Positions 1 to 64,000 are shown, numbered from the stretch's first letter. The stretch: 64,000 nucleotides of DNA from Diplonema japonicum (GCA_964019335.1 OZ025685.1:62001-126000); one strand, 5' to 3'. The notes: generated by a model not told the origin, from the letters alone. Made by a program: numbers and translations.

Positions 1-39
1 TCTCATAAATCTCGTTAAGCAATCGTCCGCGGTGGCAGA

Positions 40-111
40 TCTCCTATGGTGTAGTGGTTAGCACTCGGGACTCTGAATCCCGCGACCGCGGTTCGAATCC
101 GCGTAGGAGAA
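40..111 (+). tRNA. tRNA-Gln (anticodon CTG)
   Basis: Cloverleaf: acceptor TCTCCTA/TAGGAGA, D-arm GGTGTAGTGGTTAGCACT, anticodon arm CGGGA-CTCTGAA-TCCCG, T-arm CGCGG-TTCGAAT-CCGCG; followed by a T7 Pol III terminator. Confidence 0.93.
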
Positions 112-304
112 TTTTTTTCGGCCCTGAAACACCAGCTGCTAAACTGTCATCACCTCAACTAGCTCTGGTTTTGACACCAACGTTGCCACCCCAGCCTCTG
201 GCAAAAGGGCTAGGAAGAAGGCCACCAGAGCTGCATACACTGACGCCGCCGCACCTTGAGAAAAAAGAAAGAATCAGGGATTTGCAAAAATAAATAAAAT
301 GTTA

Positions 305-1189
305 CTAATTAATTATGCAAGCACAATGAGGTTCTCTACAGTGTATAAATTCAGTTTGCTGCTGTTGTTGCTGTTGCTGCTGTTGCTGTTCGTACCTCCT
401 GCTTCTGCTGTACAGTGATTTCCTAAGAGACTGCGCTTCTTCGCTTCTATCTCGCAGCCGCTGGTTGACTGCCTCGTTCTCTCTTTCAAGGTCCCGGATG
501 TGGTGATATTGTCGTTTCAGAGTCTCCTCCATCTGTTTGACACGCAAGTCATCTGAAGTACAGAGAGGCGACAGGATCTGAGGAGGGTTGTGGATTTCTG
601 TTTTCAGGTCACTTGAAGTGATATTGCTTGTCGAGTCGAAGGCACCTTCTGAACTATTGACTGCAAACCACACTTCGATTATGCAGGTGGCCTTGGGTGA
701 GAGAGTGACTTTCCCTTTCCGTCTGGTCGGGTGGTAGGCTTCTAGTACAACGTTATTTTTTGCAACTGTATGATAATATTTTTCAATAACGTTGTAGCAC
801 AGCAACTCGAAAACCAAAGTAACGGCTGGTCTCAGCTTTCCCTTTGCCGTGTACATAACATTCTTGCTAAAGGTATTCATCCCCTCCCACGTGAGTTTCA
901 CAACACGCCCTTCATGTTTCATTACAACTTGGCCCTCTGCCAGGGGTGCATTCAGCACTACTTCTTTCTTATGCTGGATCTTTATGGTGTATCTATTATA
1001 TGCTGTGTCGATGACGTTGTTGTTCAGCACTAGTTCACATGATTTGAGGAACAGAAAGGCAGTCGCCGGCATCTTAACTGCTTTGCTACTAGCACTCGAG
1101 ACAGCGGAAGGCGTTAGTGAGCAATACACCGGATCAGGTTCCCCTTCGCCTTCTAGAGTGGCCAGGGCCTCAGTGGTGAGGTAGGCCAT
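305..1189 (-). CDS. Hypothetical protein, C-terminal coiled coil and polyQ (294 aa)
   Basis: Long ATG-started ORF, co-oriented with neighbours, CAG acceptor 10 nt before the ATG. No family recognised. Confidence 0.75.
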   Translation of the reverse strand: MAYLTTEALATLEGEGEPDPVYCSLTPSAVSSASSKAVKMPATAFLFLKSCELVLNNNVIDTAYNRYTIKIQHKKEVVLNAPLAEGQVVMKHEGRVVKLTWEGMNTFSKNVMYTAKGKLRPAVTLVFELLCYNVIEKYYHTVAKNNVVLEAYHPTRRKGKVTLSPKATCIIEVWFAVNSSEGAFDSTSNITSSDLKTEIHNPPQILSPLCTSDDLRVKQMEETLKRQYHHIRDLERENEAVNQRLRDRSEEAQSLRKSLYSRSRRYEQQQQQQQQQQQTEFIHCREPHCACIIN

Positions 1190-1246
1190 TTGTGTAAACC
1201 TGCTGGTTGCAATAATGAAGAGAACAGACAGACAAATACGTGCGAT

Positions 1247-2068
1247 CTACTCACTCTTTGAGTCAACAAACTTTTGGAAAGCGCTGGCAGTCCTCCCACC
1301 GTAGTACTCGATCCCGGTTTTGTCGGTTTTTGTGAAGAACTGTGATAAACTTCTTTTTCTTTTTTTTTTTTTGTATTTTTATACCTTTAGTGTAGGGTAT
1401 CCATGCACGCTGTATTTCTGACCAACGGCCGTATGCTTGGCAGCATCCACTTCCGCGATGACAATGTCGGCATCGTCGGTCTGTGCTGCAAGGCGGACCC
1501 ATTCAGGCTCGAGGGCTTTACAATGCCCGCACCAGGGTGCGTAGAACTTGACAAAGACGTTCTTTGTGGGGTCGTTTATCACGCCTTCGGCATTAGCACC
1601 AAGTACCATCACCTGCCCCGGTTTATGTGGTTGAGCAACTTCGTCCTCTTCCTGCACAACAGAAACAGTTCCAAGCTCCACGCCGAGATAAGAGAGCAAG
1701 CTCTGCGTATCCCGACCACCTGTGTACTTCTTGAAAGTACCATCCTCCCTAATCAGCATGATAGAGGGAAAGCCCTTCACCCCGTACTTCTCAGCGATAC
1801 CTCCAGATCCTTGCTGTGTGGCGTCGAACTTTCCAATGTGAATGCCGTCCACTGTCTCTGCAGCAGTACCAAGTTCCTTCCACACAGGGACAAGCTTCTT
1901 GCACCACCCACACCATGGTGCATAGAATTCGATCAGCCAATCTTTGCCATCAACCTGTCCATTAAAGTTACCGCTTGTCAGTTCAGCAACGCCTTCTATC
2001 ACTGCCGATGGATCATCCCCGTAAACACTGACACACAGGAACAACAGAACAGCAAAGGTTTTCACCAT
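1247..2068 (-). CDS. Protein disulfide isomerase with two thioredoxin domains (exons 2068-1385, 1339-1247)
   Basis: Signal peptide; FYAPWCGWCK and FYAPWCGHCK motifs. The 45-nt GT..ACAG intron 1340-1384 restores YPTLK|FFTKTDKTGIEYYGGRTASAF..., completing the second Trx fold. Confidence 0.92.
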
Positions 2069-2108
2069 TTTAACCTTTTAACTCTGGCAGTTGTTCGGTA
2101 GAAAGGCA

Positions 2109-3248
2109 CTAATAACAAGCCCACGAAGGGCGAGGGCATGTGACCTTAAGGTCTACGGCGGATATTTCATAGTACACAGCATGTAGATAAATCATGGTGT
2201 CAGCACAAGGCGGGGGGAGCGTGTTTTCTTTTGATAATATGTTGTTAACCCAAGTACACTTCGGACACCAGTCCTTCCTGGTAGATTCTAAAATGGACCT
2301 GAGTGTTCCTTCTTCATTCTCCTGATACAGAACCGCTCCCGTCTCGGTTTTACCGCCATAGAGCTCGTCGTTAGAGATGGGGTACCCCATGCAGCCCAGG
2401 TGCACACGGATTTGGTGACGCAGCCCTGTGACAGGGAAAGCTGTGATTATCGACTCATCAGTTGCCTCCCGGTAGTGGAGGAGCTTGAACTTTGTGAGAG
2501 CATCTTTGAACTTGCTGCCCTTACCTGCCACTGCTTTATTGAGTTTGGTATCGAAGGTGATACTCTCAGAGCAGGACACGTCAGCTCCACAAGGGAAGCG
2601 TCCTCTCACCCTGGCCACGTACGATTTGACGGCTTCACGTTTGGCAAGCGCTTTCATTGCTGTCGTAAGCAATCCGCCACCCCGACTCATAATAAGAACA
2701 CCACCAACGGGTTTGTCAATGCGATGCACGAGGTGGAGTTTAGCTTTCCTGTTCTGCTTCTGAAGCATCTTCTCAGTAATCGTAACAATGTTGTTGCGGC
2801 CGCCTTCTGCATCGACACACGGGACCCCTGGCGGTTTGTTTACAACGAAGAACTTATCGTTGTCAAACAATAAGGCAGGTTCCTCGCCGGCTATGACTCG
2901 TTCATGAACGTGCTTGGTGATCTTGATCCTGTCTTGTTTCTCAACCACAAATTCATTGTCCACCCTGCAAAACCCCATTGCCAGCTCTGAAGTGTCATCT
3001 CGGCTTTTTTTCGATCTCCTTAAGCTCACCCTGCCCCCATCGACAACCCCTTTCCAGTACTCTCGAGCCTCTTCTATGTCTTGTTCACCTTTATGCAATC
3101 TAAAAACTTCGGCAAGCACTTCCGCTACTCTCATCTCGGCATATTTTTCCTTGACGGAATATTCTTGATCTTTTATGTAAGGTATCACGTACCGCAATCC
3201 ATTGACAATCACATAGTCACCTTCAACATAAGCACACTTTTTGTCCAT
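2109..3248 (-). CDS. RluA-family pseudouridine synthase (RPUSD2/Pus9-like)
   Basis: Motifs VVNKPPG, VHRIDK (catalytic Asp), K.YVARV.G, TGLRHQIRVHL..MGYPISNDELYG, IYLHA; N-terminal GLRYVIPY typical of the subfamily. Confidence 0.9.
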   Translation of the reverse strand: MDKKCAYVEGDYVIVNGLRYVIPYIKDQEYSVKEKYAEMRVAEVLAEVFRLHKGEQDIEEAREYWKGVVDGGRVSLRRSKKSRDDTSELAMGFCRVDNEFVVEKQDRIKITKHVHERVIAGEEPALLFDNDKFFVVNKPPGVPCVDAEGGRNNIVTITEKMLQKQNRKAKLHLVHRIDKPVGGVLIMSRGGGLLTTAMKALAKREAVKSYVARVRGRFPCGADVSCSESITFDTKLNKAVAGKGSKFKDALTKFKLLHYREATDESIITAFPVTGLRHQIRVHLGCMGYPISNDELYGGKTETGAVLYQENEEGTLRSILESTRKDWCPKCTWVNNILSKENTLPPPCADTMIYLHAVYYEISAVDLKVTCPRPSWACY

Positions 3249-3291
3249 TTTATTTGTCCTGTCTGGTTCTTGGGGGGGGGGGATAAAAAGA

Positions 3292-3363
3292 TTCCCCGGC
3301 CGGGAATTGAACCCGGGTCATCCGCGTGACAGGCGGATATACTGACCTCTATACTACCGAGGA
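3292..3363 (-). tRNA. tRNA-Asp (anticodon GTC)
   Basis: Reverse complement TCCTCGG TAGTATAGAGGTCAGTATA TCCGC-CTGTCAC-GCGGA TGAC CCGGG-TTCAATT-CCCGG CCGGGGA A, then TCTTTTT terminator. Confidence 0.93.
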
Positions 3364-3604
3364 GGACAATTCTTGTTCGTGGAAAGTATTTGATAATATA
3401 TCGATACAATAAAACATAGGGGGAGAGAAAAGAGAACAGAATAGTATGTTTTTTATTCAAATCATACTTCCTCATCACCTACATTGTGCTTGCCAGAGTT
3501 TTGAAAGGTTGTTTGAAAGGAATAAAAAGCGAAAATAGTAAAAAAGAGGTGAAGAAGGATAAATACTGCATACAAAAACAGAAAGTCGAATAAAAAGAAT
3601 AAAG

Positions 3605-4027
3605 GTGACTGACATCCTCAAGAGGAGCCTTCCCATGTACCAGGAATTAAGCAGAGGTTGCTTCCATGGTGTATCAGTCTATTACCTTTCTGGAGAACAG
3701 ATGGTTTTTTTGATGCACTTGTTCTTCATTGTGTCCCACAGTCTGGCAGTTCAGAGGCTGGCAACGGTCCTGCAAGCAGATGCTGCTGCAGTGTTCCACA
3801 AGTAGCAATCACAAGCCTTGCAGTCTGCCTGTGTCCTCACTGCTGTGCACTTCTTCTCCATGTACATCACCCATCCATCCACAGTCGCTGCTCACTGCAG
3901 AGCTCCCTGGGTTGGGTACCATGTCTGGACACTGAGTTCTCACAGTCCCAGGTGCAGTTCATTCTTGCACACGACTGTGTCTGTTGTCACCATGCACATT
4001 GTGACTGGCATGCACATGGGCATCTGA
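3605..4027 (+). pseudogene. Decayed coding-like segment of unknown origin
   Basis: Complex sequence without homopolymers; one frame runs ~140 codons with a single internal stop (ORFs 3605-3805 and 3818-4027 share a frame); TG/CA-rich and CG-poor. Confidence 0.3.
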
Positions 4028-4100
4028 AAAAACCGCAGCAGACCACAGACCAGAATCAAAGATATGATTGCACAGGACCAGCAGTAGAAGTAAATAGAAT

Positions 4101-4131
<31 letters not shown>

Positions 4132-5510
4132 CAGGAACAGAAAACAAAAAGAAAGGAAATAGTGTGAGAATTGAGATATTTAATGGGGTGAACAGGACAA
4201 ATGAAAAATAATAAGAAAAAGAAAAAAAGGGAAAAGAAAAGAACAAGTGCAAGATTATAAAATATGGATAAGAAGAGTTCCCCTGGCTGGGAGGAGGGAA
4301 AAAGAAAGAAGAGAGAATGGTCTGGCCAGCCTAAAAAAAGAAGAAGTTTATTTAAAAAAAAAAAAAAGAACAAAAACAAAAAATACACAAGGGTGAGAGG
4401 GTAGGTTTTAAATGATGAGAAGAGTTAACAGAAGGAAGCCAAAGAGAGCAGTAGTGAAAAAGTGAATTGACAAGGGGGGAAAGAGGGAGGAGAAGCAGAT
4501 GAAAGGGAAAAGAAACATGCAAGAGTGACACTGCCCCCTTTTTTTACCCTTTTTTTTTTTCTTTTTGCATTGCTTTTGAGTCCCCTCCAGAGTGGTGGAA
4601 AGGTGTTTGAGGATCTGTTTGAAGATGAAGATTTCCAGCCAGTAGGGTGCCAGGAAAGAAGTGATGCTCAACCATAGGCAGGTGCAGCAGCTGGAGCAAC
4701 ACAACCCAGGGTAACCAACATTCTGTGCTCATGCAGTTTGCTGCCAATTCATCACCCTGAGCATCTGCATTATGTTCTTCCAGGAGCTACCAGTGATGAC
4801 TGATGAGGAGGTCAACAGCAAACATATCTGATGTTTTTCTTATATTTTCATGTTATCCCCACCACCTGAAAAAGAAACTCCAATACCTGATAAAGGTTTT
4901 TTTTACCAACAGTCAGCACCCTGTACTCTGCACGATGTGCTGTTGCTAACCACTTTGTTCCTATCATAGTGAATTTTTTTTTTCTTCGTTTCTCATTGTT
5001 GTTGTTGTTGTCGTCTCTCAGTACCTGTGTAACATCTTTTCTTGTAGACATCTGTTTATACATTTGAACTCTGCAGCAAAAAAAAAGGGGGGGATGTGGT
5101 GTTGTGGTTGTATCTTCTGGTCAGTCTGGCATAATTGGGTCGAAATTCATGCCAGATCCAGTCTGGTCCAGTCTAGTCTAGTCCTAATTAAGATTCATGC
5201 ATCACTGCTGACATTCCACTTTTCTGACCACCCACACATGTCCAGCACTTCTTACACTTGGTGATTAAGGAAATGACATGGAATGCAGAAGCTGTGGTGC
5301 ACCCCCTGTCATCAAATAGACAGTTCTTTTTTTTTTTTTTTTTAAATAAACCTCTTTTTTTTTGGCTGGCCAAGCCCTCTCCTTTCTTTTTCTCCCTCCC
5401 TGGCCTTGGGTAGGGGTGGGTGGGCCCAGGTGGGTGAAAGTGAAGAGGAGTGAAAAAAAGGGTACACAAGTTCTTGTGCAGGGTGCTGCCAACACTGGCC
5501 TCTTTAACTC

Positions 5511-5673
5511 ATATATTTATCTCCTATATATTATTTTCAGGTGGGGGGAGGAATAACATGAAAATATGTGCAACAAACAGGCAGTGCAATGCAGGGGTTG
5601 AGCTGTACATTGCACATTAGGGGCACAGTGCTGAAAGCAAGGAACCAATCTGTTTACACAGGTTGTATAAACA
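5511..5673. repeat. Inverted repeat arm A (partner 8935-9094)
   Basis: ~160 bp near-identical reverse complement of 8935-9094. Confidence 0.9.
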
Positions 5674-5693
5674 TACACCTCCTCTTATATGTT

Positions 5694-6150
5694 TGATGAC
5701 CAGCCTGATGATGGAATGGAGACTATGAAACAAGCAGTGACAATGACTGGACACTACTGGGTCCACTACACAAAAGAGGGTAAGAAGTGAGATCTCAGAG
5801 CAGACAGGTGCCATAAGGCAAAAACAAAGGATGGCACCCCAGCCTCATCTTGTACAAGAAGCACAAGACCAAGGAAGCAGAGGAGGGCCACCCAAGGCAC
5901 AACAGAGGACATGGAACCTCCCCAACACAGCAGCAACAGCACCAGCAGCAAAGACAGTAGTGACATAAAGAAGAAGACATCAGTATCTCCTCCCCCCCCC
6001 TCCTTCTCCCCTTCCTGCTGTTCTACTTTGGGTGGATCAAGTGTCTGAAGAAACAACAGATTTTTCTGGTGACTCTTCAGTGTACTAGAAATGTACATGA
6101 TGCACCCCTGGAACAGATAATGGAAGGAAACACTCATGTGCACCACCTGA
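5694..6150 (+). pseudogene. Decayed ORF remnant with in-frame stops, mostly TGA
   Basis: Reads DDQPDDGMETMKQAVTMTGHYWVHYTKEGKK*DLRADRC...SSV*RNNRFFW*LFSVLEMY; TGA stops fit CGA->TGA decay. Confidence 0.35.
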
Positions 6151-6247
6151 GTAGCTCAGGAAGTGGGTTTGTGGACTGAGGAAGATGACAGTCACCACAA
6201 TAACCAGGGGTGGGTCATTCTGTTCCCTTCCACCAAACTGAAAAGTC

Positions 6248-6380
6248 AGAACTTGGCAGAACGGTGGAACCGGAACTTGGTGGAACATGGTGGAACTGGC
6301 AGAACATGGTGGAACTGGTGGAACTGGCAGACAGGTGGAACATGGTGGAACATGGTGGAACATGGTGGAACTGGTGGAAC
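6248..6380. repeat. Minisatellite, 9-10 bp unit (TGGTGGAAC[A])
   Basis: More than 10 degenerate tandem copies. Confidence 0.9.
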
Positions 6381-6786
6381 AGGGAATTCCTTATTTAATT
6401 TTTTTTTTCTTTCCCCCCTTTTTTCCTGCATCATCAAGGTTGAAAGTGGTGACTATATAGAAGAGCACCATGAAGAGAAAGAGGAAGAAAAAGTTTGTGA
6501 GCAGCAGCCTTATCTAATCCCATTTACCCAAACAACCCAACTCGTTTACCCCAGAAAAAGAAGAGGAACAAAAAAAGAGAACAAGTGTTAAGAAGAGTGC
6601 CACAAAGAGAAAAAAAAAAAGAAAGGAACAAAGAAAAAAGAAAAGAAAGAGAAAAGAAACAGTGAGCAGCAACCTTATTTAACAATACCCAAATATTACC
6701 CATGTTTTACCAACAACCCCACCCCCAGAAGGAAAAAAAAAAAAGAAGAAAGAAGAAAAGAAAAAAAAAAAAATAAACATAACCCC

Positions 6787-7018
6787 TCAGGAGCTACTGG
6801 TGATGACCAATGAGGAGGTCAACAGTGAACAACACATCTGATGTTTTTTCATGCTATCCCCACCACCTTTGGAATAATATACAAGAGTTAAAGGAGGCTG
6901 GTGTTGGCAGTGCCCTGCACAAGAACTGTCTACTTGATTACAGGGGGTGCACCACAGCCAAGTTGTAGCTTCTTCTGCATTCTGCATCGTGTCCTTAATC
7001 ACTGTGGCCGAGTTGTAG
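6787..7018. repeat. Inverted repeat arm B (partner 9529-9760)
   Basis: ~230 bp near-identical reverse complement; ORFs 6787-7002(-) and 9458-9760(+) translate almost identically. Confidence 0.92.
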
Positions 7019-7363
7019 TTTCTTCTGTGTTCTGTGTCATGTCCTTAATGTGTGCGGTGTTCAGCTCAACCCTAGCTGGGGCGCCCCAGGAAACCAAGAT
7101 TCTGCACTCATGTGGTTTGCTTGGTGATGACCGATGAGGAGGTCAACAGTGAACACATCTGATGTTTTTCTTATATTTTCATGTTATCCCCACCACCTGA
7201 AAAAGAAGATAAAAGTTTTTTTTTTTTTTTTTTTTTCTTTGTTTCTCGTTGTTGTTGTTGTTGTTGTCTCTCAGTACCTGTGTAACATCTTTTCTTGTAG
7301 ACATCTGTTTATATGTTTGAACTCTGCAGCAAAAGGGGGGATGTGGTGTTGTGGTTGTATCTT

Positions 7364-7481
7364 GTCTGGTCTGGTTCAGTCCAGTCTGGTCTGGTCCAGT
7401 CTGGTCAGTCTGGTCAGTCTGGCATAATTGGGTCGAAATTCATGCTGGATCCTGTCTGGTCTGGTCCAGTCCAGTCTAGTC
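7364..7481. repeat. Pentamer microsatellite (GTCTG/GTCCA) inside a direct repeat of ~4975-5200
   Basis: Tandem GTCTG/GTCCA/GTCTA; flanks match 4975-5200. Confidence 0.8.
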
Positions 7482-8096
7482 CTAATTAGGATTCACCCAT
7501 CACTGGCCTTGGTAAGGGCACTGCTGGGGGAAAAAAAATTTTTTTTTGCAAAAAAATAAAAAAAAAGTCCATTTTGAGGGTGCCTGAGTGCCATGTGACC
7601 CCAGAAAAAAAAATTTTTTTTTCACCACCAAGGCTGTTCCCTCCATTCCCCCATTCCCTTGGTTCCCCCATTCCCTTTCGTTCCCCCATTCCCCCAAATT
7701 CCCTCAAGGGAATCGTTCCCTTCCCTCTGTTCCCCCAGATTCCCTCAAATTCCCTCAAGGGAATGACCCAACACTGCAATAACTCATACTAGACTTCAAA
7801 AACTGGGAAAGGGGTAGATAAGTAGAGATAAGTAAACAAGGATGTTCCAGAACTTTTTTTTTATTTTAAATAAACCTCTTTTTTTTTAGGCTGGCCAGAC
7901 CACTCTCTTCTTTCTTTTTCCCTCCTCCCAGCCAGGGGGCCCTGTGCAGCATAGTGGTACATGTTATAAAACACGTGCTGTGTTGTGCACCCTGTGTTGC
8001 ATACATCATGTGTGTCGAAAATTTGCAGTGTTGGGGTGGTTTGTGGGCCAGACCTCAGACCACCAGTCTGGCCAACATTGCCCATCCAACCCTTTT

Positions 8097-8128
<32 letters not shown>

Positions 8129-8386
8129 GCATTGTACTTTTCTTGCAAAGGCCTCTTTTTAATATTTTTTTCAAAGCAGGTCTCCAAACCCCCTGACATT
8201 TTTTTAAATTTTTTTTTTTTTTTACATAGTCACAACAAGGTAGTATGAGCCTTGCCTCACATCCCACCCAAACCTAGGACCTCTTTTTTTGAACCTTTGA
8301 AACCAAAAGTACCAAAAAAATGCAAGCCCCAGCCTAAATTTGGGCCTTTGTGACACAAAAAACACAAAGAAATTTTTTGGTCCCAA

Positions 8387-8528
8387 GAGTCCCCTGAGTC
8401 CCCTCCAGACCCCTGAGTCCCCTGAGTCCCTTGAGTCCCTCCAGTCCCCTGAGTCCCCTGAGTCCCCTCCAGACCCCTGAAAATTTCAGGGGACTCCTGT
8501 CCTGTCCCTTGGAGTCCCCTGAGTCCCT
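8387..8528. repeat. Minisatellite, 9 bp unit GAGTCCCCT
   Basis: About 10 copies with interruptions. Confidence 0.9.
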
Positions 8529-9108
8529 CAAGGGTCTGGACCAACACTGGGTAGAGTGGTTACCATGCTCACCTGTCAGGCCAGTGTTGGTCAGTCCCAT
8601 CCCATCCCCTAAAACGGAATACAGACTCAACAGGACTCACAGGACTCTCCCCAACACTGTCATTATTTTTGATAGTTTTGCAACTTTTTTTTTTTTTTTT
8701 TGTTTCCCTTTGGAAAAAAAAAAAAAAAAATGGGGAAAAAAAAAGAGAAAAAAATCCTTGATTTTTTTTTGACATACATGATGTGTTTACCTTTTTTTTT
8801 TTTCCCTTCTTTTTTTCTTGTCTTCTCACATTTTTTCACACACCTAAGCCAAGCTGTTGTTTCTGCTTTTGCATCAAATGTTGTATTTGGATGTAATAGA
8901 AAAGGGGGAAATAATAAATAATATGTAGGGTGTTTGTTTATACAACCTGTGTAAACAGATTGGTTCCTTGCTTTCAGCACTGTGCCCCTAATGTGCAATG
9001 TACAGCTCAACCCCTGCATTGCACTGCCTGTTTGTTGCACATATTTCATGTTATTCCCCCCCCCACCTGAAAATAATATATAGGAGATAAATATAGGTTA
9101 AAGGAGGC

Positions 9109-9400
9109 TGGTTGTAGCTTCTTCTGCATTCCATGTCGTTTCCTTAATCACCATGGCCAGGATGTAGCTTCTTCTGTGTTCCACATCATGCCCTTAATCA
9201 CTGCAGTCAGGTTGTAACTTCTTGCATTCCATGTCATTTCCTTAACCACCATGGCCAGGTTGTAGCTTCTTCTGCATTCTGCATCGTGTCCTTAATCACC
9301 ATGGCTGAGTTGTAGCTTGTAGTTGTTCCATGTCATTTCCTTAATCACAATGGCTGGGTTGTAGCTTCTTCTGTGTTCTGTGTCATGTCCTTAATGTGTG
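9109..9400. repeat. Tandem array of ~50 bp units (about 6 copies)
   Basis: Unit GTTGTAGCTTCTTCTGCATTCCATGTCATTTCCTTAATCACCATGGCCAG; further copies near 6960-7050 and inverted at 9480-9590 and 10600-10666. Confidence 0.88.
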
Positions 9401-10666
9401 TGGTGTTCAGCTCAACCCCAGCCAGGGTGCCCCAGGTAACTAAGATTCTGCACTTGTGTGGTTTGCTCAGTGATGACACAACAACCCAGCTATGGTGATC
9501 AAGGAAATGACATGGAATACAGAAAAAGCTACAACTCAGCCACAATGATTAAGGACACGACACAGAATGCAGAAGAAGCTACAACTTGGCTGTGGTGCAC
9601 CCCCTGTAATCAAGTAGACAGTTCTTGTGCAGGGCACTGCCAACACCAGCCTCCTTTAACTCTTGTATATTATTCCAAAGGTGGTGGGGATAGCATGAAA
9701 AAACATCAGATGTGTTGTTCGCTGTTGACCTCCTCATCGGTCATCACCAGTAGCTCCTGAGTGGAAGAACATAATGCAGATGCTCAGGGTGACAAACAGG
9801 CAGCAAACTGCACAAGCGCCGAATCTTGGTTACCTGGGACACTCTGGCTGGGGTTGAGCTGTACACCACACATTAAAAATATGACACGGAATGCAGAAGA
9901 AGCTGTGCAGGGTGCCACCAACACCGGCCTCTTTTAACTCATATATATATATCATTCAGGTGGTGGGGATAACATGGAAATAGAAGAACCCATCCATTAG
10001 GTTCTACAGATTCTTAGACCACAAAGGAGGTGTTGCACAAATGGCAGAAGTGAAGAAGCAGAGCAATGAGCTAGCAGGTACCTCCTTACTTTGGAAGAGC
10101 AAGGTACCAAAGCATAACAGAGATGAGATTTGGGCACAAATACAGGACTTCATTATTGAAGGGGGTAGTATCTCTGAAGATATTACCTTTCTTGGAGATC
10201 CAAGTTTTTACCCTAGAGAGTTCAAAGGTGAAGCTGAACATAAAAAGTACACCCTCAACCCCCCTCTTACACACATAGTTAAGTGTTCTTATCTGAATCT
10301 GGCACCTGGAATTGAAAATTTTAGTACCGTTTACCCTTTCCTTGCACCTTCCTATGGTTGCTGCCCTTTTTTTGAGTTTTTAAAGCAACAACGAAAATGG
10401 GGGGGTACCGTAGATAGGCTCTGGGCCTTTAGGGGTTATCTTTCCTTTTCAGGTAGGGATAACATGAAAATATAAGAAAAACATCAGATGTGTTGTTTGC
10501 TGTTGACCTCCTCATCGGTCATCACTGAGCAAACCACATGAGCGCAGAATCTTGGTTACCCAGGACGCCCTGGCTGGGGTTGAGCTGAACACCGCAAATA
10601 TTAAGGGCATGATGCGGAACGCAGAAGAAGCTACAACCCGGCCGTGGTGATTAAGGACACGACGCA

Positions 10667-11392
10667 TTTTCTTTGGGGAAGGTCTCTGGACGTGGTACTG
10701 TCGATCCTGGTGCAAGCGCACCGTGTAGACCCGCTGTGTGCCGTGGTGTACAGCACCTTGATGATGCTGAGGAGGTGCTGGCTGAGGCGAGACAGGGCAA
10801 TGGTGGCATGGACGCAGTTGACGCAGGCATACGGGACTTCAGGGCAGGTGAAGCCGAGGGGGGTCGTAGGAAATGTGCTCCTGAGGTGGCTCCCGGCGAT
10901 CGGTTGGAAGTGGGTGAGGCTGGCGAGCTGCGGTGGGCGGAGGAAGGAACGTCCGTGTCGGCGATCGAGCTGGCGATTGACTTCGAGTGCTACAAAGAAG
11001 ACGTTGGGGTCAACGTCAACACGACGATTGACATCGACAAGAAGGCGGTGAGGATCAAGCGGATCCTGGATACGCTACAAGCGACATGGATGAGGGAGAA
11101 GAGGAGACGCGCTTTTCCGGCGCAGTCATGCAAGAACGTGAGATCACTACGATCCATTGGCCGCGACCACGTCGTTGGCTTTGATAGGAGGGCCCTGTTT
11201 GCATCGGGACTGACGGCGACCAAGCTGAAAGGACTGAGAGAAGATTACCGGAAGGAAAAGATTGGAAGATATAAACGACAGCTAGGCACTACGGTGGGTA
11301 GCAGGGAACGACCCTAAAAGGGGAGCATCATAAGGTAGGCACGCCACCGCGGCGGGCCGTTGCTAACCACTTCGTTCCTATCATAGTGAATT
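10667..11392 (+). mobile_element. Truncated, internally deleted non-LTR retrotransposon-like 3' remnant
   Basis: Two coding-like segments in different frames (RSLDVVLSILVQAHRVDP...GVVGNVLLRWLPAIGWKW; LRWAEEGTSVSAIELAIDFE...) resemble post-RT and C-terminal regions of protist LINE ORFs from recollection. The 3' end recurs at 4939-4975 and 37141-37240. No RT core present. Confidence 0.55.
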
Positions 11393-11815
11393 CTTTTTTT
11401 CCCCTAACCCTGTACATACAGCTTAGCCACTCCTTATACTTCCCTGAATTGAGGTGGTGCAGAGTCTTGGTTTGTACATGACACCACACCTGCGCTCCAC
11501 AGCATCATCGGAGTTTAATTTTTGGTTCTTCATTCTGTTTTCAAATGATTTAGGATTTTCCTTAGAGTAATTTTTATTTTGATCAATCCTACTCCTATCA
11601 GACATAATGTCACTGTCAATCTCCTCCTTCTTGCCATCATCTGCAAACGCTTGGTGTTACCCTGCATGTCTCAAATGTGTGTTGACCCTTTTTTATTTTG
11701 AATTCCCCTCTTTCCCCTTTTCTCTTTTTTCTTCTTCTATTTCTTCCTTTCTTTAATGCGTTGTGAAACATTGCAATCTCTTAAGCTTCCAACAGGCTCT
11801 TAAAAACAAAAGAAA

Positions 11816-12523
11816 ATGAAAACCCTTTTGCTGCTGTTGGTACTCCTCGTCTGCTCGTGCGAAGGTATGTTCGGCAAAGGGAGTGCAGTGCAGGAACTCA
11901 CACCGAAGACCATTGGCAAGTTTATGTCGGGTCACAAGCCTGCAATGCTGCTCTTGTATGCACCATGGTGTGGGCACTGCAAGTCCATCCACCCAGAGTT
12001 TGAAAAGCTTGCAAAGTCGGTGAAAGGCATTGTGAAGATAGGTGCCGTAGATGCTGACAAGTACAAGGAGATTGGCGGGCAGTACCAAGTCAAGGGATTC
12101 CCTACCATCAAAACCTTCGCTATGACCGACAAGAAGAGCAAGACACCCCTCGACTACCAACAGGAGCGCTCATTCAAGGCGATGAAGGCCACAGCTCTGT
12201 CCCTCGTGTCCTCAAAGAACGTAAAGAAGCCCACCAAGACCGCCGATATCACGAGCAAGCCACACGTCATCCTCTTCACAAAGAAGAAGGCCTCGCCGCC
12301 TCTGTTCAGTGTTGTCTCTGCCTCCCCGAAGCTCAAGGAGAAGTACACCTTCTACATGATCACAGAGAGCAACAAGCTCAAGGACGCCTACGCCCCGCCC
12401 ACGTGGCCTTCCGTCGGCATCTTCGTCGAGGGCGAGGAACCCAAATACCTTGAGATGGAAAAGGGTGTCGAGTACCAGAAGCTCGCAGAATTCATCCTTG
12501 GCGACGAAAGCAAGAAAGAATAA
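11816..12523 (+). CDS. PDI-family thioredoxin protein (PDIA6/Mpd1-like, one active Trx domain plus b-type domain)
   Basis: Signal peptide; LYAPWCGHCK; VKGFPTIK. Confidence 0.92.
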   Translation: MKTLLLLLVLLVCSCEGMFGKGSAVQELTPKTIGKFMSGHKPAMLLLYAPWCGHCKSIHPEFEKLAKSVKGIVKIGAVDADKYKEIGGQYQVKGFPTIKTFAMTDKKSKTPLDYQQERSFKAMKATALSLVSSKNVKKPTKTADITSKPHVILFTKKKASPPLFSVVSASPKLKEKYTFYMITESNKLKDAYAPPTWPSVGIFVEGEEPKYLEMEKGVEYQKLAEFILGDESKKE

Positions 12524-12741
12524 AAACGGACAGCCCCGAAATTACTTTTACCCTTTACCCCCCTTTACCCTTTTGCCCCTTTACCTCTGGCTGTATTTTG
12601 AACGCCTCAAGCAAAGTCTGAACACAGCTACTGCGCTTGCAAAATACAGCGAAGTGTTGAGTGTCGTTGAGGCTTACCCCTTCAACGTTGATGTTGTTCT
12701 GCCTGTCATATTATTCGTTCATCCACACACACCACAGGACG

Positions 12742-13797
12742 ATGTCGAAGAAGAACCACATTGTGAACGGGATCGACACGACCCAGGGTCCCCCCTGGCT
12801 GTGTCACGCGGGGCTCCCCTCCGATGGGAGCGTGATGGGGGCCAAGGAGTTGGAGGTGTTCGGTGACTTCATGAGCCCCACGAAGCGGGAAGTGGAAATG
12901 AAGGCGGGGGTAAGGGAAGTTGTGCAGAGGCATGTGAGGCAGTACGTGTCTGGCGATGCAACTGTGAAGCTTGTGGGCGCGGCTGCCTGCGGCATCGAGA
13001 GCTATGCCAACGACACTGAAATGGTGATCGAGCTGCCTACTACAAAGGACGAGGTTGATGTGCTGCGTGTGGTAGAGCACCTGTGCACAGACTTCGAGTG
13101 CGACTTAGACGAAGAGGCCGCACGGTTGACGATGAAAATACCTGACGAGCAGATCACAGTGCAGCTCACGTGCGATACTTACAACTCGAAGAAGCGACGC
13201 GAGGCAAGCATTATCCGCAAGCACCTTGCCGCCAACAAAGGCACTGCCAAGGTGGTGCGCATCATCAGGTCTATCATCAACCAGATGAAGCTAGTGAACC
13301 CTATCGGGCTCTCCTACGATGCTGTCACCGTTCTTGTCATCGCCTTTCTGGAGCACATGTGGCGCGGCGAGGACCTGCTGTGGACATTGAGGAGCTTCTT
13401 CTACTTCTACTCCAACTTCGAGTTCGGGAAGTACTCAGTGAGCATAACGTCTGAGGGGCCAAAGTTCCTCCCCAAGACACACCAAAACCAGATGGTCGTG
13501 CTTCACCCCATGGACGGAGGAAACCTCTGTGAGAAGACCATTGTGGGGCCCATCACGGCTACCTTTAAGTATGTGCTCCTGAGCATTGCTAAGTGGGACA
13601 CAAGTGCGTCCCTCTCGCGTGGGAAGTCGCTGCTGTTTAACCTCCTTGCCCACAAAGACTTGTGGCCCAGGTACATGAAGCTGAAAGGCATCCCTATAGA
13701 ACCCACCGTTCCGAAGCCTGCTGCCGTTGCCAGCACCAAGCCAGCTCCCGAAGAAGATCCCTCCCTCGCAGAGGCGTCTGGCCGGTGCGAAGCGTGA
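12742..13797 (+). CDS. TRF4/PAP2-like nucleotidyltransferase-fold protein, catalytically degenerate
   Basis: MSPTKREVEMK helix, VKLVGAAACG..YANDTEMVI (GS...DxD equivalent), GLSYDAVTVLVIAFL, FFYFYSNFEF, VLHPMDGGNL (PAP-associated-like). ATG follows a CA-rich ACAG acceptor. Confidence 0.72.
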   Translation: MSKKNHIVNGIDTTQGPPWLCHAGLPSDGSVMGAKELEVFGDFMSPTKREVEMKAGVREVVQRHVRQYVSGDATVKLVGAAACGIESYANDTEMVIELPTTKDEVDVLRVVEHLCTDFECDLDEEAARLTMKIPDEQITVQLTCDTYNSKKRREASIIRKHLAANKGTAKVVRIIRSIINQMKLVNPIGLSYDAVTVLVIAFLEHMWRGEDLLWTLRSFFYFYSNFEFGKYSVSITSEGPKFLPKTHQNQMVVLHPMDGGNLCEKTIVGPITATFKYVLLSIAKWDTSASLSRGKSLLFNLLAHKDLWPRYMKLKGIPIEPTVPKPAAVASTKPAPEEDPSLAEASGRCEA

Positions 13798-14171
13798 AAC
13801 AGACTGTCCAGTATCTTTTTTTTTTCTTTATACTTTTTTATCCCCCTTCCCCCACCCCACCATTCCCTTCTTTTTTTCAGCAGGGCGCCGCCAACACCGG
13901 CCTCCTTTAACTCATATATTTTTTTTCTCTCTTTTTCTTTTTTGGCATTTTGCTTCGCCGGATTTATTTCTGCCCCCCCCCCTTTTTTTTCTTTCTTGCG
14001 CAGCATGCCCAAAAGGTTCTCCTTTGGTCCTCGTTTTGGTCCTTTTTTTATTTCTTCTTTTCCCCCTTTTAAGTACTTACTGCGTGTGGCATTGTGACAT
14101 GTAGCCCCAAGGCAATAAGGTTAGATACCACCCTTTCTTTTCTTTTTGTCTCATCCCCCCTTTTCTTTGAC

Positions 14172-14205
<34 letters not shown>

Positions 14206-16064
14206 CGCATAAGGGACTTGCAGTCTATATCTTCTCCCTTCGGTTTGTTCTCCCCTCATTTTTCTTTTTTTCTCTTTTTTTTTTACTAACTTTTCCCCCT
14301 TTCCTTCTTCCTCCCTCTTTCTTTGGACATCTTATTTGTTCAAAATTGTTCCAAATCAATAAAAAGCGATTTTAAAAAATACTCCCGCAGTAAAACGAAA
14401 AAGAAGGGGGAATACAAAATTCTCTTGCTGACTCTTCCCTTTCCCCCAAACATTTTCTTCCTTTTCATTCTTCCCTCCCACTAACAAAATTTTTGCTACT
14501 GCAAGAGTAAAGGTAAGAGACCCGTCCCCCCCCCTTTATTTTCAAAGAATAAACCCCCTCCTTTGCCCCTTCTTTTTCTTCTTTATTTTCTTCTCCCCCC
14601 CCCCCCCCTTTTTATTCACGCTTTACAAAGATAAAAATGAAGCAAAAATCCTTTCCCCCTCCCCTCCTTTCGGTCTCCGCTCTCTTTCTCTTCTCTCCTC
14701 TCCCTCCTTCACTCCCCTCAACTGCATTCTATTCTACGAAAAAATTGAGAAAAAAAAAAAAGAAAAAAAAAAAAAGAGAGAACGAACCACCACGAAATAT
14801 CCCGCCACTCGTCAGCTTAGCTGTCTTCTTGCATCTTTTTGTTACCTTTTAAAACATAATTCGGTGTATCTGTTTCCTTTATTCCCTGCTGGGGCAGAGC
14901 GCAGAGGAGTCACCATCTTCGCGCTTGCTCCATCCCATGTTCCCCTTTTAGTCCACAGAGGAACCAAATTACTGAGAAGGGTCACTTAGACAACAAGAAT
15001 ACAGAGAGGGCTTCCATGCCCGAGGCATGGTGCAGCAGCCTAGTGACACGTGCATACGTGTGGCGCTATTTATTATATTATTTTACAGGAAAAAGTAGAA
15101 TTTTTCAAGAAAAAAAAAAAGAAAGAAGAAAAAAAAAAAAAACCATCAGAATGCAGACCTGTTACACATCCTTTTCTTTCGGTAGGTGATTTTTTTATTT
15201 TTTATTTTTTTTATTTTTACATTTAAATCTACATTTTGGAGGAAAAAGAAACGGAAAAAAATAAAAAGAAAATTAAATACAGGTTTTTGTTTTCTTTTTC
15301 TTTTTCACCCTCTTTTTTTCTCCCTCCCCCCTTCTTTTATTCTTTTTCTTTCCCTCCATATCTTCCCCGCATCTCTTCTTCTCCTTTTCCCTACGTGGGT
15401 GGGGTGGATTTAAAAAAAAGGAAATGTAAAAAGAAAAAAAAATGGGAATAACTGAGCGGACGAGGGCGAAGTGGTGGGACTTCTCCAAGGGAATGTCTTC
15501 CCTCCTTCCCTCTTCTCTCCCCTCCCCCAATTTCTCACTTTTTCTTTCCTTTCTCTTTTGGTCCTCTCTCGGTACCCTCAGAGACTCCTTGTTCTTTCTT
15601 TAACAAAAGAATGCAGCAAAAAAAAAAAAAAAAAAAAGTGGCAACATTTTTCATGTTGCTAGTCCTTCGTGAGGGAGAGATTGTGGTTCCTGTTGCACTG
15701 GAGGCCTCGCAAGTGCAAGCTTTTCTTCTTTTTTAAAATTTGGTCTCGCTTGCCATGGCAGCTTGTGCATCTTGGATGAGTGTGGCATGGCATAACGTGT
15801 AGGTTGTGCAGCAACCTGGTCTCCTTCTTATGTGATCTCATCGCGCTTCTGGTTCACTCCTCTAGTCCTTTGTTCCTCTGGACAGTAGCAGCAACAGTGC
15901 TGCCCCCCCCCTCCTTTTTTTCTACATCCAACCCACTCATTTTTATTCCATTCCTTTTTATTTCATTCATTTCATTCAGGCCGCCGTCCCTTCACTGTCT
16001 CACAGGAGCTACTAACTATCTAGCCCACTAGCTACACGTACTCAACTACACTTATATTTCTAAT

Positions 16065-17729
16065 ATGATCAGCACTACCGACAGCACCGGTCTGCAGGAG
16101 CAGGTTAACACGATGAGCATGCAGCAGTTCATGGGGCCCATGGCTGTGAACAACCAGATGAACGTCAGCCAGCCTCTGTTCCAGGACGGCATGTTCCCTG
16201 CCCAGTTCGCAGGCTTGCCCCTGCAGCAGCCTAACGTGCAGAACAACAACCAGATGCCCTTCCAGACGGGCACCACGTCGCCCCTCCAGCACCTGCAGCT
16301 CCAGCCCAACATGATCCAAGCACCGCTGCAGACGTCCATGCCCCTTCCCATGCCTGTGGGCACTGCGCCCATGCAGACTATCGCCACGCCCACCTTGGCC
16401 CCGTCTTCGCCCAGTGTACCCGTTGCCACTACCATCGCTGCCCCCCTCGCTGCAAGCACGGCTGCTCTTGCTGCTGCCCCTGCAGTCCCCACCGTGCCCG
16501 CTGTCCAGGGTGGTGAGGGCGAGGGCTCCAGACCCTCCCTCTTCATCGGAGGCATCCCGCATGACTGGACCTCCGCCGACGTCGCCGACTTCATCAACAC
16601 AAAGGACGCGACCTTCCACATGAAGGAGGGCTACTGCTTCGTCAACTTCCCTGACGACGGCATTGCTGAGCAAAAGGCGGCAGAGCTGGATGGCACGAGG
16701 CTCATCGGCGGGAAGACCCTCGGTGTCAGGGTCCAGACGAGGGACAACCACCAGAAGGCCAGGGACCACGCCAGCAAGAGGAAGGCCGCTGCGGCAGCAG
16801 CTGCAGCAGCAGCCACGACACCCACCTCAGTGACACTCGCACCGCAGCCGCTCCCCAACCCGGCAGGCGATGAGGCCGGGAATGCGACCCTGCCCACCGC
16901 GACCACTATTCAGAACAGCAATGGCAACAACGCGCTCCTGCAGCAGTTCGGGGGTGCCGTGGCCCAGTGGGACTCCCCGTCCATTGCGTACTCGTCGATG
17001 CCCGTCATCCAGCAGGCCAACACGCAGGTCATGCTGCAGCCCGCACAGAGGCTTGCCCAGACCGTGCAGTCCCAGCCGTTCTACAACGGGTCGCAAGGCT
17101 TGGTGCAGACGACCAACCTCATGTCCAACGTCCCCAACCAGCAGCAGCTGATGCCCTCCATGCAGCCCTTCATGGCCATGACGTCGCAGCCCATGGACCA
17201 GACCACAACACAGAACATGCAGCTGAGCCAGCCGCTAGAGGAGCTTATGTTCCCTGGTGTGCAGGGCATGCACAATGCTCTGGCGCCTGCGCCGGTTGTG
17301 AACAGTGGTGCGAACACGTTCGTTGCGCAGCAGGGGCAGCAGCAGATGCTCCAGGACGACAAGGCGAAGAAGTTCAAGAAGGTGAAGAAGACATGCCCGT
17401 CAGTGTTCGTGGGGGGACTCAACAACAGGGTGACGGAGAGGGACCTGCGCTCAATCTTCGGCCCCATCAACGAGATCACCAACATCACGATCAAGACGGG
17501 CTTCGCCTTCATCGACTTTGCGGATGATGACGCAGGCCTCATTGCCGTCCAGAGGTGCAACGGATGCATGCTTGACGGGAAGCCCATCGCCGTGCGTGTG
17601 CAGACCCAGGACAACAGGAAGACCGCACAGGAGGCCAAGAGGAACGGCAACAACGTCCCTGCTGTGTTCAAGAAGCTCGAGGACTCGGACATGGGCATGA
17701 CGGAGATCGCTACCCCCTCTGCACCGTAG
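16065..17729 (+). CDS. RNA-binding protein with two RRMs and Q/P/M-rich low-complexity regions
   Basis: RNP2/RNP1 pairs LFIGGI / EGYCFVNF and VFVGGL / TGFAFIDF; both RRMs end in VRVQT.DN. Confidence 0.92.
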   Translation: MISTTDSTGLQEQVNTMSMQQFMGPMAVNNQMNVSQPLFQDGMFPAQFAGLPLQQPNVQNNNQMPFQTGTTSPLQHLQLQPNMIQAPLQTSMPLPMPVGTAPMQTIATPTLAPSSPSVPVATTIAAPLAASTAALAAAPAVPTVPAVQGGEGEGSRPSLFIGGIPHDWTSADVADFINTKDATFHMKEGYCFVNFPDDGIAEQKAAELDGTRLIGGKTLGVRVQTRDNHQKARDHASKRKAAAAAAAAAATTPTSVTLAPQPLPNPAGDEAGNATLPTATTIQNSNGNNALLQQFGGAVAQWDSPSIAYSSMPVIQQANTQVMLQPAQRLAQTVQSQPFYNGSQGLVQTTNLMSNVPNQQQLMPSMQPFMAMTSQPMDQTTTQNMQLSQPLEELMFPGVQGMHNALAPAPVVNSGANTFVAQQGQQQMLQDDKAKKFKKVKKTCPSVFVGGLNNRVTERDLRSIFGPINEITNITIKTGFAFIDFADDDAGLIAVQRCNGCMLDGKPIAVRVQTQDNRKTAQEAKRNGNNVPAVFKKLEDSDMGMTEIATPSAP

Positions 17730-19338
17730 GCTGCTAGCGACGTGGCTACCTCCCTTCTTTTTTGTTTTTTTCCCTTCTTCTCTGGGTGTTTCCCCCTTGT
17801 TTTCTCCCTCTCCCCCTCTTTTTTATTTTATTTATCCTCCCACCCTCCTGCTCCTTCTTCTCGTTACTTTATACGCCTAATTTTGTTTTCTCGAAAATCT
17901 GAACGAAGGAAAAGAAAGAATAGCCAGTAATAATAACTACATTTTTACCCTCCCCTTTCCTCCGCACTGAAAAAATTGGGGGAAAAAAAAAGAAAAAAAA
18001 AAAAAAAAAAAAAAAAAAACGCCGAATTTAATTGCAACCCAACAGTGACAGGGGTGTATTTATTTTCTGTCAAAAAAGAAAAAGAAAAAGAAGCTAGCTT
18101 GTCAAAGCAGGAGAGGTACAAATCCTTTGTTGGAGGATGAAGTGAGGGGTAAAAGGGGTATTGTGAAGTATCGCAGCAAAGAAAAAAAAAATTAATCACA
18201 TCGGCTTACTTTTTTTTTTTGGGGGGGTATTAATATCTTATTAATTTTCCTCCCCTTATACCATTTCCCATTCCCCTTTTTTATTTCTCGTTCTAGTGTC
18301 AAAAAAAAAAAACCCACCCTTTTCAAAAAAAAAAAAAAAAAAAAAATGCAACTTTTTTTTTTTTTGCTTCATTTATTCACAGATTCCCCTGCCCGCTTTT
18401 TGTTGCCCCAACTAGCAAAATATTTTGATTGCTACCTATACCTCCTTGCGGGGTAAAGAAAAAAGGATCTCAGCCCTTTTCGCTCCCCCCCCTCTCCCCC
18501 AGGTTCACCCCTGCCAGACGCTCATTCTCTTTTTTTTTACCCCCCACACACACTCCCCCCTGCAGTACTTCCCCAAAAATTCGCTTTCACCTCTTCCCCC
18601 CATTTTTTAAAACAGCCATCGCACACACATTAAAGCCGTAAGGTTTCCCCCCCTTTTTTTTCCCCTCCTTTGAAGTAACTCACCTGGTTTCCTTTAGCTC
18701 TTGCTATTTCTTTTTTCAAATCCCCCCTTTTTTTAAGTCGATAAAACACGGTTTCCTTTTCAATATATTTTCCAGTATGAAAAATAATGAGAAAAAAAAG
18801 TTCGGGAAAAAAAAAAAAAAAAAAAAAAAAACAATATTGGATGCCCTCAATCGAGGGTCAGAGTCAGTGATCAAATCTTTGATATTCCGTGTTTTTCTTT
18901 TTTTTTGACGGAACCAATTCAGATGACATGTTAAAAATTGTCCAAAAAAAAAAAAAAAAAAATGCCATTCCCGAAGACCTGTGGCTTCACACGGATCAGC
19001 CCCACCCCGGGGCCATCCCTTTGGCCAGTGCCAATGCCAGCATCGGGCCAAAGGTGGGGAAACCGTGGTAAAAGAGGGGGAAGAAGAAATAGCAAGGACC
19101 AAAAAGCTGAATTGGCAACCACATGCTGTGCTTACCTTTAACCCCCCCCCCCCCCCCTCCCTATTTCTCACCCCCGCTTCCCCTCTCTTATTGTATCCTC
19201 CACCTGCGATCTCCTCATTAGGTTTTTTTTTCCTTCTCTCTGACAGGAAGCCCAACTTGGGACTGTTAGTGTCATTTTTTTTGTTCAGCAAATGAAAAAA
19301 AAAGCTATTCCCCCTTCCCTCTTTTTTTTTTCTCTTTT

Positions 19339-19369
<31 letters not shown>

Positions 19370-20554
19370 CGCTATGTCGTGTGCAAGGCTTCGGCCTCTT
19401 TTTTTTTGATAGTTGCAAAAAAAAAAAAAAGAAAAAAGAAAAGAAAAGAAATGCATCACAAACCTGAGCCCAGGTCGGCCACATGATCTTCAAACACCTG
19501 GAAATGTCCATCACCCTTCCAATACTCTTTCTTTTCTCTTTTATGTGAATTGGGGTGTGCATGAGGGATTGATGGGAACAACACCAAATTGATGGCTAAT
19601 AGGATGATGTTCCCCCTTTTTTTTCTTTTCTTTTTTTTTCTGAGTTTGCTCTTTTTATTTATTTTATTTTTACTTTACTGCTGGACTGGAGTTTACCTCC
19701 CCCCTTTTTTTTTTCTCTCCCCTCCTTTTCCCTTTATATTTTCTGGTACTATTTTTTTTTGTGTTTTTTTTTTTTGAAAGAAAGAAGTCAAAAGAGTGGA
19801 AAAAAAAAAGAAAAGGAAATGCAAACCGAGGAACAAGCTGCAATAAAAAAACGACAAAAAAAAAGGTAATTTGCGCAGAAGGAGGAGGGGGAGAGAATGA
19901 GAAAGGTTCCACCCCCCCCCATTTTTTCTTCTTTTTTTTGCCATGCAAAAAGATAGAAGTCTTTTTATTTGTGACAATAATGAAATAGGCATTTCTTACT
20001 TAAACGAAAAGGGGAATGCAGAAGAAAAGAAGGAGAAGAGGATAATGAGGCACAACATTTGTTTCTTTTTTTTTTCTTAGTTTTTTCTTTTTCTTACCCT
20101 TTTAGTTTTCCCCAAAGTACAAAAAGGGTAGGGGAAGTCCAAACAACACCAAGCACTATGAAACAAGGGAGGAAGGCTTGTTTAAAAAAAAAAAAAAAGA
20201 AAAAAAAAGGAAAAGGAAAAGGGAAAGAAACCACAAGAAAAAAAAAAAAAAAAAAAAAAAAAAAACTTCTTTGATTTCTTACAAGATACCTTGCACCCTT
20301 TTTTTTATACCTAAATCCGGCTACTTTTTTTTCCCCCTTTTCCCCTTCTTAAGGATATTACAAAGGCGTAAAAAGTTTGATGGCAACTGGCTGAACACAT
20401 AAACACTAATCTCTCTTTTATTCTTTTACCTTTTCTCTACTCTAGTGCCCAGGGCTTTGCAGATCTACCTACTTGCCCCTTGGTGTTACCGCCCAGTGCT
20501 CGGTATTTATAAAAGAAATAACATAGGGCTGTGTAGCATTAGGGGATGGCCCAA

Positions 20555-20611
<57 letters not shown>

Positions 20612-21183
20612 GGAAAGGGTTTGCTTTGTCGCACTCTTTCCTTGTATTCTGACACTCCTTTTATTTATTTTATTTTTTTTTTATATTCCTTTCTCCTTCA
20701 ATCCCTTTCACCTTTTTGGTAATATTTTGCCATTACGGTAGTTTTTTTTTTTTTAATTTTTCTTTTTTTTATAACCATATCCTTTAAAACCCATTTTTCA
20801 CTGGTATTTAAACAAAGTGACTCCCCCAAGCCCATTTTTTCTTTACACCCCCCCCCCCCTTCTTCTTTTTTTTACAAAATTCTATGGTTTTTTTTTGTCT
20901 CCAGTTGCCACCATCCTTTTTTTTTGGGGGGGTGTTTTTTTTTTTTTTTTTTTTTTTTTGTGCCTCTCTGAACCCTCGTTCGTGCTGCTTTTTTTTTTTT
21001 TCGTTCTCATTTTTCTCCCTTGAAACCTATTTCGCAGAAAAGAAAAAAAAAAAAGAAAACAAAAACGGGGGGTCATTTTTTCTCACCTCTCCTCCCAAGT
21101 AAGCTAGAAAAAAAGTTTTTTTTTTTTTGGTATGGGTTTTGCTGTATACGGAACCACTTTCTATATCGTCCCGCCCACTGCCT

Positions 21184-21230
<47 letters not shown>

Positions 21231-22063
21231 ACTGTGGTCTGGCCCTGTTCCTAGTGCAGTTCCCCCGGTGTCAAGGTGGACAGGTGCCTCGGCAGGCAGG
21301 ACCACAGGGTACTCAATGACTTGTCGGTACTTGACTTTCCCCCCTTTTTTTTTCCCCTTCTTTTTTCTCCTTGTTATTCTGGTTCGTTCCTCATCTCCCT
21401 CATCCCTCCCCTCCCCATGATGGCCAAGCTCTAGTGCAGTTGGGAACGGGCAAAAGATTGAGAATCAAGCCCCCCGTCAGTCCTATTGTTTTTCTCCTTT
21501 CTTGTTTTTCCATTATTGCCTAATGACTGGAGAATTCTTGCAACGGGGCACTGAAGAAAAGTAAAAAAAAAAGAAAAAAAAAAATCTAAGGCACAAATTC
21601 CTCAAAAAAAAGTTTTTTTTTAACTCCCTCTTCTCAACTGACTGGGTTTGGCCACCCTTTTTTTTTTCTTTTTTTTCTACTGTTCTTTATTTTTTTATTG
21701 CTCCAACATTGTTACTGTTTTTCTTTTTTCTTTTTTTTTTTCACTTTATTTTTTTCTTTACTCTCTCCAGTTCTTTTTCTTCTTTTTTTCTTCTCTTTCC
21801 ATCCCCCCTCCCCGCCAGCTCACCTGTTCCTAGTTTCTTTTTTGTTGACCCCCTCCCCCCTCCCCTGGCTGGTTGTCAGGAAGAGTTTTAAAAGAAGAAG
21901 AAAAAATTGGGATTTTTTTTCTCTAATTTCCCTATGTGCCCGTCCCACCCCCCCGTCCCCCTGCTCTGCTCTTCTTGTAGGGCTTTTATCTAAAAAAAAT
22001 AATAATAATAAAAAAAAAATGATAATAATAACATAAAATATTAGCTTGGTTGGACATGTGGAA

Positions 22064-22099
<36 letters not shown>

Positions 22100-23327
22100 A
22101 AAAAACCAAATTAAAAAAAGAGCCGCTGAGGGCAGCACCTGAGCTGATGAGCTTGCCATTCCCACCACCCCCTTTCCCCTGTTTTTTTTTTTTTTTTTTT
22201 CTTTTTTTTTTCTTTTTTTTTTTTGAAAGCACTTGTATGTGATGAAGAAATTTTATTAAAAAAAGAAGAAAAAAAAGGGGGAAGGAAATAAAGAAAGGAA
22301 ATAAAAAAGGACGGGTGTGATTTCTCTTGTTTGCCATTCTTGAAAGTCTCCAGAAATGGTTTTTGGCCCATGGGAGGGATAGGCATACAAGAGAAGGTCC
22401 TTTTTTTTTAATTCTACGAAAGTCATACCTTCTCTTACTGCAATTAAAAAATGGGGGGGGGTGTTAAATGTTGGCTGTACCCCCCTCCCCAACGTTTCCA
22501 CTCTGAAGCGTCTGTGGCTTATAAGTGCAAAAAAAAAGGAGAAAAGGGTTTACCCTCCCCCCCCTCCATTCCAAAAAATCGCGGGCAGGCTAATTGACAC
22601 TCCTTGAGAAAATCTGGCAAAAAAGAATGCATATAGAAGAACTACGAGGGGGTTTTTTTTTTGTTGCTTTGAATGCTGACGCCAAACTATTTTCTTTATA
22701 TAAAATTTAATAAATATTTTTAACCCCCTCCCTTTAAAAAAAAATACCGGAGCACTTTTTTTTGTTGCCAGTTACCTATTTTCCTTCCCCCCCCCCCTTC
22801 CCCCTTTTTTTCCCACAGTACTGCAGTAAACGTACCTGAAAGAAAAAAAAAAGAAACAAAAAAAAAGAGGGACAGAAAAAAAAAAAAAAAAAAAACAAAG
22901 AACGCGCAGCTACGCGTACCAAGCTATAACAAAAAAACGACCCTTTAAGAAAATACCCAAAATACCCCCCATAAAATTTTAACTTTGAAAAGCCCCCTAA
23001 AAGCCTTCCCCTACTATTTCCCCCCTTTCTTTTACCCCTTTGTTGCATTGCCTACCCATCCCTCTTTTCTTTTTTCTTTTCCCCCCTCGCTCCTGCTACC
23101 TGAAAATTAAAAAGAAATCTACTCGGAGCTTACGAGGAGAGAAAAAAAATCATTCACCCCCCCCCCCCCTTTGTTTACCCTTTTTTTTAATCGTGGGTGG
23201 CCCAAATACTCCTTGGGCTTCCCTTCCCTCCCCCCTTTTTTTTTCTCTCCTACTGCCCCCATTTTTTATTTTTTTATTTTTTCTGCCGTAACCTTGGTTC
23301 ATTCCTCCACCTCATTCTCAGGTAGAC

Positions 23328-26228
23328 ATGGAGACGCCTTCGCTGCCGTTTCTGCCCCAGCAGCAGTTGCACACTGGGGCGGAGGATGGCCTGCTGCTCA
23401 GCAGTGAGGAGCGCATGCTAGTGCCTAGGCTGCCGCGGGCACAGAACGCATCACGCCGATCTTCACGAAAGGCGGCCAACAGCCTTGTGCCTGCAGACAG
23501 GAACTCAATACTGGCACACAAGGAACAGAACGAAGAAGGAGAACTCCAGACGCTCAAGGACTTGCAGATAAGAAACAGAACGCAGTTCGTGAACCTTCTG
23601 ATGCGTGTCAAGAGCGACAGTACGAAGTACAACAGTGCTGTTGTGCTGGCAGAGGTCATCCTGAAGCAGGCCATGGTTGCCACGCAGGACCAGCCGTCGC
23701 CCAATGCGCTGCGCACCGCCGTTGCCTGCTACGCCCTGGACAGGGTCACCGCGCAGGTGGGCACCGCCTATTCACACGCCTTTGCTGTCATCAGGAAGGA
23801 GCTTTTCAGTGCAATATTTACGGAGGACAAACAGCACGCGCTGGCCACCCCCTTAGAGGTCATCCCGTACCGGTGCACGCTCGGGGCAGAGGCTGCCGCC
23901 TCGCACAAGTACATCGGCAACACACTGCAGTTTGAGAGCGCAAGGGTGTACAAGCTGCAACTGGAACAGTCGAAACAACTGTTCAAAACAGTAGCTGGGA
24001 GCCTCGCGAAGTGCCAGATGGTGGTAGGGCGTGCTGTGGAGAACTGCCTGCGTCCTTACGTGCGCTTGTTCTTCAAGATATGGAGAAATTGGGTAAAGGG
24101 GGCCAGGCAGAGCAAGTGGATGCGAAAGAGGCGAACCCTCCGTATCGAGGCAGACCTCGCTGCACACACAAAGGGAAGCGCCTTCCTGCGATGGCGGCTC
24201 AACATCCTGGCATCGAAGTTTGTGAAGGCAGAGGAACACAAGAGCTCGCTGATGTACCAGCTGGGCAATGCCAACAACCAGTTCACGCTGCTGTGCTTCA
24301 AGGCAGAGCGGTACCTCGTGACGATCGACGATCTGCGTGAGCAGCTGACCTCATCGACGACGTACCTCACACAAGAGAAGCAGAAGAACTACGACGCCTC
24401 GGCACTGCTCAACGTCGAGCACAACAACAAAATGAAGGAAGTGGCCAACACAGTCAGCGATCTCGCTGCCATGTCGCAGCAATGGATGGCTCTATGCAGG
24501 AGCATGCTGCACACAAAGATCTTGAAGGACATCCCAGACGAGAGGTCCGATGCTTTGACGCACGAAACCCAAAACATCAACAAGACATCGGGAGAGAAGG
24601 AGAAGGAGGAGAAGGGGGTGGCGAGCGACATGCAAGAGTACATCACACGTCCTGCGGAAGCTGTTTTGTTGAAGTGGGCGAATGAGCTTGTCTCTGCCTG
24701 CGACCTCATTGAGAGCAGGAAGGCCATTGGGAACTTCGGCAGCGACTGGGCGGACGGCGAGTACTTCATCGTCATCCTGAACAGGATATCGCCCACGACG
24801 TGCCACCTCAGCGGCCTGCAGGAGACAAGCCTCGCTCGGAAGTACGAGTACATCCTAGAGAGCTCTAAAGCATTGGGCATCAACTTCATCCCACGTGCGC
24901 AAGACATGGCCGAAGGGGTCACCGATATGAACTTCCTTTTCCTCTATGAGCTCTTCAGGATATACGCCACGAGGAGCAGAGCAACTAAGGAACACATCGG
25001 CATGCAGCAGGACGTCTTCGGTAATGACGAGTTTCTGAAGTCCGACGTACCTGAGGATGAAGCCCTCGACTTGGATGTCTTACCTGCTTTTATCAAGTCC
25101 AGCGAGGTGAATCTGGAGCAGTATGTTTCCGAGTTGAAAGAGCACGAGGCACGCGAGGGGTGTTGGCAGAAAGTGCTGGACATGATGGAAGCACAGGCTT
25201 ACGAAATGCGCGAGGCACGCATCAACAACAAGCCAGTGACAATCGTGGACGGGAAAGAGTTGCAGGCGTACCTTAGGATACCGAAAAGCAAGCTGAAAGA
25301 CATCCACGCAAACTACACTGTCAGCAAGCAGCAAGCCGTAGCGCCTGCCGCCACACCGCTGTCGTTCGACGTGATGATGGACAACACGCTGGACATTATA
25401 AAACAGAACTTCCAGGAAATCAGGAGGGTGTTCCGGCACTACTGCTCGCTCACAACGGAGTCGCCCAGTGCAGATACTATGACACAGGCGAGCTTCTGGA
25501 AGTTCTGCACCGACTCGAAGTGCATGGACAAAGAACTGACGAAATCGGTAGTGTCAGAGATATTTAAAAAGGTGAACAGTGTGCCGCAGATGCCGACCAG
25601 CGACGAAGCGGACGAGAACCCCGACACAGAACTGGTGCCCGCAGAGTTCGTGGAGAGCGTCATACGCCTATCGGACAAGAAGATGCCAAGCGAGCCGACA
25701 CTTGACGCACGCGTGCGAGCTTTCATATATAAATATGTGAAGCTCAGTACTACGAGGGCAGAGCTGTCGAAGTTCAGGAGCAGTATCTACGATAGAAACA
25801 TGCAGAAGGTGTTGCAGAGGCATGGCGTCGAGCTGCAAAGGGTGTTCAAATACTACGCTGGATTCGACAAGAAAAGCAGCAAGAATAGGACTATTAACTT
25901 TATAGAGTTCATGAAGTTGCTGCAGGACTGCAACCTGCTCGTCTTCCCGCTGGATGAACAAGCAGCACACAACATCTTCCTTGCAATGCAGGACACGACC
26001 CCCATAGATGACAATGACTCGCAGGAGGAGTACTTGTACCACGAGTTCACAGAAGCACTTGTAGCCTGTACGGTGTACCGCTACCCCTGCCCTTATATTC
26101 CTCTCGACAACAGAGTGGAACACTTCGTCACCTCGAACATCCTCACGCACCTGCGGCCACGTCTCAAGCACCATGGCATTCGCATCGACCCCGACCTTAA
26201 GGTCGTCCCCTTAGTCTCCATCCCCTGA
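23328..26228 (+). CDS. Calponin-homology and EF-hand-like cytoskeletal protein (966 aa)
   Basis: CH signature EAVLLKWAN...IGNFGSDWADGEYFIVILNRISP; C-terminal EF-hand-like repeats (VFRHYC..MTQASFWKFC; VFKYYA..INFIEFMKLLQDC). Confidence 0.85.
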   Translation: METPSLPFLPQQQLHTGAEDGLLLSSEERMLVPRLPRAQNASRRSSRKAANSLVPADRNSILAHKEQNEEGELQTLKDLQIRNRTQFVNLLMRVKSDSTKYNSAVVLAEVILKQAMVATQDQPSPNALRTAVACYALDRVTAQVGTAYSHAFAVIRKELFSAIFTEDKQHALATPLEVIPYRCTLGAEAAASHKYIGNTLQFESARVYKLQLEQSKQLFKTVAGSLAKCQMVVGRAVENCLRPYVRLFFKIWRNWVKGARQSKWMRKRRTLRIEADLAAHTKGSAFLRWRLNILASKFVKAEEHKSSLMYQLGNANNQFTLLCFKAERYLVTIDDLREQLTSSTTYLTQEKQKNYDASALLNVEHNNKMKEVANTVSDLAAMSQQWMALCRSMLHTKILKDIPDERSDALTHETQNINKTSGEKEKEEKGVASDMQEYITRPAEAVLLKWANELVSACDLIESRKAIGNFGSDWADGEYFIVILNRISPTTCHLSGLQETSLARKYEYILESSKALGINFIPRAQDMAEGVTDMNFLFLYELFRIYATRSRATKEHIGMQQDVFGNDEFLKSDVPEDEALDLDVLPAFIKSSEVNLEQYVSELKEHEAREGCWQKVLDMMEAQAYEMREARINNKPVTIVDGKELQAYLRIPKSKLKDIHANYTVSKQQAVAPAATPLSFDVMMDNTLDIIKQNFQEIRRVFRHYCSLTTESPSADTMTQASFWKFCTDSKCMDKELTKSVVSEIFKKVNSVPQMPTSDEADENPDTELVPAEFVESVIRLSDKKMPSEPTLDARVRAFIYKYVKLSTTRAELSKFRSSIYDRNMQKVLQRHGVELQRVFKYYAGFDKKSSKNRTINFIEFMKLLQDCNLLVFPLDEQAAHNIFLAMQDTTPIDDNDSQEEYLYHEFTEALVACTVYRYPCPYIPLDNRVEHFVTSNILTHLRPRLKHHGIRIDPDLKVVPLVSIP

Positions 26229-26318
26229 CCTTTTTTTTTATTTCCATAAAAAAATCTATTCTTATTGGTTTCGTATTACCGTTGCACTGTACACCTGAGA
26301 TGTATCCCCCTTACAGAC

Positions 26319-27401
26319 ATGGCGGCAAACAAGGACAAAAGCAAAAATGAAGGTGGTAATCCAGGCGAGACGCAGGTGGGCGAGAAAAAAGACCAAAGCG
26401 TCGAGCTAGCCAACGAGGTATTATTATTGTTTCCCCCCATCATGTTGAAACGGTCCCCCTCCCCCATCTACAGTGGAGCCTTGTGCTGCTGGGCGCGATC
26501 GACGGCATTAATTTGGCATATTTTGTGAAATGCGTTTTGAAGCGACGCAAGCTTCGGAAGGTATGAGGAAAGAAAGAGAAAAAAAAGAAGACAAAGCTTC
26601 CCAATACAGACATTCGCGTGGTGCTGCTGCCTGAACCTTTTGGTTGCTCTAGGCAGCGTGTTGGTGCTGCAGTGGACGACTACTGTATTGAGGTGGCTGA
26701 TCACATCGGACGAGACGTACCACCTCGACGTGATGGCAATGCTGCACAGCGTGCTTTGGAAAGTGCCGCTGTTCCTGGTGAGCTACCCCCTGAACTACGT
26801 GTGGCTGGTGGAGATCTTCGAGGAGGCCTACAAAGAGATGTGGAGCGTGAAGAAGGTCGACGTCAAGAACACCTACATGCAATTTCTTAATAAAGCCAGC
26901 GATGCTGTGTTGCAAGGCTTGCTGCTGATCTTGGTGGTAATCCAGACAGAGGTCATCCGCTACACTCCTAGCTTGCTGCTGTCTGTCATCCTGTACCCCT
27001 TCTCGTTAGGCAGCTTTGGTTGGGCAGTCGGCTCATACGCCACGTTCCCCGTCGCCATCGCCTACGAGGCGTGGGTGTACTCCTTCTACGCATTCGGCTT
27101 TCGACTCAACGAGCAACCGGAAGTGACACTCACCAAGAAGATCATCTACTTTGAGCACCGGTGGATGTACTTCCTGGGCTACGGGCTGCTCCCTGTTCTG
27201 CTCATGTCGTGGGTTGCGTCTTTCGACACATTTATAGCTTCCATCTTGTACTCTGTACTGCTGCCCATCCACTCTGTTCTCTCTGTCCCCACGCATCCTG
27301 AGAAGCAGCAACAAGCGATTCCCCTTCCTATCTTCCACTATGCTAACACCGCACTTGCAATACTGATCCCAGCTTTGTACGCCAAGCTCAGTGTTAAGTA
27401 A
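26319..27401 (+). CDS. EI24: EI24-family membrane protein (exons 26319-26417, 26474-26560, 26610-27401)
   Basis: VLWKVPLFLVSYPLNYVWLVEIFEEAY and YSFYAF...YFEHRWMYFLGYGL motifs; two phase-0 GT..ACAG introns give a continuous frame. Confidence 0.8.
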
Positions 27402-27566
27402 TGTTCCATATTCTCAAAGAAAAGCCTTGCCCCGAGTACACCGCTGCCCCCCCCTTTTTTTTAGACAAGGCTAGCCAAATGTGGGAGGTACAGAATCTTT
27501 AGAAAAGAAGAAGAAAAAAAGAAAATATAATGTGCTCACATGCAACACAGGGAAGCAAGACGTAAC

Positions 27567-28298
27567 ATGGACGCGGCACTGCAGGGCTTGCATGACACCA
27601 TGCGGCTGGACAGGTGGTGGGACCACATGGCTGGGGGGACCACGGCAAGGAAGGCCTTGCAAGGGTTGTTGATGGTGATTGTCCCGGTGTGCATTGTGTT
27701 CAAGTTCGTGGGAAGCACGCCTGCCTTTATCATCCATCTGCTGTTCGCAAAGGCGTGGTCTATGCTGTGGACGAGCAAGGCGCTGGACACTGTCATGTCC
27801 CCACCTAAAACAACGGGCCGTCTGTACATGCTTCTGATGGGGTTGAGTGTTGTGTACCCTTTGCTGGCATACTTTCAGGGTCTTGGTGTTAAGTTTGTAC
27901 TTGCGGCTGTTGGGTGGTACTTCCCAGTCTCCTCAACCTTGTCTGTGTACCTCCCGTGGTTGTGGGAGGCCTACTCTCATGGGGCTGCCGTGCTTTTCGC
28001 GTGTAAAGTTCGCAGTTTTACAGAATTGAAGGAGCTGCGTTGTTTTATGATTGATCATGCGGACTATTTGTTGTTCTTTGGCATCCCTCCAGTGCTCGTG
28101 AGTAAGTTGATATACCATGTGTACCCTTATGCTGTTGTTGAGATGGCAGTCCTCGATGCCATGTACTGCGTGCAGGCATGGCTGACCATAGAAGCGGCTC
28201 CCGTCGACAGCTCCCTTACCTCTGACCTCATGATGTTCTTCCCTGGTTGGGACATCCTTGTCGCAAAATTCATAGGCAAACCCAAAAAGAAAAACTGA
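27567..28298 (+). CDS. Divergent EI24-like tandem paralogue
   Basis: Multi-TM; LWEAYSHG and MIDHADYLLFFGIPPVL align with YEAWVYS and FEHRWMYFLGYGLLPVL of the upstream gene. Start uncertain (27540 possible). Confidence 0.6.
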   Translation: MDAALQGLHDTMRLDRWWDHMAGGTTARKALQGLLMVIVPVCIVFKFVGSTPAFIIHLLFAKAWSMLWTSKALDTVMSPPKTTGRLYMLLMGLSVVYPLLAYFQGLGVKFVLAAVGWYFPVSSTLSVYLPWLWEAYSHGAAVLFACKVRSFTELKELRCFMIDHADYLLFFGIPPVLVSKLIYHVYPYAVVEMAVLDAMYCVQAWLTIEAAPVDSSLTSDLMMFFPGWDILVAKFIGKPKKKN

Positions 28299-28489
28299 TT
28301 CACGTTTTGCTATTAACGTTGTTTTTTTTTTTTTTTTTTTTTTTTAGAAATTATGTCTAGGGAGAGGAAAGTTTTTTTTTTTCTTCTTCTTCCTTTTTTG
28401 TTTTTGTTTTCAGGTCAATCAACTCATGTTTTTTTTTGACTCTTTGATTGCTTTTCTCCTTTTTTTTTATGTTTCAAATCTTCGTCTTT

Positions 28490-28527
<38 letters not shown>

Positions 28528-28727
28528 ACGATTTTATTACGCTATGCAAACTTGTGCCGAGCAAAAAGAAAAAGAAGAAGAAGAAAAAACAAACCCCGTG
28601 CACCCTTTAAAGACAAGATTTTTTTTTTATTATTGCTCATACGAACAACAAAGACATAACTCATAAAGAATAATGCATATTGCTTTTTCTTTCTCGGCAC
28701 ACATACACGCCACAATGTAGGAGTTTT

Positions 28728-29828
28728 ATGCTGAACTCACAAGTTGTATGCCATGCGGTGCCTGAGGTGACTAACGTGCTACAGCGCATCAAGGAGGGCA
28801 GCGAGGTAGCTTCATTGGAGTCTGTCAATGTAAGTTCACAGGCGGCGGTGATCTTCGGAAGGAACCTGCTGGGCAGCAGAGTGACTGTCCTGACGCTGCG
28901 ATCCTGCAGGATAGGCGACTCAGGCCTTGCGTGCCTTGGGGACGTGTTGCGCGACACCTCCATCGAGTACCTAAACGTCACGGGGAACGGCATCAAGCTC
29001 CTGGCGAAGACCTTCCTGAAAGCAATAAACACCTCATGCACTTTGAAGGGCCTCAACATCTCAAACAACCCTCTGGAAAGGGCTTCCGTGGGTGCGCTGT
29101 GCCAAGCCATCTCCAACAGCCATGTGACCGACTTAGACTTGAGCATCACAAATGCCCTGACATGCTCACTAGAAGTGGCCACCGCTGCACGTTCTTTACA
29201 TGTGCTTCGCGTAGGGTATAATACATACTGGCCTGCCGACTGCACTCTGCTGACACTTCTCGACTCACAGTGCACCGTCACAGTTCTAGATCTTACTTCT
29301 TCTGAAGTCAGCGGGAGGTGTGACGAAATCAAAAGTGCTGTGCTCGTGATGCCTTGCCTGAAGTGTCTCTCTCTGAAACACAACTCGATATGCCCCACGG
29401 GACTTGTTCACATCGCCGCTGCTGTCGAAGGCTCTGTCTCTCTCGAGGATCTCTCCTTGGCCTGCAACCCTCTAGCCACAGTGCCCGGAAGCAGGGCGTA
29501 CAATGAAAAAGGCGTTGTTGCCTTAGCTACCGCTGTGCTGCGAGCCCCCAAACTGAAGCAGCTGTCTCTCGTACAGTGCTCCCTCGGGTTCGGGACAAAC
29601 CCCTTCTACGACGGGACGGACCACGGGGGGATATCCTGCCTATGCGACACAGCAAAGAAGAACCCGTCCGTGACAAAGCTGAACCTTGCAGAGAACAACT
29701 TCAACGACAAAACAATCTCCATCCTAAAGAGGATTGCCTGCGGGAAGGCGTCTTTCGAAACCCCATGTGACATAGCCACTGCCAAGTCCCCCTCGACCCC
29801 GTTCCACTACGGGCACTTCTGCACATAG
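28728..29828 (+). CDS. Leucine-rich repeat protein (RNI-like)
   Basis: Repeated LxxLxLxxNx(I/L): LKGLNISNNPL, LKCLSLKHNSI, LEDLSLACNPL, VTKLNLAENNF. Confidence 0.88.
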   Translation: MLNSQVVCHAVPEVTNVLQRIKEGSEVASLESVNVSSQAAVIFGRNLLGSRVTVLTLRSCRIGDSGLACLGDVLRDTSIEYLNVTGNGIKLLAKTFLKAINTSCTLKGLNISNNPLERASVGALCQAISNSHVTDLDLSITNALTCSLEVATAARSLHVLRVGYNTYWPADCTLLTLLDSQCTVTVLDLTSSEVSGRCDEIKSAVLVMPCLKCLSLKHNSICPTGLVHIAAAVEGSVSLEDLSLACNPLATVPGSRAYNEKGVVALATAVLRAPKLKQLSLVQCSLGFGTNPFYDGTDHGGISCLCDTAKKNPSVTKLNLAENNFNDKTISILKRIACGKASFETPCDIATAKSPSTPFHYGHFCT

Positions 29829-29963
29829 TTACAAAGTTGAAGCTCACTTGGCGCTAGTTAATGCAGCTTTCTGGTTATACGTGTTTGTTCATGTCTCAGT
29901 TACACAGTTTTATTTCTGTCTCGCTTACTGAGGGCGTCATTGCATCACTGCAGATGGGCCACA

Positions 29964-32900
29964 ATGAGGGTGGTGTCGCGATTGCGGAAGCAGAGAACCG
30001 AAGCTCAGGAGGTGTTGTCATTTGACAAAGCGAGCTACTCGTTGACGGAGGCACAAAAGCGGCTTGTGAAGCAGGTGTTTGGTCCACCTATGCAGTGCGG
30101 CTCGTTGGCGGCAGTGGCAGGTGTGGTGCTCATCATGCTACGCAGTGTGTGCAATGTGGAGGAAGACATCCATGCTGTGGTCGCGGTGGTGTTGTGCAGC
30201 ATTCCGTGTGTCTTCAAAGCTGAGTCCAAGTTGAGTGGGGCTGGGGCTATGGGACATGTGTACTGCTTCATCCCTTCGGGCTCAGCCATAGGGCCGTACA
30301 TCACACCAGACTGTTCGAGGACTAGAGGCACCGACGTGGTATGCGGCCCTGAGCGGCTCTTGCCCGCTTGCGATGGCAACTTCGCGGGTGAAGCGAAGCT
30401 GAACACTCTGTGTGCGACAGCAGTCGCGAAAGTCCTTGGGAACAGCTTGACCCTGCCTGCTTCGTTGCTCCTCCTCTCGCCTCCAGTTCTCGGACCCGAT
30501 CCGCCTTGCTTTGCAAGATCTGTCGTCAATATCATCAATAGGATTCTCTGCCAGCCCCAGTGCACGGCCCGTGTGTGGGGTTACACATCGAAGTCGGCGC
30601 CTATGACAAAGATCCACGACACAGACAACTGGGCGGGCAACGAGGCAGGCAACGGGGCGGGGCCCTTCGACGCGAAGACCCTCCCCGCGTCCTGCCATGT
30701 CGTCATGTCCGCTAGTTGCGGCGCTTGCAACGTGATGTTCATTGCCCTCTCTGGCAACCCTGACATTTCCTTGGCTCGCTCGTCCGTCTTGAACCTGTGC
30801 CAGATACGAAAAACCACGGCCACTGAATTCCCTGCCGTGATCAGTCCACTGTCGCTGTTGATAAAGGACAACATGAAGCAAGTAAAGCCGAAGATAACCA
30901 CAGTCATGCTTATGAACCATCACCTGGACACCGATGAGAAGAAGGCAACGAAGTCAATGGTGAAGCAAACCTGTCGCAGCTTGGGGATACCGTACCTCAA
31001 GCCACGCCCCTCCCTGTTCCACACCATTAAAATAGCCTTGTTGTTCAGAAGGCTCTCCGCCTCCAGGAGAATGGTAACCGCTTGCGTAGTTAAGCATCCT
31101 GTTGAATTCTGCGTGGCTGGGGATGAATGCTTGTCCTTCATGATGGCTCTCAAGTACAAGAGCGGCGCTCCTGTGCAGCGCGAACTGCCGTACCATGCTA
31201 CCGCGTACCTAGAAGCCTTACAGGGACCGTGCAACGGGCGGCTGATTGGTGAGACTCGTGTGTGGATTGAGCGGGGTAAAGTATTCTTTGACAACCTGGC
31301 AGTCACCTCTCCAGGGGTGTATGTAGTGCAGGTTGTCTTCAATCTCTGCTTCAAGAACGATGACAACATTGATGTTCTGTGCCCCATCACATGCTGCACG
31401 AGAGCTATCCGTGTAGCTGACTCTTGCGCCACCCTGGCTGGACTCATGCAGGCACGCATGGGTGTGTCATCCATCGACAGCGACGCAATGAAGCTTGTCC
31501 TGAAGCATGACAAACTCTTCTCTGAAAAAGAGACCAAGCTCGAGATGCACGTTGCAAGCCGCTACGACCCATCTGTGACCCTCCTTGTCGACGGTGTTGT
31601 GCACCTTGCCATGTCGAAAGCAGGCGCAGCTCCCCTGCCTGCTGCCCTGAAGCGAAGGGCCACTGAGTCAGCCGTCAAACGAGCGCGACGAAGCTTCTGC
31701 GACCCCGACCTTACAGAGCGGAAGAAGTCCTACGGCATGGGCATGCAGACCGTGATGTCGCTCAGAGCGAAGCCAGCCCTGCAAGACTTGTTAAACCCCA
31801 CTGTCAACACCAGTGTCTTGATCACAAACGGACGTGGCGTCACGCCCGTGAAGCTGGCTTCATCGGGGAAGTGGGTTGCAGTGCTGCGCCTCGAGAGCAT
31901 CAGCATTGTGACGGGTTGTTCCGTAGGCTTGCACAGCGTGGTCAACGTGGCGATGCATCCTCTTGAGGAATGGAAGACGTTCTCCATGAAGGAAAGTGTG
32001 GCCCGCATGGAAATAGCAAAGAGCCATACCACACACACTTTAATGTTGGATAGAAAACTGTGGATACTGCTGCTGTGCTGGTGGCATGGTGAGATCTGGA
32101 AATTCGAGTGCTTTAAAAATGAGGCTGTGGAGCGAACAGGTGTTTTGGAAGAGCACCACAGGTTCTGGTTGACGTTGCTGGGCGAGGTTGAGGTGCAGTG
32201 GGTCCGTGAAGAGCTGCGAACCTGGGACATGCTGAACAAGGGCATCCCAAGGCCCGTCGGCCTGTGCGTCGCGAAAGTGGGAAGCGTTGTAATGGAGGAG
32301 CCATTCGAGCTCAGCGTGAGGGTGGTGATGCGGGGTCATGGGAAAAACCTATCGTTGATGCCGTCCTCTAGCGATGCGGTGCTCCTGCAGCTGTGCAACA
32401 GCACGACGAACGGGGGGCAGATGAAGATGTGTGTTGTATCGCCTTTCATGCATTTCGATGGGAAGGACGTGGCTCATGCGCAGATCAGGCTGTCGCACGC
32501 GGGAAGTGTCGCCTTCAGGGCAGTGATCGAGTTCTCAAGCCCTTTAACGCACAGTTTGGTGTCTGACATTGTACAGGTGCTGCACAGGCCTTCGAAGATT
32601 GTGCTACAGCTGATGGACAAGGAAGGCATTGTGAAGTACAAGTTCCGGTCACGTGACCTGATCAGCGGCCGTGTCCATGTCTACGATAGCAACAACGAAC
32701 TCTGCCGCGAGGTCCACGGGGAGGCCTTCCTCGCGACGGAAAGGCTCGTCCACAACCAGTGGAAGCAATGCACGCTCCTTCCTGCATTGGCAACTGCTCA
32801 CAGCATCCATAATGGCCGTGGGAAGGTCTCTTTTCCCAGACACATCTTTGCTTGCTCTCCAACAGGCACCTACCGTTTTGTGTCCACCTTGGGAGACATC

Positions 32901-33032
32901 CGTACTCCGGGGCACTCATTTACACTTTATACCCCCTCTTTTGACTTCTCTGAGTCGTTGCCCCCTGAAAAGGTACATGCCGCCCGCATGGCCATCGAGG
33001 ACCTGCAGAGCAACATCTTTGGTCATAAGTAA
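29964..33032 (+). CDS. Large hypothetical protein; N-terminal third resembles a degenerate kinesin motor
   Basis: ~1020-codon ORF; colinear echoes of kinesin motifs without a P-loop (see findings). Confidence is for the CDS; the kinesin call is weaker. Confidence 0.75.
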   Translation: MRVVSRLRKQRTEAQEVLSFDKASYSLTEAQKRLVKQVFGPPMQCGSLAAVAGVVLIMLRSVCNVEEDIHAVVAVVLCSIPCVFKAESKLSGAGAMGHVYCFIPSGSAIGPYITPDCSRTRGTDVVCGPERLLPACDGNFAGEAKLNTLCATAVAKVLGNSLTLPASLLLLSPPVLGPDPPCFARSVVNIINRILCQPQCTARVWGYTSKSAPMTKIHDTDNWAGNEAGNGAGPFDAKTLPASCHVVMSASCGACNVMFIALSGNPDISLARSSVLNLCQIRKTTATEFPAVISPLSLLIKDNMKQVKPKITTVMLMNHHLDTDEKKATKSMVKQTCRSLGIPYLKPRPSLFHTIKIALLFRRLSASRRMVTACVVKHPVEFCVAGDECLSFMMALKYKSGAPVQRELPYHATAYLEALQGPCNGRLIGETRVWIERGKVFFDNLAVTSPGVYVVQVVFNLCFKNDDNIDVLCPITCCTRAIRVADSCATLAGLMQARMGVSSIDSDAMKLVLKHDKLFSEKETKLEMHVASRYDPSVTLLVDGVVHLAMSKAGAAPLPAALKRRATESAVKRARRSFCDPDLTERKKSYGMGMQTVMSLRAKPALQDLLNPTVNTSVLITNGRGVTPVKLASSGKWVAVLRLESISIVTGCSVGLHSVVNVAMHPLEEWKTFSMKESVARMEIAKSHTTHTLMLDRKLWILLLCWWHGEIWKFECFKNEAVERTGVLEEHHRFWLTLLGEVEVQWVREELRTWDMLNKGIPRPVGLCVAKVGSVVMEEPFELSVRVVMRGHGKNLSLMPSSSDAVLLQLCNSTTNGGQMKMCVVSPFMHFDGKDVAHAQIRLSHAGSVAFRAVIEFSSPLTHSLVSDIVQVLHRPSKIVLQLMDKEGIVKYKFRSRDLISGRVHVYDSNNELCREVHGEAFLATERLVHNQWKQCTLLPALATAHSIHNGRGKVSFPRHIFACSPTGTYRFVSTLGDIRTPGHSFTLYTPSFDFSESLPPEKVHAARMAIEDLQSNIFGHK

Positions 33033-33120
33033 CAGTTTTTTTTGTTTATGTTTTTGCTTTTTTTTTTTAATTTCTTTTTGAAACCCCCTCTTAGGAAGAA
33101 GGGGACAGACAGCAGCAAAC

Positions 33121-33681
33121 ATGCCGAACCCCGTTGTGTTCTTCGATATGACTGTCGACGGGACTGCTGTCGGGAGGATCATGATGGAGCTCTACGCCGA
33201 CTCGGTCCCGAAGACGGCAGAGAACTTCAGGTGTCTCTGCACAGGCGAGAAGGGTTTTGGGTACTTGAACTCCACGTTCCATCGAGTGATCCCCAACTTT
33301 ATGTGTCAGGGTGGTGACTTTACTAACCATAACGGAACAGGTAACTGAAAAAAAAGGGGGGGAGGGGAGGGGAGGGGGGAGGGATAAAACACACCTAACG
33401 CAGGTGGGAAATCGATCTACGGTGAGAAGTTCGTGGACGAGAACTTCAAACACAAACACGTGAAACCGGGGCTTCTGTCCATGGCCAACGCAGGTCCCAA
33501 CACCAACGGCTCTCAATTCTTTTTGACAACGGCAGCCACACCGTGGCTGGACGGCAAGCACGTGGTGTTCGGCAGGGTGACCGAGGGCATGGACGTTGTT
33601 CAGAAGATAGAGTCTTATGGCTGCCAGAGCGGGAAGACAAGTAAAAAAGTGGTCATTGTGAGGTGCGGGCAGCTGGCGTGA
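33121..33681 (+). CDS. Cyclophilin A-type PPIase (exons 33121-33340, 33404-33681)
   Basis: [57 protein letters not shown]; 63-nt phase-1 intron with CTAAC branch restores NGTG-GKSIYG. Confidence 0.97.
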
Positions 33682-33817
33682 GCTGCTCTACTATATTTAT
33701 TTCTTTTTAGAAGTGTTTCTTTCAGACTACCGTCATACAGCATCAAGCCCCAAATAGGAACGCAGCGACAAAAAAAAAAAAAAAAAAAAAAAAAGAAAAA
33801 AGAAAAAAAAGAACAAA

Positions 33818-34700
33818 ATGGCGTCTGTCCTGGACACAGAAGGCCTGGAGATGAGCATGCGGAACAGAACAGAGAGGTTTAAGGAACTAAGGGCGCAGGC
33901 ATTGAGGGAGAGACCTAAGAAAGAAGTTGTGGTGGAAGGTGCGCCTGCATTCGGGTGGGTGGAAGCGTTGTCGAAGTTGGAGTCGGTGGAGAAGAAGCTT
34001 GGACCGCTGTTCATCGAACTTGACAGGCAGCAAACGAGGCACCTCATGGCACATGCTGAGTTCGGGTCGGAGGAGGACGACGACAGCGACCCCGAAGAAA
34101 TGGTGAGGCTGCTCACAGCACAGATCACATCGTACTTCAAGGTCCTTGAAACAGCGCTGCGTAAAGTAGTGCAGGATGCAGACAACCAACACCTTCTGTA
34201 CAACGTGCACAAAGGGATCGCGTCCAGAATCACTGTGTTGCACCAACGCTTCCGTGTCATCGAACAAAGGTACGCAGACGGTTTGAAAGGGAAGAGCAAC
34301 ATGGCCGAGAAAATGGAAGGCATGCTCGTCAGCGAAGAAACAAGGAAGTGGGAGGAGGAAGAAGCCGAAGCGTGCAGAAAGGACCAGCTATACGTGCAGG
34401 GTTACAACCAGCACCAGATCGACTCCATGCTCGTTGACGAGCAGGTCGCAAAGGAAAAAGCGGAGGCGCTGGCAGAAGTAAGCACCACGCTGCAGGAGAT
34501 CCACAGCATGTTCTCAGACCTTCACGCTCTTGTCATCGAGCAGGGCACGATGCTCGACAGGGTCGACAGCAACATAGAGAGTGCCACGGACCACATGAGG
34601 AATGCGACTGCCGACATCAGACTTGCACGGAAGGTATGCAGTTCCCACACGCACACGCTTTGACACAACACAGCACCACAAGCGCTGCACTGTCCAGTGA
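33818..34700 (+). CDS. Syntaxin-16/Tlg2-like Qa-SNARE, TM-less, ending CTVQ (exons 33818-34633, 34674-34700)
   Basis: N-peptide RNRTERFKELR; SNARE motif MFSDLHALVIEQGTMLDRVDSNIE; 40-nt intron GTATGC..ACACAG gives ...ARK|HHKRCTVQ*. Confidence 0.85.
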
Positions 34701-34819
34701 GGTGTTCTTTCCAATGTACCATACCTGATTCCTGCTTAGCGTTTCTTACCCCTTCCTTGTTTCCCATGCATTTGTATCTTTGTTCCACGCAGAGTACTCA
34801 CAGGGCGGGCGGGGTGAAC

Positions 34820-35141
34820 ATGGGATGCGGCCCTTCTGTCGCAGAAACCCAGTCGAAGGAAAAGTACAATGAAAGCAAGGTACGCTTCACTCGCGTCGCA
34901 TTGCCATTTTTTATTTTTATTTTATATTTTTTTTTTTTCCCACAGAGCCCTGCAATCAAAGGTGGCAAGAATGGGGGAACTACGCATGACAATGTGGTAT
35001 GGGATACATTGTAGCACCTAACTGCCCAAAGGACGGACCGCCTCTGAAAACCGTGTTGCCCGTCAACGTGTTCACCTACGAGATCCTGCACAATAAGGTA
35101 GACAACAACCAACACGCCCCCTCCCCCTTTCTTTTAATGGA

Positions 35142-35190
<49 letters not shown>

Positions 35191-35325
35191 ACAGCACCGA
35201 TACGCTCTAACCATGGAGCGAAAGGATGTCGCAGTGCAGCCTTGCTTAATACGACTGATCAAAGGGGACGCTGTCGTGGAAAAACCCCCGCCAGAGGTAA
35301 GCTAGAAGAAATTCAAACCCACAAA

Positions 35326-35357
<32 letters not shown>

Positions 35358-36516
35358 AAAAAAAAAAAAAACAGGATACAAATACGATGCTGAAAAATGT
35401 CAGACTGGCGACAGACTCGGGGGTGGTGAACCTAAGGATACCTGAGGACGAGATCGCTGACGCATGCGAAGAAGGCACCGAACCCAACTGCCTGAAACTA
35501 CTGGAAAGACAGCTCGTTCCCAGGAAAGTACGAGACTTCAAGCTGCGCTACGTATCGGGACAGGAAAGGGCCATCAAAGTAGTAGCAATGGCTACAGACG
35601 AGTCTGTGTTCATATCAGGCGGCAGCGTGGGGATGATCAGCCAGAGCGTTGTGGACGTCATTGACACAAGAACCTTGAAGAAAGTTGGCGCGCTTCCTGT
35701 ACACTGCTACCCCATCACATCTGCAGAATTCTCAACATCATCGCAACTACTGATGACATGTGACAACACGGACACCGTAACCATGTGGGATATGAACACC
35801 TTTCACGTCAAGAAAACAATCGAGCTCCCTGAAAGCGATGATCTAAAAGAATACCGACTAGCGTGTGTTAAGTTGACACCGGACAACACAACAATCATGG
35901 CTGCTGGTGAGGAGATACACAGCACACAGACAACCGGCGTTGTACTGGGCTGGTCGATGTCTTCTCATGAAACACCCCTCTTCACCTTCACAGAACACCC
36001 AGAAAGGATACAAGGCATGGCCGTACGGTCATGCGGAAAATTAATAGTTTCATCGGACAAAGGAGGGACTGTTCTGGTGTGGAAATGGGAAGATATGACT
36101 GTTGTGCACACGTGGAAGATGCCAGGCTCCACCCCATTTGTCAACTTTACACCAGATGGAAAGAGTGTCATAGCTGTATGTGAGAGGGTGCTTGCTGTAT
36201 GGGACGTCGAAACAGGAAAACCGTTGGTGTCGCGGCATCTGGAAAGCGATCCCATATTTGAAGATCCCATGACCTTGTCTTGTAAGGATACTCCAGGGTC
36301 TCTCATTGCTGTGCGGTACTTGGTTATGAGTTGGGTACCTGGAAACTTTATCATCTGCAGCACCTCTCAGAACTTTATTATTTTGTACGATGTGGAGACG
36401 CTGGAGGAGGTTTCGCGTTTTGTTGTACGGAATAAAGTGATCTGTGTGGCGTGCTCCCGGAATCGTATAACATTCGGGGATCTGTGGGGGAATGTGGGTG
36501 TTATCGATATTTTGTA

Positions 36517-36517
<1 letters not shown>
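34820..36517 (+). CDS. WD40-repeat protein with N-terminal MGCGPS motif (exons 34820-34879, 34946-34996, 35032-35097, 35195-35296, 35375-36517)
   Basis: WD repeats (VTMWD, VLVWK, LAVWD, IILYD); four phase-0 GT-AG introns join stop-free exons in frame with ORF 35387. Confidence 0.82.
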
Positions 36518-36567
<50 letters not shown>

Positions 36568-36689
36568 TCTTGAAGAATTTCCATTCTTCAGTAGACTGCC
36601 TCTCTCTTTTTTTTTTTTTTTTTTAAAGCTTCATTTTTCCTTCCTCCCATACACGCGTTAAAAACAAAAACAAAACAAAAAAAAAAAAA

Positions 36690-36720
<31 letters not shown>

Positions 36721-37033
36721 AAATCCCAACTGACTAGTTACCACTTGTCCTCTCTCTCTCTCCCTCTCCCATCAGCAGATCTTCTCAGAGACGTGAAAGA
36801 AAAAGAAATAGAAGAGGGAAAAAAAAAATGGAAAAAAAAATGCAGGAACCCCGGTGCCCTTTCAAAGCGAAACAGATCTTTTCCAAGGGAAACGGGGCAA
36901 AAAAAAAAAAAGAAAAAAAGGAAGGAAATAACGGAGTATTTTATTTTTTTTAATTTTATTTTTTTTTATTTTTCGCCAACAATAATGAGTCGCTGATTAA
37001 CTCGCAGGTTTCCAGACTTTTTTCTTCTCTTTT

Positions 37034-37072
<39 letters not shown>

Positions 37073-37107
37073 AAGCACATCTGGGCTTGGCAAGCCTGCA
37101 GGGTGTG

Positions 37108-37140
<33 letters not shown>

Positions 37141-37142
<2 letters not shown>

Positions 37143-37240
37143 AATTGGAAGTTACAAAGGTCAGCTAGACACTACGGTGGGTAGCAGGGAACGACCCAAA
37201 AGGGGAATAGTATAAGGTAGGGCACACCACCGCATAGTAA
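37141..37240 (+). mobile_element. Short 5'-truncated copy of the 3' end of the element at 10667-11392
   Basis: CAGCTAG.CACTACGGTGGGTAGCAGGGAACGACCC...TAAGGTAGG..CCACCGC..ATAGT shared with 11279-11390. Confidence 0.75.
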
Positions 37241-37529
37241 GTTTTTTTTTCTTTTTTTCTGTTTACTATTTGGGAATGGGGGTGTTGTACTTTAGTTCAC
37301 AAGACATTCACCCTCAATATGACTCGCTGCTTCGTGACACCGACGAAGGGTGAAGATGCAAAAAAGAAAAAAAAAAAAAAAAGAAAGAAAAGAAAAAGAA
37401 ACAAAACAAATGGTTCAGTTGCCTTTCCCCCCCCCTCCCCTTTTTGTTTGTTGTTTTGCCAGTTCTTTCTCTGTACTTCTCACATACCTATTCAGGGAGC
37501 ATATTGTACATAAGGTTAAACTTGCAACT

Positions 37530-38318
37530 ATGACACGGGACCTGATTTCTATTATGTGTGGCAGCAGGATGATGTGCATGCCTGTCGATTTTGGGTGGAC
37601 GGTGGATAAGCTGAGAGAAAAGATAGAAGCTGTGAGCGGCGATCCTGCAGAGAGGATGAAGCTGATCCTTGAAGGCAGACGGCTTGCCGAAGGAACCCTG
37701 GCTGACAATAACGTAAAACAAGGCTCTGTTGTGCATGTTGTTGTTTCTCAGCCTAGCGAGCAGGTAGAGACCGATGCCCCGATGCGCAACGACGGGACAC
37801 CTCAGACAACTGTGCGGCAGCACTTCAGGATCCTTGGAGGTGTCCCGGACCCTGCTTTGCTCCAACAGCTTCTCAGCTCCCAGCCACAGCCGCCCCCGCG
37901 GCACCCTCTCGTCAGGGACATCAATGTAGTGGTGCATGCGACGCCCTCGGAGCTCGCAGACCTCCCACAGCAGCTCAGCACATTCGAACAGCAGCTGCGT
38001 GAGCTGCAAGCTCAGAACATCGAGCAACAGCGACAAGTGCAGCAACAACAACCGAACCGAGTTGCCGTGTTGCAGCTGCATCTTCACCACCACCACCACC
38101 ACCACCACCAACAACAACAGCAGCAGCAGCATCAACAGCCCCAACAACAGCACCACCAACAGCAGCATCAACAACAACACCCAATGCAACAAATACGGGT
38201 GCAGTACGTCCCCCACCACCACTTCCATCACTACCAGCACCTGCACCAGCACCAGCAACAACACCTACACCACCACCAGCAGCAGCACCAGCACCAGCAC
38301 CAGCACCAGGGTCAGTAA
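37530..38318 (+). CDS. Ubiquitin-like-domain protein with His/Gln-rich tail
   Basis: UBL: WTVDKLREKIEAVSGDPAERMKLILEGRRL...TLADNNVKQGSVVHVV. Confidence 0.8.
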   Translation: MTRDLISIMCGSRMMCMPVDFGWTVDKLREKIEAVSGDPAERMKLILEGRRLAEGTLADNNVKQGSVVHVVVSQPSEQVETDAPMRNDGTPQTTVRQHFRILGGVPDPALLQQLLSSQPQPPPRHPLVRDINVVVHATPSELADLPQQLSTFEQQLRELQAQNIEQQRQVQQQQPNRVAVLQLHLHHHHHHHHQQQQQQQHQQPQQQHHQQQHQQQHPMQQIRVQYVPHHHFHHYQHLHQHQQQHLHHHQQQHQHQHQHQGQ

Positions 38319-38416
38319 TCAACCATAGATTAGAGTGCTTACGAGCGGTAGTTGACCTCAGACACTATTTTGTATTCAGATGAACTTTCTTACTGCCAAC
38401 AGCCACAAGCACCAAT

Positions 38417-38688
38417 ATGACGACCATTCTCGCGTCCCCTGTCCAAGATGCGGCTGACTTCCAGGTATCAAATACCACGGAAAAAAAACCTTTCACTCAC
38501 AGGCGATCCAGGAGGCCCTGGGCTCGTTTGGGGAGACCAGTGCGCAAACCGGTGCAAACCACATGAGCCTCGTGAAATGCGTCACCATCCCTGCTGTGAG
38601 CAATGCGGACGGGACCCTTGCCATGTTGAAGAGCAAGTTTCCTGCTTTCTCCTTTGAGTTCGATGGTGAGGTCCGTACCTGCAATTAG
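38417..38688 (+). CDS. 77-aa protease inhibitor I9-like protein (exons 38417-38464, 38503-38688)
   Basis: Absent from the ORF track. ACAG acceptor upstream, 38-nt phase-0 intron GTATCA..CACAG; HMSLVKCVTI and terminal FEFDGEVRTCN resemble PBI2/POIA-type inhibitors. Confidence 0.65.
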
Positions 38689-38912
38689 TGTTCTTACCAG
38701 CGAAACACCTTCTTAACTGTTTTTGTATATCTGCCAGAGTGACCTTGTTTGCCGCAGTACACGTGATAACTGCTGCTGTGCACCTAGTACGTGTTGTCCC
38801 CTTGCCGGGCAATGTGGAATTTACCCGCTCACGTTTTTCATTCTTATTTTTGAGAGCACCCTTCAGATGTTCGTTTCATACCACACAGACCATGGAATGC
38901 TCCTAGTCGCAC

Positions 38913-40049
38913 ATGGCGAAGGTGGATGTCTGTGCCCTCTGTACACTGCTGTTAGTTATTGGTGTAGAGCTCAAACTATACACGCAAGACGAGCCTCCTC
39001 ATCCGCCTTTGCCTGCTATCGTGACTCAACCCAGCCCCACGCATGCTAGAACGAGCGTAGAAGTGAAGCACGTCAAGACAGAATGCATGGCAGTTGAGGT
39101 ACCGCGTGTGCTTCCCACTCCCGGGTACCCAGAAGTGAACACGGCCCAGCCTTCTTTGTGGAGAGTGTACAGCCATAAACCGCCTAAAACCATGTACAAA
39201 ACAGACAGCGAGCACGCTGCGGTACTCAACAAAGTAGACAGAGTGGTACCGTGTGGGAAGTGGGTGAATGGGAGCTCTGAGTTGGAAGCATCTGTGCAAG
39301 GCAAAGGATGTCGGGGTGTGGACGAGCACCTTCCGATGAACGGTCCTGGCTTGGCCAGCAGTGCGAGGGAGAAGGTGAGCAGGTGCCTTGCGAACCACAC
39401 AGTGCTCATTGTAGGGAACTCGCTTGCCAGGCAGTGGGTGTTCAGCTTCCACAAGCTCATGACCGGTACCAACACGCTGCGGAAGAAGCAGAAGTCTCAA
39501 TGTAGTTACAGCTGCGGGATGTTTCTCCCTGGTCCCTTGCACGTTGTGTACATACAGTCGCTGTTGCTGTGGGGCCGTCCAGCGGTGTCTACGTTTGAGA
39601 AGTCGGGAATGCACAATTTCTTGGTATCGATGGGCGTGCCCTTTGGAATCAAGCCGACAGTGGTTGTGGCTGGGTTTGGACACCAGGACGCCTTTGAACC
39701 AGGAGACCCTCTGCAGGCATTGAGGAAGCTGGCGTGCCACCTACTACGGCTCGTGCGAGAAGGGGTCACTGTTTTGTACCGCACAGCAGTCCCTCTGCGA
39801 AGGTTCTTCACGCAAGGCATGTTCGGGAACAGTACGTTCATCAGCGAGATTAACAAAAAAGTTGCAGCTATCAATAGTGAGGCGAGACGCCTGTTCAAAG
39901 GCAGTGGTGTTGCCATTCTCGACGAGGAAGCTGCCGCTCTTGACGTCTTCGCGCAGGGTGCCGACAGTTATGTATACGAAGACCACATCCACCCGCCTGC
40001 AGTGAACACCGTGATGCTTCGGGAAACCTTACATGTTTTGTGCAGCTAG
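38913..40049 (+). CDS. Type II membrane SGNH protein, PC-esterase/TBL (O-acetyltransferase)-like
   Basis: N-terminal TM; CLANHTVLIVGNSLARQW (GDS-type motif), VLYRT, C-terminal DHIHP (DxxH). Confidence 0.75.
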   Translation: MAKVDVCALCTLLLVIGVELKLYTQDEPPHPPLPAIVTQPSPTHARTSVEVKHVKTECMAVEVPRVLPTPGYPEVNTAQPSLWRVYSHKPPKTMYKTDSEHAAVLNKVDRVVPCGKWVNGSSELEASVQGKGCRGVDEHLPMNGPGLASSAREKVSRCLANHTVLIVGNSLARQWVFSFHKLMTGTNTLRKKQKSQCSYSCGMFLPGPLHVVYIQSLLLWGRPAVSTFEKSGMHNFLVSMGVPFGIKPTVVVAGFGHQDAFEPGDPLQALRKLACHLLRLVREGVTVLYRTAVPLRRFFTQGMFGNSTFISEINKKVAAINSEARRLFKGSGVAILDEEAAALDVFAQGADSYVYEDHIHPPAVNTVMLRETLHVLCS

Positions 40050-40150
40050 TGTACTTTTTGAGTTTAATTACACATTCTGTTCTAATCCCCTCTCCCCTTC
40101 CCCTTCTTACGATTACTAACACTCCATGCATTAGATACTTTCCCTGGCAA

Positions 40151-41092
40151 ATGAGCACACTGCTCTTCAGCCCCTCGACGTCGCCGCAGAAGAATAGGGG
40201 CATTATCCCAGCGTTGCTACCTTTACTGGTTGATACTTATAACGCACCTGTGCAGAGTCCGCCGAAGCAGGGGAAGAGGAACCCCGTAGCACGGACAGGA
40301 TGTTTTGGGGTCTTCCCCTGTGCAATACCTAGAAAGGGCCTCGTCATCAGCCCTGTGCAAGAGTGGGCACGCGAGCCTAGGCAGTGCGACACGGAAGAAG
40401 TACCTGTGAAGTTTCAGTTTACAGGAAGGAGGACCAGAGTTGTACTATCGTCCTCGAAGTTGAAGGCTGCTGTTAAAGAGAAACCGAGTGCACCAGTGGC
40501 AGGGGTGGCAAGGAGGAGAATGCACCTGCCAACATCCTTCAGGCGGTACTACGATAGAGGAGATCTGCCGCTGAACGTGCTGCACAAGGGGACAGTAAAT
40601 AAGTTGGAGTGGCGGGTGTCGCCACAAATGCTGGACTACCATCACTTCTTGCCCATCTTCTTCGATGGTGTACGAGAACCTTACGAACCTCACAACGCCA
40701 TTGCTGTGCAGGGGTGCTACGACCTCATAAAGATGTGCCCTCAGCACTGTGTTACCTGCATACCGCAGCTTATCATCCCTATCAAACTGGCGCTGGATAC
40801 CAGGGAGCCGAAAATCGTCAGCTCGATGTTGAAAATTATTCAATTCTTCACCATCAGCCACAACAGCGTGGCGCCCGCGCTGATCACGTACTCTCGGCAG
40901 CTGCTGCCTATGTTCAACCAGTTCAAAGCATGGAACAAGTCCACTGGCGACGGCATCGAGTACTCTCAGGCGAAAAGAACAAATGTCGGTGACCTCGTCA
41001 ACGAAACCCTCCAACTCCTAGAGGAGCGTGGCGGCCCCAACGCCTACGTCCACATCAAATACATGATCCCTACTTACGAGTCTTGCGAGTGA
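40151..41092 (+). CDS. PACRG: Parkin co-regulated (PACRG) family axonemal protein
   Basis: FRRYYDRGDLP, LDYHHFLPIFFDGVRE, IPQLIIPIKLAL, GGPNAYVHIKYMIPTYES. Confidence 0.92.
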   Translation: MSTLLFSPSTSPQKNRGIIPALLPLLVDTYNAPVQSPPKQGKRNPVARTGCFGVFPCAIPRKGLVISPVQEWAREPRQCDTEEVPVKFQFTGRRTRVVLSSSKLKAAVKEKPSAPVAGVARRRMHLPTSFRRYYDRGDLPLNVLHKGTVNKLEWRVSPQMLDYHHFLPIFFDGVREPYEPHNAIAVQGCYDLIKMCPQHCVTCIPQLIIPIKLALDTREPKIVSSMLKIIQFFTISHNSVAPALITYSRQLLPMFNQFKAWNKSTGDGIEYSQAKRTNVGDLVNETLQLLEERGGPNAYVHIKYMIPTYESCE

Positions 41093-41247
41093 TACCCTCC
41101 CTCGGTTTACGAATACCATCGGCAACTTTCTTTCTAGCAGGTTGCCTGTATTTCTTACTATTCCTTTTCTCCATTTTCTTCTTTGTTCTCCATAGTTTCT
41201 TTCTGAGCGCAACGTATTTGTAATATTACCCGATCAAACCTCCCAGG

Positions 41248-42615
41248 ATGCCCCCCAACCTCAATGATGCTGTAGAAGCTTTGTACAACGGAGAATGGCA
41301 TAGGGGCAGGGTGGTGGTGCTCCCGGAAGGTGGCGGGGGGAAGTACATGATACAGTGGGACGAGGATGGATCGCACTCCTTGGTGATACCGGACGAGGTC
41401 CGAGCTGCAGAGAGGGAGTTCCCGAGGGCATACGTTGCAGCAGGCTGCATGACGGTGAGAAAAGGAAAGGAGCTGGAGAGCCCTATAGTGACAACAGAGA
41501 TTGGGAGGGGGGATGTGGTGGTTGTAGGTGCTGTTGAGGACAACCGGGCACGACTGATAGCACCTACAGCAGGCTGGTGCTCTGTCGTGAGCACCACAGG
41601 CGACACATTACTGTACGAATGTGTACAGAAAGAGTCACGGCTGAACGAACTGCTCAAACCATGCGCCAATGAAGGTCTTGTGCACAAAAGCCCGTGGCGA
41701 TCTTCTTCACCCGTACCAGGAAGCCTGCCCTCGCCCCCTCGCAGCCACAGCCCGTCAAAGACGTGGGATCCGCGGTACACACACCACCTACACGCAGATC
41801 ATAAGTCCCGCCTCGTGCGGCTAGCAGCAGCACAGCATAGTCAAAGAGAGTCGCGCAAGAAAGAAGAGGAACGCCACCTCACCTTCCGCCCCACTATCAC
41901 GCAGTCGCCTGACTTCCATTACGAATGGGGCGACGTCACGTCACGCTTGTACTCCGTCAAGAAGATGCCTGATAAGAAGGAGGAGAAAGAGAAAAGAGAG
42001 CGGATACCCGAAAAGGAAGTAAAAGAGTGCACCTTCCAGCCAAAGGTTAACCTGCCGGAGAACATGCGATTCAACAGCAACGTGCACGTGTCGGAAAGGC
42101 TGTATGGGGACGCGAGGAAGAGGGAAACGGTACTGGAGAAAACAGAGAACGAAAAAGCAGAGCGGGAGAGGGGGATGTCGAGAGGAAGGAAAGCAAAGGA
42201 GGCCAACAGGGAGGAGTTCTTCAGCAAGCTGGCGAAAGAGGTCCCGAGGCCTGTGGAACAACACCCGTTCAAACCGGTGATCAGCAAGGCTGCGGGGAAA
42301 GTGGTGTTTAAAGAAAAGGTGTTCGACAGGCTGAGTGGCGTGAAGGATAGCAACAGGTACAGCACTGCAAGCACGCGTGTGAAGGACAGCACCAAGAAAC
42401 CACGGCTGTCCACAGATGCTGATGAATGGTCGGGATCTGAAGCGGACAGCTTCGAGAGCAACGGGGCAGGCAGCCTGCCGCGTCCCTCGACTACCCCAGC
42501 GCATGGTGGTATATGCCACCCCTCGTCACCCTTTCCCGCTCCGCCTGGTGCTGAATCAGCTGCTGTGCTGATGAAATACATGAACAATCTGTGCACCACC
42601 CCATTCATCTTGTAG
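41248..42615 (+). CDS. Hypothetical protein: Tudor/SH3-like N-terminus, repeated (T)FxPxI / RLY motifs
   Basis: VEALYNGEWHRGRV...YMIQWDEDG; LTFRPTI, CTFQPKV, HPFKPVI each followed by V..RL(Y); suggests a cytoskeleton-associated protein. Confidence 0.75.
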   Translation: MPPNLNDAVEALYNGEWHRGRVVVLPEGGGGKYMIQWDEDGSHSLVIPDEVRAAEREFPRAYVAAGCMTVRKGKELESPIVTTEIGRGDVVVVGAVEDNRARLIAPTAGWCSVVSTTGDTLLYECVQKESRLNELLKPCANEGLVHKSPWRSSSPVPGSLPSPPRSHSPSKTWDPRYTHHLHADHKSRLVRLAAAQHSQRESRKKEEERHLTFRPTITQSPDFHYEWGDVTSRLYSVKKMPDKKEEKEKRERIPEKEVKECTFQPKVNLPENMRFNSNVHVSERLYGDARKRETVLEKTENEKAERERGMSRGRKAKEANREEFFSKLAKEVPRPVEQHPFKPVISKAAGKVVFKEKVFDRLSGVKDSNRYSTASTRVKDSTKKPRLSTDADEWSGSEADSFESNGAGSLPRPSTTPAHGGICHPSSPFPAPPGAESAAVLMKYMNNLCTTPFIL

Positions 42616-42708
42616 GCGCTGTATTTTTGATTTGTTATTATTATTATTATCTTTTTTTTTTTGATTCCTTTTCCCCTTCTTTCTTCGTATCCCTATCACA
42701 GGGCACAC

Positions 42709-43578
42709 ATGGCGCCCTCGACGCCCCCCTCGAGATCCCCCACCAAGTCGGTGCGCGTCCGCGGATCGCCTCCTGTGAAAGGCGTGTGTTTGTTTTCAAA
42801 CGGAACAGCAGCAGCTGGAAGGAACAAAATGATCAGAGTGGAGTACGGGGGTGAGAGCGTGGAGGTGTGCATCCCGACTGCAGTAAACACTGTGAGCGGC
42901 GTGCTCAAACTTGTCGAGAAGGCAAGGGGCGTGACGGGAGGGTACGGGCTGAAAGACGCAAAAGGCGCAAAAGTGACAGACGTGACAAAAATTGTGGGAA
43001 ACTGTGCCTACACGCTCGAAATCTTCATGGGGGTCGGCACCACAAGGATAGGCATCCTGCACGAGCACAGCAATGAGGTGAAAGAAGTACAAGTGAAAAA
43101 GCTCTCTGCTGACCTTTTTGATGGCCACAAGTTGTACACACTTGAAGGTGACCTCGTGAACCCCTCTGACGTCTGTGACGGGTGGCTTGTGTACGCTTCA
43201 GTGTCGGGCATCCCACCGCCATCCCTCCCATGGCGTACTAGCCAGCCTGCCCTTCGCTTGACAATGTGTATGGATGTAAAGGTGCTACGAAACGGAACCG
43301 ACTTACGTCGCTCGGAAAACATACGTCTCCTCGCTTGGATGACGTTTGATGATATTTTGGCTTTTCTTGCCGCTTCTTATAAATTGGAGAGTGTGCTCTT
43401 GTATACTTCTAAAGGGTCGTTGATTGTTTCTGTGAAGGATTTGGTCACTGGTGGGCCTAATGTTATTTTAGCTCCTGAGGGGGAACCCTTTTTGAAACCC
43501 ACAAACAGTTTCAGTTTGTCAGCGAGCAAGCTATCAAGACTGCTGGATGTGCCCATGGGCCCCGCGGTTTCTGCTTGA
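42709..43578 (+). CDS. Tandem doublecortin-like domain protein
   Basis: VKVLRNG...TFDDILAFL...LYTSKGSLIVSVKDL...GEPF, plus two weaker upstream copies. Confidence 0.7.
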   Translation: MAPSTPPSRSPTKSVRVRGSPPVKGVCLFSNGTAAAGRNKMIRVEYGGESVEVCIPTAVNTVSGVLKLVEKARGVTGGYGLKDAKGAKVTDVTKIVGNCAYTLEIFMGVGTTRIGILHEHSNEVKEVQVKKLSADLFDGHKLYTLEGDLVNPSDVCDGWLVYASVSGIPPPSLPWRTSQPALRLTMCMDVKVLRNGTDLRRSENIRLLAWMTFDDILAFLAASYKLESVLLYTSKGSLIVSVKDLVTGGPNVILAPEGEPFLKPTNSFSLSASKLSRLLDVPMGPAVSA

Positions 43579-43592
43579 GAATCAGAAGAAGG

Positions 43593-43626
<34 letters not shown>

Positions 43627-44357
43627 AGTAATGGCCCTTTTAAAGGCGCCACACGAAAAAAAAAGAAAAAAAAAGCGGGGAGGGGAACTCACGATAGGAA
43701 AGAAAACAAAAAAAAGTACATGGAAAAAAAAAAAAATATTCAAAAAATCATAAGGGAAGGGAGGGTACTTTTAAGTTTTTCTTCGCCTGTATTTGGATTT
43801 TTTTTTTTTTTTATATTGGGGGAAGTTGCTCAAAGGAAGCGAAAATTGTATGCAAACTAAAAGTCCTTTTATTTGGCTGGATAGTTTGACTCTCACCTGA
43901 ATGTCATGGTATGTGTCAAGATCTGCCCAAAGTCCACCTAACCTAATATAATGTTTGGAAAAAAAAAAGGAAAGGAGAAGGGTGGCATCCCCCCCCCTTT
44001 AATATTTAGTTTGCAAGAAAAAAATATAGCCCGGTAAAAAACCTACTCTCTTTTTTTTTTCTTTTTTTCTTTTTTTATACTTATTATTGTATTAATTTGC
44101 AGAATTTCCCTCTCACACCCCCCCCCCTTTTTTTCCCCTCTTCCTTTTTAAGTTTTGCTATCCATTTTCTTTGATGCTGGAAAATGCTTTGCAAATGTCC
44201 CCTCTCCCAAAGATCTGTTTCTGCCCCCTTAAGGGAAGTGCTCATTGTAAGATATTATTCATTTTAGCACCTTCACAGGGGAGAAAGAAAAAAAAAAGAG
44301 AAAAAAAAAAAAAAAAAAAAAGAGGAAAACAGGAAAAAAAAGAAGAAGAAAAAAAGA

Positions 44358-44541
44358 CTAGGGCGATGCTTCTGACGGGGAAAAAAAAAATAACTATTGT
44401 GATTTTGGTAAAAATAAAGTGGACTTTATTTCCCGCGGCCGTTCTTTCCGTCCCTCGGGGGACAGAAAATAAAGCCAAGGGAAAGGGGTAAAGTCCACTT
44501 TAATAGCAGAATCTGTAATAATTTTCTTCCTCCCGACCTAG
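44358..44541. mobile_element. Degenerate fold-back/MITE-like element
   Basis: CTAG at both ends; internal perfect inverted pair TAAAGTGGACTTTA / TAAAGTCCACTTTA with imperfect outer complementarity. Confidence 0.45.
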
Positions 44542-44846
44542 TGTTTTTTTTGGCTGGGGACGTTTTATAGTTGGCGTGCTAAAAAATAAATAATGGCAGG
44601 AAATAAAGTAAAAAAGGGGGAAAACGTCATAGAAAGCAGTCTTCCCCAGCACTGCTTCAGTTGGCTTGTTATCTCTTATTTGGACGAAGAGACGCTTGTT
44701 CTCTTTGTTTCAGCTACCACTGCTCACAAACCTGCAAGAAACATGAGGGAAAAAAAAAAGTTACTTTATTTGATGTTTCTAGCCAAAACAAGGGAAAAAT
44801 AAATAAAGTCTACTTTATTTATGGAGTCCCCAGCCAAAAACACTAG
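44538..44846. mobile_element. MITE-like element with ~20 bp terminal inverted repeats
   Basis: CTAGTGTTTTTTTTGGCTGGGGAC (44538-44561) ... GTCCCCAGCCAAAAACACTAG (44826-44846); non-coding AT-rich interior. Confidence 0.65.
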
Positions 44847-44956
44847 GGAGGGGGGGGGGGCAAAAAGATAAATAAAGAAGAGGGGGAAAAAAAAAAAGAA
44901 GAATGGAGGGAGGGGATGGTGTAAGGGTTCGAGAGAGATCCTTCATGCTCATGCTC

Positions 44957-44993
<37 letters not shown>

Positions 44994-46663
44994 CAAGGCT
45001 TGTCTTCTTCTGTTTCTATCAGCTATCGTGTGAAGAAACGAAAATATGTAGTGTATTGTTGAAATTCAAGAGGAGGGGTTCTCTCTCAAACAAAAAAAAA
45101 GTTTTTTTTTTTTTCCCTTCTTCCCAAATGGCTGGATAAGTAGTTTATGGTTATCAGTTTATTTCACAATTCTAAAATTACTTACCTCCCCTCCCTCAAC
45201 TCTTTTATGTACTGTGGCGAAGTCACCACTGCTTCACGGAAAACAGGCCGTTGCTAAACATGAAGTAACGAAATTAAGCCGGTGAAGTGAAGTAATGGAA
45301 ACCCCTGAGGTTGCGTTGAGTTATTTCATTTTTTTCCCATCCTTCTTCTTTTTTTTTTTTTTTTTTTTTTTTTTTTCCATTTCAAAAAAAAAGAAAGAAA
45401 GAAAGAAGAAAAAAAAAAAAAAAACTCTAATTTACAAATATGGCAAAAATAACTAGACCACTATTTCCGTGTGTCCGGGAAAAAAGGGGGGGGGGAAGGA
45501 CTAGGGGGGAAGGGGTCAAACTTACCGTGTCTTTTTTTTTTCCCTTTTATTCTTTATGTTATAATAAGTTTCAATTTACTCTATCAATGCAAGTAAGAAC
45601 TTTGAGCCCGCAGTTTGCCTCAGGTGAAAAAAGTATCGAAAGAGGGCTGCGCCAGTAAATACTGTAAAACGAGGGGAAAAAAAAGTAGAGAAAAGTGTCG
45701 GACTGACAAATTCTGGAACGCAAAAAAAAAAAAAAAAGGAAGAAAAAAAATAGCTCATGAATAAGAATGGCACGCTCCAGCTGTATCTTCATGCAAATAA
45801 TAGAGGAGAGAATAAAAAAGTTTCACTTAAAAAAAAGTTAATTCTTTTCAATTTTAAATAAATTATCACACCCCCCCCCCCCCCCTTCTCCTCCCAAAAC
45901 CTAAATGTCTTGTTTCCCCCCCCCCCCCCCCTCCTCTTTCTATCCCTTTCCCTCCCCATGGTTTTTTCTTTTTTTCTCTCCTTTTTCTTCTTATCTATCT
46001 CTTTTTTTTCCCTTTTTTTTTCTTTCCCCCCCCCTCTTTTTGTTCTTTTGTCCTCGGTGGGTGAAGATTTTTCAACATCAAAAAAAAAAGGGGGGGAGGA
46101 GACAGCATTGTTGCCGATCCCCCCCAACACCAATGGACCCAATTAAACGGAACAAAAAGAGGGGAAAAGAAAACGGCTGAGAGAAACAAAAAAAAAGAGC
46201 TTTTTTCTTCTTTTACTCCATGCACTTTTTTTTGTAAGCTCGGGATATGTCCGGAGGGAGAAAAAAAAATCTCTCAAGAAGAAAAAGAAAGGCGGGGTAA
46301 AAAAAAAAAAAAAAAAAGAAAAGAAAAAAAAAAAGCCTGTGGTATGAGTGCGTGGCATCAGTGCTTTTTCTTTTTTTCTTTCCTTTAATTTTTTATTAAA
46401 AATTTCATTGCGGGATTCGCAGTAAATAAAAAAGGGGGAGGGGACATCCTCTCTCTTCCCCCCTTTTGCAGAGCATCAAGAAGAGAAAAAAAAAAGAGAA
46501 AAAAATGCCCGCGAAAAAAAAAAAAAAAAGCCTCTCCTCCTTCCTTCCCCCATCTTCTTCCTAAAATTACTTCAATACCTCCTCTCTTTCTTTTTATATA
46601 ACTCTTAAAATAAAAAAAAGAAAATACCAAGTGGCGGGGAAAAAAAAAGGGGGGGAAAAAAAA

Positions 46664-47440
46664 ATGCTTCTAAGAACATTTTGTATCATGGCAGCTGCTC
46701 TGGGCAGTGCTGAGGCTGTTGACAGGGTGGTGGTGGTGGCTGGAGATTCATGGGCGGACTACCAAAATATTCCTAACGTTCAATTCCCGAAGGTATTTGA
46801 AGAGAATGGTGACAATAGAATTATTAGCAATATCGCAGTGGGAGGCAGCTTGTGCGTGGACTGGGCCGGGAGATACCTTCCTGCCTTACAACAGGCTGTA
46901 AGCAGAGCTGAGGTAGAAATTGTGTGGATGACGTGCGGTGGAAACGACGCTACCTACCAGCTCCAAACCTGTGCTGCAGCAGGTACCCCAAGCAACGTTT
47001 GTGTAGGGCAAATAATGGAGAAGCTTAAAGCAGATCTTCAAACTATCTACAACGCTGTACACATGGCCAACCCCACCGCCAGAATGGTTGTTTTTGGATA
47101 TGATGTTATGGGCTTTGGTTCCGACCCTTGCAATGTGTTGCCTCAGATGCTTCTCCCGGACTGCGCAGGAGATGCCTTTTGTGTCAATACGCAATTTGCG
47201 CAGATCCAAACTGTGGTGAATGAGCTTGCCGCCACCAACGCCAACTTCGACACCGTCAATCTTCTCGGTTCTTTCCAAGCAGCTGGCAACATCCCGAACA
47301 CTGCTGTGGGGCAGCCAGATCTCAAGCAATATTCCCCCGTTACCTCGTACGACTCCACCTGCATCCACCCCACCCAAACGGCCTACCACACTATTTTCAC
47401 TAACTTCTACACCAAGTATTTCGAGGCCACAAAACCGTGA
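46664..47440 (+). CDS. Secreted SGNH/GDSL hydrolase
   Basis: Signal peptide; blocks VAGDSWA, NIAVGGS, CGGNDA, CIHPT. Confidence 0.88.
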   Translation: MLLRTFCIMAAALGSAEAVDRVVVVAGDSWADYQNIPNVQFPKVFEENGDNRIISNIAVGGSLCVDWAGRYLPALQQAVSRAEVEIVWMTCGGNDATYQLQTCAAAGTPSNVCVGQIMEKLKADLQTIYNAVHMANPTARMVVFGYDVMGFGSDPCNVLPQMLLPDCAGDAFCVNTQFAQIQTVVNELAATNANFDTVNLLGSFQAAGNIPNTAVGQPDLKQYSPVTSYDSTCIHPTQTAYHTIFTNFYTKYFEATKP

Positions 47441-47627
47441 TGATAAAAGGATTTCTTTCCCCCCCCTTTTTTTATTTTTTCTTCCTCCGGCGAACGTTGT
47501 GTTGGTCCACACCCCCAACAAAAGAGATATATAGTTCCCCCTCCTCCCCTCCCCCCCCTTTTTTTTACCGGCATTTTGATCGAGCAACTCAAATTGTTAC
47601 AACGCGTCCTTCTCAAAACCTGTTCGT

Positions 47628-47672
<45 letters not shown>

Positions 47673-47746
47673 TATCTCTTCCTTCTTTCTGAGTTTTAGA
47701 ATTACCGCCTCTGGTCACTCTCATGACACCCTTTTCAGCGCACAAA

Positions 47747-49609
47747 ATGAGCAGTTTCAAGGATCAGGTGCCCTCAGGCATGTCCGACGAGGAGCAGAAA
47801 GGCCTGGACCTCCTGGTGGCAGTGAAGCAGACCCATTTACTTGGGAACTGGCCGAAGGGCGATGCGGAGGCAGAGAGGAAGAAGGAATTCCTGCAGCAAG
47901 TGGCTGGAGTGGACGCCAGGTACCCTGGTGGGCTGAAAGCGTACATCGAAAAAGGGAAAAAACTGATGGTGGCATCGCGAGAGGGAAAGAACCCCTTGCA
48001 TGGCGTGGTACCGCATGTGCCCAACGGGCTCCATCTCGGCCTCTTCAGCAAGGAGTTCCTGAAGTACGAGAAATTGGGAGAGTCGGCCATCAAAGGCCTG
48101 TGCTTTGTCCTTGTGGCGGGTGGGCTCGGCGAACGCCTCGGCTACAACGGGATCAAGATCGAGCTGCCCACCAACCTCGTGACAGGCGAGTGCTACCTTG
48201 AGTACTATGCACAGTGCATCCAAGCACTGCAGGACAGAAGCGGTGTGCAGGGCCTTGAGATCCCTTTAGTTATTATGACGTCAGGCGACACGCACGACAA
48301 GACCACCAGGCTGCTAAAGGCCTTTGGGAACTTCGGCCTCTCCGAGGCACAGGTGACGCTCGTGAAGCAAGAGAAGGTGCCCACCTTCTCAGACGAGCAG
48401 GGCAAGCTGTCCGAGTCGAAGCCCTACGTCCTGAACACAAAGCCCCACGGCAACGGCGATGTGCACCTCCTGCTTCATCAGCACGGCATCTCCGAAAAGT
48501 GGGTGGCGCAGGGTAAGCAGTGGATCGTCTTTTTCCAGGACACCAACGGGTTGGCCTTCAACACAGTGCTGCCCACTCTCGGCCTCTCCATCGAGGCGAA
48601 TAACTCCATGACCACGGTGTGCGTGCCCCGCATGGCGGGCGAGGCCATCGGGTGCATCACCAAGCTCGTCAAGGAAAACGGCTCATCTGTCGTGTGCAAC
48701 GTGGAGTACAACCAAATCGACCCCTTGCTGCGGGCACTGTCGGGTGGGAAGCAAGGCGACACGGCAGACCCAGCCACAGGGTTCTCTGTCTACCCGGGGA
48801 ACACGAACACACTGGTTATAGGAACACGCCGCTACGCAGAGGTGCTGAGGGAGAGCGGCGGGGTGATGCCGGAATTTGTGAACCCAAAGTACGCGAACAG
48901 CGAGAAGACTAAATTCAAGGCGCCCACAAGGCTGGAGTGCATGATGGAGGACTACCCGAAGCTGCTCAGGTCGGAGGACAGCGTGGGGTGGGCTTCCTTC
49001 GACAGGTGGGCGTCCTTCTCGCCATGCAAGAACAGCCTTGTAGAAGCAAAGGCAAAGGCAGACGCTGGGCTCGAGGCGTGGGGTGCCTTCTCTGCAGAGA
49101 CGGACTACTACAAGTACCACGTTGAGCTGATGAAGCAGCTGGGGTGCAGGGTTGCCACACCGACCATGAGGACGATCCATGGTGTCAAGGCACCAGTGGG
49201 CGCATTGGTGTGGTTCGCACCGTCGTTTGGGATGTTCCGTGGGTCCTTTGCAGGACACTTCCCCACACCGAGGAACGTATCTGTGTCCTCACGCTCTTCG
49301 TTGGTGGTCGACGGTGCCGGCGTCACCATCAGGAAGCTCAACCTAGACGGTGCGCTTGTCATCAGTGCCTGCCCTGGTGCCTTTGTTGACGTAGTTAGCC
49401 TCACAGTGAGAAACGCTGGTGTTGAGATCGAAGAACTTGACAGCAGCAAAGTCACCACAAGCACCACAAAGATCAGAGGGTACACGCTCGCACGACATGA
49501 TCAGATGGTGTGTGTGGGGTTTTTTCTCTTTTTTTCAAACACTTTTATATAGGTTTTGCGCTTCTCCAGACCAGGAAGGTACGTTATCAATGACCAGGCT
49601 AAGTTGTAG
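47747..49609 (+). CDS. USP: UDP-sugar pyrophosphorylase with C-terminal AKL (exons 47747-49507, 49553-49609)
   Basis: FVLVAGGLGERLGYNGIK, IMTSGDTH, KQEKVP, TKPHGNGDVH, FFQDTNGL, NVEYNQ, PTRLECMMEDY; 45-nt intron restores DQM|VLRFSRPGRYVINDQAKL*. Confidence 0.93.
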
Positions 49610-50404
49610 GGTTGGGAAGTGGGGGGGGGGGAAAAAAATTGTGCGTAAATGTTCCCGTTTTCTTGACTTACCCTGTATACAAAATTGTGCGGGGGGTTTT
49701 CGGGGGTTTTTTTTTATTGTTCGTTTTTCTTCTTCTTTTTCCTTTCTCTGGGGGATTGTCTTTTGTTTTTCCTTCCCTTTCTTTCCCCCGCTTCTCGCTT
49801 CTGTCTTTCTTTCATCTCCCCTCTTCTTTTTTTTTCCCCTCTTTTTTTTTTTTTTTTCTCCCTCGCTGATCTTTGCCTAGATGGCCCGCGGCAAAGCTAT
49901 CACATCCCGGAGAAGTAAAAAAAAAAAAAAAAAAAAATTAAAAAAAATGAAGAAAAAAAAATGAAAACGACAAAAAAGCTTCAAAAAAATTAAGATTTTC
50001 AGTCAGTTCCGTGTTTTTTTTTTTACCCCTTCTACTCCTTTTTTTTTCCCTTCTTCCTAACGTGGTTGAGTACCGAAAAATGTCGTCACCCTAGGTGTAA
50101 GCAGCGTCACCTTTCATGGCCTTTGGACAGAACAAAAAAAAAAAAAAAAAAAAAAAGAAAGAAAAGGTGGCCTTGTCTGCTGGCAGGTACCTCTCGATCG
50201 TCCTATACTGGCGAACTACCCGCTTTTCCACTTTCCTCTTCTTTTCATAGGAGTAAAAACTCGCGGTTTTTTCTTCTGTTCATCCTTCCCCCCCACCTAT
50301 ATACCTTTTTTTTTTCTTTTTTTTTTTTTTTTTTTCCCTTTCTCTTTTTCTTTTTGCGGTTTCACCAAACCCAACTCAACTAGAAACGTGCTACATGTGC
50401 TGCA

Positions 50405-53400
50405 ATGGCCTCCGATTCAGTGTATGCAGCAGGCGAAGCTGTCCTGATAGTGAGTGGGTGTCTAGGGTTGTTGTTCCTGCTTGCTGTTGTGGGCTTCATG
50501 GTGGCAACATATGTGGGTGATTCAGGAATCTTGCAAAGGGTGTGTCTTGGGAGCGATACGCTTGGCGTTGGGCTGTTGTGCCCAACCCGCATCCACTCTG
50601 ACGAGCTTTCCTATGAAAGACTGTCCTTGAGGCGTCGTGCTCAGGTACGCGAAGGGCCTCGCGGGAACTTCTTGTACCTCCGGGGCTACAGCTTCTTTAT
50701 GCGCTACGCCACCGACTATATGCTGCACAACCACAATTATGCCAAGCTCGTGACATCTACCTGCTTCACTTCTATACAACGTGTGGTTCTGCTCAGCAAT
50801 CTCGTCGCCACTGCCATGCTTGCTTCCCTCCTCCACTCACGCATTGAAGGTCCAGCTGCCATCCCCATTGGGGCGTGCTTGCTCAGTGTGTGGTTTGGCG
50901 TTGTTGTGTTTTTCTTTGAAAACTCCGTTCCAGCGCACAAACCTGTGAAGAAGCGTGAGCCCACACCGAGCATCTCGGTGGAACAGCAGTATGAGGAACA
51001 AGCAGAGCTCACCGGGAAAGACCACAACCGCGACAACACCGACGGCGCACCCCTCCCCGTGCCCATGCCCGAACCCCTTGACCCTGTAGAGGAGGACTAC
51101 GCTACTCATGAAGCACCCGACACTGACGAGGAATGTGTTTTCCAGATGCCGGACATTGCCGACAGACAAACTGCCGAACAGTATCCCAAGAACCCCCTGA
51201 AGCACAAGCAGAAGAGTACTTTGCACGCGTCGCGCAAGGGGTTCAACAGAATGGCAGACCTCATCACAGGGCTCGACACCTTCCTCGACTTGGACGACAC
51301 GAAGATACACTTCACAGCCTACGAGCTGGTCATGGCGGCGCATGTTGAGGACACGCGGTGCAGATTCCTCTCCGGGCTCTCAATCAAGATGTCGGCAAGG
51401 CTCTACTCTGTAGGGGTCCTTCCAGCCTCTGTGGGTGTCTTTAACTCTCATAACAGAGCCGACTTACCGCTCCATAGAAAGAAGTCCTCGTTTTTTGGTA
51501 GTAATGCTGGACCATCACCCAACGCACGACACCGAGTCAAGGGGGGCCGTGTCCCTACCCTCCCACCATGCGCGTCAGTGGAGTCTGTGCTGAACGACAG
51601 CACGTTGACGCTTGGCAAGAGCGTGCTGGTTGCGACCATAAAGGAGGCGCAGACTGTCCGTCCCATCTGGCGCCTTGCGTGCGAGGCTGTCGTGCTCTTC
51701 GAGTTCCGTCTTGCGGCGGCGCTGTTTGTGTTGGACCTTATCACAGAGAACCCTGACCTGTTCTACATCCTGCTGGGGAACAATCCACCTTTCCTCGTGA
51801 AAGAGGGACTGGACATGCTGGTTCTTGGTCGTCACGTTGGGCTGGAATGGTGCAGGTACTACGCGTGGACCTTGTGGGGCATCGAGTCGGACGAGGAGTT
51901 CATAAATCTGTATGAGACCTCGCAGGCATCGGGTGAGGACCTGCAGGCACTGCTGTTCGACAGGTCAGTCGATGTGAACGTAGTAGTGTCCAGAAAAAGC
52001 GACGGTGAAAAGGACACCGTGGACACCACGCAGGATTCACACAGAAGGTCGACGCTGCTGAGGAAGAGGACAGGGTCAATGTCAGACATATTTCAGGAGG
52101 CTGCTGTGAAGGACGAGATCGTGCAGATGAGAATGCAGCTGGCCACCACCATAGAACACAGGACACAGAACTCAGAAGACGCCGACGATCGTCTCACATG
52201 GCAGGACGGCATCGACTCCGTGTTGTGCGACCAGGAGTTTGTGCGCGCTTCACACATCTTCCGTGCAGCACTCCACCCGAAGCAATTCGACGCCTCCTTC
52301 CCTGTCTCCGGCGGTGTTGAGCACTCTTTCATGGAGTCGATCGAGTACGGCAGGCTTGTCGCCCGCCACTACGCCATACATCAGCTGGGCGTCACCAGCA
52401 CGGCATACTCACGGGCATACCTTGAAGAGGAACATGGCACTTCAGCTCTTCCTCTCCGTCTGTTTTCCTTTCCAAAAGCAGATGTACTCAGGTGGGTTCC
52501 TACCCAGGCTGTCAACCCGAGATCCCTCCTGCGCCACAAGTCTGACCTCGCAGCCATTGGCAAGAGCATCGGTGCTGAGGACCCCTCGAAGGACGACCTC
52601 AGCAAGATGAAGACTCTCCGCAACCCGTACCTTACGTACCTGGTGAACGAGAAAGTAGCCGCGCAGCATGGCAGGGACGCTGTGTTTGGCGAGGTGTACG
52701 TGATGCCGCCTACGGAATCACTGAACAAGTCGTTCGCGACATGGCTGTGCGATAGGCAGGGCTCGATGCAGGAAGGTTCTGGTTCGTTCTTCATCCCTTT
52801 CAAAGGGGTGGAGCGCGCACTGGGAGACCTGAAGCAAGGGGATCACGTCGTGCTGCTGGACGGGGAATACCCCCCCTTCGAAGTGCGAGGGCTGCATGGA
52901 TCGAAGGAGTACCCCATCTTCTTCTCACCGTGGGGGTACAAGGCAGTCTGCGAGGAGAAAGGGCTACTCGGAGTACCTATGCTGCCGAACCAAATAGAAA
53001 AAGACGACCGAGGGAGGTTTGGAGAGTGCGTGATGACAGGGGGGAAATGGGACAAGGATGAGCTCATCAAGTTAGTTGACTGTTCACACATAAGATTCGA
53101 CGGGTTGGTGTTCAGGAGTGCAAGGGTGGGCATCGATGCCAGGCTGTCGTCCCACCTCACCTGCGTCAACAACAAATTCGAAAACATTCGCTACGCAGTG
53201 CTGCAGACACCTATGGGGCTCTTCCCGGATGTGCCGTCTTTCAACGATATCGGGTCGGCACTTTTTGTGAAACTCAGAAACCCAGGGTCCTTCTCTTCAC
53301 AATTCACAAGGGTCGCCTACGTCCTGTTTGTGACTAGTTATATCGGTTTCATGACCGTTTGGTTTTTGCACACGTCCACTCTGAGTTTCGGTGACCGGAG

Positions 53401-53767
53401 AGATACTATGTTGCTGGCGGTGCAGATTGCATGCTGTGATGTTATCTTGTTGCAGCCCGTTGCATGCTTGGTGCGTGTCATGGCGATCTTCATGACAGCC
53501 AACCTTGACCCTCTCCAGCCAACAAAGTCTACATTCACGAACACTGGCATTCGCCAAACACGGGAGTGGTCCACCTCCCGCAACAGGGTGAAGTGCGACA
53601 CTGCGTGGACAGCCATCGACACGGAGTCTCATTCCTACTTCAAAGAGCTCAAAAAAATGCGGAAAGCGTCGCTTGCCAAGAACAGGAAAGGGTCCAAGTA
53701 CATCCCTTCGAACTACGCACCTTCTGCGCCGAGCCCGCGAAGACGGGCGACGACAGCCGTATTCTAG
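50405..53767 (+). CDS. Multi-pass membrane protein with polycystin-1-like TM module and a parallel beta-helix domain
   Basis: 3 N-terminal TMs with NHNYAKLV...FTSIQRVVLL; C-terminal TMs with CDVILLQPV; beta-helix cap FKGVERALGDLKQGDHVVLLDGEY and DCSHIRFDGLVF...SSHLTCVNNKF. Confidence 0.7.
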   Translation: MASDSVYAAGEAVLIVSGCLGLLFLLAVVGFMVATYVGDSGILQRVCLGSDTLGVGLLCPTRIHSDELSYERLSLRRRAQVREGPRGNFLYLRGYSFFMRYATDYMLHNHNYAKLVTSTCFTSIQRVVLLSNLVATAMLASLLHSRIEGPAAIPIGACLLSVWFGVVVFFFENSVPAHKPVKKREPTPSISVEQQYEEQAELTGKDHNRDNTDGAPLPVPMPEPLDPVEEDYATHEAPDTDEECVFQMPDIADRQTAEQYPKNPLKHKQKSTLHASRKGFNRMADLITGLDTFLDLDDTKIHFTAYELVMAAHVEDTRCRFLSGLSIKMSARLYSVGVLPASVGVFNSHNRADLPLHRKKSSFFGSNAGPSPNARHRVKGGRVPTLPPCASVESVLNDSTLTLGKSVLVATIKEAQTVRPIWRLACEAVVLFEFRLAAALFVLDLITENPDLFYILLGNNPPFLVKEGLDMLVLGRHVGLEWCRYYAWTLWGIESDEEFINLYETSQASGEDLQALLFDRSVDVNVVVSRKSDGEKDTVDTTQDSHRRSTLLRKRTGSMSDIFQEAAVKDEIVQMRMQLATTIEHRTQNSEDADDRLTWQDGIDSVLCDQEFVRASHIFRAALHPKQFDASFPVSGGVEHSFMESIEYGRLVARHYAIHQLGVTSTAYSRAYLEEEHGTSALPLRLFSFPKADVLRWVPTQAVNPRSLLRHKSDLAAIGKSIGAEDPSKDDLSKMKTLRNPYLTYLVNEKVAAQHGRDAVFGEVYVMPPTESLNKSFATWLCDRQGSMQEGSGSFFIPFKGVERALGDLKQGDHVVLLDGEYPPFEVRGLHGSKEYPIFFSPWGYKAVCEEKGLLGVPMLPNQIEKDDRGRFGECVMTGGKWDKDELIKLVDCSHIRFDGLVFRSARVGIDARLSSHLTCVNNKFENIRYAVLQTPMGLFPDVPSFNDIGSALFVKLRNPGSFSSQFTRVAYVLFVTSYIGFMTVWFLHTSTLSFGDRRDTMLLAVQIACCDVILLQPVACLVRVMAIFMTANLDPLQPTKSTFTNTGIRQTREWSTSRNRVKCDTAWTAIDTESHSYFKELKKMRKASLAKNRKGSKYIPSNYAPSAPSPRRRATTAVF

Positions 53768-53968
53768 TTACGCGGAACGGAAGAAGGGAGCGAGTGAGAG
53801 AGAGAAAAAAAAGAATTGGTTTCCACCTTTACTTCACATTCTGTCTTCTTTTTATGTACAATAACAAATCACTAAAGAAAAACGTTCACACTTAAACAGG
53901 AAGGGTGGAGAAGGAGTGGCGGTGGGCCTGTGCCTCGTTGGTAGGGTCGTTTCTGCTTGTGGCCAGCC

Positions 53969-56900
53969 ATGCCAGGTAAAATGCGCATCCTTGCGCGGCC
54001 CTCAGATGGATCAGCACCGAAAGGGATGCTTGTGAAGCCGGCATCAGAAGACACGACGGGAGCTGGCAGGCAGAACAAATTCTGGGAGGCAGGAAGAGTG
54101 GACAGCAGCCAATGGGACGACAAACAAAAATCACAGTTCAGACGGGTGATCGACTATATCAAACAGAACCTCCCCACGGACATGAAATGGATGCTGCTGG
54201 ACATCTCGTGCAAGGATGAAGTTAACGAGCTGCTAAAGGAGTTCCTTGAAATGTGCGCCTTCAGCAGAGAGTTCGACACCATGGTGTGCTTCAAGAAGTG
54301 GCTGTTCGCATGCGGGCACGACGCCGACCCGTCTATGGAAATCAATGACGGGTTGCGGAAACTCAGGAGGAAGGTCGATAGTCTGAAGATCAGTTCAGGG
54401 AACACTGGAGAACCACTCAAAGTAGAGTCTCCAACGCAAGGGGAAAAGAAAATTGCAGGGGGCGGAATCTGCCATCCAAAATATTACTCCCATTTCTTGT
54501 GTCCCAAGGAGGTCGAGCCAATGGAGATTCCGAACGTCTTCGACAACGTAGGCAAGTGGGTTGAAGTCCTTTCAAACAATATTCTGGCGGAGTTCTGGGC
54601 ATTGACGAGGACACTCGAGACAGCAGACGGGGGCTTTGTGTCGTGGCTGAGCCTGGACTGCGAGATCAAGTCCCCGACGACAGTGCAGCTCACACTCCCT
54701 GCAAAGGAAGGCGCCTTCAACGAGCTGAACCACCAGCTCTTCAGGTTCGCCGATGACGACTCCCTCTTCCGGCTTGTGACGAAGATCACAAAGCCTACCC
54801 TCCGCCGGGAGGACGACCACACCAACCAGAGCAGTGTCATCACATTCCACCCTCCTATCTCTGGCCTCAACCCTAACCGCACAAAACGCGTTCACTTCAT
54901 CGCCTACGTGGGTACCCAGCTGCTGGAGTTCGATACCATCCAGAACTTCGCACAGTTGCAGTACGATGAAGAACAAAAGATGTACCCGGCCCTCGGAAGA
55001 AAGGGCTGCTCGGAGCTCCTGACATCCATCCTCGACCCCAACAAACGGTTCACAGGTGAGTGGACCTGCAAAGGGCCCAGAACAGAAATCAGCACGATAA
55101 TCAAGGGTTTCAGCCCACCACCTTTGGTGGCTGCAAAACCCGACACACCTCTAAACGAATACCAAAAAAAAGTCCTTGATGGGCTGTCCTATGGACTGGA
55201 GGTCGTCCACGGTCCCCCGGGGACAGGAAAGAGCACCACCATTAGCAACCTCATCACAAAGCGTCTCCCACCCTCGCACACCGTCCTTGTCACATGCACC
55301 AGGAACGGCGCTGTCGAGTCCCTTGTCAACAAGCTACAGTGCAGGATACCAATATTGGTTGTGGGTGCCGAGGGAGGCGTGAGGAGTTCCGCTAACCACT
55401 GGCGCCTTGCCGAGCAGCTGAAGCGGCATGAGGGCCTCCAGAAGTGCAACAGCATCTCCCAAAGGATGAACGACTTTGTTCACACAGTGGCGGAAGAGCT
55501 TTTCAAGCACCAAGAGCGACTGAAAAACAAGTCCCGCACCCGAATGCTTCTCCTTCTCTACACGATGAAGAAACGGTCTGCAAAGACAAGGCTCTATTTG
55601 GTATGCAAAAATGGTGCAAGAAAAAAAAAATATGAGTTTCATCGAAACAGTTCCTCTACGACTACGCACGGAGCAAGATGAAGGACGTGCACGCACGGGC
55701 GGCTAACATTAAGAAGTCTGTCACCAACGACATATGGAAGAATGTGAAGGTATTTTAAGGCCAACGCACAACCACCTGTACAGGTGTTCATCTGCACTGT
55801 ATCGTCGTCTGTGAGGTTGTACCAGATGCACGATGTGTCGGGTGTGGGGGAGTTTGTCGTTGACACGGTGATTGTGGACGAGTGTGGCTGCACTTCAGAG
55901 GTATTGCAAGCAACGCATTATGCACATTATACAGACCGCGATCCCGGTCCTGCTCAAACTGCGTCCTAAACAGATGCTGCTCTTGGGTGACCACAAACAG
56001 CTGCCCGCCTTCTCGCTCATCAACAACGACAGCATGAACCACACCCAGTCCACCATGGAGCGCATCACTTTGAACCTGCCCGAGACACCGATGCTCATGG
56101 AGCAGTACAGGATGAAGGCGGACATGTGCAAGCTCGTGTCTGCCCTGTTCTACAGTGGAAAAGTGCGGACGGCGAAGAAGAAGGAGAAAAAGAAAGGCAT
56201 ATCGCTCACGACGATGGTGTGGGCGGAGAACAACGCACCCGAAGAACGTTCCGTGGGGAAGAGCTACTTGAACCCGGGCGAGGTGCCCATTGTGAAAAAA
56301 TATATCGCGACAGCTCTGGGGCAGCACCCTGACTACACTGTGTGCGTCATCACCTTCTACCGCGCGCAGTACGAGCTGCTGAAGCAAGAAGTCACAAAAT
56401 CCAAAAATGTCGATGTCGCGACAGTGGACTCTGTGCAAGGGTATGCAGGCAGGCAACACCACACCACATCATAACAGGCAAGAGTACGACCTCGTCATCA
56501 TGTCAACAGTGCGGTGCAACAAAGAACATGAAATAGGCTTCCTCAAGGACCTCCCCCGCCTGTGTGTTGCCCTCAGCAGGGCAAGGGAGTCGATCGTCGT
56601 TGTCGGGGACTCGAAGACTCTCGTCGCGAACCCTAACTGGAAGCAGATCTGCAACTACATCAAAGCGAGCAACAGGGACTCGGTGGTGCTCAAGCCCGCA
56701 GTCGATCCGTCGTGCAAAATGGTCCGAGAGGCCGGCTTTGTGCCCAAGGCCATTGTGGCCGGTGAAGTTGATGAAGGCAAGGTGCTGTCAGACAAAGGGG
56801 ATAACTTCTTCCTGTTCTATGATCCTGTTGCGGCGCAAAGGGTATGAAGGGCTTTACACCTACAGCTCACACAATACAATCAAACAAACAGGGTGTGTTC

Positions 56901-57492
56901 GTCCCAGCGGCATGGCATCAGGCAGCAGCTCTACGACAGGCTAGGTCCGGTGGCGTCGGGCCTAAGGGCTTGGCGCAGTACTACCCCAAGCAAAAGAAGG
57001 GAGTCAGGCAGCAGCAACAACAACAGCAACAACAACAACAACAACAACAGCATCTCCAGCAACATCAGCACCATCATCACCAGCACCATCATCAGCACCA
57101 GCAACAACTTTCGCAGCATCACCATCAGCATCACCAGCACCACCAGCAACCTTCGCAGTACCAACCTTGGACACAGGTGCAGTATCACCACCATCACCAT
57201 CACCAGCAACATCAACACCACCAGCACCACCACCAGCAGCCGCACCTTCCACCCCAACAGCCCCAACCACTGCTTTCGCAGTATCAAATGGAGTTTCAAG
57301 CCGCTGTGTCTCCACACCACCCACAGCATAGGCAGTACCAGATACAGCCATCTATCACCACTACTACTGTGCCTCAATGGGGTATAGCACACCAGGTGCG
57401 TAAAACATAAAAAAGAGGGAGCCGGATAAAAAAAAAAAAAAAAAAAAATGTAATTTTTAAAAAACCCACAGCTCTCACACAACGCTCAGTAG
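53969..57492 (+). CDS. SF1 UPF1/SEN1/DNA2-like helicase with Q/H-rich tail (introns 55601-55650, 55750-55783, 55901-55934, 56441-56477, 56842-56891, 57396-57471)
   Basis: LNEYQ, VHGPPGTGKST, IVDECGC, LLGDHKQLP, EQYRM, NPGE, ITFYRAQ, TVDSVQGQEYD, RLCVALSRAR, all joined in frame by splicing. The last intron is least certain (alternative stop at 57410). Confidence 0.9.
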
Positions 57493-57989
57493 TCGAGAAC
57501 GTGACAGGGAAAACAGCAGCGAAGAATAATTGAATGAAAAGAAGAAGAAAAAACAAAAAAAAAAAAAGAAAAAAGAGGTACAAGACTCTAATAACTTTCC
57601 GGCATCATCTTTGGCCAGGTGGGATATGATAACTCACATATTTTCCAGCCTCGCCCCTTTCTTTCTGTATTTTTCTTTTTGGTTGCCTTCCTGTGGAGGG
57701 AGACGAACAGGCACGACGGCGGAGAGAGAAGGAAAAAAAAAGCCCCCCCACCCGGCTCTCCCTTTCAAAATTTAAAAAATAAAAACAAAAAAATAAAATA
57801 AAAAGGGAGAGGAGGATATTTCCTGCTCCAAACTTTTTTTTTTCTCTCTCCTTTTTTTCTTCGTCTTGAAGCCTTGCTTCCCCCCCCCCCCCCCCCGTTT
57901 TCTTTTCCTTTTTTTCCTTCTCATTCAATTCTTGTTCGGCTTTTTTTTCCCCCCTCCGCGAATTTACATTTTTCTCCTTCCAAGGCCCC

Positions 57990-60377
57990 ATGAGTGACAT
58001 AGAAGAATGTGAAGGAACAAGCCCAGCTGGGCTGACGAGAGAATGCGCCGCGAGCGACGTCATGAAATGGGGCCGGGAAGAAATAAGGGCATGGTTGAAG
58101 AAAGAAAAACTATCTGAATACGTAGACATTCTCGCAGGGGTCGAATGCGGAGTAGATTTGCTGGTAATGACAAAGGCGGACCTGGAGCTAGCCTGCAGCA
58201 AGAAGGAAACCACCGTCATCCCATCCCTGGCCCCCCAAAGAAACTACGCCGAATTATGGGCCGCTCTCCAGAGACTGAGAATTTCAAGAGCCTCTCAAAT
58301 ACAACAGTACAGTTCACAAGTGACTCAACATTCATCGACCGTTCCCCCAAAAGTGTCAAAAGTCGAGTCTTGCGTGGCTGCAAATAGAATTATCCTCACG
58401 TCCCTCCGTCACATGGTAATTGCAGTAGGTGTTGTGATGTTTCTTCTAGCGGTGCAGTCGAACCCTGTTACATGGAAGCACCTTGGCTCCGTCCGCCTCG
58501 AAACAGAAGAACGCGAATCTGACTTCTATGGTGATATTTACGCGTTAAGCACATCACGGGTTCTTTATGTTCCGGTCGGGCCCGTTGCCTTTGTTTCCGT
58601 ACGCTTGTTTGTACCGCCGTTGGAGCTTCAAGACAAATCCTATAAGGACATTACAGTGCAAGCTGTCGTTGAGGTTTTGAACGGTACCGAGTGGCATCCC
58701 CTCAACGACCGGCTCGCAGTCCAAGCTAGGCGTGACATTGCAGTTTCGGGTTACAAACGTTTGAAAGGAAATTCAGCGTTTGAAACACGCGTGGTGTTGG
58801 ATGCCTCGTCCGCCACCACCACGCAGACCCTCTCTGTTCCACTTAAGTACAGGGTTCGTGGGCATCCCGCGCTGGCCGAATACGGATCGCTTCTCGGGTT
58901 TTTCTCGTTGCTGCTTATGTACATCCTCATCATCACTGAGGTAGTTCCCAAGGTCGTGGCCGCCATGATCGCCAGTTTCTGCGTTCTCGGGCTGCATAGT
59001 TACATTGACAGCACACCCCATCTATCTGATGTTGTTTCGTGGATCGACTTTGAGACCATCTGCCTGCTGTTCGGGATGATGGTCATCATTGGCTTTGTAT
59101 CCGACACGGGGCTCTTTGAATGGCTGGCCGTCAGGGCGTACAAGGTGTCGCGGGGGAACCCCTGGCAGCTGGTCCTGCTCCTGTCGATGTTCACTGGCGT
59201 GCTGTCTGCGTTCCTCGACAATGTGACGACGATCCTGTTGGTGGCGCCTGTCACCATCAAGCTGTGCGGGGTTCTCGACTTCCCCATCGAGCCTGTCCTC
59301 ATCACAGAAGTGCTGCTGTCGAACATCTGCGGGGCTTTGACGCCCATCGGGGACCCGCCCAATGTGATCATCGCCAACAACAAGGATGTTGTGGCAGCAG
59401 GGGTCACCTTCATGTACTTTGTAGGCGGGATGGCCGTGGGGGTCATTCTGGCTGTAGTCGTCGCGGTGTTGGTGCTGCAAAAAACAGTGAAACCAGCTGT
59501 GGTGGGGGCCATCCCGAGCAATGAAATCCTCCGGAAGGAGATATCCCTCTCGACACGGCATGTGTCCATGATGGACCCGAGGCTGAAGACGTTGAAAGCT
59601 GTCACGCTGCAACGCATTGCGGCGTTGGAGCTAGAACTGGACGGACTGACGTCAGGGCAGGACGACAACGGAATAGTAACAACACGGCCCACCCCCTCGC
59701 AGCTGATAGAGAGGTACCCCATCCAAGACGTGATGCTTCTCTGCCAGTCGATGTGCGTGCTGGGGACAGTTGTAGTGTTGTTCTTCCTGCACGGTGCGAT
59801 CCAGCTAAGACTGTCGCTGGCGATGATCAGCTTGCTGGGTGCTGTGACGCTGATCGTCATGGTGAACAAGAACTCCTTGGAGACAGTACTCGAGCGTGTC
59901 GAGTGGGAAACGCTGCTCTTCTTCGCAACGCTCTTCGTTCTGATGCGTGGTCTTGAGGAGCTAGGGCTCATTGATGACGTGGCAGAGGCGACCGCTGACA
60001 TCATTGAGCAGGTCCCTTCAGGAGGGCGCACTACCGTCGCTGTGATCATCATCTTGTGGGTCTCGGCCTTCGCCTCTGCATTCATCGATAACATCCCGTA
60101 CACAGCAGCCATGGTCCCCGTCATCGTGAAACTGTCCCAGCACCCCTCCACCTCCGTGCCCTTGCAACCGTTGGTCTTCGCGCTCTCCTTCGGAACGTGC
60201 CTTGGCGGCAACGGTACCTTGATAGGTGCCTCTGCCAATGTTGTTGCAGCAGGTCTCCTCCAGCAACAGGGCACACACCTCTCCTTCTGGTCCTTCTTCA
60301 GGAAAGGCATGCCTGTCATGTTGCTCACTACTCTCGCCGCGACCGTCTATCTTGTCATTTTAGCTCAATTCTACTGA
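57990..60377 (+). CDS. P-protein (OCA2)/ArsB-NhaD family transporter with N-terminal SAM domain
   Basis: WIDFETICLLFGMM, SAFLDNVTTILL, TPIGDPPNVII, VEWETLLFFA, SAFIDNIPYT, CLGGNGTLIGASANVV; SAM-like VMKWGREEIRAWL...GVDLLVMTKADL. Confidence 0.92.
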   Translation: MSDIEECEGTSPAGLTRECAASDVMKWGREEIRAWLKKEKLSEYVDILAGVECGVDLLVMTKADLELACSKKETTVIPSLAPQRNYAELWAALQRLRISRASQIQQYSSQVTQHSSTVPPKVSKVESCVAANRIILTSLRHMVIAVGVVMFLLAVQSNPVTWKHLGSVRLETEERESDFYGDIYALSTSRVLYVPVGPVAFVSVRLFVPPLELQDKSYKDITVQAVVEVLNGTEWHPLNDRLAVQARRDIAVSGYKRLKGNSAFETRVVLDASSATTTQTLSVPLKYRVRGHPALAEYGSLLGFFSLLLMYILIITEVVPKVVAAMIASFCVLGLHSYIDSTPHLSDVVSWIDFETICLLFGMMVIIGFVSDTGLFEWLAVRAYKVSRGNPWQLVLLLSMFTGVLSAFLDNVTTILLVAPVTIKLCGVLDFPIEPVLITEVLLSNICGALTPIGDPPNVIIANNKDVVAAGVTFMYFVGGMAVGVILAVVVAVLVLQKTVKPAVVGAIPSNEILRKEISLSTRHVSMMDPRLKTLKAVTLQRIAALELELDGLTSGQDDNGIVTTRPTPSQLIERYPIQDVMLLCQSMCVLGTVVVLFFLHGAIQLRLSLAMISLLGAVTLIVMVNKNSLETVLERVEWETLLFFATLFVLMRGLEELGLIDDVAEATADIIEQVPSGGRTTVAVIIILWVSAFASAFIDNIPYTAAMVPVIVKLSQHPSTSVPLQPLVFALSFGTCLGGNGTLIGASANVVAAGLLQQQGTHLSFWSFFRKGMPVMLLTTLAATVYLVILAQFY

Positions 60378-60445
60378 AGGGTATACACAATAGAAGGGGG
60401 GGGGGGATTAATCCCGAAAAGAGAAAGAGAGAGAAGGATGGGGCA

Positions 60446-60601
60446 TTTCTTTTTTCTTTTTTCTTTTTTCTTTTTTCTTTTTTCTTTTTTCTTTTTTCTT
60501 TTTTCTTTTTTCTTTTTTCTTTTTTCTTTTTTCTTTTTTCTTTTTTCTTTTTTCTTTTTTCTTTTTTCTTTTTTCTTTTTTCTTTTTTCTTTTTTTCTTT
60601 T
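60446..60601. repeat. Polypyrimidine tandem repeat (TTTTTC/TTTTTTC units, ~21 bp period)
   Basis: Regular T/C array; translates as (FFFFLFS)n. Confidence 0.9.
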
Positions 60602-60762
60602 CCTTTGCCCCCCCCCCCCCCCCGTTTCTTATCCCCAACTTGTCCTCCTAACAGCCACATGTACAAATGAGGTTTTTTCTTCTTCATTTTTTTTTGTATC
60701 TACTTAAAATTTTTAACAGTTGAACTGTTCTTCAGGGGGGATATTTTTTAGGGGGGAAAAAA

Positions 60763-61884
60763 ATGTTCCGTGCGCTGTTCAGCATAGGGGGGGCGGCAGG
60801 GGCGGTGATAGGGGCGAGCTATGCAGGGAGGAACTGGTTCCCAGGCGGGGAGGAAAACGGAACAGACAGCTCGAAAGCCCACGTGTCGCTGTTCAGCAGG
60901 ATACCGAAGAAGATTATATTAGAATATAAAACAGAAGACGGCGTCAGGAAAGTGGGCCTTGTGGACGCGCACAAGTACTCAAAACTCGTACAAAAGCAAG
61001 CGCTTGCCTTTGAAAAGGAGAGAGAGTTCATCAAGGAGGCTGCCGACGCAGAACTGACTCGAGAGATAGAAAAGGCGTTCAAGCCTATTTTCAACAGAGT
61101 GCCTCGTTTCGCGGACTGGTACTTCAGCTACTCTACAACTTACTACTTCCTTTCGCAGGTTATTTCCTCCACTGCCACCAACGCCATATCCTTCACACGC
61201 ACGGACACTCTTAAAGATGCTGTTGCTCGGGACATCGAAAAATGCATCCAATCTAAGTACAAGGATCTTGTGCTCCGGCCCGAACTGTCAGACCCTGTTC
61301 TTCAGAGAGGCTTCAGCAAAGTGTTGGAGCACGCCCACTCCGCGTATATCGAAAAACTCGCCGAGGCAGAGCGTGAGGTGGTGGATTTGATCCAGCTCAG
61401 GGTGCCGCACTTTTTGGTATCACCGGAAGGAGGACTAAACCTGGACTGGAAGGCACAGGCGGTAAAGTCAAACCATTTGCAAAACACATTTGAAAGAAGC
61501 CCAGAGGCCTCTATAGGCCTCGTAGCAGGAGGCACCATAATAGGGAAGACAGTCGGAGGTATGACAGCTTCTAAAACAGCAGCAAGTGGATTGGCGTCGA
61601 AACTTGCTGTCCCGTTTCTGGGAACCGGGTCAGGGTTGGGAGCAGCAGCTGCGGGGGCCTTGGCTGGCCCAGGGGGTGCCGTGGTAGGTGCAGGAATGGG
61701 AGTGGGCCTGGATGCTCTCCTTAACAAAGGCAACGAATTAATGCAACGCTCCACCTTTGAGAAGGACGTCTGCGAGGCTGTCCAATCTGCAGCCGACGAC
61801 TGGGCTGTCACATCGCAAAGCGAGCTCCACCGGGTGGTCGATGTCTGGATTAACGATTCCATACAAATTTTGCAGTTCACCTGA
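60763..61884 (+). CDS. Hypothetical helical protein with glycine-zipper-like C-terminal segment
   Basis: 373-aa ORF; VPRFADWYFSY motif; GAAAAGALAGPGGAVVGAGMGVGLD. Confidence 0.8.
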   Translation: MFRALFSIGGAAGAVIGASYAGRNWFPGGEENGTDSSKAHVSLFSRIPKKIILEYKTEDGVRKVGLVDAHKYSKLVQKQALAFEKEREFIKEAADAELTREIEKAFKPIFNRVPRFADWYFSYSTTYYFLSQVISSTATNAISFTRTDTLKDAVARDIEKCIQSKYKDLVLRPELSDPVLQRGFSKVLEHAHSAYIEKLAEAEREVVDLIQLRVPHFLVSPEGGLNLDWKAQAVKSNHLQNTFERSPEASIGLVAGGTIIGKTVGGMTASKTAASGLASKLAVPFLGTGSGLGAAAAGALAGPGGAVVGAGMGVGLDALLNKGNELMQRSTFEKDVCEAVQSAADDWAVTSQSELHRVVDVWINDSIQILQFT

Positions 61885-61905
61885 GGGTGTTCTATTTAAT
61901 CTATT

Positions 61906-61954
<49 letters not shown>

Positions 61955-62000
61955 TTCGTGCTTATTATGTTAGGAAGGTTAATTAAAAAAAAAAAAAAAA

Positions 62001-62428
62001 ATGGCCCGTGGTCCCAAGAAGCACATGAAGCGCCTTGCCGCTCCCAAGGTATTCCAAAAAAAAAAAAAAAATAAAAATAAAAATAAAAACTGTAAACAAA
62101 CTCAAAACACAGCATTGGATGGTTGACAAGTTGTTGGGGGTGTTCGCACCTAAGTCCCGCCCCGGGGCGCACAAGGTAATGAATTAAAAAAAAAAAAGAA
62201 AAAAAAAGAAGAAGAAAAAAATATATATAGGGCCGTGAGTCCCTTCCCCTGATCCTGATCCTCAGGAACAGGCTGAGGTTCGCCCTGACCAGGGGTGAGG
62301 CGATGATGATCACGAAGCAGAGGCTTGTGGAGGTTGACAGGAGGGTGAAGGTGGACCCCAAGACCCCTGTTGGGTTCATGGACATCCTCACCATCCCCAA
62401 GACCCAGGAGAACGTATGGATGAAAATT

Positions 62429-62459
<31 letters not shown>

Positions 62460-62986
62460 ATAAACAGTTCCGTGTGTCCTACGACGTTAAGGGAAGGTTC
62501 GTGCTGCAGAAGATCAGCGACGAAGACGCCCAGAGCAAGCTTCTGAAGGTTAAGAAGGTGTTCACTCAGAACGGGAACATCCCTGCCATTGCCACCCACG
62601 ACGGCCGTACCCTGAGGTACGTTGACCCCCTTGTGAAGGTGGGTGACACCGTGACCCTTGACCTCACCACTGGGAGGGTGGTCGACTTCATCAAGTTCAA
62701 GACTGGCGTCACCGTCATGGTCACTGGAGGAGCCAACACTGGCCGTGTTGGTAACGTTGTTGATGTGGAGAAGCACCCTGGGTCCTTCGACATCGTTCAC
62801 GTAAAGGACTTCAACGGCAACACCTTCGCCACCCGTATTGCTAACATCTTCATCATCGGACGCGCGGATGCTGCTTCCATCGAGCTCCCCAAGGCCCGCG
62901 GTGTGCGCGTGCCCCTCACCCAGGACAGGGAGCTGAAGATCGCCAGCCACGCCAAGTCCAAGTCCGGCAAGAGCAAGCGCAACTGA
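62001..62986 (+). CDS. RPS4: 40S ribosomal protein S4/eS4 (exons 62001-62048, 62113-62175, 62231-62413, 62468-62986)
   Basis: MARGPKKHMKRLAAPK|HWMVDKL...GAHK|GRESLPL...PVGFMDI...QEN|FRVSYDVKGRF...THDGRTLRY; three phase-0 introns. Confidence 0.97.
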
Positions 62987-63242
62987 GAATCGGACTGTTT
63001 CGTGAGCGAATTATAAAAAAAAAAAAGGGAGTTGAGGAAAGGTTGGACGATTTTTTTTTTTCTTTTCCATCCTTTTTTTTGCGTTTTCTTATTCATTTTT
63101 TTTATGTTCGTCAAAAAAAAAGTGGGGGGGGGAAAGATAATCAAATTTTTCTATTTTTTTTTCTTTTTATTTCCCCCCCAAACATTCCCCCCCCCCCCCC
63201 CCCCCTTCATTTCTTCAAAAAAAAACCCTTAACAGGTGACAC

Positions 63243-63878
63243 ATGGGGCGCCTAGCCCAACCCGCAAACCCCAAGGGGCTGTGTGTGTTCGACATTGATG
63301 CAACTCTGACTTCACACGCAAAGGCTGATGCAAAAACATGTGGGGTGGACAGAATGCCAGCGGGACCCGTATGCAAGTCATGCATTGGACAGAGCCCAGC
63401 ATGGAAGGCGGAACAAACAGGCACACGAGACAGCTTTCCTGCTGCATACGGCAAACAGGCAATAAAACAGTGCCTGAGCAGCGGGTACGCTGTGGGCCTC
63501 GCAACGGCTAGATCTTGTACAGGGGACACGCTGAAGGCACGATTACATTGGCTGGATCAGATGGGAATGCCGAAAGGTTCCGTGGTCACAGCGGCAGGAA
63601 CTCCTGGCCCTGCTGTGGGGTGCGCACCTCACTCAGCTCCTGCGAATAAGCTTCACAAGTCCGGCAGTATAAACCGACTTATGGCTCAATATCGTGTCAC
63701 CCCCAAGCGAACGGTCTTTTTTGATGATTCTTCTGCCGCGCTCAGTGCCGCCAAGCGTGCCATCCCAGGGCTGCACACGCAACAAGCGTCTTCAAATTGC
63801 AAAGGTGAATGGTGTGCCTCAGCTTGCGGGCTCACCAAAGCAGAATTCACAAAAGGGTTTCATAAAACAAAGCATTAG
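63243..63878 (+). CDS. HAD-superfamily phosphatase-like, Cys-rich protein
   Basis: Motif I VFDIDATL, motif II LATAR, motif III K (HKSGSI), motif IV VFFDDS. Confidence 0.72.
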   Translation: MGRLAQPANPKGLCVFDIDATLTSHAKADAKTCGVDRMPAGPVCKSCIGQSPAWKAEQTGTRDSFPAAYGKQAIKQCLSSGYAVGLATARSCTGDTLKARLHWLDQMGMPKGSVVTAAGTPGPAVGCAPHSAPANKLHKSGSINRLMAQYRVTPKRTVFFDDSSAALSAAKRAIPGLHTQQASSNCKGEWCASACGLTKAEFTKGFHKTKH

Positions 63879-64000
63879 AAAAATAATAAGAAGAAAGAGG
63901 GAAAAAAAAAAGAAAAAAAAGAGAAAAAAAAAGTAAAAGAGGAAGGAGGAGGAGAATAGGGAAAGTAGAAGAAGAAGAAGAATAAAAAGCTCTCCGGAAA

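What the first reader, a model, noticed from the sequence alone, without database searches (positions are those of the whole stretch)
3500..10666. Domain-restricted CpG->TpG/CpA erasure in repeats: signature of repeat-targeted 5mC or RIP-like silencing
Seen: one module reads CAGGGCGCCGCCAACACCGGCC outside the domain (13881). Inside it reads GGTGCTGCCAACACTGG (5482), GGCACTGCCAACACCAG (~9633) and GGTGCCACCAACACCGG (9911). Every substitution is CG->TG or CG->CA, and different copies took different outcomes. The retroelement tail CCGTTGCTAACCACTTCGTTCC (11357) likewise becomes CTGTTGCTAACCACTTTGTTCC (4940). Genes in the same window are CpG-rich. Established: this pattern results from deamination of symmetric 5mCpG. 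Inference: a heavily methylated or actively mutagenised heterochromatin domain sits at the strand switch. That would be notable in a euglenozoan-like genome, since kinetoplastids mark such regions with base J and have little 5mC.
Basis: partly seen in the sequence, partly recalled or inferred. Interest (0 to 1): 0.85.

Follow-up and report, generated by a model that had tools for sequence, protein, structure and literature searches.

The report
CpG-decayed repeat island at strand switch
A 7-kb patch of dead repeats, lying where two gene arrays of the marine protist Diplonema japonicum point away from each other, has lost about 80-90% of its CG dinucleotides to TG/CA; this is the mutational scar expected from local cytosine methylation, and the same kind of island occurs about once per chromosome, which makes these islands candidate centromeres.

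Summary
Window 3400-10500 holds 38 CpGs against about 217 expected for GC-matched DNA of the same window (o/e 0.12 versus 0.75), and both edges are sharp.

I compared repeat copies inside such domains with CpG-normal copies elsewhere in the genome:
- About 79% of CpGs are changed, to TG (42%) or CA (38%).
- Transversions are about 1%, and non-CpG C>T is only 2.5%.
- All NCG contexts decay alike, both strands decay equally, and different copies took different outcomes.
- A single-copy piece inside the domain is CpG-free too.
- Equally diverged copies of the same repeats just outside the domain keep their CpGs.

The process is therefore tied to the domain, not triggered by repeats, and it is not RIP.

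The genome (Diplonema japonicum) encodes an intact DNMT5 in one 2140-aa open frame (C5-methyltransferase plus SNF2 ATPase).

The island sits at a divergent strand switch. Its repeat modules form a single cluster in 57 of the 58 chromosome-scale contigs seen, usually near one end.

The best reading is a DNMT5-type CpG-methylated heterochromatin island with deamination decay, and possibly the centromere. 5mC itself was not measured.

The scan found the same phenomenon before on other DNA of this genome (71 notes mention CpG, and several follow-ups reached the same reading).

The parts
3400..10500 (.). CpG-depleted domain: a scrambled nest of decayed repeat modules plus a little single-copy DNA
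   Evidence: 38 CpGs against 217 expected at the GC-matched background; o/e 0.12. About 81% of relatives' CpGs are changed to TG/CA.
3292..3363 (-). tRNA-Asp(GTC) gene directly at the left edge of the domain
   Evidence: ARAGORN and Rfam at 63 bits. CpG density is normal up to 3402 and depleted beyond. No tRNA gene was found at the other islands sampled, so this is not a general boundary element.
10450..10670 (+). 215-nt repeat module that straddles the right edge; CpG-rich from 10516 onward
   Evidence: 86-91% identical copies in at least 35 contigs; CpG positions.
10501..11400 (.). CpG-normal continuation of the repeat cluster, outside the decayed domain
   Evidence: CpG o/e 0.64-1.25. High-copy word depth in all four runs laid. 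Holds the intact versions of modules that are decayed inside the domain.
9985..10237 (.). Single-copy piece inside the domain with no CpG at all
   Evidence: No other match in the genome. 0 CpG against 7.4 expected. Present as an exact contig at single-copy depth in 4 runs from 3 studies.
10238..10439 (+). Copy of a young dispersed repeat of about 205 nt from the chromosome arms
   Evidence: 94-96% identical copies on many contigs. In the 35 nt tested, the arm copies have the same TG/CA as this copy, so that stretch says nothing about decay.
9106..9395 (+). Decayed tandem array of 50/98-nt units
   Evidence: TRF. The CpG-bearing version of the same unit is in C36 and at window 10592-10666.
7364..7470 (+). 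Decayed microsatellite, (TGGTC/CAGTC)n, derived from (CGGTC)n
   Evidence: TRF in the window, against a (CGGTC)23 array in the CpG-normal C36 copy. A second decayed copy is at 5120-5180.
5512..5679 (+). Left arm of an inverted duplicate, 98-99% identical to 8929-9095; both arms are CpG-free, so the copying happened after the decay
   Evidence: Inverted repeats I4 and I16; no CpG in either arm.
8929..9095 (-). Right arm of that inverted duplicate
6783..7049 (+). Arm of a 267-nt inverted repeat, 95% identical to 9498-9764
   Evidence: I1
2109..3248 (-). First gene of the leftward array (pseudouridine synthase)
   Evidence: Pfam PF00849. The long ORFs to the left, in window 1-3300 and in the preceding 10 kb, are on the minus strand; plus-strand ORFs there overlap longer minus-strand ones.
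11816..12523 (+). First recognisable gene of the rightward array (thioredoxin domain)
   Evidence: Pfam PF00085. From 11.8 to 62 kb nearly every long ORF is on the plus strand, and most minus-strand ones overlap longer plus-strand ORFs.

Best explanation
Window 3400-10500 is a chromatin domain whose CpGs were, and probably still are, symmetrically methylated, most likely maintained by the genome's DNMT5. Deamination of 5mC then turned CpG into TpG on one strand or CpA on the other, site by site and independently in each repeat copy.

Shown here: the mutational pattern, its restriction to the domain, its recurrence about once per chromosome, the divergent gene arrays, and the intact DNMT5 gene.

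Inferred: that 5mC is the cause, that DNMT5 is the enzyme, and that the domain is silent heterochromatin.

The domain is defined by position, not by repeat homology. It fills the gene-free gap from which the two gene arrays of this chromosome diverge.
For: - CpG o/e is 0.12 against 0.75 outside, with sharp edges.
- Where a CpG-normal copy has CpG, the depleted copy has T for C in 41.7% and A for G in 37.5% of cases. Transversions are about 1%, non-CpG C>T is 2.5%, G>A 2.6%, A>G 1.7% and T>C 2.0%.
- Per cytosine this is at least a 30-fold excess at CpG. In normal-normal pairs the excess is about 5-fold.
- Non-CpG divergence of depleted-normal pairs equals that of normal-normal pairs (about 3%), so the depleted copies are not simply older.
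- TG and CA outcomes number 9231 and 9189. Of 1341 sites with two or more decayed copies, 1082 show both outcomes, and 43% of pairs disagree. The decay therefore happened in place and independently.
- ACG, CCG, GCG and TCG decay alike.
- The single-copy piece 9985-10237 has 0 CpG.
- DNMT5: Pfam DNA_methylase and SNF2 domains lie in one 2140-aa open frame on C108. The match to Cryptococcus DNMT5 (PDB 7r76) has E = 5e-143, with the catalytic motifs conserved.
- The same repeats and the same depletion occur in clusters on other contigs.
- Genes diverge from the island on C38, C71 and C6.
- Independent sequencing runs hold the domain's unique piece at single-copy depth.
Against: - No direct measurement of 5mC exists (no bisulfite, EM-seq, nanopore or HiFi-kinetics data were available), so the link to methylation rests on the known mutational signature.
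- No SRA/UHRF1-type domain and no Pre-SET (SUV39-type) domain was found in six-frame searches. These are weak negatives, but the cofactors that recruit DNMT5 in Cryptococcus are not evident here.
- No canonical de novo enzyme (DNMT3 type) was seen among the five PF00145 hits. How newly inserted DNA in the island becomes methylated is therefore unexplained.
- Silencing was not tested: no RNA run was on record for this stretch.
Confidence: 0.8

Rival explanations
1. Relic scar: the domain was CpG-methylated in the past but is no longer methylated, and the depletion is only history.
For: Sequence alone cannot date the process. About 12% of expected CpGs survive. Inverted duplicates that are 98-99% identical share the decayed state, so much of the decay predates recent rearrangements.
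Against: DNMT5 is kept as an uninterrupted 2140-aa frame with conserved catalytic motifs. The per-cytosine excess at CpG is at least 30-fold at only about 3% background divergence, which points to a fast and recent process.
Confidence: 0.1
2. A CpG-directed mutational process without 5mC, for example a locally acting cytosine deaminase or mutagenesis linked to a replication origin or transcription start, erased the CpGs.
For: Methylation was not measured. The domain lies at a strand switch, where unusual DNA transactions are expected.
Against: Known deaminases prefer the base 5' of the C (TC, WRC), not the 3' G. Here all four NCG contexts decay alike and both strands decay equally, as expected for a symmetric CpG mark. 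A CpG-specific methylase gene is present.
Confidence: 0.06
3. RIP-like genome defence: duplicated sequences are recognised by homology and hypermutated.
For: The affected DNA is mostly repeats. CpG-biased RIP-like patterns (TpCpG) have been described in some basidiomycetes (my own knowledge, not checked here).
Against: Copies of the same repeats outside the domain are multi-copy and equally diverged, yet keep their CpGs. Single-copy DNA inside the domain is CpG-free. There is no CpA or TpCpG preference, and non-CpG C>T is barely raised. No RID/Masc-like gene stood out among the five PF00145 hits, which are DNMT5, three DNMT2-like genes and one M.HhaI-like gene.
Confidence: 0.02
4. The depleted copies descend from a CpG-poor master element, or are simply much older, or the domain is an assembly or contamination artefact.
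For: CpG o/e near 0.1 resembles vertebrate DNA. Some decayed states are shared between copies: 57% of pairs agree.
Against: Both TG and CA outcomes occur at 81% of sites with two or more decayed copies. Non-CpG divergence is the same as between normal copies. The domain is built of this genome's own repeats. Its unique piece is an exact, single-copy-depth contig in four runs from three studies.
Confidence: 0.02

Closest known systems
DNMT5-maintained CpG methylation of transposon-rich centromeres and subtelomeres in Cryptococcus neoformans (Catania et al., bioRxiv 10.1101/149385; structure PDB 7r76)
   Same: The enzyme family is the same: C5-MTase plus SNF2 in one protein, E = 5e-143 to the Cryptococcus enzyme. 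The implied methylation is CpG-only and symmetric. The targets are gene-free nests of dead transposable elements, about one major block per chromosome.
   Different: Methylation is not measured here. No SRA/UHRF1 or Pre-SET domain was detected. The islands are small (about 4-10 kb), sit at a divergent strand switch between long co-oriented gene arrays, and belong to a lineage that also makes base J (PMC10161547).
Vertebrate-type CpG depletion through 5mC deamination
   Same: The dinucleotide signature is the same: CpG deficit with TpG and CpA excess, transitions only, both strands.
   Different: Here it is confined to one island of a few kb per chromosome. The rest of the genome has CpG o/e near 0.75.
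Fungal RIP (Neurospora RID-dependent; basidiomycete TpCpG hypermutation)
   Same: C>T and G>A transitions in repeated DNA.
   Different: Here the context is any NCG, not CpA or TCG. The process depends on position, not homology, and it also affects single-copy DNA.
Kinetoplastid divergent strand-switch regions and strand-switch centromeres or origins (Trypanosoma, Leishmania)
   Same: A gene-free gap with degenerate mobile elements from which two co-oriented gene arrays diverge, and about one special locus per chromosome.
   Different: From my own knowledge, kinetoplastids mark such regions with histone variants and base J and have at most traces of 5mC. A CpG-decay footprint and a DNMT5 gene are not part of that picture. 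L. donovani is reported to lack C-5 DNA methylation (PMC7463849, title only).

Membership tests
5mC-deamination (CpG decay) domain | Losses are CpG>TpG/CpA transitions, far above non-CpG C>T | tested here: met
   41.7% C>T plus 37.5% G>A at CpG, against 2.5% at non-CpG C, with about 1% transversions. The window domain alone gives 43% plus 37.5% against 3.3-3.6%.
5mC-deamination (CpG decay) domain | Both strands affected equally (symmetric mark) | tested here: met
   TG:CA = 9231:9189.
5mC-deamination (CpG decay) domain | 5-methylcytosine present at the residual CpGs | not testable with these tools
   No bisulfite, EM-seq, nanopore or kinetics data; the runs found are kept as contigs only.
DNMT5-type methylation system | A gene that joins a C5-MTase domain and a C-terminal SNF2 ATPase in one protein, with intact catalytic motifs | tested here: met
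   C108: MTase at 75311-75988(-) and SNF2 at 72110-73159(-) lie in one 2140-aa open frame. E = 5e-143 to Cryptococcus DNMT5. The motifs CSGTE, GTxCxD(F/Y)S, ILENV and AGNAMT are conserved.
DNMT5-type methylation system | Recruiting cofactors as in Cryptococcus (UHRF1-type SRA reader, H3K9 methylation by a SUV39-type enzyme) | tested here: inconclusive
   No PF02182 and no PF05033 hit in six-frame searches. For Pre-SET the controls were silent too, so the negative carries little weight.
Fungal RIP | Mutation triggered by sequence duplication, wherever the copies lie | tested here: not met
   Multi-copy modules outside the domain keep their CpGs at equal divergence. Single-copy DNA inside the domain is depleted.
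Fungal RIP | C>T preference at CpA (ascomycetes) or TpCpG (basidiomycetes) | tested here: not met
   CpA C>T is 3.8%, against 2.4% in the control. ACG, CCG, GCG and TCG decay by 34-44% each.
Regional centromere | Exactly one such locus per chromosome | tested here: met
   The island's repeat modules form one cluster in 57 of 58 contigs seen; C66 has two. About 14 collisions would be expected if the clusters fell at random on 118 chromosomes. Caveat: only the best 22-40 candidates of each search were scored, and islands without these repeats would be missed.
Regional centromere | Bound by the centromeric histone or kinetochore; islands cluster in Hi-C maps | not testable with these tools
   No ChIP or Hi-C matrices were available. 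A CENP-A candidate with nuclear foci exists in a related diplonemid (PMC11633173).
Divergent strand-switch region | Genes on the two sides point away from the gap over long distances | tested here: met
   C38: minus-strand genes for at least 13 kb on the left and plus-strand genes for 50 kb on the right. The same polarity holds at the C71 and C6 islands.

The most novel reading that the evidence does not exclude
The CpG-decayed islands, one per chromosome and mostly close to one telomere, are the centromeres of diplonemid chromosomes (and perhaps also their replication origins or the start regions of both gene arrays). On this reading they are marked epigenetically by DNMT5-maintained 5mC, in a lineage otherwise known for base J. 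They would be the first centromeric DNA identified in a group whose kinetochore is thought to be of an unknown third type.
Probability: 0.35. Interest if true: 0.85.

Novelty: new member of a known kind. Interest (0 to 1): 0.66.

Why it matters
DNA methylation in Euglenozoa has so far been a matter of gene catalogues. DNMT homologues are noted in D. papillatum (PMC10161547) and DNMT5 in euglenozoans (PMC12344493). Kinetoplastids are taken to have little or none, and I found no diplonemid methylome and no report of CpG-decay domains.

The sequence itself now says that CpG methylation has acted in this lineage, and it says exactly where: in one small island per chromosome, at the point from which the gene arrays diverge.

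This gives precise coordinates for a methylome test. It also gives candidate loci for the unknown centromeres of diplonemids, whose kinetochore proteins could not be identified (PMC11633173). CENP-A ChIP, or Hi-C clustering analysis of the existing Hi-C runs, could settle the centromere question directly.

Tried and rejected
- Host or vertebrate contamination, or a chimeric assembly: rejected. The domain is made of the genome's own repeats, and its unique piece is at single-copy depth in four runs from three studies.
- 'Older copies' and 'CpG-poor master copy': rejected by equal non-CpG divergence and by the mixed TG/CA outcomes.
- tRNA genes as general boundary elements: the tRNA-Asp gene abuts the left edge here, but no tRNA gene was found in 47 loci from other islands.
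- Using the young dispersed 205-nt repeat at 10238-10439 as a clock: the 35-nt probe showed that arm copies have the same TG/CA, so it was uninformative. Further copies could not be fetched.
There is therefore no full scan of CpG o/e along whole chromosomes, no lengths for about half of the contigs, and no N-terminus of DNMT5.
- RNA evidence for silencing: no RNA run on record holds the stretch, and Logan contigs cannot give expression levels.
- Coding capacity of the island: ORFs at 3658-4167, 8663-9049, 10041-10475 and 10673-11317 have no Pfam match. One ORF in the C36 cluster has a weak, sub-threshold DUF659 (hAT-type) hit.
- Rfam finds only the two tRNAs in window 1-16000.
- SRA and Pre-SET searches were negative.

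Full report
**What the window is.** The window is G000:C38:62001-126000 of a 62.5-Mb assembly in 132 contigs. Earlier notes of this scan name the organism as Diplonema japonicum. The size and the chromosome count fit the published genome note for strain YPF1604: 62.3 Mb, 118 chromosome-scale scaffolds, built from PacBio HiFi and Hi-C (PMC13598402). C38 is 581,588 bases long, so the finding lies 65-72 kb from one end of a chromosome-scale contig.

**The observation.**
- Per-kb CpG o/e falls from about 0.75 to 0.04-0.19 between 4 and 10 kb and returns to 0.63-0.79 beyond.
- At 250-nt resolution the left edge lies between 3400 and 3500 and the right edge near 10500.
- Window 3400-10500 has 38 CpGs. 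That compares with 324 expected from base composition, and with 217 expected at the o/e of the 48 GC-matched 500-nt bins elsewhere in the window (Poisson P about 6e-51).
- Twelve of the 14 domain bins lie below the lowest matched bin outside, and all 14 lie below its 5th percentile (Mann-Whitney P = 1e-8).
- TpG and CpA are in excess inside the domain (1.35 and 1.31, against 1.13 and 1.09 outside).

**The substitution spectrum.** I pooled 257 kb of this genome, made of the window plus loci from other repeat clusters. I labelled each base 'depleted' (CpG o/e below 0.25 in a 600-nt window) or 'normal' (above 0.5). I then paired every depleted base with its best-scoring normal relative.
- Where the normal copy has CpG, the depleted copy has T for the C in 41.7% and A for the G in 37.5% of cases. 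Transversions are about 1%.
- At non-CpG sites the differences are 2.5% (C>T), 2.6% (G>A), 1.7% (A>G) and 2.0% (T>C). These are the same as between two normal copies.
- The depleted copies are therefore not older. They differ only at CpG, by at least 30-fold per cytosine. Between normal copies the CpG excess is about 5-fold.
- For the window's own domain, 113 CpG sites give 43% C>T and 37.5% G>A, against 3.3-3.6% at non-CpG C/G.
- ACG, CCG, GCG and TCG decay alike (34-44% per strand). CpA shows no RIP-like excess, at 3.8% against 2.4%.

One caveat applies. The depleted class was chosen by low CpG, so the size of the CpG loss is partly built into the selection. The type of change, the strand symmetry, the lack of any non-CpG excess and the equal background divergence are not affected by this.

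**Decay in place, copy by copy.**
- TG and CA outcomes are equal in number (9231 and 9189).
- Of 1341 ancestral CpG sites with two or more decayed copies, 1082 show both outcomes, and 43% of copy pairs disagree. Fully independent decay would give 50%.
- Some sharing comes from copying after the decay. For example, the arms 5512-5679 and 8929-9095 are 98-99% identical and both lack CpG.
- A microsatellite that reads (CGGTC)23 in a CpG-normal copy on C36 reads (TGGTC/CAGTC)n at window 7364-7470.

**The domain, not the repeat, is the target.**
- The repeat cluster continues to about 11400, but from 10510 its CpG density is normal or high.
- Other clusters also hold CpG-normal stretches of the same modules next to depleted ones, for example C36:111.5-117 kb.
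- Conversely, window 9985-10237 has no other copy in the genome, has no CpG where 7.4 are expected, and is an exact contig at single-copy depth in four runs from three studies.
- That last result also rules out an assembly artefact or foreign DNA.

**Genome-wide pattern.**
- The island's modules recur in clusters of about 5-10 kb. The best-scoring places of three searches fall on 58 contigs, and 57 of them show a single cluster. C66 has two clusters 50 kb apart.
- Random placement on 118 chromosomes would give about 14 contigs with two clusters.
- Most of the clusters I could read contain CpG-depleted stretches of 1 to more than 5 kb. The 74 kb of C38 that I hold contain only this one.
- For 25 contigs of known length, the median distance of the cluster to the nearer end is about 35 kb. 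The islands are mid-contig only on C1, C11 and C33.
- Only the best 22-40 candidates of each search were scored, and I could not scan whole chromosomes, so 'one per chromosome' is well supported but not proven.

**Setting.**
- To the left of the island the long ORFs are on the minus strand, in window 1-3300 and in the preceding 10 kb; the few plus-strand ORFs there overlap longer minus-strand ones.
- To the right, from 11.8 to 62 kb, nearly all long ORFs are on the plus strand, and most minus-strand ones overlap longer plus-strand ORFs.
- The flanking genes are ordinary: pseudouridine synthase and thioredoxin-domain proteins on both sides, then a nucleotidyltransferase-like protein and an RRM protein.
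- The islands on C71 and C6 show the same divergent polarity.
- A tRNA-Asp(GTC) gene abuts the left edge here. No tRNA gene was found at the other islands.

**The enzyme.** Five places in the genome match Pfam DNA_methylase.
- One place (C108) matches Cryptococcus neoformans DNMT5 (PDB 7r76) at E = 5e-143 over 550 residues, with the SAM-binding, catalytic-cysteine, ENV and target-recognition motifs conserved. It shares one 2140-aa open frame with an SNF2 ATPase domain. This is the DNMT5 architecture.
- Three places are DNMT2-like, that is tRNA methylases.
- One place is an M.HhaI-like bacterial-type enzyme in a host-like locus.
- No DNMT1- or DNMT3-like hit appeared, and neither did an SRA or a Pre-SET domain. 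The last two are weak negatives.

**Literature.** DNMT homologues and base-J genes are noted for D. papillatum without any CpG or centromere analysis (PMC10161547). DNMT5 with SNF2 is listed for euglenozoans (PMC12344493). I found no diplonemid methylome and no paper that joins DNMT5 and diplonemids. Diplonemid centromeric DNA is unknown. A CENP-A candidate forms nuclear foci, and the rest of the kinetochore is unidentified (PMC11633173).

**Reading.** The most likely mechanism is CpG methylation confined to this island and maintained by DNMT5, with spontaneous or enzyme-assisted deamination turning 5mCpG into TpG/CpA (confidence 0.8).
- Shown: the spectrum, the symmetry, the independence between copies, the restriction to the domain, the recurrence, the divergent arrays and the intact DNMT5 gene.
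- Inferred: that 5mC is the cause, that DNMT5 is the writer, and that the island is silent.
- Open: what recruits methylation, how newly inserted DNA becomes methylated without an obvious de novo enzyme, and whether the island is the centromere, an origin, the start region of both arrays, or only the one place where dead transposons can pile up.

**Relation to earlier notes of the scan.** Seventy-one notes on this genome mention CpG. Follow-ups on other contigs reached the same reading: CpG desert at a divergent strand switch, one island per chromosome, DNMT5. I found DNMT5, the spectrum and the one-cluster-per-contig pattern before reading those notes, and I tested them on my own data. The idea is therefore a repeat within the scan and not independent evidence.

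Noticed in passing
L031:1042-2547 (+) = G000:C74, Pfam match at 154656-155504: A 502-aa ORF with a bacterial-type C5 DNA methylase domain, closest to M.HhaI (E = 3e-38). It sits in a host-like locus (GC about 50%) next to an ORF with a cyclin domain. It may be an orphan, horizontally acquired DNMT and a possible de novo enzyme.
   Followed up: partly
L032 (C10:360309-361340), L033 (C36:98772-99809), L034 (C11:562567-563571): Three DNMT2-like paralogues (E = 1e-70, 2e-64 and 5e-48 to DNMT2/TRDMT1 structures), an unusual number for one genome. The C36 copy lies about 7 kb from that chromosome's repeat cluster.
   Followed up: partly
window 1379-2068 (-) and 11816-12523 (+): Thioredoxin-domain ORFs on both sides of the island, in opposite orientation. 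This may be an old inverted duplication across the strand switch, or a coincidence.
   Followed up: no
G000:C66:419255-424789 and 469479-474536: The only contig seen with two clusters of the island repeats, 50 kb apart, with identical scores for one module. This may be a segmental duplication, a chromosome fusion or an assembly join.
   Followed up: no
L072:4130-5161 (-) = G000:C36:112130-113161: A 343-aa ORF in the CpG-normal part of the C36 cluster has a weak DUF659 (hAT transposase-associated) match, E = 3.6e-6 and below Pfam's cut-off. Part of the island repeats may derive from a hAT-type DNA transposon.
   Followed up: no
window 10238-10439; copies e.g. G000:C38:178789-178993 and C38:243995-244203: A young dispersed repeat of about 205 nt (94-96% identical copies). 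Its 35-nt probe matches 88 places with at most one mismatch, spread over the chromosome arms. In other copies the element continues further 5' (loose ends at 10238).
   Followed up: partly
G000:C1:1-384, C3:999806-999965, C4:1-328: The 8-nt unit GCAAACCC forms arrays at contig ends. A 32-nt four-unit probe matches 2204 times forward and 3364 times reverse, and 0 times in the control. This agrees with earlier notes on an unusual telomere repeat.
   Followed up: partly
window 10041-10475 (+): A 144-aa ATG ORF runs from the single-copy CpG-free piece into the dispersed repeat. It has no Pfam match and is probably not a gene.
   Followed up: partly
window 40-111 (+): A tRNA-Gln(CTG) gene lies 3.2 kb from the tRNA-Asp gene.
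   Followed up: no
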